Source: the human T2T-CHM13v2.0 reference genome, Homo sapiens. From it: DNA of 64,000 nt. Location: assembly GCF_009914755.1 (NCBI RefSeq), contig NC_060943.1; one strand, given 5' to 3'. Below, piece after piece: positions 1 through 64,000 of this stretch. Every line of letters begins with the position of its first letter. Position 1 is the stretch's first letter. The notes beneath the pieces are model-generated. The model made no database searches. It was not told the DNA's origin and saw only the letters and a list, made by a program, of their open reading frames with translations. The position numbers were made by a program, and so were the translations under genes.

Positions 1-350
1 CAACTGTGCAGGAACACGTCCACCACACCCAGAGGTGGTGGCATGGGTCTCCCTGCAAAACCTTCCAGGGCTAATTGGATGGTTCACCTAGAACCTTCTG
101 AACCTCAGAGATGTGTTAGGTATGGCTGCAGGTGCTGCTAATGACATGGTTTTAAACACAGGGTCTCAGCAGCAGCGCATCTCCCCAGGATAACTCTAGT
201 TGTCGCTGGTTATGCTGGTCAACACTGGCCAGCCCTTTGTGGGGTGGCTGATGGCAGCAAGGATCAGCTTCACAGAATGACTCATTAAAGGGAAAAAGGA
301 CTAAGAAGGGACCTTGGCCCAAACATCAGATCAGAGTGGAGTCAACTCAC

Positions 351-490
351 GCCCATGTCCTCATCATAGAAGTCTTCGTCATCGTTCATTCCGCCCTTGT
401 TCATCCCTCCTCGGCTGCCACCTCGGCCTCGGCCCCGACCCATTCCTTTCCCTCGACCTCGGGAGCCCCTGCCACGGCCTCGACTTAGCC
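351..490 (-). CDS. ZC3H4: ZC3H4 coding exon (7th coding exon, 140 nt): RG/RGG-rich plus acidic [11 protein letters not shown]
   Basis: Minus-strand acceptor ccacag|GG (AG at 492-491) and donor GGC|gtgagt. In frame with the upstream exon (phase 1 in, phase 0 out). The gene continues beyond the window start. Confidence 0.95.
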
Positions 491-612
491 CTGTGGAGGG
501 GAGATTGTGTGAAGACCTGCTGACCACCCCCTCCCCCACCCCCAGGACTAGATTCCAGCAGCTGCTGGAATCCCTGCCCCACCCAGCGTGTCCTCTCCAG
601 GCCCCTGCCCAC

Positions 613-709
613 CTCGGCCTCGGCTGTCCTTGGAGCGGCGGTACTGGTTCAGCTCCTTGGAGTACTCGTCATAGTCGTCGTCTCCCATTGGCTCCTCACT
701 CTCTCCATA
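613..709 (-). CDS. ZC3H4: ZC3H4 coding exon (6th coding, 97 nt): [32 protein letters not shown]
   Basis: Acceptor ttccag|TAT and donor CGAG|gtgggc; frame continuous with both neighbours. Confidence 0.95.
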
Positions 710-1126
710 CTGGAATGCGCAGAGGAGAGGGCAGGAGAGCGTCAGGTAGGGAACAATGAACACTGTCCCCACCTACACACTGCTCCTTTTTGAAGGATGG
801 TGACCATCCAGGGGACTCATACCATAACCCGTTTCCACACAGCCTGACGACAGGTGGTCCCAATCCTTCCCACTGCAGTCTTCACTGTGAAGACCTGACC
901 CAATAGGCAAACCCAGCATGGAGCCTCCCTACGTACACATCACTGTGGGGCTCTAAAAGGGAGTGGGCAGTGGACTGTGGACTGGCGTGGAAGGTCTGTG
1001 GGTAGGACCAGGATGGCAAGTGCAGTGCACCTGCCGCTCCTCCTCCTGGGTCGGGACAGGGATGAAGGACCACGTGCCTGGCTGGAAATGTCTCTAGAGG
1101 ACTTTCAGGAAACTTCTCTCTAGTGA

Positions 1127-1461
<335 letters not shown>

Positions 1462-1678
1462 GATACCTTTTCTACTTTAAACCACGTGAAGGTTTTATCT
1501 ATTCCAAAATGATAAATGAATATTTTTAAACACATACATCTGCGCTCTGAGGCTTCCCTTCCTTCAGAAGGGCCGTATGTCTTCCTACCTTGGCCTCACA
1601 GCCTCTACCAGCAGTGCTCACGCCCCGGAAAGCCCACCAGCCTCACCCCGACGTCCCCAGGGCCAGAGGAAACCTTAC

Positions 1679-1833
1679 GTCCATCTCTTCCTCGTAGAAA
1701 TCCTCTTCATCCTCCGGGTGGTCTCCTCCCATAGAGCCTCTGCCCCTGCCTCGGCTGCCCCTGCCCATGCCGCGGCCTCGCGATCCTCCACGGCTTCCTC
1801 GGCCCCTGTAGCCCCGGCCCCGGCCTCGGCTGC
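1679..1833 (-). CDS. ZC3H4: ZC3H4 coding exon (5th coding, 155 nt): RG/RGG-rich plus [12 protein letters not shown]
   Basis: Acceptor atgcag|GC and donor GAC|gtaagg; frame continuous. Confidence 0.95.
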
Positions 1834-2288
1834 CTGCATGGAGATTCAGATAGTGAGCCTCCAGCAGGAGCAGATGCCACCAGCAAGAAAGAAGACAACC
1901 CACATTTTGCTCCTGAGGTCAATCACTTCAGCCGCCTCCTCCTCCTTCTCCTCCTCCTCCTCCTCCAAGAAGCCTTCCTAGATGCCCCAGGTAGGCTACT
2001 GGACCCTCTGGTTCTCTCAATGGGGGTCCCTCAGCACCCCAGACACACAGCTACTCCAGTACTCACTCCCCTTCCTCACAGGGACTTGTCTACTTAGAAC
2101 TGCACTGTCCAATATGGCAAACACCAGCCCATGGGCTAATGTGCAACTAACACGTCTGGTCCAAACTACAAGATGCTAGCCTTGAAGTCTGACAAGACAA
2201 GCTAGCCCTGTAGTTTGGACCTGTGATTTAGACAAGACTCCAAAACACACATTGGACTTCAAAGACTTAGTTAAAAAAAAAAAAAAGA

Positions 2289-2629
<341 letters not shown>

Positions 2630-2748
2630 TCATTTGTCTAATTTGATTACACGTTGAAGTAAGATTTTAAACATATTAGGTTGAAAACAGATTATCAAAA
2701 TTAATTTAATTGGTTTCACTTTTTTCTTCACTTAAAAAAAAAAAAGAG

Positions 2749-4061
<1,313 letters not shown>

Positions 4062-4222
4062 ATCCAGTGTCCTTTTCACTTTTTAAATGTGGCTACCAGA
4101 AAATATAAACGACATGGTGGCTTCCAATCTATTTCTACTTGACAGCACTGGCCTAGGATCTCCCCAAAGCACAGGGGCTGCCCCAGGGAGGTATCCAAGA
4201 AAGACTGCTAGAAGAACCAATG

Positions 4223-4705
<483 letters not shown>

Positions 4706-5264
4706 TTAGGTGATCCGACAGCCTCGGCCTCCCAAAGTGCTGGGATTACAGGCATGGGCCACTGCGCCGGCAGAGATGTGTTCTAAGAGGCCAGTCAGGG
4801 CTACCGTGTCTCTGGTGCTCAAGCCTCCTCCACCTTCCTCCCAAAGGACACAGGTTCAAGGTTCAGAGGTGTGGCAGTGGCAAGGACTGCAGTCACACTT
4901 TGTCAGGTGATGGGGCTGGGAGAATGGGGGAGCACTGCTGTGGGGTGTGGCAGCCAGCTGTCAGTGACCATGGCCCAGGTGAAAGAGAAGCTGTTCCCTT
5001 CTCCCCCCCACAGCTGACCAGGAAGTGACCTTTCGGGCACGCTGGCCTTCTCCCTGCCTCACACCAGCCTGGTACCACCCCAACCACAGCCCAGCGGGTG
5101 ATCTCTCCGGTCTCCTGTGCCATGCACATGCAGAGCCTGGCCCTTCTTTGTACACTTATCCCAACCCTAAGTGACCAAACTTGAGGTTCTGTGAGACCAG
5201 GCCACCGGGGTTGGCCCGGGTGGCTCCGATGCCCCAGAGGAGAAACTGTAAGGGCAGGGCTCAC

Positions 5265-5487
5265 CTCGGCCGCGGCTGCTGCCCTCCTTGGCACGCCGGT
5301 ACTGGTTCAGCTCTTTGGTGAAGTCGTCATAGTCCTCCTTGCCCATGTCCTCCTCCTCGTCGCCCTCATATTCCCCATACTGCTCATTCTCGTAGTCCTC
5401 GTACATGCCATAACTCTTGCTGTCCATCTTGGAGTATGCCTTCTTGGGCAGGGGCGTGGCATGCGATGGGGGGTACTGCTGGTGGGA
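5265..5487 (-). CDS. ZC3H4: ZC3H4 coding exon (4th coding, 223 nt): SHQQYPPSH...[17 protein letters not shown]
   Basis: Acceptor acgcag|TCC and donor CGAG|gtgagc; frame continuous. Confidence 0.95.
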
Positions 5488-5964
5488 CTGCGTCCCAGAG
5501 ATGGGGAAAAGAGGTGAGCCGGATCCCACAGCCGTGGGTGCAGACTACCAAGATACCCAGGGTTCCCTAAACGAACATGTCTGTCTGGGTGTCACTACTG
5601 TCCCAGGGTTGCACTGCTGGTCTCCAGCCCCTCTGGGGACTGGTTCTCGTACCAGGGAGTGGGAGTAGCAGCGGGCCCAAGTGTTTCTGTTCTTCATAAA
5701 GGGCCAGAACTAGAAAGAAAACAGAACCACAGACCCCCGATCCCTGATGAACAAAGGGGAGAAGAAGGGAGCATTTCCCAAGGATGCAGAGCAAGCGCAC
5801 GTGGAGGGGCCTGGGAAGCAGGCGGGGGCTGCTTGGTCACAATTTTCCTAGGGCCCTGGAATTCAATAAATGGCCTGCTTGGCAGCCAGGCTGGACAGCC
5901 ATCTCAAATGATGCTTTCCAAAGTGTGGTAATGCCAAGTGGTACTAGAAGAAGTTAAAGATACT

Positions 5965-6280
5965 CATAAAAACGGAAGCAACCAAGACATCCTTCAACAG
6001 GTAAATGGATAACAAACTGGTATATCCAGACAATGGAGTAACGACGAATATGTAACAATAAAGTGTGTATTGGGCAAAACCCAGAGAACTATACAACCCT
6101 AAGTAATAACAATGTATCAATACCGGCTCATCAATTCTAACAAAGTTACCACAACAATGCAAGACATTGGTAATGGGAAACTGGAGGCAGGGAAGGGGGC
6201 AGGCAGAGGGGAGAAGGGAACTCTACTACTACCTGCTCAATTTTGAATAAACTTAAAACAGCTCTAAAAAAGAAAGTCAG
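5965..6280 (+). mobile_element. Old L1 (L1MC/L1MD-like) 3' UTR fragment
   Basis: aaccaagacatccttcaacaggtaaatggataacaaactgg and ctgctcaattttgaataaacttaaaacagctctaaaa resemble L1M 3' ends. Confidence 0.6.
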
Positions 6281-6282
6281 GG

Positions 6283-8546
<2,264 letters not shown>

Positions 8547-8839
8547 TGATTTGCTTTTCTCTTATGGGATTTTCTGGGGGAAGAAATGGTATACAAACTG
8601 AACAAATAATTTAAATTGCTGCTTGAAATGAGAGCGACAGTGGCTGAGTATCTAACCTCTGCCTACTGGCTACTTGAGAACATTTCATTCTCTTGCCAAT
8701 TTCCCAAAAAGGTCATTTGTGAACAGTGGAAGCCAGTCAGCCGTGACGTGGACCAGTCAGCATCTTTCTCTGAGACATACAGGGCCTTGCTAAGGCCGCA
8801 TGGAGGAGGCTCGAGAACATGCCTCATGGAGGTCAGCTA

Positions 8840-9210
8840 GGGCCTGGGTTCAAATCCCAGCTCCTTTACTTCAGAGAGCTGGGCAACCCTGTTGAAATTT
8901 TCTTTTCCTTTTGAGACAGGATCTTGCTCTGTCTGTCACCCAGGCTAGAGTACAGTGGCTGATCATAGCTCACTGCAACCTTAAACTTCTGGGCTCAAGG
9001 GATCTTCTCACCTCTGCCTCCTGAGTAGCTGGAACTACAGGCATGCCTGGTTAATTTTTTTATTTTTTGTGGGGTCTCACTTGGTTGTCTGGGCTGCCTT
9101 GTTGAAATTGTCTAAGTTTCAGTTTCCTCACTCATAAAATGGGGATTAAACTAATACCTGATGGCCCAGGACTGAAACTCACAAAAAATGCCCAGAACAC
9201 AGCAAGTGCT
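8840..9210. mobile_element. MIR fragment interrupted by a minus-strand AluJ-like element (about 8900-9098)
   Basis: MIR core cctgggttcaaatcccagctc and tcagtttcctcactcataaaatgggga on either side. Confidence 0.65.
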
Positions 9211-9275
9211 CAAGAAACACAAGCAGTTGAACTCCTCCCGGCCCCAGAGCTCAGCAGTGCATGCCAGTCACTCAC

Positions 9276-9386
9276 CGGCGCATATGGGGGGCTGTACTCT
9301 CTGTACTTGCGGTGACCTTTCTCACTGGGGCTGAAATCCGAGTCATCTGAGAAGTCAGAGAAGTCATCGCTAGAAGAAGCATGGCG
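9276..9386 (-). CDS. ZC3H4: ZC3H4 coding exon (3rd coding, 111 nt): [37 protein letters not shown]
   Basis: Acceptor ttacag|CGC and donor CCG|gtgagt; phase 0/0. Confidence 0.95.
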
Positions 9387-9694
9387 CTGTAATGACAGGG
9401 GAAGGAGACTCAGCAACCTGCCACAGGCAGGCCACTCGGGCACAGTCAGCCTCAGGACAAACTATGCTGGCATGTGCCGCAGGGCTCTGCGCTTCACCTG
9501 AAACACCTCACCTGGGGCACTTAGTGGCAATGAAGCATAAGCTACCAACTCTTTTAAAAAAGGTCTTTATCCAATTTGAGATAAGCAAAGGCATTAAGAG
9601 TGCCCTCTGGGGTGGACAGCAAAAGCTCAGCCCCTGGGGCTCTCAGCCAGGCCCAATGCCAGGCAGTGGCAGTCCCAGGGGATCTCCGACCTAC

Positions 9695-9914
9695 TTTGTG
9701 CTTGGATTTCCTCCTCTTCTTCGACCTCCTTTTCTCTTTCTCCCGCTCTTTCTTCCGTTTCCGCTTCAGTCTCCTGTGGGACTTCTCCTCATCCGAATCA
9801 CTGTGATGCTTCTCCCCCTTTTCTTTCCGGCTTCTCTCAGGCCCTCCGGAGGTATCCTGGGTCTCCTCTGCCCCATCATCTTCCAATTCACCTTCTTCCA
9901 ACTCTCCATCTTCC
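9695..9914 (-). CDS. ZC3H4: ZC3H4 coding exon (2nd coding, 'exon 3', 220 nt): [13 protein letters not shown] acidic ARS2-binding-type motif plus Lys/Arg-rich NLS-like tract
   Basis: Acceptor ttgtag|G and donor AAA|gtaggt; phase 2 in, matching the AG|gt end of the first coding exon. Confidence 0.95.
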
Positions 9915-12900
9915 CTACAAACAAACCCCAATCCCACCATGAACACAGGGTTTGAGAGGAGACCTCCTAGGGCTCTGGGCTGGCCAAGGCTGACAGGAAC
10001 CGAAGGCCTGACTGCTGTGAGCGAAGTGAGACCCTGGGAGGACATGGGGGCCATGGCCTCTTGTTCCATCCCTTATCCTCCCCCTGAAAGAACTGTGCTT
10101 GCTCCAGTCTAACCTGGCTGGGGGAGGGGTAGGAGTTTAAGGGCATTACCACTAACACCGGGACACATCTACGCCAGATTTCCCAACAGAACTAGTGTTC
10201 TTAGAAGAAGAAACCGACAAGGTGCTGTGGTCACATAAGCAGGAAGAGCCCCATCTTGGGGATTCATAATGCTTAACGCTGCACAACTTCCAGGAAGCCC
10301 CATAGTCCAGAAACCCACACAGCTCTGCTGTGAAGCACTTGGGGCACTTCTAAACCTTGCTTGACCACAGAAGTCTCTCTCCCAGGGAGCACAGACCCAC
10401 ATCCCCTCCCTCCCAGGCCCAGGATTGCCTGCTGGGCCCCGGGCCCCAGTGAGCTGGGCGTCAGTGCCACCTGAGGCTGAGGGCGGTGGCTGTGCACCGT
10501 GGAGAGGGCCTTGGTTCTGAACCAGGGGTGGCCCCAAGCTACCTGGGACCCACCCACAGGCAGGCCTGGGCTGTGGCCTGAGAACCCTCCAAGTACTTTA
10601 TTACAAAAGCCCCATGAGAACCGCTGGAAACAGGCTCAGAGTCCCAGGTCACAAGGTCTGACCCACCCTCGTCAGTCCCACACCTCTAGGCCGGAGGCAA
10701 GCAAACACTGAGCAGCTGGAGGAGGGGGGACGGATCCCAGGCCCCTCCTGAGGGCCTCACATGATACCGGCCCTGCTTTCTCTCCCTCCTCTGACTCACC
10801 TCCAGATAGTGGAACCCCTTCTGGCTCCCCATCCTACACTCTTCCAATTCCCCCGTGTCACCCCAATCTCCAGGACTTTAAAAGTGCTCTCCAAACATGA
10901 CAGACACTGCCCAGTGGACATTCTGCATATGTAAATATCTATGGGGTGGGGTAGGAGTGAGGAAGAAATTGGGTTCAGGAGGGGGAGGCTGGAAAAAGAA
11001 TCCAGTTTTTGAGCCAAACCCACAGACACAGTGTTCACAAGTACAGGAGTTGGTAAAGGAAAAAAACAATCTTTTTGAATAATTTTAAAAAGCTCCCAAA
11101 GTTCCCCATGAATGACCACAAAAAGGCTTGCGTGAGAGCATCCAACTCCTTCCGTCTCAATTAACTAGGACACAAAGAGAAGTGATGTAAGGAGGAAACA
11201 TCACGAGCCCAGGCCCCAAAAGGTTAGCCACAAATGGAGCTATCTCTGCGGAAAGGCCCGCAGCTGCCCAAGCGGGAGCCAATGTATTAGGCGTGCTTGC
11301 CTGAAGGTTCCAGGGCATGTGGCAGACTCCTCCTCCCAGGACCCTCCACTGTCCTTTCGCTTATGTCCCTCCCTTTGTCTGCCTTGGGGCTGCTACCCAA
11401 ACATCAAGGAGCGCCTCAAGAGCAGCTTTTTCTATGAACTCTCACTCCCAGTTCAAAGGGGATGGGTTCTATTTCAAACCCAAGTGGCCCAGCCCCACAG
11501 ATACCCCTGGGCAGAGGTCAAGGGCAACTCTCAAAACAGAATGCAGGACACAAAACTCTTTCTGCTGCTTCAAAGTCAACAACACAGGTGACCTGACCCA
11601 TGTGCACCTTGTGTTGCTTCCCCGACTAGCAAACTTGGAATGGGGCGGGGGTGCAGGCTGCAGTCCTGACAAGGGAGGTGCCTTCCCGCTGGGGTGCGGC
11701 CCACAGAAACCAGGCGTGGAGCAAAGTCCTCACTGGACACCTCACCCACACCGAAAAGGGCCACATGACTGGGAAAACTGGTTTTGTCCCAAGGGAGAAG
11801 CTGTTACTCAGTGACATGGCAAACTGCCCGCCGCCAGGAGCTGTGCAGACACTGGGAGGTGGCACCCTGATGGGAATACTGGGGGCAGGCCAGGGCCACA
11901 CCTCAAGAGAAAGGGAGAGACGGACAGACTGAGCGGGAGAAGGCCCGGGACAGACTGGAGGTATACATGCTGGGGTTCCATAAAGAAAAGCTAAGAACAA
12001 CATTACTCTCGACACTTAAGTCTAGAAGGGATAAAGCTGAGAGGGACATGATCACCACCCAGGCCACTAATATTTTAAATGCCATATCTGTGCCAGGTTG
12101 CTTGACTACCTCCTTTTCTGCACTGACAAGAAACTTGGTCCACAAGGCAGGTGCCTGATCATCAGGGCTGGGTCAGCTGAGCCGGAGTGGGTGGCAGCCT
12201 CAGCACGCCCTCCCTTATGTCCAACACCGCGGCACAGCAGGCGACAGTCTTGCCCAGGGTCAGCTGAGGCCTCCTTCCCTGTCCTGATGCCACTCGCTGG
12301 CTCGGACGAAGGTACAGGCTACTCTACATCTAACACCTGCGGGCAGAGGACAAAAGACCATTCAAGGAACTCCAAGAGCCTTAACCATCATCCAGAATGA
12401 TTCTAGAAAGGAATCACCAAGGTAGAGAAGTGCAGCATTCAAATTCACCCTACAAAGACCTGAGCCAAAGAGGGATTCTGCACATTATCAATATTAACAG
12501 CTCCAGGCACATCTGGGCTCAAAGAGAATCAACCATACAACTTTTCACAAAACAGGCAGTGACTACTTGAAATTTTGTTTCCCTAAAGTTGAGAGAGGCA
12601 GAGAAATACATAGGATTTTTTTGTTGTTGTTAAACTGCTGACGGTTGATGAAGGGGCACTGAGACAGCAACAATAAACAGATCACTGCATTCTCAGGGCC
12701 CTCTGGCCATGTCAGGCCCTCAAGCCCCTCCGAGCCCTGGGCTAACTTCTGTCCACAGTCACCTCAAGGGGTCCCCCCTCACGACACCCAAGATGCTCTC
12801 CTAGCTAAACGTCCTGCGTGAACACGAGGTCTTGACTATATTCTTCAGACTCTGTTCAACAGAAAGCAAAAAGAAAGGAAGTCGAGCCAAATGGGAATCC

Positions 12901-13526
12901 CGTGGGCCACCAGCGCGACGGCACAAAGGCGGTCTCAACAAAACAGCAACCAGGTTTCAGCGATGCCACTTAACAGACTGCCGGCAAAATCCGTGTCAGA
13001 GTGGGATTAAATGCCAAGGGAACATGCTTAATAGACCTCGACATAATCCCCCAAGAAAAGTGGGGGAAGCCCCACCGCGCTAATCATTTCAATCTAGACC
13101 TGCCAAACTCTCTTGAGACAAGCAAGCAGGAGAAAAGCCTGCCGTGGCGGCCTGTGCAGGGAGCACTCTATTCCCAGAGCCTGGATTGGCAACGCCTGAC
13201 ATGGCTGCACTCGGTCCGCTGCCCAGAGCCCTCGGGAACAAGAAAGCAACCACCCTGGGAGACCGACTTGGAACTGGCCCCCATGAGGAAATGGGAAGAG
13301 GCCAACGCCTTGCCTTGAGCCAGTCCTGCCCCGTACCTCCCGGACAAAGCTCCCGGGTATTTCGGTTCCCATTTTCAGCACTGGCTGCTCCTCCCCCTGG
13401 TCAAAGAACAGATCTGGACGCCCACTCTAAGGAACAGGCCAACTCCACAGGGCCCACAAGGATGCTGGGTTCAGCACACACCACGGACTTGGCAAAAACA
13501 GTGCTTGGTAAAGACATTTCATGTTC

Positions 13527-14789
<1,263 letters not shown>

Positions 14790-15992
14790 AAAGCTGCAGC
14801 CAGCTCTCCCTGACGGACACTGCTGACTGCTGGTCAACAAGTTCTTTCTACTTGGTCACAACCACACATACACTGTTCTCCCAAGCCATCCTGCTGACAA
14901 AACTGACAAAAGCAACATCTCCCCTTCCTCAGCTCTAATCTAGGCAGTACCAGAAGCCACCAAGTGGCTAATCAAGACAAAAAGGCGTAGGGAGAGCTGA
15001 GCCCCGGGAAGGAACAAAGGCTTCTTACAGAAATGAAGCTTGGCAACATGGCAGCTCTCTAGACAAGAGGGTTGGACGAAAGCTGAAAGGGGCCCAGGGT
15101 TTATGGATCAACCTGGTTTACAAGAGTTTAAAAAAAAAAAAAAAAAAAAAAAGGCAAAGTACAACACAAAAGATGGAAACTCATGGGAACAGCAGCGGTT
15201 ACCTTAAGATCATGAGAGCCCTTGATAAGAGGCGGCTAGGTTAATGTGAAGGTCAGGGTTATGATCATTAACTGCCCAGACTCTCAACAAATTGCCTGGG
15301 TAGGCTCTGAATGACCCATTAACTAGGGACAAAATTACAAAAATTACAAGGAGGCGCCGCCTCTTCAAATATTTAACAACCAGCCTAAATGCAGAAGTCC
15401 AGGATCCCCAAGTCCGATTCTGCGGACTAGTCGTTTATTAGGATTGAAGGCGCAGGGCCTTTGCTTCAGAAATTCAGCTCAGGGCTCATGCCAAAGAAAG
15501 GCCCGAGACCTTCCCTTGAGTTAGGACGTAATGAAGCAGCCATAGGGGAAACCTCACGGAGGGATTTTCAGAGCCAGGAAATTCTTGAAATAAACCTCTG
15601 GGTCTTGCACATGCTTTTCAGTGTCCTTACTACCTAGGTTCATCAACCAGAAACCAAGAACAAATGTGCTCTGTCTCCTTTTCTTCAGCATTCTCAGGTG
15701 TCATCATAGCCTGCTCTGTGACATCATGCCATTTCCATGGTAACGTGCCTACGCCACGGCAACCACCCAAGTGAGACACAAAACTGGCAAAGAGAAGTCC
15801 AGGCATCAGCATCTGTACCCTGTACCCTACACCCTCACTTCAACATAAGACAGTCTACCCACTGCTGGCATCTAGATACGAAGACACCTACTGGTGGATG
15901 TGACGATAGGAGAAATTGGAGCCATCTGAACCCAGCCTGGGTATTTGAGATATTAATTGTTAATCTTGTTAGAAATGAGTTTTGTAGAAAGG

Positions 15993-17490
<1,498 letters not shown>

Positions 17491-18599
17491 CTAAACAGGC
17501 TCAGAGACAAGAAGGAATTTGCCCATGGGGTCACAGCAGGAAGAAGCAGAACTAGAAACTAAGTCCAGTACTTTTGGATGCAAAGACCAGCTCTTAACCT
17601 CTACAAATTATTTGACAACTACAAATTATGTCAAAAAGAGTAATTTGCTAAACAGGTCAACTGACAAAACAACGCCCACCCTGAAATGTATAATCGAGTA
17701 GGGAAAAATAAGATATACATACATAAAACAGACTTCATGAATCAGTATTCCAAGAAATGCCAGAATGAGGTACCAAGACTTTGGGCAAATTCCTTAAACA
17801 CTCTGCACCCCAGTCTCCATAACTGTGCAGCACAGGCAACCATGGAGTCCCCAGGATGGTGTCATGGGAGAATCCCATGAGGCCATGTAACACAAGCACT
17901 TAGCAGGAACCTTGCCCAGAATAAATGCTTAGGAGTAAAACCTACCCAAACACAAAGACACAAGGCCGATACGGTCCTTCCAATATCAAGTGAAGGAAAT
18001 GGTAGCATTTCAAAAACCTAACCAAAGACATCTGGATAGAGAATAAGGGCTCATGGAAAGACCGAAGGAATTCTGGCAAAAAAAAAAAAAAAATAGGACT
18101 CATCCCAACACAAAGAGAAAGCAATACAAAAATCCCAGGGAGTGAAATTCCAAAGTCCCCTAATATGAAACGAATGCCTTCGCCCCCAAGTGTGCAGTGT
18201 CCACTCTGGGGTTTGTCCAAGCATGCAAACCACTTAGGCAGAACATTTCTGTAAAGCTTCAAACAGGCTGACCGTGAAAAAACCCAGCCTGCTAAAAGGA
18301 AGCTTGTGGAGACAAAGATGCCATTTTTTTTGCCTGAGTATCTATTCTTCCACTCCCACGAGCTCTGAAAATTTGCATTCTTGAGCAAAGGTATCTATCC
18401 CTCAGATCCAAGTTACTCCTGGCAGATGAACCTCTGGAATTTGCTTCTCAGCAATGAAGAGTTTTCTAACCACCTTCTCATGCCAACTAAGCTTCAGATG
18501 GTTTAAAGCTGCAAAGATCATGGTTTTCATCAGAGGACCGATTTCTATCACTCCAGAGGAGAAAGTCTAATAATTTAACTTATGAACTAAGACTTCTCT

Positions 18600-19643
<1,044 letters not shown>

Positions 19644-20526
19644 TTTCTTAAAAAGAACTGATACAACCTATTCGTTAATTTCTAGTCACCTGTGGGTTCC
19701 TTAAGGGCAGACAAGAATGAGGTTCACAGTAACCCCACATTTCCAAGGGCCCAGCACAGGGCCAGGTACAGATTGGGTACATGCTCAGTGCATATTCTAT
19801 ATGAAGTATCAATCTCAGCTCTCATACCCTTTTGGTCAATTTCATCAATAGAAACAGTAACTAATTTCCAAGAAAACTTTTTCAGCAACCTGTATCACTT
19901 AAAACTTTGACACAAACTCATTCAAGTGTTTATCAAGGGTTTCCAAATAAGCTTGAAAGTGATGGATGCACAGACTGAACAGAGGAGACAGGCCCTGCCT
20001 CGGATGCAGCCCACCCGTGTGGCCCACAAGCTTCAGTTACTGTGACTGCTCTCGTTCCCCGTGGAGTGGCAGGGCCTGCCTGGAATCCCAAGGAAACCTA
20101 AGCCCTGGTGTCTGTTAGGAAAATGAGGAGGGCAATAATCCAAGCCACCTGCAACAGACTTTTGGCCAAGCGACACTAGCGTCTGGGCCCAGCTCCCTCG
20201 GTTAGGCCATAGCAGGGATGTAATGGCCATGATCCACTTCCACACGGGACCTCAAGAAGTCTCCAGTTACTTCTAATGAATGAAAATCCCTTCCATTTAA
20301 GAGGGTTTAAAAGCCTAGGCTTGGGCCTCTACATTCACTGAAAGGAGTGGAACGCAGGGAGAATGGAGCCACAGTGGACTGAGGAAACAGTTAACACCCC
20401 CACCCTCTCGAGGGCCAACTTTAAATGGAATATCTATATTCCCTCCTCATTCCTTCCCACCACAAAAAAAATGACAATGGCTGCTGTGCAGGCATACCAG
20501 ACAGTGCATACCATATCACGTGGTGG

Positions 20527-20997
20527 GCAGCAACTTTCTACTCAACTCTGCTGCTGTAACGTAGAAGCAGCCACTGATGATATAAATGAATGAGTATGGC
20601 TGTGTGCCAATAAACTTTACCTACTGGCCAGGCGCGGTGGCTCATACCTGTAATCCTATCACTTTGGGAGGCCAAGGAGGGTGGATCACTCGAGGTCACG
20701 AGTTCAAGACCAGCCTGGCCAACACGGTGAAACCCCATCTCTACTAAAAACACAGAAATTAGCTGAGCATGTGGTGTGCGCCTGTAATCCCAGCTACTCA
20801 GGAGGCTGAAGCAGGAGAATCCCTTGAACCAGGAGGCAGAGGTTGCAGTGAGCCAAGATCATGCCACCGCACTCCAGCCTGGGTGACAGAGCAAGATTCT
20901 GTCTCAAAACAACACAAACCAACAAAAAAACACTTTACCTACAAAAACAGGCTGGGTGGGCTGGCTTTGGCCCGAGAATCATAGTTTGCCGACCCCT
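20527..20997. mobile_element. MER58A-like DNA transposon interrupted by a plus-strand Alu (about 20626-20930)
   Basis: actcaactctgctgctgta...aatgagtatggctgtgtgccaataaacttta and end tagtttgccgacccct; Alu TSD actttacctac. Confidence 0.75.
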
Positions 20998-21269
20998 AGC
21001 CTGGATGCAACGGCTTTCACACTTTTTGACACTGACCCACATCTGCTTCTTTGCATTTCTCCCAAACAAAAGTTTCCAGAAGCCACATTTAAATGCATTC
21101 TGCTTTTTCTCTCCTCTTCCATTTCCTTGGTTTTCCAATGCAAAAGAAAAAGATCAATAATTGGACTTCATATCCCACTAGTGGCTATACCCCACAGTCT
21201 GAAAAATAGCACACCAGATCCACCACAGTATAATGGTATGTATAGAGATGGGGTCTGAGTATCAGCCAC

Positions 21270-21763
21270 CCCAGGTTCTAACTCTGCCTGCAGCACACAC
21301 TTGTTTTGTGACCTGGGACAAGTGACTTCACCTCTCTGTTTTGGTTTCTCCTCAAACAGCAGAGGTAAAGGTTAAATGAGCTAATGCATGAGAAGCACTC
21401 AGAAGGGCTCTGGCAGATAATCTTTGACCTTCAGGTCAATTGTGCACAAATGGCACTGTTGCCCCTTCGGAAAGACAAAGACACTGACTTAGGAGATGAA
21501 CTCAAGAATCACATCCAGTTTGCCTAACTCCCCCAACCATAGCTGTCCACCACCCATCACTCTCAGCAGAGGGCCAATCCCGTGTGGAGAGAACATGGCA
21601 GCACCCAGGCAGACATGGTGGCTTATACCTGTAATCCCAGCACTTTGGGAGGCTGAGGTGGAGGATCATTGAAGCCAAGAGTTCGAGGCTGCAGTGAGCT
21701 ATTAATACTATGAGGTGCCACTGCATTCCAGCCTGGGCAACAGAGCAAAACCCTGTCTCAATA
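21270..21763 (+). mobile_element. MIR fragment (about 21270-21420) and short Alu monomer-like element (about 21605-21763)
   Basis: MIR core tgtgacctgggacaagtgacttcacctctctg; Alu arm sequence. Confidence 0.65.
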
Positions 21764-24700
21764 AAAGAGAAAAAACAAAGCTTTTGGCTCTGGAGTTCAC
21801 TCTATCCTTTCTGGGACAACTGACAGGCATGACCAGGAACCTGATGGGCCTGCCTGTGATCTAGCCACTGAGCCTAACCTTCAAATTAATTAAGGCATCT
21901 GCTTTCCAAGTGCATATTAGTAAGCTGCAAGCAGCAGCAGCAACCCTTTATCGTGGCCAGAAACTGTAGAAGGTAGGCCAGACACAGAGGAAGGGAATAC
22001 GAAGCCTGGTAAAGGCAGTAACAACCCTAGCCCGACTCTAAATAAAGTCTTCATGATAGAAGGGTTCTCTGCACACTCAGAAAACTCTTGGGCTCCAAGA
22101 AAAGCCGGGGAGGAACTCAGTTACTGAATGAACAAAACCTTATCTGACTCAGCCAGATCCCAAAGGAGTGAAGAATCCTGGAGCTGGATGAGACCTTGTT
22201 CATTCCCCTCTGGAGAGAGTAAAGGACTTGCGTGGGGAAACTGACTAGTTTGCAGTGGTATGAGATTCTAGATCCCTGGCTTCCCAGTTCTCAGAAGCCC
22301 TACTGAGACTACAGCACTGACTCGGACTCTAATTGCAAAAGATGAACACAGGAGGTACAGTCAGCATTAAGCTCCAGACAGTATGACCATTTGAGCATCC
22401 ATAAAAAGACACTGAGCAAGCAAGAAATGTCTTAAGATGGCTTCCACTTAGTGTCAACCCCAATTGGCTCCCTGCAATTAAATAAGCTGACCAGAACCCT
22501 AAGAGATGAAAGATAAATGCACTTCCTTCAAAAATAGATGTTATTCTTACTTCTGTTTATACACCAACTGTAAAAGTTCTGTTTCAAATTCTTCTCTAGT
22601 AGGGAAAGCAGGAAGATTCACTGAATGCTGGCATTGTGTGGGTGTCCCCAAATGCACTCATTTGACCACAAGGACCCTGAGAAGTGGGCATTTTATACTC
22701 GATGCCTACTGCACACTGCCGGGGAGAAGCCAGGCCTGAACAGTTTTATCTGGCTCCAAAGTCCACAGTCTTCCTCCACATCCTGTTGCCACCTCCGACA
22801 TTCAAAAAGATGTCACCACTTGCCTGACAAACAGGGCACTGAGTCACCTATTCACACAGATGCGAAATGGCAAAAAAAATACACGAGAAAGATCCTTTAT
22901 GCAGACCAGTTTGGCCAGAAGCAGCAAACTATGCTCTCAGCAAATAATCCTGCGTTCTGTTAAGAAAAAAAAAAAAAAAAAGTAACAGGACACAACTAAA
23001 TCTAGCACCAACCAAGAGGCCGTATCTTCATTTTTGTCAACAACTACTAAGAGTCACCCCAATGGGTGATGTGCCAGAAATCTATTTAAAATAAACTGCC
23101 TATCGCACCTCATTACATCACCAGTGAAACTGTACACAATGTCTTCAAAACTGCATCTGCATTAACTCCTAAAAGCAGAAGCGTTCTGCAGCAAAGACAA
23201 GGCCAAGAAACTGGGAGTCAAACCCATGAAGTTTGGCTCCCCCCAATCAATCTCATTTTTACTTTAACTTATCCCCATGAACTTGACATGCCACCCAGAC
23301 AAACTGGCAGCTTTTCCATCCTATTAGGTTTTAATTATGAAACTGGCTTCATACCATGTTATTCGGAGAGGAGTCCCTCCACCAATGAGGCTGCTCCTAC
23401 AGTCTCTGATCTGCTGAATAAATACCAATTGCCAGAAATCTCAGGAGTCATCCTTTTTTCTTAGCTGTGCTGCCAAGGCACAGGTTAAGCGCCTGGCTCA
23501 ATTCAGCTACTTTGCTTGCTATTCACTCTGTCACTCAACTCTCGGTGTGAATCGGACCCAGTTGCTCTGGCACTAGAATTACTGTTCGTGGGGACCAAAA
23601 TTAAGTTCTCTAGAATCTGGTTTGACTTGATAGCTATCCACGGAGACCTGGAAATAGTTTCATTAGCAATTTTCACCAGAGGTATTTACTGTAACTGGAT
23701 CTGACCTCTATGGAGAGATGTTTCTACAGGCCCAATAGCCATAAAAATGTAACAAAAGGAAGTGAAGGACCCTCAGACAGCCATTTCTCTCCCATCAGGG
23801 AAGAAGGTAAAAGATCTAAGAGCAAGAAGCAGAGGTGTAGGCACCGTTAAATAAATTACTAACCAGGCCCAATATGAAATTGCTCTACATTCAACTGTAT
23901 GGAAACGCAAGAGTCAAAACCGTTCATCTTTAACTTGCCAGGCAGTTGAACAGCCAGGTCCACAGGTACAAAACAATTCTCCCCTGGGATCAGCCTTCCT
24001 GGCTGTGGAAAAACCACAGCAGTGGCTTACTAAAATAGCTGGCTCTACTTAGAGAAAACTATGGCTTATAAAGAAATCAAAAATTTAAACCTTCAGAGCA
24101 GAGCAAAATTGTACCTGGGGGAGAGGACAGGCCATGAATTAGTCATTTTGGGGAACCGCATTTTTTTCTTTTAAAGAGCAAATTTGAGGGGAATTAAAAA
24201 AATAAAGGAGTTTTAAAAAATAAAGGGGTTTTATGACGAGAACATCCATATTTCCATGGTCACAACAGACTTTTTTTCTACTAGGAGACTTTGATTTGCT
24301 TTCAAGTTAAATCTCTCACCCAGAGAAAATAAAAATGTAAAAGTTTGTAAGTGTATAATAAGATTTGTTATTAAATCAGGGATTCTGAGTGACACCCTTT
24401 TCTTTTTTTTTGCAACATCCATTAATTTGATTTTTAACTAATACTGGTACATCAGTCTGGGGGGAAAAAAGGCAGTACTGTGACATTTCAAAAACAGATT
24501 ACCAAAATACAGTTTTTGACTTAATTACTGGGGCTTCTAGGTCTTAATGGATGAGATTTCTTTGAGAATGGAAAACAATAAACCGTTGTGTTGACATGCC
24601 TGTGAGCTTTTTAAATGCTTGGGGAAATAGTTTCAAATTCACTGAACATTGCTAAAAAATTTCACTTACAAAAGAAATCTCATTTCCTTAACGTTTCTTT

Positions 24701-27610
24701 TTAAAAGTCAATTTAAATAAGCAACTTAGTAGCCTTTGGAACTTGGGTCATCAGTCATCCAGTTTCTGTTCTCAGCTCCTGGAGAAAGAATTTTACAAAG
24801 GATGGGAAACTTCAAATAAGTGCAATTCATTTTGGGCTGACCCAGTGCCCTGGATAATGTGTTTTGTTCGGTTCGTGCTTCAGACATTTCTTGCAGGATA
24901 TCGTAGTTTGGAGATTTCTTCCTCCCGTAACTGATTTTACATACCTAGGATCACCACTCTACGGCAGTTGTGAACATATTAAGAGGAAGAAAACAAGTGG
25001 CCTATTGAATTGCAGTTTCCTCATCTACATGTGCGTGACCTTTTTTCCTTGTAAGAAGGAAAAAAACAAAACGGTTCTTTTGGAGAGGGCCAGGGTTCTC
25101 TAAGTATGTCAGGGATCAAAAGTGGGAAACTGGGAAAATGCAACTTCAACGTGTTTTGTCTTTTAACGGAACTTATGCTTGTAAAACACATCAGAAGTAC
25201 AGTGTTTGGTTCTGCAAGTCATTTCTGTTGTTGTTTTTTCCTTGTTACGTGGAGGCCGGGGGGACTGGGGGCTGGAGGAGGTGTTCCCTCCAACATGACT
25301 GGGCGTGTAACACGTTTGCATCAACTTTTCACAGTCAGACATGTGCTTTCGAACAAAGGAGCAGTGGAGACAGGCAGAGATGGGGGCTTGACACAGTTTA
25401 CAGATTTTGTGCTTCAACAGTACTTTACAAATGACTTGCTCAATTTTAACGTCCATCACCACAAGAGACATTGGAGTAAAATGAGAAAATTGGAGCTACT
25501 TGAACCAATCTTTTTTGGGGAGTGGGGGGGAGGGGAACCATTAATTTGAATACCTGCATCATAAATCAAATCCAGTAAGCTTGTCTCCTACAAATGGACT
25601 TGAAGTATCCACTTTCTTCAAAGATGAAGGCTGGAGACAAAGCAATGGATTGAAATGGAAAGAAGGATGCCAAGGGTCTGAAAACATACGGGCCTTTTAC
25701 ATCGATTTTTGTCATGTTACAGTAACACACTTTTTTTTCTGAGAAAACTGTGTACGTCAAATTTTAAAAATTAAACATTGAAAGGATGTGCAAGTCTAAA
25801 AGGGCTCAACAGGGTTAGAATCCTGATTCGAACATATCAATTCACTCTCAAGCATCACTTTGGTCTAAAGGCGAGGAGGAAGGCAGGCAGTAAAGGGAGA
25901 AAAAGAGGGAGATCATTGAATTACTCAATAAAAGAGGCTACTTACCATCCCAACCCATTGTAAGACATACACTTCTGACATAAGAGAACTCCTTAGAGGT
26001 CGAATAAAGCGTGTAAGCACCTTTGAGTAATGCACCTGCCCCCGGAGAGGGGGCCCGGAAGCCCAACGAGGGCTTAGCGAACAGACCTTTGCTAATCTGT
26101 TTATTTCCTTGAACTGGAGTCGGGCTGCGATGGGCTGCGATTCCCAGGACGATACATTTAATTAGAACAAAACAGAAAAAAAAAATGTTGTAAAAGCTCA
26201 CCAAACTGCTGCACTTGTGTCTCTGAATGTGGGTGGCATTTCTTTTAAAAGGCAAAGTATGGTCTGTGAAGGAGAAAGGGGAAAGGGGAGGTGGGAGTGG
26301 GGAGAAGGGGTCGTACGTACAGCCTGGCAAGGGAAGCCCTGGCTGAGACCCCCCGGCTAAGGAAGGGTCCTCAGCGGCTCCCCAGCCAGGGCTGCGACGG
26401 AGTAGCCATCTGTCCAGAGCGTTCTCTTCCCCTCTCCACCCCCATTCCCTCCAAGACTCGCTTTCCTGCCGGCTGAAACCCACCGTCCGTGTCCAAACCT
26501 ACTCTCCAGCCGCCTCTTCTCTCGCCCCACCAGGAAACAGTGGGCGAACCCTGCACCCCAACTCCTTCTGCTCGAGCAGGGGAAGGAAACGGGGCCCCAA
26601 CCTCGCCCTGAAACGCGCCGGGCTGACCCCATTATCACCCGCCAGCCAGAGAAGGGCGTGGGGGGCCCGCGTTTCGGACTTAATAAAGAGAAGGGGGCGC
26701 TTCCTTTAACGCCCTGCCAAAGCACAAGGAAATCTCCTTTTCTCTCCCGGAAGAGACGGTGCCCCATTTTACCCCGACAGAGGGGGGAACCCCAGGAGAA
26801 AGCGCGGGACCAACTTCCTCTCCCTACAAGGCAGGGAAACCAAACCTTACCCCCGCAAAACAAGGCTGAGAATCCTCCCTCACGTCACCTACCTACGAAA
26901 AGCGAGAGGACCCCTGCCCTTTAGCAAAAACACGGGGAAGAGTCTTCTCTAAAAAAAATAGGCTGGGGTTTTCATCAAAAGGGCTGGAGATGCATCTCCC
27001 CCCTCCCCAATTCGGCCTTCTAGGGGATAGCTAAAAAACACCCCCCGCCAAAAAATACAAGTGCTATAGAGCACCCACCCAAATGACCCCCAATTACAAG
27101 GATGGAGAAGGGACCTGAATGAACCCCCACCTTCTGCCTCCTAAGCTAAAGTACCTATCATCCAAGTAGGACAGGGTGTGCCTCCCCCAGGAGAAAGGAT
27201 ACTGCCGGGGGCTGGGAGACCCCCAACCCCAAACCCCTAAGAGCGGGGCTGTTGTTCGAGATCCCCCCAAAAAGGGTCCGGAGCCCCTCCCCCATCCCCT
27301 TCCCCGAAGCCAGGCGACGGGCAAGCGGGCCCGTAGCTGCCAGCTCCGGGCGCAGGGGCAGCCAGGACCCCCGTGGGTCTCCGCAGCACCCCCCACGGCG
27401 CCCCCTCCCCAGGACAGGCGGACGGGCGCGGGGGGTCCGAGGGGCGCCTCCTCACCTTCCCCTCAGCATGGCGCCCAAAAAAGACAGAGCGAGAGCGAGG
27501 GAGAGCGGGCGAGCGCCGCGAGGGGGGGGAAACGCATGAGGCCGGGAGAGAAAGCAAGCGAGAAAGAGCGAGCGAGCAAGCGATCGAGAGACACCCACCG
27601 ACCCCGCCCT

Positions 27611-27640
27611 TCCTCCTCCTCCTCCTCCTCCTCCTCCTCC
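27611..27640. repeat. (TCC)10 / (GGA)10 trinucleotide repeat
   Basis: Read directly. Confidence 0.95.
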
Positions 27641-27731
27641 GCGGCCCGGCCCAACATGGCGGCCGCCCCCCTTCCTCCTCCTCCTCTTCCTCCCCCCGGG
27701 GACGCAGCCCCGGCCCAACCGGGGGCCTGAC

Positions 27732-27892
27732 CTGTCGTCAGGGAGCGGGAGGCGGTGGTGGAGGAGGTGCGGGGTGGCCGGGCGGGCGTCGGGGGAACAC
27801 GGAGGAGGCGAAGGCGTTGATGGCGGCGGCGGCGATGGCGGCGGCGGCGACTCTGATGGCGGCGGCGGGGGGGTCCCGGGCGCGGCCTCCAT
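27732..27892 (-). CDS. ZC3H4: ZC3H4 first coding exon ('exon 2', 161 coding nt): Pro-rich N-terminus MEAAPGTPPPPPSESPPPPSP...LPDDR; exon starts at 27897 (5 nt UTR)
   Basis: ATG at 27892-27890 in context actATGG; acceptor ccccaaag|GAACT with branch-like cattaac upstream; donor AG|gtcagg. Recognised ZC3H4 N-terminus. Confidence 0.93.
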
Positions 27893-29027
27893 AGTTCCTT
27901 TGGGGGGGAGGGGATGTTAATGCACGAAAAAGGACTGCTTGGGCGTGGCGGGAGGGGCACACTTAAGCTCGGAGGGCTCCTGATGGGAATGGGGTATATA
28001 TTTTTTCGGTTTCGGAATCACCTCTGCGCTGACCTCCGCGTAGGCCGCACGGCCTAGGCCTCGGAGGGCCGCTCGCCGCCTGCTTTCTCCGCAGCCCACC
28101 CTTGCGGTCACTCGCTCACTGGCGCGGGGCCCTCATAGGGGCGAGAGCCCCCCCCCCACGCACCCCCGGGGGGCGGGACACCCGGGAGACACGGACACTG
28201 GTGGGTGGTTGGGTGTAATTAGCGCGGGCCGCGCGCGATGGAGCAAGCGAAGGGTAAGGGGAGAAGAGGAGAGCGAGCGAGGGGGGTGGGGGGTTAAAAA
28301 GAAAAAAAGGATTTGAGGGAGAGAGGGAACGGGCCGCGGAGACGGGCCGACTGTCTCCCTTCTCTGCCCGCCCTGGGTGCCCCGGCTGCCCGGCCCCCGC
28401 CGCAATCAGGAATTGACACAAAATGGCTGCTCGGCCCGAACCAGCCTAGAGGCTGAGGCGGGAGGAAGGGTGAGATGGGAGGGGGAACTGAGAGGCGGAG
28501 GCGGAGGCCGTGTCACGTGCAGGAGAGGGGTAGAGACCGCTTGCCCGAAGGCCGGCGGAAAGAGCCGAAGGCAAAGGGCGAGGCCGAGGGGAGGCGGAAA
28601 TAGCCGAAAGGAGCTGAGCAGGAGCGAGGAGGCGACGGGGGAGAGCCAGAAAGAGCTGAAGGTGGTGATATGGGTGGGGCTAGAGAGAGCATGAGAAACC
28701 TAGGGGAGCCATAAATAGCCTAAGCCGATCGGGACCGGGGAAGGAGGAGAAACTGAGACGGTCCGGAAAGAGCCGAAAGCGGTGTCCGGGTGGGTGGCAG
28801 GAGGTGGAAACAGCCGAAAGAAAAGCAGCCAGGGTAATGCGATTAAGAGAATGAGCTGAACGGGCGGGGCTGAAGGGGAGAATAAACGACTTTCAGGAAT
28901 TCGCCGGAGAGCAAGAGGGAAAAACCGAAAATTGCTAGTTTGAAGGAAGGCGGGAAGAGCCAATAGTTTTAGGTGGGAGAATGGGAGGGAAGGAATTCAG
29001 GCTACGGAGAGGGAAAAAAAAAATAAC

Positions 29028-29090
29028 CGAAAGCTGGAGGCCAGGTGCCGAGAGTCGGAGGTTTCCGGAGAAGCGATGAAGCCCAGCCAG
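29028..29090 (-). other. ZC3H4: Candidate non-coding first exon of ZC3H4 (TSS approximate)
   Basis: Exon 2 begins with an acceptor, so an upstream exon is needed. This segment lies directly downstream of the CRE/CCAAT/GC-box cluster and ends at a weak donor TCG|gttatt. Boundaries are inferred. Confidence 0.45.
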
Positions 29091-29097
29091 CCCGGAG

Positions 29098-29156
29098 GTG
29101 ACGTCACTCGACAACCCAGTCGATGATGTCATCATTGGATGCGAGAGGGGCGGGGC
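29098..29156 (-). promoter_or_regulatory. ZC3H4 proximal promoter: palindromic CRE GTGACGTCAC (29098-29107), CRE-like TGATGTCA (29124-29131), CCAAT box (ATTGG 29134-29138), GC box GGGGCGGGGC (29147-29156)
   Basis: Motifs read directly from the sequence, clustered at the edge of the CpG island. Confidence 0.7.
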
Positions 29157-29704
29157 TTGGTAGTCCCTCAGGGGAGTTTAAGGACCTGGGGTGTAGGACC
29201 CATGGAAGGCTCTCAAATAGCAGAGCTAGAAACACTGGCCGGTGTCGTAGACTGTACAAACAAAATCTTTTGACCCTCATAACCGTCCTAACATAAGCTG
29301 CTGCTATTCCCATTTGCAGACTGAAGTTCGGTGTTTTAAGTAATCGGTTCACGGTCATAGGATTAGTTCTAAAAAGCACAGCAAGATTTTTTTTTTAAGA
29401 GACAGAGTCTTGCTCTGTCGCCCAGACTGCAGTGCTGTGACACGATCATACCTCACTGTAACCTCGAATCCAGGGATCTTCCTTAAATACTTGTTAGCTC
29501 TTTCTACAGTGCCAGTCCCTGTGATGGAGCATGGGAACAGTTTCTGTCTTCATGGAACTTAACCGATAATGCCCCAAGGGAGAGAAACAGAGTTAAAGAA
29601 TAAAGGGGGTGGGTGGAGTGTTAGAGGAGGGTCTTGTAATTGTTCTTTTAGGCTGGTACATGAAAAAGAAGAGATGGTTCCAGGCAGAAGAAATACCTTA
29701 TTTC

Positions 29705-31783
<2,079 letters not shown>

Positions 31784-32326
31784 AAGAAAATTCCTGACAA
31801 AATGCTTAAAATAAATTATCAGTGGATGAAACTTGTTTTAAGAAGCTGGTGCTCCCCCCACCATCCCACCTGGTACCCCAGTTGCCAGCCAAGAATTGTG
31901 TTACCTTTACCCTGACTATCGTCTTTCTGGATCCAATCTCAGATCTAATGGTTAGATAATTATTCTCTTCTCCTATAAAATGTCCCTATTAGAGTGAATC
32001 TTAATTGGCCAACAAGAGACCTTTTTTCCTTGCATGTAAGATTGTAATAAAATGTTCACTCATGCTCATAGCTATGTTGTCCAAAAAGTTTTCTTTAACA
32101 CACCAAGAACTAATACTTCAGGTTTGTAGGAATGGAAAGGAAGGACACCAAAGTAGCTCACTATGTTCGATTGTGGATGGTGCCATTCCTTCCTTTACAC
32201 CTTGATTTTTGGACCTCATGTATTCTGGGTTATGGACAAAATCACTGATTGAGAACATAGACCACATCTAAGAGGACAGCCATTGTCTTTTCAAGGTATG
32301 GTCCTGAAGGGGCCCCATCTCTGTAG

Positions 32327-36905
<4,579 letters not shown>

Positions 36906-37104
36906 ACCAGGGACACATTTTAAAAGTTAAAAACATGACTCTTAGCCAGGTGCGATGGCTCATGCCTGTAATCCCAGCTACTTGGGAGGCTGAGGCACCA
37001 GAATCACTTGAACCCAGGAAGTGGAGGTTGCAGTGAGCCGAAATAGTACCACTGCACTCCAGCCTGAGTGACAGAGCAAGACTCTGTCTCAAAAAAACAG
37101 AAAA

Positions 37105-37126
37105 TGTATACGTGTGTGTGTGTGTG

Positions 37127-37169
<43 letters not shown>
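37105..37169. repeat. Compound (GT)n(AT)n(AC)n microsatellite
   Basis: Read directly. Confidence 0.95.
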
Positions 37170-37469
37170 CCCTGTTTTATTTCATTTTTATTATGGGGTT
37201 TTTGTTGTTTTCTGTTTTTGTTTTTGTTTTTGTTTTTGTTTTGAGACAGTCTTGCTCTGTGGCCCAGGCTGGATCGGCTCACTGCAACCTCCACATCCCA
37301 CTTCCAAGTGATTCTCCTACCTCAACCTCCTGAGTAACTGGGACTATAGGTGCCCACTGCCACACCCGGCTAATTTTTGTATTTCTAGTAGACAGGGTTT
37401 CAACATGTTGGCCAGGCTGGTCTGGAACTCCTGACCTCAGGTAATCCGCCCACCTCAGCCTCGGGCTAT

Positions 37470-37830
37470 TTTTTATTGAAGAATAACATACGTACAGAAA
37501 AAGCATATAATCACAGGTACGCAGCTTGACACATTTACGCAAAGTGAATATTCTATGTAACCAGCAGCTAAATCAAGAAACAGAAAATTATAAGCAGAGC
37601 AGAGTCCCCGTCCTGTTCCCATGTAGTCACTGGTCCTTCTAAAGCAATCACCATTCTAACTTCTAGCTACATACATAAATATTCTCTTAATTTGTCTTAA
37701 TTTTCTCATAAAAATGGAATCCATAATATGTACTCTTTTGTGTCTGGCTTCTTTCATTCCACATTATGTTTGTGGCATGTAGTTATATTTCATTCATTCT
37801 CATTTCTCTATAGTATTCCACAGTGTGACT
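37470..37830 (-). mobile_element. L1ME-like 3' end fragment
   Basis: ttttattgaagaataacatac...aaaatggaatccataatatgtactcttttgtgtctggcttctttcattc. Confidence 0.65.
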
Positions 37831-38661
37831 AAACTAGGTATTACATGATTATGTGGAATGATTGGAATGCTCTGACACCGCTGCAACTTTAAATAACCAC
37901 TTTGCGCTGTGTACAGTGGCTCATGCTTGTAACCCCAGCATTTTGGGAGGCCGAGGCAGAAAGATTGCTTGAGCCTAGAGGTTTGAGACCAGTAGGGCAA
38001 CATAGTGAGTCCCTGTCTCTACAAAGAATAAAAAAATTAACAAACCATGGTGGCTCACGTCAGCAGTCCCAGCTACTTGGGAGGTTGAGGGAGGAGGATC
38101 ACTTGAGTCCAGGAGGTGGAGGTTGCAGTGAGCTGGAAAACAAAACAAAACAAAACAAAACAAAAAACAGAAAAGAAAAGAAATAGCCCCTAAGTGGCCA
38201 GATGCGGAATCCCAGCGCTTTGGGAGGCCAAGGAGGGCGGATCATTTGAGGTCAGGAGTTCGAGACCAGCTTGACCTACATGTCAGACCCTGTCTCTACT
38301 AAAATACAAAAATTAGCTGGACGTGGTGGTGGGCACCTATAATCCCAGCTCCTCGGGAGGCTGAGGCAGGAGAATCGCTTGAATCCAGGAGGCGGAGGTT
38401 GCAGTCAGCCAAGATTGTGCCACTGCACTCTAGCCTGGGTGACACAGCCAGATTCCTTATCAAAAACAAACAAACAAACAAAAAATGCCCCTAACTGGGA
38501 ACTGCTTAAATGTCCATAATAAAAGAAGACAGGGGCCAGGCACGGTGGCTGGTGGCTCATGCCTGTAATCCCAGTACTTTGGGATTCCTAGGTGGGCAGA
38601 TCACTTGAGGTCAGGAGTTCGAGACCAGCCTGACCAACATGGTGAATATCCATTTCTACTA

Positions 38662-38911
<250 letters not shown>

Positions 38912-39430
38912 TCATTTGCACCACATCCTGGACAGGCTAGAGAATCTCCTCTTGCTCTGGGCTCCACCGGCCTTACAGTTCACTTCGCTGATGAGTGAGA
39001 GCAGGTCTCCCGGCCATGATACAAGCTGCCCCCAAAATTCCAAAGGGCTTTTTCTTACCACCTTTTCCATCAAAGGATGGGGGTATAGGGGATGAAAGTT
39101 TCAGTAGCTTGCCCTGTATTTAGGGAAAAAACAAAATTCTAACAAAACTCTTCTCCCGGACCTCCAAAATATCTCTGGGCTGGCAGGTCTCTGTATTTTT
39201 TTTTTTTTTATTGAACTTCCTTAAATGCACATAAGTCAGCTAATACTTCCATGGTACCTGTTTCTTTCTGCTCTTGGTACATCGATATTATTATTATTAT
39301 AATTATTTAATTATTATGAAACAAGGTCTTGCTCTGTCGCCCAGGCTGGAGTACAGTGGCACAATCACAGATCACTGCAGCCTCCACCTCCTTGGCTCAA
39401 GTGATCCTCCAGCCTTAGCCTCCTAAGTAG

Positions 39431-39592
<162 letters not shown>

Positions 39593-40686
39593 TGAGTAGC
39601 TGGGATTACAGGCACCCGCCACCACTCCCGGCCAATTTTCTTTCTTTTTTTTTTTTTTTTGTATTTTAGTAGAGACGGGGTTTCACCATGTTAGCCAGGA
39701 TGGTCTCGATCTCCTGACCTCATGATCCACCTGCCTCAGCCTCCCAAAGTGCTGGGATTACAGGTGTGAGCCACCGCGCCTGGCCCAATACCCGGCTAAT
39801 TTTGTGTGTGTGTGTGACGCAGTCTCGCTCTGTCGCCCAGGCTGGAGTGCAGTGGCGCTATCTCTGCTTGCTGCAAGCTCTGCCTTCTGGCTTCATGCCA
39901 TTCTCCTGCCTCAGCCTCCCGAGTAGCTGGGACTACAGGCACCCGCCACCACGCCCGGCTAATTTTTTTTTTTGTAATTTTAGTAGAGACGGGGTTTCAC
40001 CGTGTTAGCCACGATGGTCTCAATCTCCTGACCTTGTGATCCGCCTGCCTCGGCTTCCCAAAGTGCTGGGATTACAGGCCTGAGCCACCGCGCCCGGCCA
40101 ATTTTGTATTTTTAGTAGAGATGGGGTTTCACCATATTGTCCAGGCTGGTCTCAAACTCCTGACCTCGTGATCCGCCTGCCTCGGACTCCCAAAGTGCTG
40201 GGATTACAGGCATGAGCCACCACGCCCAGCCAGAATTTTTTCTTTTTTCTAGAGAAGGGGGTCTCCGTATGTTGCCCAGTCTGGTCTTGACCACCTGACC
40301 TTCATTGATTTTCCTACGTCGGCCTCCCAAAGTGGTGGGATTACAGGTGTGAGCCACTGCCACCGGCCAGTAATTATGCTGATGAAAGACCTGTTTTTTC
40401 TCCAGTTCCTGGGATGGCTCTAGGGAGGGTTATTTACACTGTGAGTGAGGAGGCATTCACAGAGAAGTTCCTCCAGAGTGTGGAAGAAGCACTACCATTT
40501 GGCACCAACGCCTGGAGAACAAAGGAGGAGACCATTGGCCAAAGAGAGGCATTTCCATTTTGTTGGAACCTGCTGACCACCAACCCATAGCATTTTTTCC
40601 CTTTCTTCCTTGCTAATCCAATCGCAGATTCATTGAGGAGGTGAGAGGTCCTGAGATCCAGGCTGGAAGAGGAGTGATTGGTCTAC

Positions 40687-40905
40687 CTGGTTCTCAAGGG
40701 ATAATGTTGCCCCCTAGAGGACATTTTGGAAATTATTAAGGAAAATTAACGACTGGTTTTTTGGTTGTCATCTGGTTCTCAAGGGAACAGTATTGCTTCC
40801 TTGGGAGAATTTGGAAACTTACCTTTTTTCATCGTCACAATGGTGAAGGGTTTGTTACTGGGATTAGAGGACAAGGACCAGACATGCCAAGATGTTCTAC
40901 AATAT
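40687..40905 (+). mobile_element. MER20/MER20B-like hAT-Charlie fragments, two 5' ends in tandem
   Basis: ctggttctcaaggg...gccccctagaggacattttggaaatt...tttttggttgtca; second start near 40772. Confidence 0.55.
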
Positions 40906-41084
40906 AGCATTCCTAATTAATAATCACCTAATGAATAAAGCTCAGATAGCACTTAAAAAGTGGGGAAAGGACTGTTTATACTAAATTATGCTAAGCTGTA
41001 ACACTGAACTATTCCAGTTCTTTTGAAATTGTTTACATAGCAAAATCATAGTTGACTCCTGGCCATTTAAGACTTATGCCACCA

Positions 41085-41225
41085 CTCTTGGGATAGTGAA
41101 AATGTTTTGCAACTAGATTGAGGTGGTGATTGTATAATATGGTGAAAGTACTAAAAGCCACTAAATTGTGCACTTCAAAATGCTGCCTAATTTTATATTA
41201 TGTGAATTTCACCTCAATAAAAATG
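41085..41225 (+). mobile_element. L1MB-like 3' terminus
   Basis: gaaaatgttttgcaactaga...aattttatattatgtgaatttcacctcaataaaaa. Confidence 0.7.
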
Positions 41226-41259
41226 TCTTTTTTTTTTTTTTTTTGAGAGGGAGTCTTGA

Positions 41260-41406
<147 letters not shown>

Positions 41407-42063
41407 TAGTAGAGACAGGGTTTCACCATGTTGACCAGCATGGTCTCAATCTCCTGACCTTGTGATCCACCTGCCTCGGCCTCCCAAAGTGCTGGGATTA
41501 TAGGTGTGAGCCCCCGGGCCCAGCCAATAAAAATGTTTTTTTAAAAGGATGCATATTTCCAAACATGAGACTATACCATCACATTTAATTTTTCCCAGAA
41601 ACTATAAAAAGTAGAAGTGAAGAGAGGAAAGGGAGACACTTTTAGACCTTCAATGAGTCTGCAAGTACAGGAGAAAATAATTTATGCAGCAATTAGCTTT
41701 ATTTTCAGGGCTCTTTTTCTTTTCTTTTTTTTTTGTTGAGACGGAGTCTCGCTCTTTTGCCCAGGCCGGAGTGCAGTGGCGCTATCTTGGCTCAGTGCAA
41801 GCTCTGCCTCCTGGGTTCATACCATTTTCCTGCCTCAGCCTCCCGAGTAGCTGGGACTACAGGCACCCGCCACCATGCCCAGCTAATTTTTTGTATTTTT
41901 AGTAGACACGGGGTTTCACCGTGTTAGCCAGGATGGTCTCGATCTCCTGACCTCATGATCCGCCCGCCTCTGCCTCCCAAAGTGCTGGGATTACACGCGT
42001 GAGCCACCGCGCCTGGCCAACAAAGTGATCATTTTACAAGAGTTATGGCATAGTCACAGGTAA

Positions 42064-42384
<321 letters not shown>

Positions 42385-42431
42385 TGATCCACCCACCTTG
42401 ACCTCCCAAAGTCCTGGGATTACAGGCGTGA

Positions 42432-42689
<258 letters not shown>

Positions 42690-43035
42690 TGATCCGCCCG
42701 CCTCGGCCTCCCAAAGTGCTGGTATTACAGGCATGAGCCACCGTGCCTGGCCTCTATTTTTCTTTCTATAATCCATGTACATTTTCCTTTAATAATATAA
42801 GGCAACTAAACAGCACTTTATTTTCAGAGGCTTATCTAAAAGATACTTGACACAGCCCTTTGCAGCTGGGTCATTCTCTGAATTCTAAATGTCGTTTCCT
42901 GCACAAAGTGGTTATTTGATCTTGTAACTGGCATTTTCCCCGGAGATTAGGAAGTGGCACACCAAAGTGCAAAAAACTTTGGAATCAGAACTTTAATTTT
43001 TAATCTTTATTTTATTTATTTATTTATTTTTGTGA

Positions 43036-43191
<156 letters not shown>

Positions 43192-43444
43192 TGAGTAGAG
43201 ATGGGGTTTCACCATGTTGGCCAGGCTGGTCTCTAACTCCTGACCTCAGGTGATCCTCCCGTCCATGCCTCCCAAAGTGCTGGGATTACAGGTATGAGTC
43301 ACTGTGCCCGGCCTAATTTTTATATTTTTTTGTAGAGACGGGGTCTGGCTGTGTTTGACAGCCTCAAACTCCTGGCCTCAAGTGATCCTCTCAAAGTGTT
43401 GGGATTACAGACATGAGCCACAGTGCCTGGCCTATTGAAAGCTT

Positions 43445-44932
<1,488 letters not shown>

Positions 44933-44966
44933 TCCACCTCAGCCTCCCACGTAGCTGGGACTATAG

Positions 44967-45332
<366 letters not shown>

Positions 45333-45695
45333 TAGCCAGGCTGGTCTCCAACTCCTGATTTAAAGTAATCTGCCTGCCTTGGCCTTCCGAAGTGCTGAGA
45401 TTACAGGTGCGAGTCACCGTGCCTGGCCTATTCCTGTTTTCTTAACGCTCCTCTCTCCCACTGGGCCGTGACTGCCTCTAAGGCAGAGATGTGTTCATTT
45501 TTATTATTATTGTATGTCCAGGGCTGGGCACAAAGTGCAACACATAGTAGGGACATGAAAGGCTGGGCACAGTGGCTCATGGTTGTAATCCCAGCACTTT
45601 GGGAGGCAGAGGCGGGAGGATGGCTTGAGGCCAGGAGTTGGAGACCAGCCTAGGCAACAGAGGGACCCCATCTCTATGAAAAAAAAAAAAAAAAT

Positions 45696-45945
45696 TGACA
45701 GTTCAATGTCACCTCTGATAAGCCTTCCCTGACCACCCCTGTTACTCTGTAGCCCCATGTCCTGCTTTATTTTTCTCCAAAGCATTTATCATCGCTGGGT
45801 TTATATTTATTTCTCTTCGGGCTTTTCTCACTGGATCGTAAACTCCATGAGGACAGGGCTTTGTCGATTTCACTCAATACCGTTATTTTACAACATCCCT
45901 ATTGCTGGGATCTCAGTATGCACTCCTTAAATATTTGCAGAATTT
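45696..45945 (-). mobile_element. L2 3' fragment immediately upstream of the SAE1 promoter
   Basis: aatgtcacctct...ccttccctgaccaccc...gtaaactccatgaggacagggctttgtc...aaatatttgcagaat. Confidence 0.65.
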
Positions 45946-45959
45946 AAGTGCCACATAAG

Positions 45960-46140
45960 TGACCACGTGGGCAACGCCCTCGGGGCCTTAAGCCGCGCCA
46001 TTTTTGGGGCTAGGATTGGTTGGACCCTCCGTCACGTGACATGCAGTCGCCGGATCGCCTTTGAGTCTCGTGAGGTACTTTTGGTCCCAGGCTCCGCGGA
46101 CGAGGTACTGCGCAGGCGTGGGAGGGTCTGCGCATGCGCA
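45960..46140 (+). promoter_or_regulatory. SAE1 proximal promoter: CCACGTGG (45963-45970), YY1-type CGCCATTTT (45996-46004), ATTGG (46015-46019), GTCACGTGAC (46031-46040), NRF1-type TGCGCAGGCG (46109-46118) and TGCGCATGCGCA (46129-46140)
   Basis: Motifs read directly, 100-280 nt upstream of the SAE1 ATG. Confidence 0.8.
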
Positions 46141-46241
46141 GAAGCACTCCGGGCGTGCTGCCGGCGGCGGTAGGTGGCGCGCGGGTCCGGCGGGCGGTTG
46201 GCTTGAGCGGGACCGGAGCTGAGGCAGGAAGAGCCGGCGCC

Positions 46242-46339
46242 ATGGTGGAGAAGGAGGAGGCTGGCGGCGGCATTAGCGAGGAGGAGGCGGCACAGTATGA
46301 CCGGCAGATCCGCCTGTGGGGACTGGAGGCCCAGAAACG
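46242..46339 (+). CDS. SAE1: SAE1 (SUMO-activating enzyme subunit 1 / Aos1) coding exon 1, 98 nt: MVEKEEAGGGISEEEAAQYDRQIRLWGLEAQKR
   Basis: Strong Kozak gccATGG; YDRQIRLWG motif typical of E1/ThiF-MoeB family N-termini; donor CG|gtcagg. Confidence 0.97.
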
Positions 46340-47007
46340 GTCAGGGCCGGCGCGGCTTGAGGCCGCGAGGGTCTGGAGGGGGCGTCTATTCTGAGGCGTT
46401 TGCGGCCCGGAAGGAGCGGGAAGGTGTGATTTGAAGGGAGGAGGCGGGAATTCTGTGCTCTGGGATCGTCTCTCTCTTGGGGGGACTGGAGGAGTTGATT
46501 GGGGATGTTTCTGGAAGGTCTGGGAAGTGGTTGGGAGGGCCGTTCCGAAGGATGGGAGCTCTGAAGGGGGCGTTGGGGAGTCCTGAGAGAGCGGGAGAAT
46601 TCAAACTCAGGAAATCCGAGGCCCGAAAGCGGTGATTGTGGGGTTTGATCGCGGTTAGGGGATAAGAGGGGCTGGGGATACGTGGAAAGGGTGAGGTGAG
46701 GGACGCAGTTCATTCATTCGAGGGTATGGGACCTGGTTCCGTGCTGCACACAGGGGAGACTGGACTGGCCAACCGGACAGACGGGAGCTTACACTCTTGT
46801 GGGAGCTCACGGGCGGGCCAGTCTGAGAGAATGCGGGTTTTGAGGAGTTTTGGAGCAAGTTATCTCAAATGGGAATCTTGAGAGGCTCGGAGAGGCTGGA
46901 GGGGGACGGCCGTAGGCTCCCGAAAAGGTTGCTTGTGTTTGGTATGGGGCTGTGTCTTGATAGGACAGGAGACGTAGTTTGGGCATTGTGGAGTAGCTTA
47001 GGGAATT

Positions 47008-49471
<2,464 letters not shown>

Positions 49472-50344
49472 TCAGATTTGTTTTTTTATACAACTAAGTA
49501 GAAATATGTGAGGGGTTGAGTTCAGAGGTAAAATTTGGGTGATGGTGGGTATTGTGTGAGTACAGAGTATAGAATTAATGGAGGGGTTGGGGAGGCAGAC
49601 ACGTCAGGAGAATTTAGTTTGAGGGGGTGGGAGCTTTCAGAAGGTTTTAGAGGGTGCAGTGTTGGGATGGGAATTACCTCAGGCTCATTTCAGATCTGTG
49701 GGGTCTTCTTTGATGGGGTGGGGGGATGTCATCATGAGGCATTAACATTGGTGGGAGGGTTGAAGGCACCTGGAATAGATTGGGAATTAAGTGATGAGAA
49801 TGTGCCTCTGGACATAGGTGGACTGCATTGATTTTAGGGACTGCTATTTTCTGGATGGAGTGGAAAGAGGATTTATGTGAGTTGGAGGAAACTTTGAGGA
49901 AGCTTGGTGTGTTCTGAGATCCTAAAGGGTTGGGGAGGGGATTCTAAGGTACTGGAAGGGTTAATCGAAGGGGTTTGCGGCAGCAGATAGCTTTGTTTGA
50001 AGTGGGGCAAAGTTGGTGAGGTTTAAACTGGAATGTAGTTAGGGAACTTTCAGAGGGATGGGGATGATTTTTCTGAGAAGCAGTGAAGAATGGATGGGGG
50101 CCTCTGAGTGGGAGATGACCTAAGGGACAAGTCAGGGTCAGGGCATGGAATTTGTGGGAGGTAGGAATTATTCTGAGGGAGTGGAGCTGTACCAAATTTG
50201 GTGGAGAACATGAAAAGGATTGGCTGGGGGTTGCAGGAGGGAGGGAAGAGGTTGTTTGTAATTTGTACTCTATTTTTAGACAGTCTTAGAGAGTTTATTA
50301 AAGTGTTTTTTGTCCATTTTCAGCCGAGGTTTTTAGAAATTAAA

Positions 50345-56763
<6,419 letters not shown>

Positions 56764-57049
56764 TAAACAACTGCAGAGCAGTCTGTAGAGCTATGTAGGA
56801 ATGTAGGTCGTGGAGAGCAGATTTATTGTCAGGGACTTTTTATATGTAGCTGTTGCTGGAAGAGTTCGGGGAGGGGGAGTGCTTGCTGGTATTGACTCAG
56901 CCATGATAAAAAAGCCTTTTTTTGAGGAAATGGCATTGGAGTTGGGTTTTGAAGGGGAAAGGCGTAGGTAGGCATTGAGAGGAAGAAATGGTGCATTTTG
57001 CGAGGGTGGAATGTTGTGATTAAATTTTATTTAATTTTTAATTAAATTA

Positions 57050-57303
57050 ATAGCAAACTCTTACCAGCAGAACTTAAATTGTGTGAAAATTATTCTTAGT
57101 TATTACTAAATCCTTTTCAGTATGAATAATACATTTGCTGCAGAATTATTAATGAGTTTGGTTACATGATGCAGCCCAAGATCTTGATGAGTTGTTTCAT
57201 AATACATGATGTAAAGTCTGTATTTCCTTTTTGAAATCTGAAAAAATTGTGACTCTGAAATACTTCTGGTTCAAGAGATTTCAGATAAGATATAGTTGAC
57301 CTA
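57050..57303. mobile_element. MER46C-like (TcMar-Tigger) fragment
   Basis: aaatctgaaaaaattgtgactctgaaatacttctgg...gatttcagataagatatagttgacct resembles the recalled terminus. Confidence 0.5.
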
Positions 57304-57403
57304 TTCTGCTTCCTACTGACCTCAGAGAAGTCTTGGGATGGCCTGACCTCTGATTGCCTTTTTTCAGCCTCATCTTCTGTCACTTTACAGATTTAAAAAG
57401 CTA

Positions 57404-58712
<1,309 letters not shown>

Positions 58713-58802
58713 AAACCAAAATGATTTGTGTATTTTTTGTTCTTCTGTGATTCTGCAAGCTCACTGTTCTGTATCATCAGGTTAACAATGTTTGTCTTAC
58801 AG

Positions 58803-58914
58803 GCTGCGGGCCTCTCGGGTGCTTCTTGTCGGCTTGAAAGGACTTGGGGCTGAAATTGCCAAGAATCTCATCTTGGCAGGAGTGAAAGGACTGACCATGC
58901 TGGATCACGAACAG
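58803..58914 (+). CDS. SAE1: SAE1 coding exon 2, 112 nt: [37 protein letters not shown]
   Basis: Acceptor ttacag|G and donor CAG|gtgcgc; in frame with exon 1 (CG+G = Arg). Rossmann-type [17 protein letters not shown] of E1 enzymes. Not listed in the ORF track. Confidence 0.97.
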
Positions 58915-59049
58915 GTGCGCTGTTGTGAGCTCATTCCTCCCCTGCTCTGGCTCCCCTTTCCAGCATGAAGATCTGCAGATTTTGTGAGTTCCTCCTTGTG
59001 CCTTAAGGGCTGTGAAAGGAGGGCTAACATTAATAAACCATTGCCTCTG

Positions 59050-64000
<4,951 letters not shown>

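What the first reader, a model, noticed from the sequence alone, without database searches (positions are those of the whole stretch)
26202..26263. 62-nt cryptic exon: stop in the upstream frame, then an ATG in frame with exon 3
Seen on the minus strand: a roughly 40-nt polypyrimidine tract ending ...ctccttcacag|A, and donor TTTG|gtgagc. Joined to exon 2 (AG+A) it reads R-P-Y-F-A-F-TAA (stop at 26247-26245). Five nt later gaaATG (26239-26237) opens MPPTFRDTSAAV, whose TG joins the first G of exon 3 to give [11 protein letters not shown]. Inference: one exon can act as a poison exon for the Pro-rich isoform and as the start of a shorter isoform that keeps the acidic ARS2-binding-type motif. From the short MLRGR exon it would create a 10-codon uORF. 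The 5-nt gap is short for efficient reinitiation, so leaky scanning is an alternative.
Basis: partly seen in the sequence, partly recalled or inferred. Interest (0 to 1): 0.8.

Follow-up and report, generated by a model that had tools for sequence, protein, structure and literature searches.

The report
Annotated alternative 5' exon of ZC3H4
This 62-base stretch is an alternative exon of the human ZC3H4 gene that public gene models already contain; it would cut the normal protein short or start a slightly shorter one, and nothing here shows it is more than an ordinary minor splice variant.

Summary
On the minus strand there is a 45-nt pyrimidine tract, then AG|A, a 62-nt exon, and the donor TTTG|gtgagc. 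Read from exon 2, the exon gives a TAA at 26247-26245. Five nt later an ATG (26239) opens a frame that joins the ARS2-binding double motif at the start of exon 3.

The exon is not cryptic. Two of the 13 RefSeq ZC3H4 models in the window, XM_054320346.1 and XM_054320347.1, carry it with the same borders and place the CDS start at 26239.

- **Splice sites:** plausible but not exceptional. The acceptor is at the 68th percentile and the donor at the 28th of chr19 exons, and 3 site pairs in this intron score as well.
- **Stop-then-ATG layout:** it arises by chance in 7-13% of 62-nt sequences.
- **Full inclusion:** the ORF would end after 59 codons with 12 junctions at least 50 nt downstream, which meets the NMD rule.
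- **Not tested:** conservation, read support, NMD sensitivity and translation. No vertebrate genomes or reads were available, and no mammalian ZC3H4 isoforms were retrieved.

My verdict is a real but ordinary, already annotated minor exon. It is most likely unproductive when included in main-promoter transcripts. A regulated dual function is possible but unsupported.

The parts
26202..26263 (-). 62-nt alternative exon of ZC3H4, internal exon of RefSeq models XM_054320346.1 and XM_054320347.1
   Evidence: Annotation table; sequence; not in a masked repeat; only a self-match in the human reference
26264..26310 (-). 3' splice site: AG at 26265-26264 preceded by a 45-nt C-rich pyrimidine tract (42 of 45 pyrimidines)
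   Evidence: PWM score 13.38, the 68th percentile of 249 chr19 acceptors. No yUnAy branch consensus lies at a usual distance
26196..26201 (-). 5' splice site gtgagc after exon end TTG
   Evidence: PWM score 6.83, the 28th percentile of 248 chr19 donors
26157..26195 (-). T-rich run at +7 to +45 after the donor (62% T). Such runs can help weak donors (recalled knowledge, not tested)
26245..26247 (-). TAA stop in the reading frame coming from exon 2 (or from the ATG at 27469)
26202..26239 (-). ATG (26239-26237) plus 11 codons and 2 nt, in frame with exon 3. RefSeq's CDS start for the two models. Context AAAGAAATGC (G at -3, C at +4)
27732..27897 (-). Exon 2 of the select transcript, with the canonical ATG at 27892 (context GGAACTATGG) and a 53-codon Pro-rich leader ending in AG
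27456..27718 (-). Alternative first exon (XM_054320346.1) that splices to the 62-nt exon. It holds ATGs at 27657, 27537 and 27469, giving upstream ORFs of 64, 24 and 10 codons
9695..9914 (-). Exon 3. Its first ten full codons (9913-9884) are the double ARS2-recruitment-type motif. Its acceptor is very weak by PWM
   Evidence: Literature passages

Best explanation
The stretch is a genuine minor alternative exon in the 17.8-kb intron between the start-codon exon and the ARS2-motif exon of ZC3H4. It is already in RefSeq's predicted models.

When it is spliced into transcripts from the main promoter, the ribosome starts at the strong canonical ATG (27892) and stops at the TAA in the exon after 59 codons. 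Twelve exon junctions lie at least 50 nt downstream, so the mRNA should be removed by nonsense-mediated decay. This is an unproductive isoform that acts like a poison exon.

The in-frame ATG at 26239 is what lets the annotation pipeline call the models protein-coding. It can be the first ATG only on transcripts that begin downstream of 27892. I expect it to give little protein.

Shown: the sequence layout, the annotated junctions, the NMD-rule geometry and the retention of the ARS2 motif. Inferred: low usage, decay of the inclusion form, and the absence of a dedicated regulatory role.
For: - 2 of 13 RefSeq ZC3H4 models in the window hold the exon with these exact borders and a CDS start at 26239. 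None of them includes the canonical ATG.
- Full inclusion gives a 59-codon ORF with 12 junctions at least 50 nt beyond the stop.
- The canonical ATG has A at -3 and G at +4, so scanning past it should be rare (Kozak rule recalled).
- The stop-then-ATG layout is expected by chance in 7-13% of such sequences.
- The splice sites are decent but not outstanding, and 3 comparable pairs exist in the same intron.
- This kind of model is common. On chr19, 175 of 704 genes with Gnomon models have one whose start codon lies in an exon absent from the select transcript, and 414 of 3197 models are of this kind.
- Short non-canonical leaders spliced onto the motif exon are predicted in many vertebrates for ZC3H4 and ZC3H6. 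None resembles this peptide.
- No paper pairs ZC3H4 with 'poison exon'.
Against: - No reads, PSI values or NMD-inhibition data could be examined. Low usage and decay are therefore assumptions.
- The acceptor is above the median for real exons, follows an unusually long 45-nt pyrimidine tract, and the donor is followed by a T-rich run. These features fit a purposefully defined, possibly factor-regulated exon.
- The exon is unique, non-repeat sequence, unlike most young noise exons.
- Conservation in mammals is unknown. If it is high, the 'no dedicated role' part would fall.
- XM_054320347.1 starts inside exon 2 at 27765. If that is a true start site, the short isoform could be made from a first ATG.
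Confidence: 0.55

Rival explanations
1. It is a regulated, conserved poison exon. Inclusion is tuned by splicing factors, or by Restrictor or ZC3H4 itself, to set ZC3H4 dosage through splicing-coupled NMD.
For: The NMD geometry is met. The exon has a long C/U-rich tract upstream and a T-rich run downstream, which could be binding sites for splicing regulators (the factor assignment is recalled, not tested). The sequence is unique and non-repeat. ZC3H4 is a dosage-relevant RNA-processing factor, a class known for such loops (recalled).
Against: There is no evidence of conservation or regulation. No paper holds both ZC3H4 and 'poison exon'. None of the 20 listed papers, out of 28 with ZC3H4 and 'nonsense-mediated', concerns ZC3H4 splicing by title or abstract. 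The eLife ZC3H4 paper has no mention of autoregulation. No RNA structure stands out around the exon (z = -0.33). No RefSeq model shows the full inclusion transcript.
Confidence: 0.2
2. It is a productive alternative 5' exon. Transcripts starting downstream of the canonical ATG (about 27765 or 27718) use ATG 26239 to make a 1262-aa ZC3H4 that swaps the 53-residue Pro-rich leader for a 12-residue one and keeps the ARS2 motif.
For: This is RefSeq's own reading. ATG 26239 is the first ATG in XM_054320347.1 and has a purine at -3. Both ARM-type motifs are retained. Mammalian ZC3H6 naturally has only an 11-residue leader before the same motif, so a short leader is compatible with the family. The exon lies on the shore of the CpG island, where broad initiation is plausible.
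Against: XM_054320346.1 has three ATGs ahead of 26239, two of them in good context. The last upstream ORF ends only 5 nt before 26239, which is too short for efficient reinitiation (the distance rule is recalled). The 27765 start may be a truncated model end rather than a start site. There is no protein or ribosome evidence. No homologous leader appears in any of 134 stored relatives, although only one mammalian ZC3H4 was among them.
Confidence: 0.15
3. The exon is not used in cells at any meaningful level, and the models reflect a few stray alignments.
For: Only predicted (XM) models carry it and the curated NM does not. The donor is below average and no consensus branch point is found. Comparable decoy site pairs exist in the intron.
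Against: Two independent model structures with different upstream exons share the same exon borders. The acceptor is above the median. Gnomon models need transcript alignments (recalled).
Confidence: 0.1

Closest known systems
Poison (NMD-inducing) cassette exons of RNA-processing factor genes, for example those of SR protein genes or BRD2 exon 3b
   Same: It is a short cassette exon in a long intron. It brings a stop codon into the upstream frame with many exon junctions more than 50 nt downstream. The host gene encodes an RNA-processing or termination factor.
   Different: No conservation, NMD sensitivity or regulated inclusion has been shown here. The classical cases are highly conserved and experimentally validated. 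No annotated transcript contains the full inclusion form.
Gnomon-predicted alternative 5' coding exons that give N-terminal isoforms
   Same: An internal or first exon absent from the select transcript supplies a short in-frame ATG leader. On chr19, 414 of 3197 Gnomon models are of this kind, and 183 of those 414 have a first coding piece of 40 nt or less. ZC3H4 itself has four other such leaders in this window.
   Different: Here the same exon also carries a stop in the canonical frame five nt before the ATG. Its coding status therefore depends entirely on where transcription starts.
Short-uORF / reinitiation-controlled mRNAs
   Same: From the ATG at 27469, a 10-codon uORF ends just before the main ATG.
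   Different: The 5-nt spacer is far shorter than the spacing that permits efficient reinitiation (recalled). Two further upstream ATGs, with 64- and 24-codon ORFs, overlap the third in XM_054320346.1.
ZC3H6 N-terminus (paralogue)
   Same: A short leader sits directly before the double ARS2-type motif, at the same exon boundary. The leader is 11 residues in mammalian ZC3H6 and 12 plus the junction residue here.
   Different: There is no sequence similarity between the leaders. The ZC3H6 leader is the canonical, conserved start, whereas this one is a predicted minor isoform.

Membership tests
Poison exon (alternative splicing coupled to NMD) | Cassette exon with usable 3' and 5' splice sites, spliced between two coding exons | tested here: inconclusive
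   Both junctions exist in RefSeq models (27732>26263 and 26202>9914) and the site scores are adequate. However, the model with the exon-2 junction starts at 27765, inside exon 2. No model or read shows the complete exon 2 joined to it.
Poison exon (alternative splicing coupled to NMD) | Premature stop more than 50-55 nt upstream of at least one exon junction | tested here: met
   The TAA at 26247-26245 ends a 59-codon ORF, and 12 downstream junctions lie at least 50 nt beyond it. The first junction is only 43 nt away.
Poison exon (alternative splicing coupled to NMD) | Inclusion isoform stabilised when NMD is inhibited | not testable with these tools
Poison exon (alternative splicing coupled to NMD) | Conservation of the exon and its flanks across species (for the conserved, regulatory class) | not testable with these tools
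   No vertebrate genomes are available. The three protein searches returned one mammalian ZC3H4 protein, and it uses another leader.
Alternative N-terminal protein isoform | ATG in frame with the downstream CDS and open to the splice junction | tested here: met
   1262-codon ORF.
Alternative N-terminal protein isoform | That ATG is the first one reached by scanning on a real transcript | tested here: inconclusive
   It is the first ATG in XM_054320347.1 but the fourth in XM_054320346.1. The true 5' ends are unknown.
Alternative N-terminal protein isoform | Evidence of translation (initiation profiling, peptides) | not testable with these tools
   No such data are available here.
uORF with reinitiation | Short uORF ending upstream of the main ATG | tested here: met
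   A 10-codon uORF runs from 27469 to the TAA.
uORF with reinitiation | Spacer long enough for the ribosome to become competent again | tested here: not met
   The spacer is 5 nt. The requirement for tens of nucleotides is recalled knowledge.
Repeat-derived (for example Alu) exonisation | Exon lies in a transposable-element copy | tested here: not met
   No masked repeat lies between 20960 and 29715. A 301-nt query around the exon matches only itself in the reference.
Recursive-splicing exon | Acceptor immediately followed by a reconstituted donor (AG|GTRAGT) | tested here: not met
   The exon begins AG|ACCATA.

The most novel reading that the evidence does not exclude
The exon is a mammal-conserved, bifunctional switch. 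In main-promoter transcripts it acts as a regulated poison exon that sets the dose of the Restrictor subunit ZC3H4, possibly responding to ZC3H4 or ARS2 activity. In transcripts from internal start sites it opens a leader-swapped ZC3H4 that keeps ARS2 binding but lacks the Pro-rich N-terminus.
Probability: 0.06. Interest if true: 0.5.

Novelty: already known. Interest (0 to 1): 0.15.

Why it matters
ZC3H4 is the core of the Restrictor complex, which ends unwanted non-coding transcription, and its ARS2-binding motif begins exactly at the exon downstream of this one. A regulated poison exon here would be a handle on Restrictor dosage, and a leader-swapped isoform might alter how the motif is presented. 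As it stands, the exon and its start codon are already in the public annotation. The arrangement is one that chance and routine gene prediction produce often.

Tried and rejected
- **Repeat origin:** rejected. There is no masked repeat at the site, and only a self-match in the whole reference for 26100-26400.
- **Known RNA family:** none. Rfam at gathering thresholds gave 0 matches in 9000-30000.
- **RNA structure hiding or presenting the splice sites:** none beyond chance. A 181-nt fold gave -22.6 kcal/mol and z = -0.33.
- **Recursive splicing:** rejected from the sequence.
- **Conservation through predicted isoforms of other species:**
  - The 73-aa exon-3 query found no named candidate; 25 unnamed ones were left out by the tool.
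  - The 503-aa last-exon query gave 25 hits of 1420 candidates.
  - The sturgeon protein P0011 as query gave 250 hits of 2782 candidates, with 120 listed.
  - No mammalian ZC3H4 appeared except the naked mole-rat fragment P0003, although mammalian ZC3H6 was listed. I cannot say why.
  - None of the 134 stored proteins has a leader like the 12-residue peptide. Two bird ZC3H6 proteins share one 4-mer within their first 150 residues; I did not check its position and take it for chance.
  - This test is close to void for mammals.
- **Solved structures of the motif exon:** 0 matches.
- **Literature:**
  - ZC3H4 with 'poison exon': 0 papers.
  - ZC3H4 with 'nonsense-mediated': 28 papers, 20 listed, none on ZC3H4 splicing by title or abstract.
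  - A badly designed five-term search returned 25 papers without ZC3H4 and was useless.
  - ZC3H4 with 'isoform' and 'alternative splicing': 63 papers, 25 listed.
  - I read passages in PMC11988423. It reports a skipped-exon event in ZC3H4, but the main text gives no coordinates and the supplement is closed, so it may or may not be this exon.
  - I read all of section 18 of PMC5704677. ZC3H4 is among the genes with rescued CAGE peaks in rat and dog, with no positions given.
  - Passages in PMC8770494 and PMC12330525 were irrelevant.
  - PMC8137146 has no occurrence of autoregulat-, N-terminal, isoform or 'its own'.
  - Rouviere et al. 2023 and Estell et al. 2023 were seen only as citations and were not read.
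Full report
**What is in the sequence.**

On the minus strand, 26310-26266 is a 45-nt tract with 42 pyrimidines (28 C, 14 T). It ends ...ctccttcacag, and the exon starts at A 26263. The exon is 62 nt and ends TTTG, followed by gtgagc.

Exon 2 of the select transcript NM_015168.2 (27732-27897) carries the start codon at 27892. Its coding part is 161 nt and ends with the two bases AG. AG plus the first A of the 62-nt exon gives R. The frame from 26262 then reads P Y F A F and a stop at 26247-26245.

Five bases later, ATG 26239-26237 opens a 12-codon piece. Its two trailing bases, TG, join the first G of exon 3 (9914). Exon 3 then reads [10 protein letters not shown]....

**It is already annotated.**

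The RefSeq table for this chromosome lists 13 ZC3H4 mRNA models that overlap the window. Two of them contain exactly this exon:
- XM_054320346.1 has the exon order 27456-27718, 26202-26263, 9695-9914.
- XM_054320347.1 has the exon order 27732-27765, 26202-26263, 9695-9914.

Both models set the CDS start at 26239.

No model joins the whole of exon 2, with the ATG at 27892, to the exon. XM_054320347.1 begins at 27765, inside exon 2 and downstream of that ATG. No non-coding ZC3H4 transcript is annotated here.

**Is it more than chance?**

I built position weight matrices from 250 internal exons of 'select' transcripts in twenty 10-kb stretches of chr19, using 248 GT donors and 249 AG acceptors.
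- The acceptor scores 13.38, the 68th percentile of true acceptors.
- The donor scores 6.83, the 28th percentile.
- The 17.8-kb intron (9915-27731, minus strand) holds 1274 AG and 1086 GT sites. Six acceptors and 34 donors score at least as well as the candidate's.
- Three acceptor-donor pairs 30-300 nt apart have both sites at least as good, the candidate being one of them.
- By summed score the candidate is 9th of the 105 pairs in which both sites exceed the 10th percentile of true sites.

It is a good pseudo-exon candidate, but not a unique one.

The coding layout is not unusual either. Among all 17,755 62-nt windows of the intron:
- 55.9% have a stop in the upstream frame.
- 18.7% have an ATG open into exon 3's frame.
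- 12.7% have both.
- 6.7% have both with the ATG after the stop.

In 20,000 shuffles of the exon the last two figures are 12.5% and 7.1%.

The exon is not repeat-derived. No masked repeat lies between 20960 and 29715, and a 301-nt query matches only itself in the reference. No Rfam family and no unusual RNA structure (z = -0.33) is present.

**Consequences for the transcripts.**

- **Exon 1, exon 2, the 62-nt exon and the rest.** The ORF from the canonical ATG (context GGAACTATGG) ends after 59 codons. The first junction is 43 nt beyond the stop, and 12 further junctions lie at least 50 nt downstream. This meets the usual rule for nonsense-mediated decay. The rule is stated in the abstract of PMC13187750, seen in the listing, and is otherwise recalled.
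- **XM_054320347.1.** ATG 26239 (context AAAGAAATGC) is the first ATG and opens a 1262-codon ORF.
- **XM_054320346.1.** The last ends 5 nt before 26239. Efficient reinitiation across 5 nt is not expected (recalled), so this transcript is a poor template for the short isoform.
- **After 26239.** The next ATG, 5 nt into exon 3 (9909-9907, context GGGAAGATGG), is out of frame and opens a 47-codon ORF.

**The ARS2 motif.**

The consensus of the ARS2 recruitment motif is given as (E/D)(D/E)G(E)(L/I/V). ZC3H4 is listed among factors with a double motif whose peptides bind ARS2 (passages of 10.1101/2023.07.25.550453; passages of PMC9402713; ELM class in PMC10767929).

PMC12187157 states that ZC3H4 residues 63-67 (ELEDD) overlap the ARS2-binding element (passages). 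In the assembled 1303-residue protein the only two matches to the motif are at residues 55 and 60, the first codons of exon 3. PMC12175896 reports that an N-terminally truncated ZC3H4 lacking ARS2 interaction fails to rescue (passages).

**Relatives.**

Of 134 stored ZC3H4 and ZC3H6 proteins, 93 carry the double motif within the first 200 residues. It almost always follows an R, so the exon boundary before the motif is kept from lamprey to mammals.

Mammalian ZC3H6 has only an 11-residue leader before the motif. About ten rows have short non-canonical leaders, which shows that alternative first coding exons spliced onto the motif exon are commonly predicted in this family. None resembles the 12-residue peptide of this exon.

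Only one mammalian ZC3H4 protein was retrieved: P0003 from naked mole-rat, which uses a leader like the human 27456-27469 one. Conservation of the 62-nt exon in mammals therefore remains untested. No vertebrate genome other than the human reference is reachable with these tools.

**Base rate.**

On chr19, 175 of 704 genes that have both a select and a Gnomon model have at least one Gnomon model whose start codon lies in an exon absent from the select transcript. That is 414 of 3197 models. In 102 of them that exon is internal, and in 183 of the 414 the first coding piece is 40 nt or less. ZC3H4 alone has five such leaders in this window. The class is ordinary.

**Interpretation.**

- **Best reading (0.55).** This is a real, minor, already annotated alternative exon. 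In main-promoter transcripts it makes an unproductive, NMD-prone isoform. The ATG is what lets the pipeline call the truncated models coding, and it probably yields little protein.
- **Regulated, conserved poison exon that sets Restrictor dose (0.2).** The long C/U tract, the T-rich run after the donor and the unique sequence favour this. Nothing else does.
- **Productive leader-swapped isoform from internal start sites (0.15).**
- **Essentially unused (0.1).**

It rests on a layout that chance supplies readily.

**Literature.**

No paper in the library holds both ZC3H4 and 'poison exon'. Of 28 papers with ZC3H4 and 'nonsense-mediated', the 20 listed do not concern ZC3H4 splicing by title or abstract.

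One paper reports a skipped-exon event in ZC3H4 without coordinates in the main text (PMC11988423, passages). Its supplement is closed and might bear on this exon or, more likely, on the annotated 252-nt cassette further downstream.

**Verdict.**

The exon and its start codon are already in the public annotation. Interest is low unless conservation or regulated inclusion is shown.

Noticed in passing
window 9915-9937 (minus strand, upstream of exon 3): The acceptor of constitutive exon 3, which carries the ARS2 motif, is G/T-rich rather than pyrimidine-rich. It scores -2.94 on my PWM, the 0.4th percentile of 249 chr19 acceptors. A very weak acceptor at the end of a 17.8-kb intron may be why many upstream alternative exons and starts get spliced onto it.
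   Followed up: partly
window 27456-27469 (minus strand); protein P0003: The 4-codon leader of the alternative first exon (RefSeq XM_054320349.1 and XM_054320354.1) is matched by the N-terminus of a naked mole-rat ZC3H4 protein. Four identical residues are followed by K instead of R before the motif. This suggests that this start and donor are kept in rodents.
   Followed up: partly
window 25946-25968 (minus strand); proteins P0047, P0048: The alternative first coding exon 240 nt downstream of the finding ends in the same four residues (G L G W) as predicted ZC3H4 isoforms of two lizards. The pattern GLG+TG|GT occurs once in the 17.8-kb intron against 0.042 expected, and it was the only one of four non-mammalian leader tails tested that matched. 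It could be an old conserved alternative exon or it could be chance.
   Followed up: partly
stored proteins P0003-P0134: The exon boundary directly before the double ARS2-type motif is shared by ZC3H4 and ZC3H6 from lamprey to mammals. Mammalian ZC3H6 has only an 11-residue leader before it.
   Followed up: partly
window 9907-9909 (minus strand): An out-of-frame ATG in strong context (GGGAAGATGG) lies 5 nt into exon 3 and opens a 47-codon ORF overlapping the motif region. Ribosomes that scan past the leader ATGs of the alternative transcripts would meet it next.
   Followed up: no
window 26157-26162 and 26100-26105 (minus strand): Poly(A) signal hexamers ATTAAA and AATAAA lie 40 and 97 nt downstream of the exon's donor. 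The second is inside the annotated alternative first exon 25946-26181, whose 5' end (26181) is only 20 nt from that donor.
   Followed up: no
window about 27610-27650 (minus strand): A GAG/GGA triplet run just downstream of exon 2 lies inside alternative first exon 27456-27718. It is read as a run of glutamates in the 64-codon upstream ORF that starts at 27657.
   Followed up: no
one search hit list: With a sturgeon ZC3H4 as query, mammalian ZC3H6 proteins were listed but no mammalian ZC3H4 apart from one fragment, although they should score higher. I do not know whether the word index or a filter removed them.
   Followed up: no
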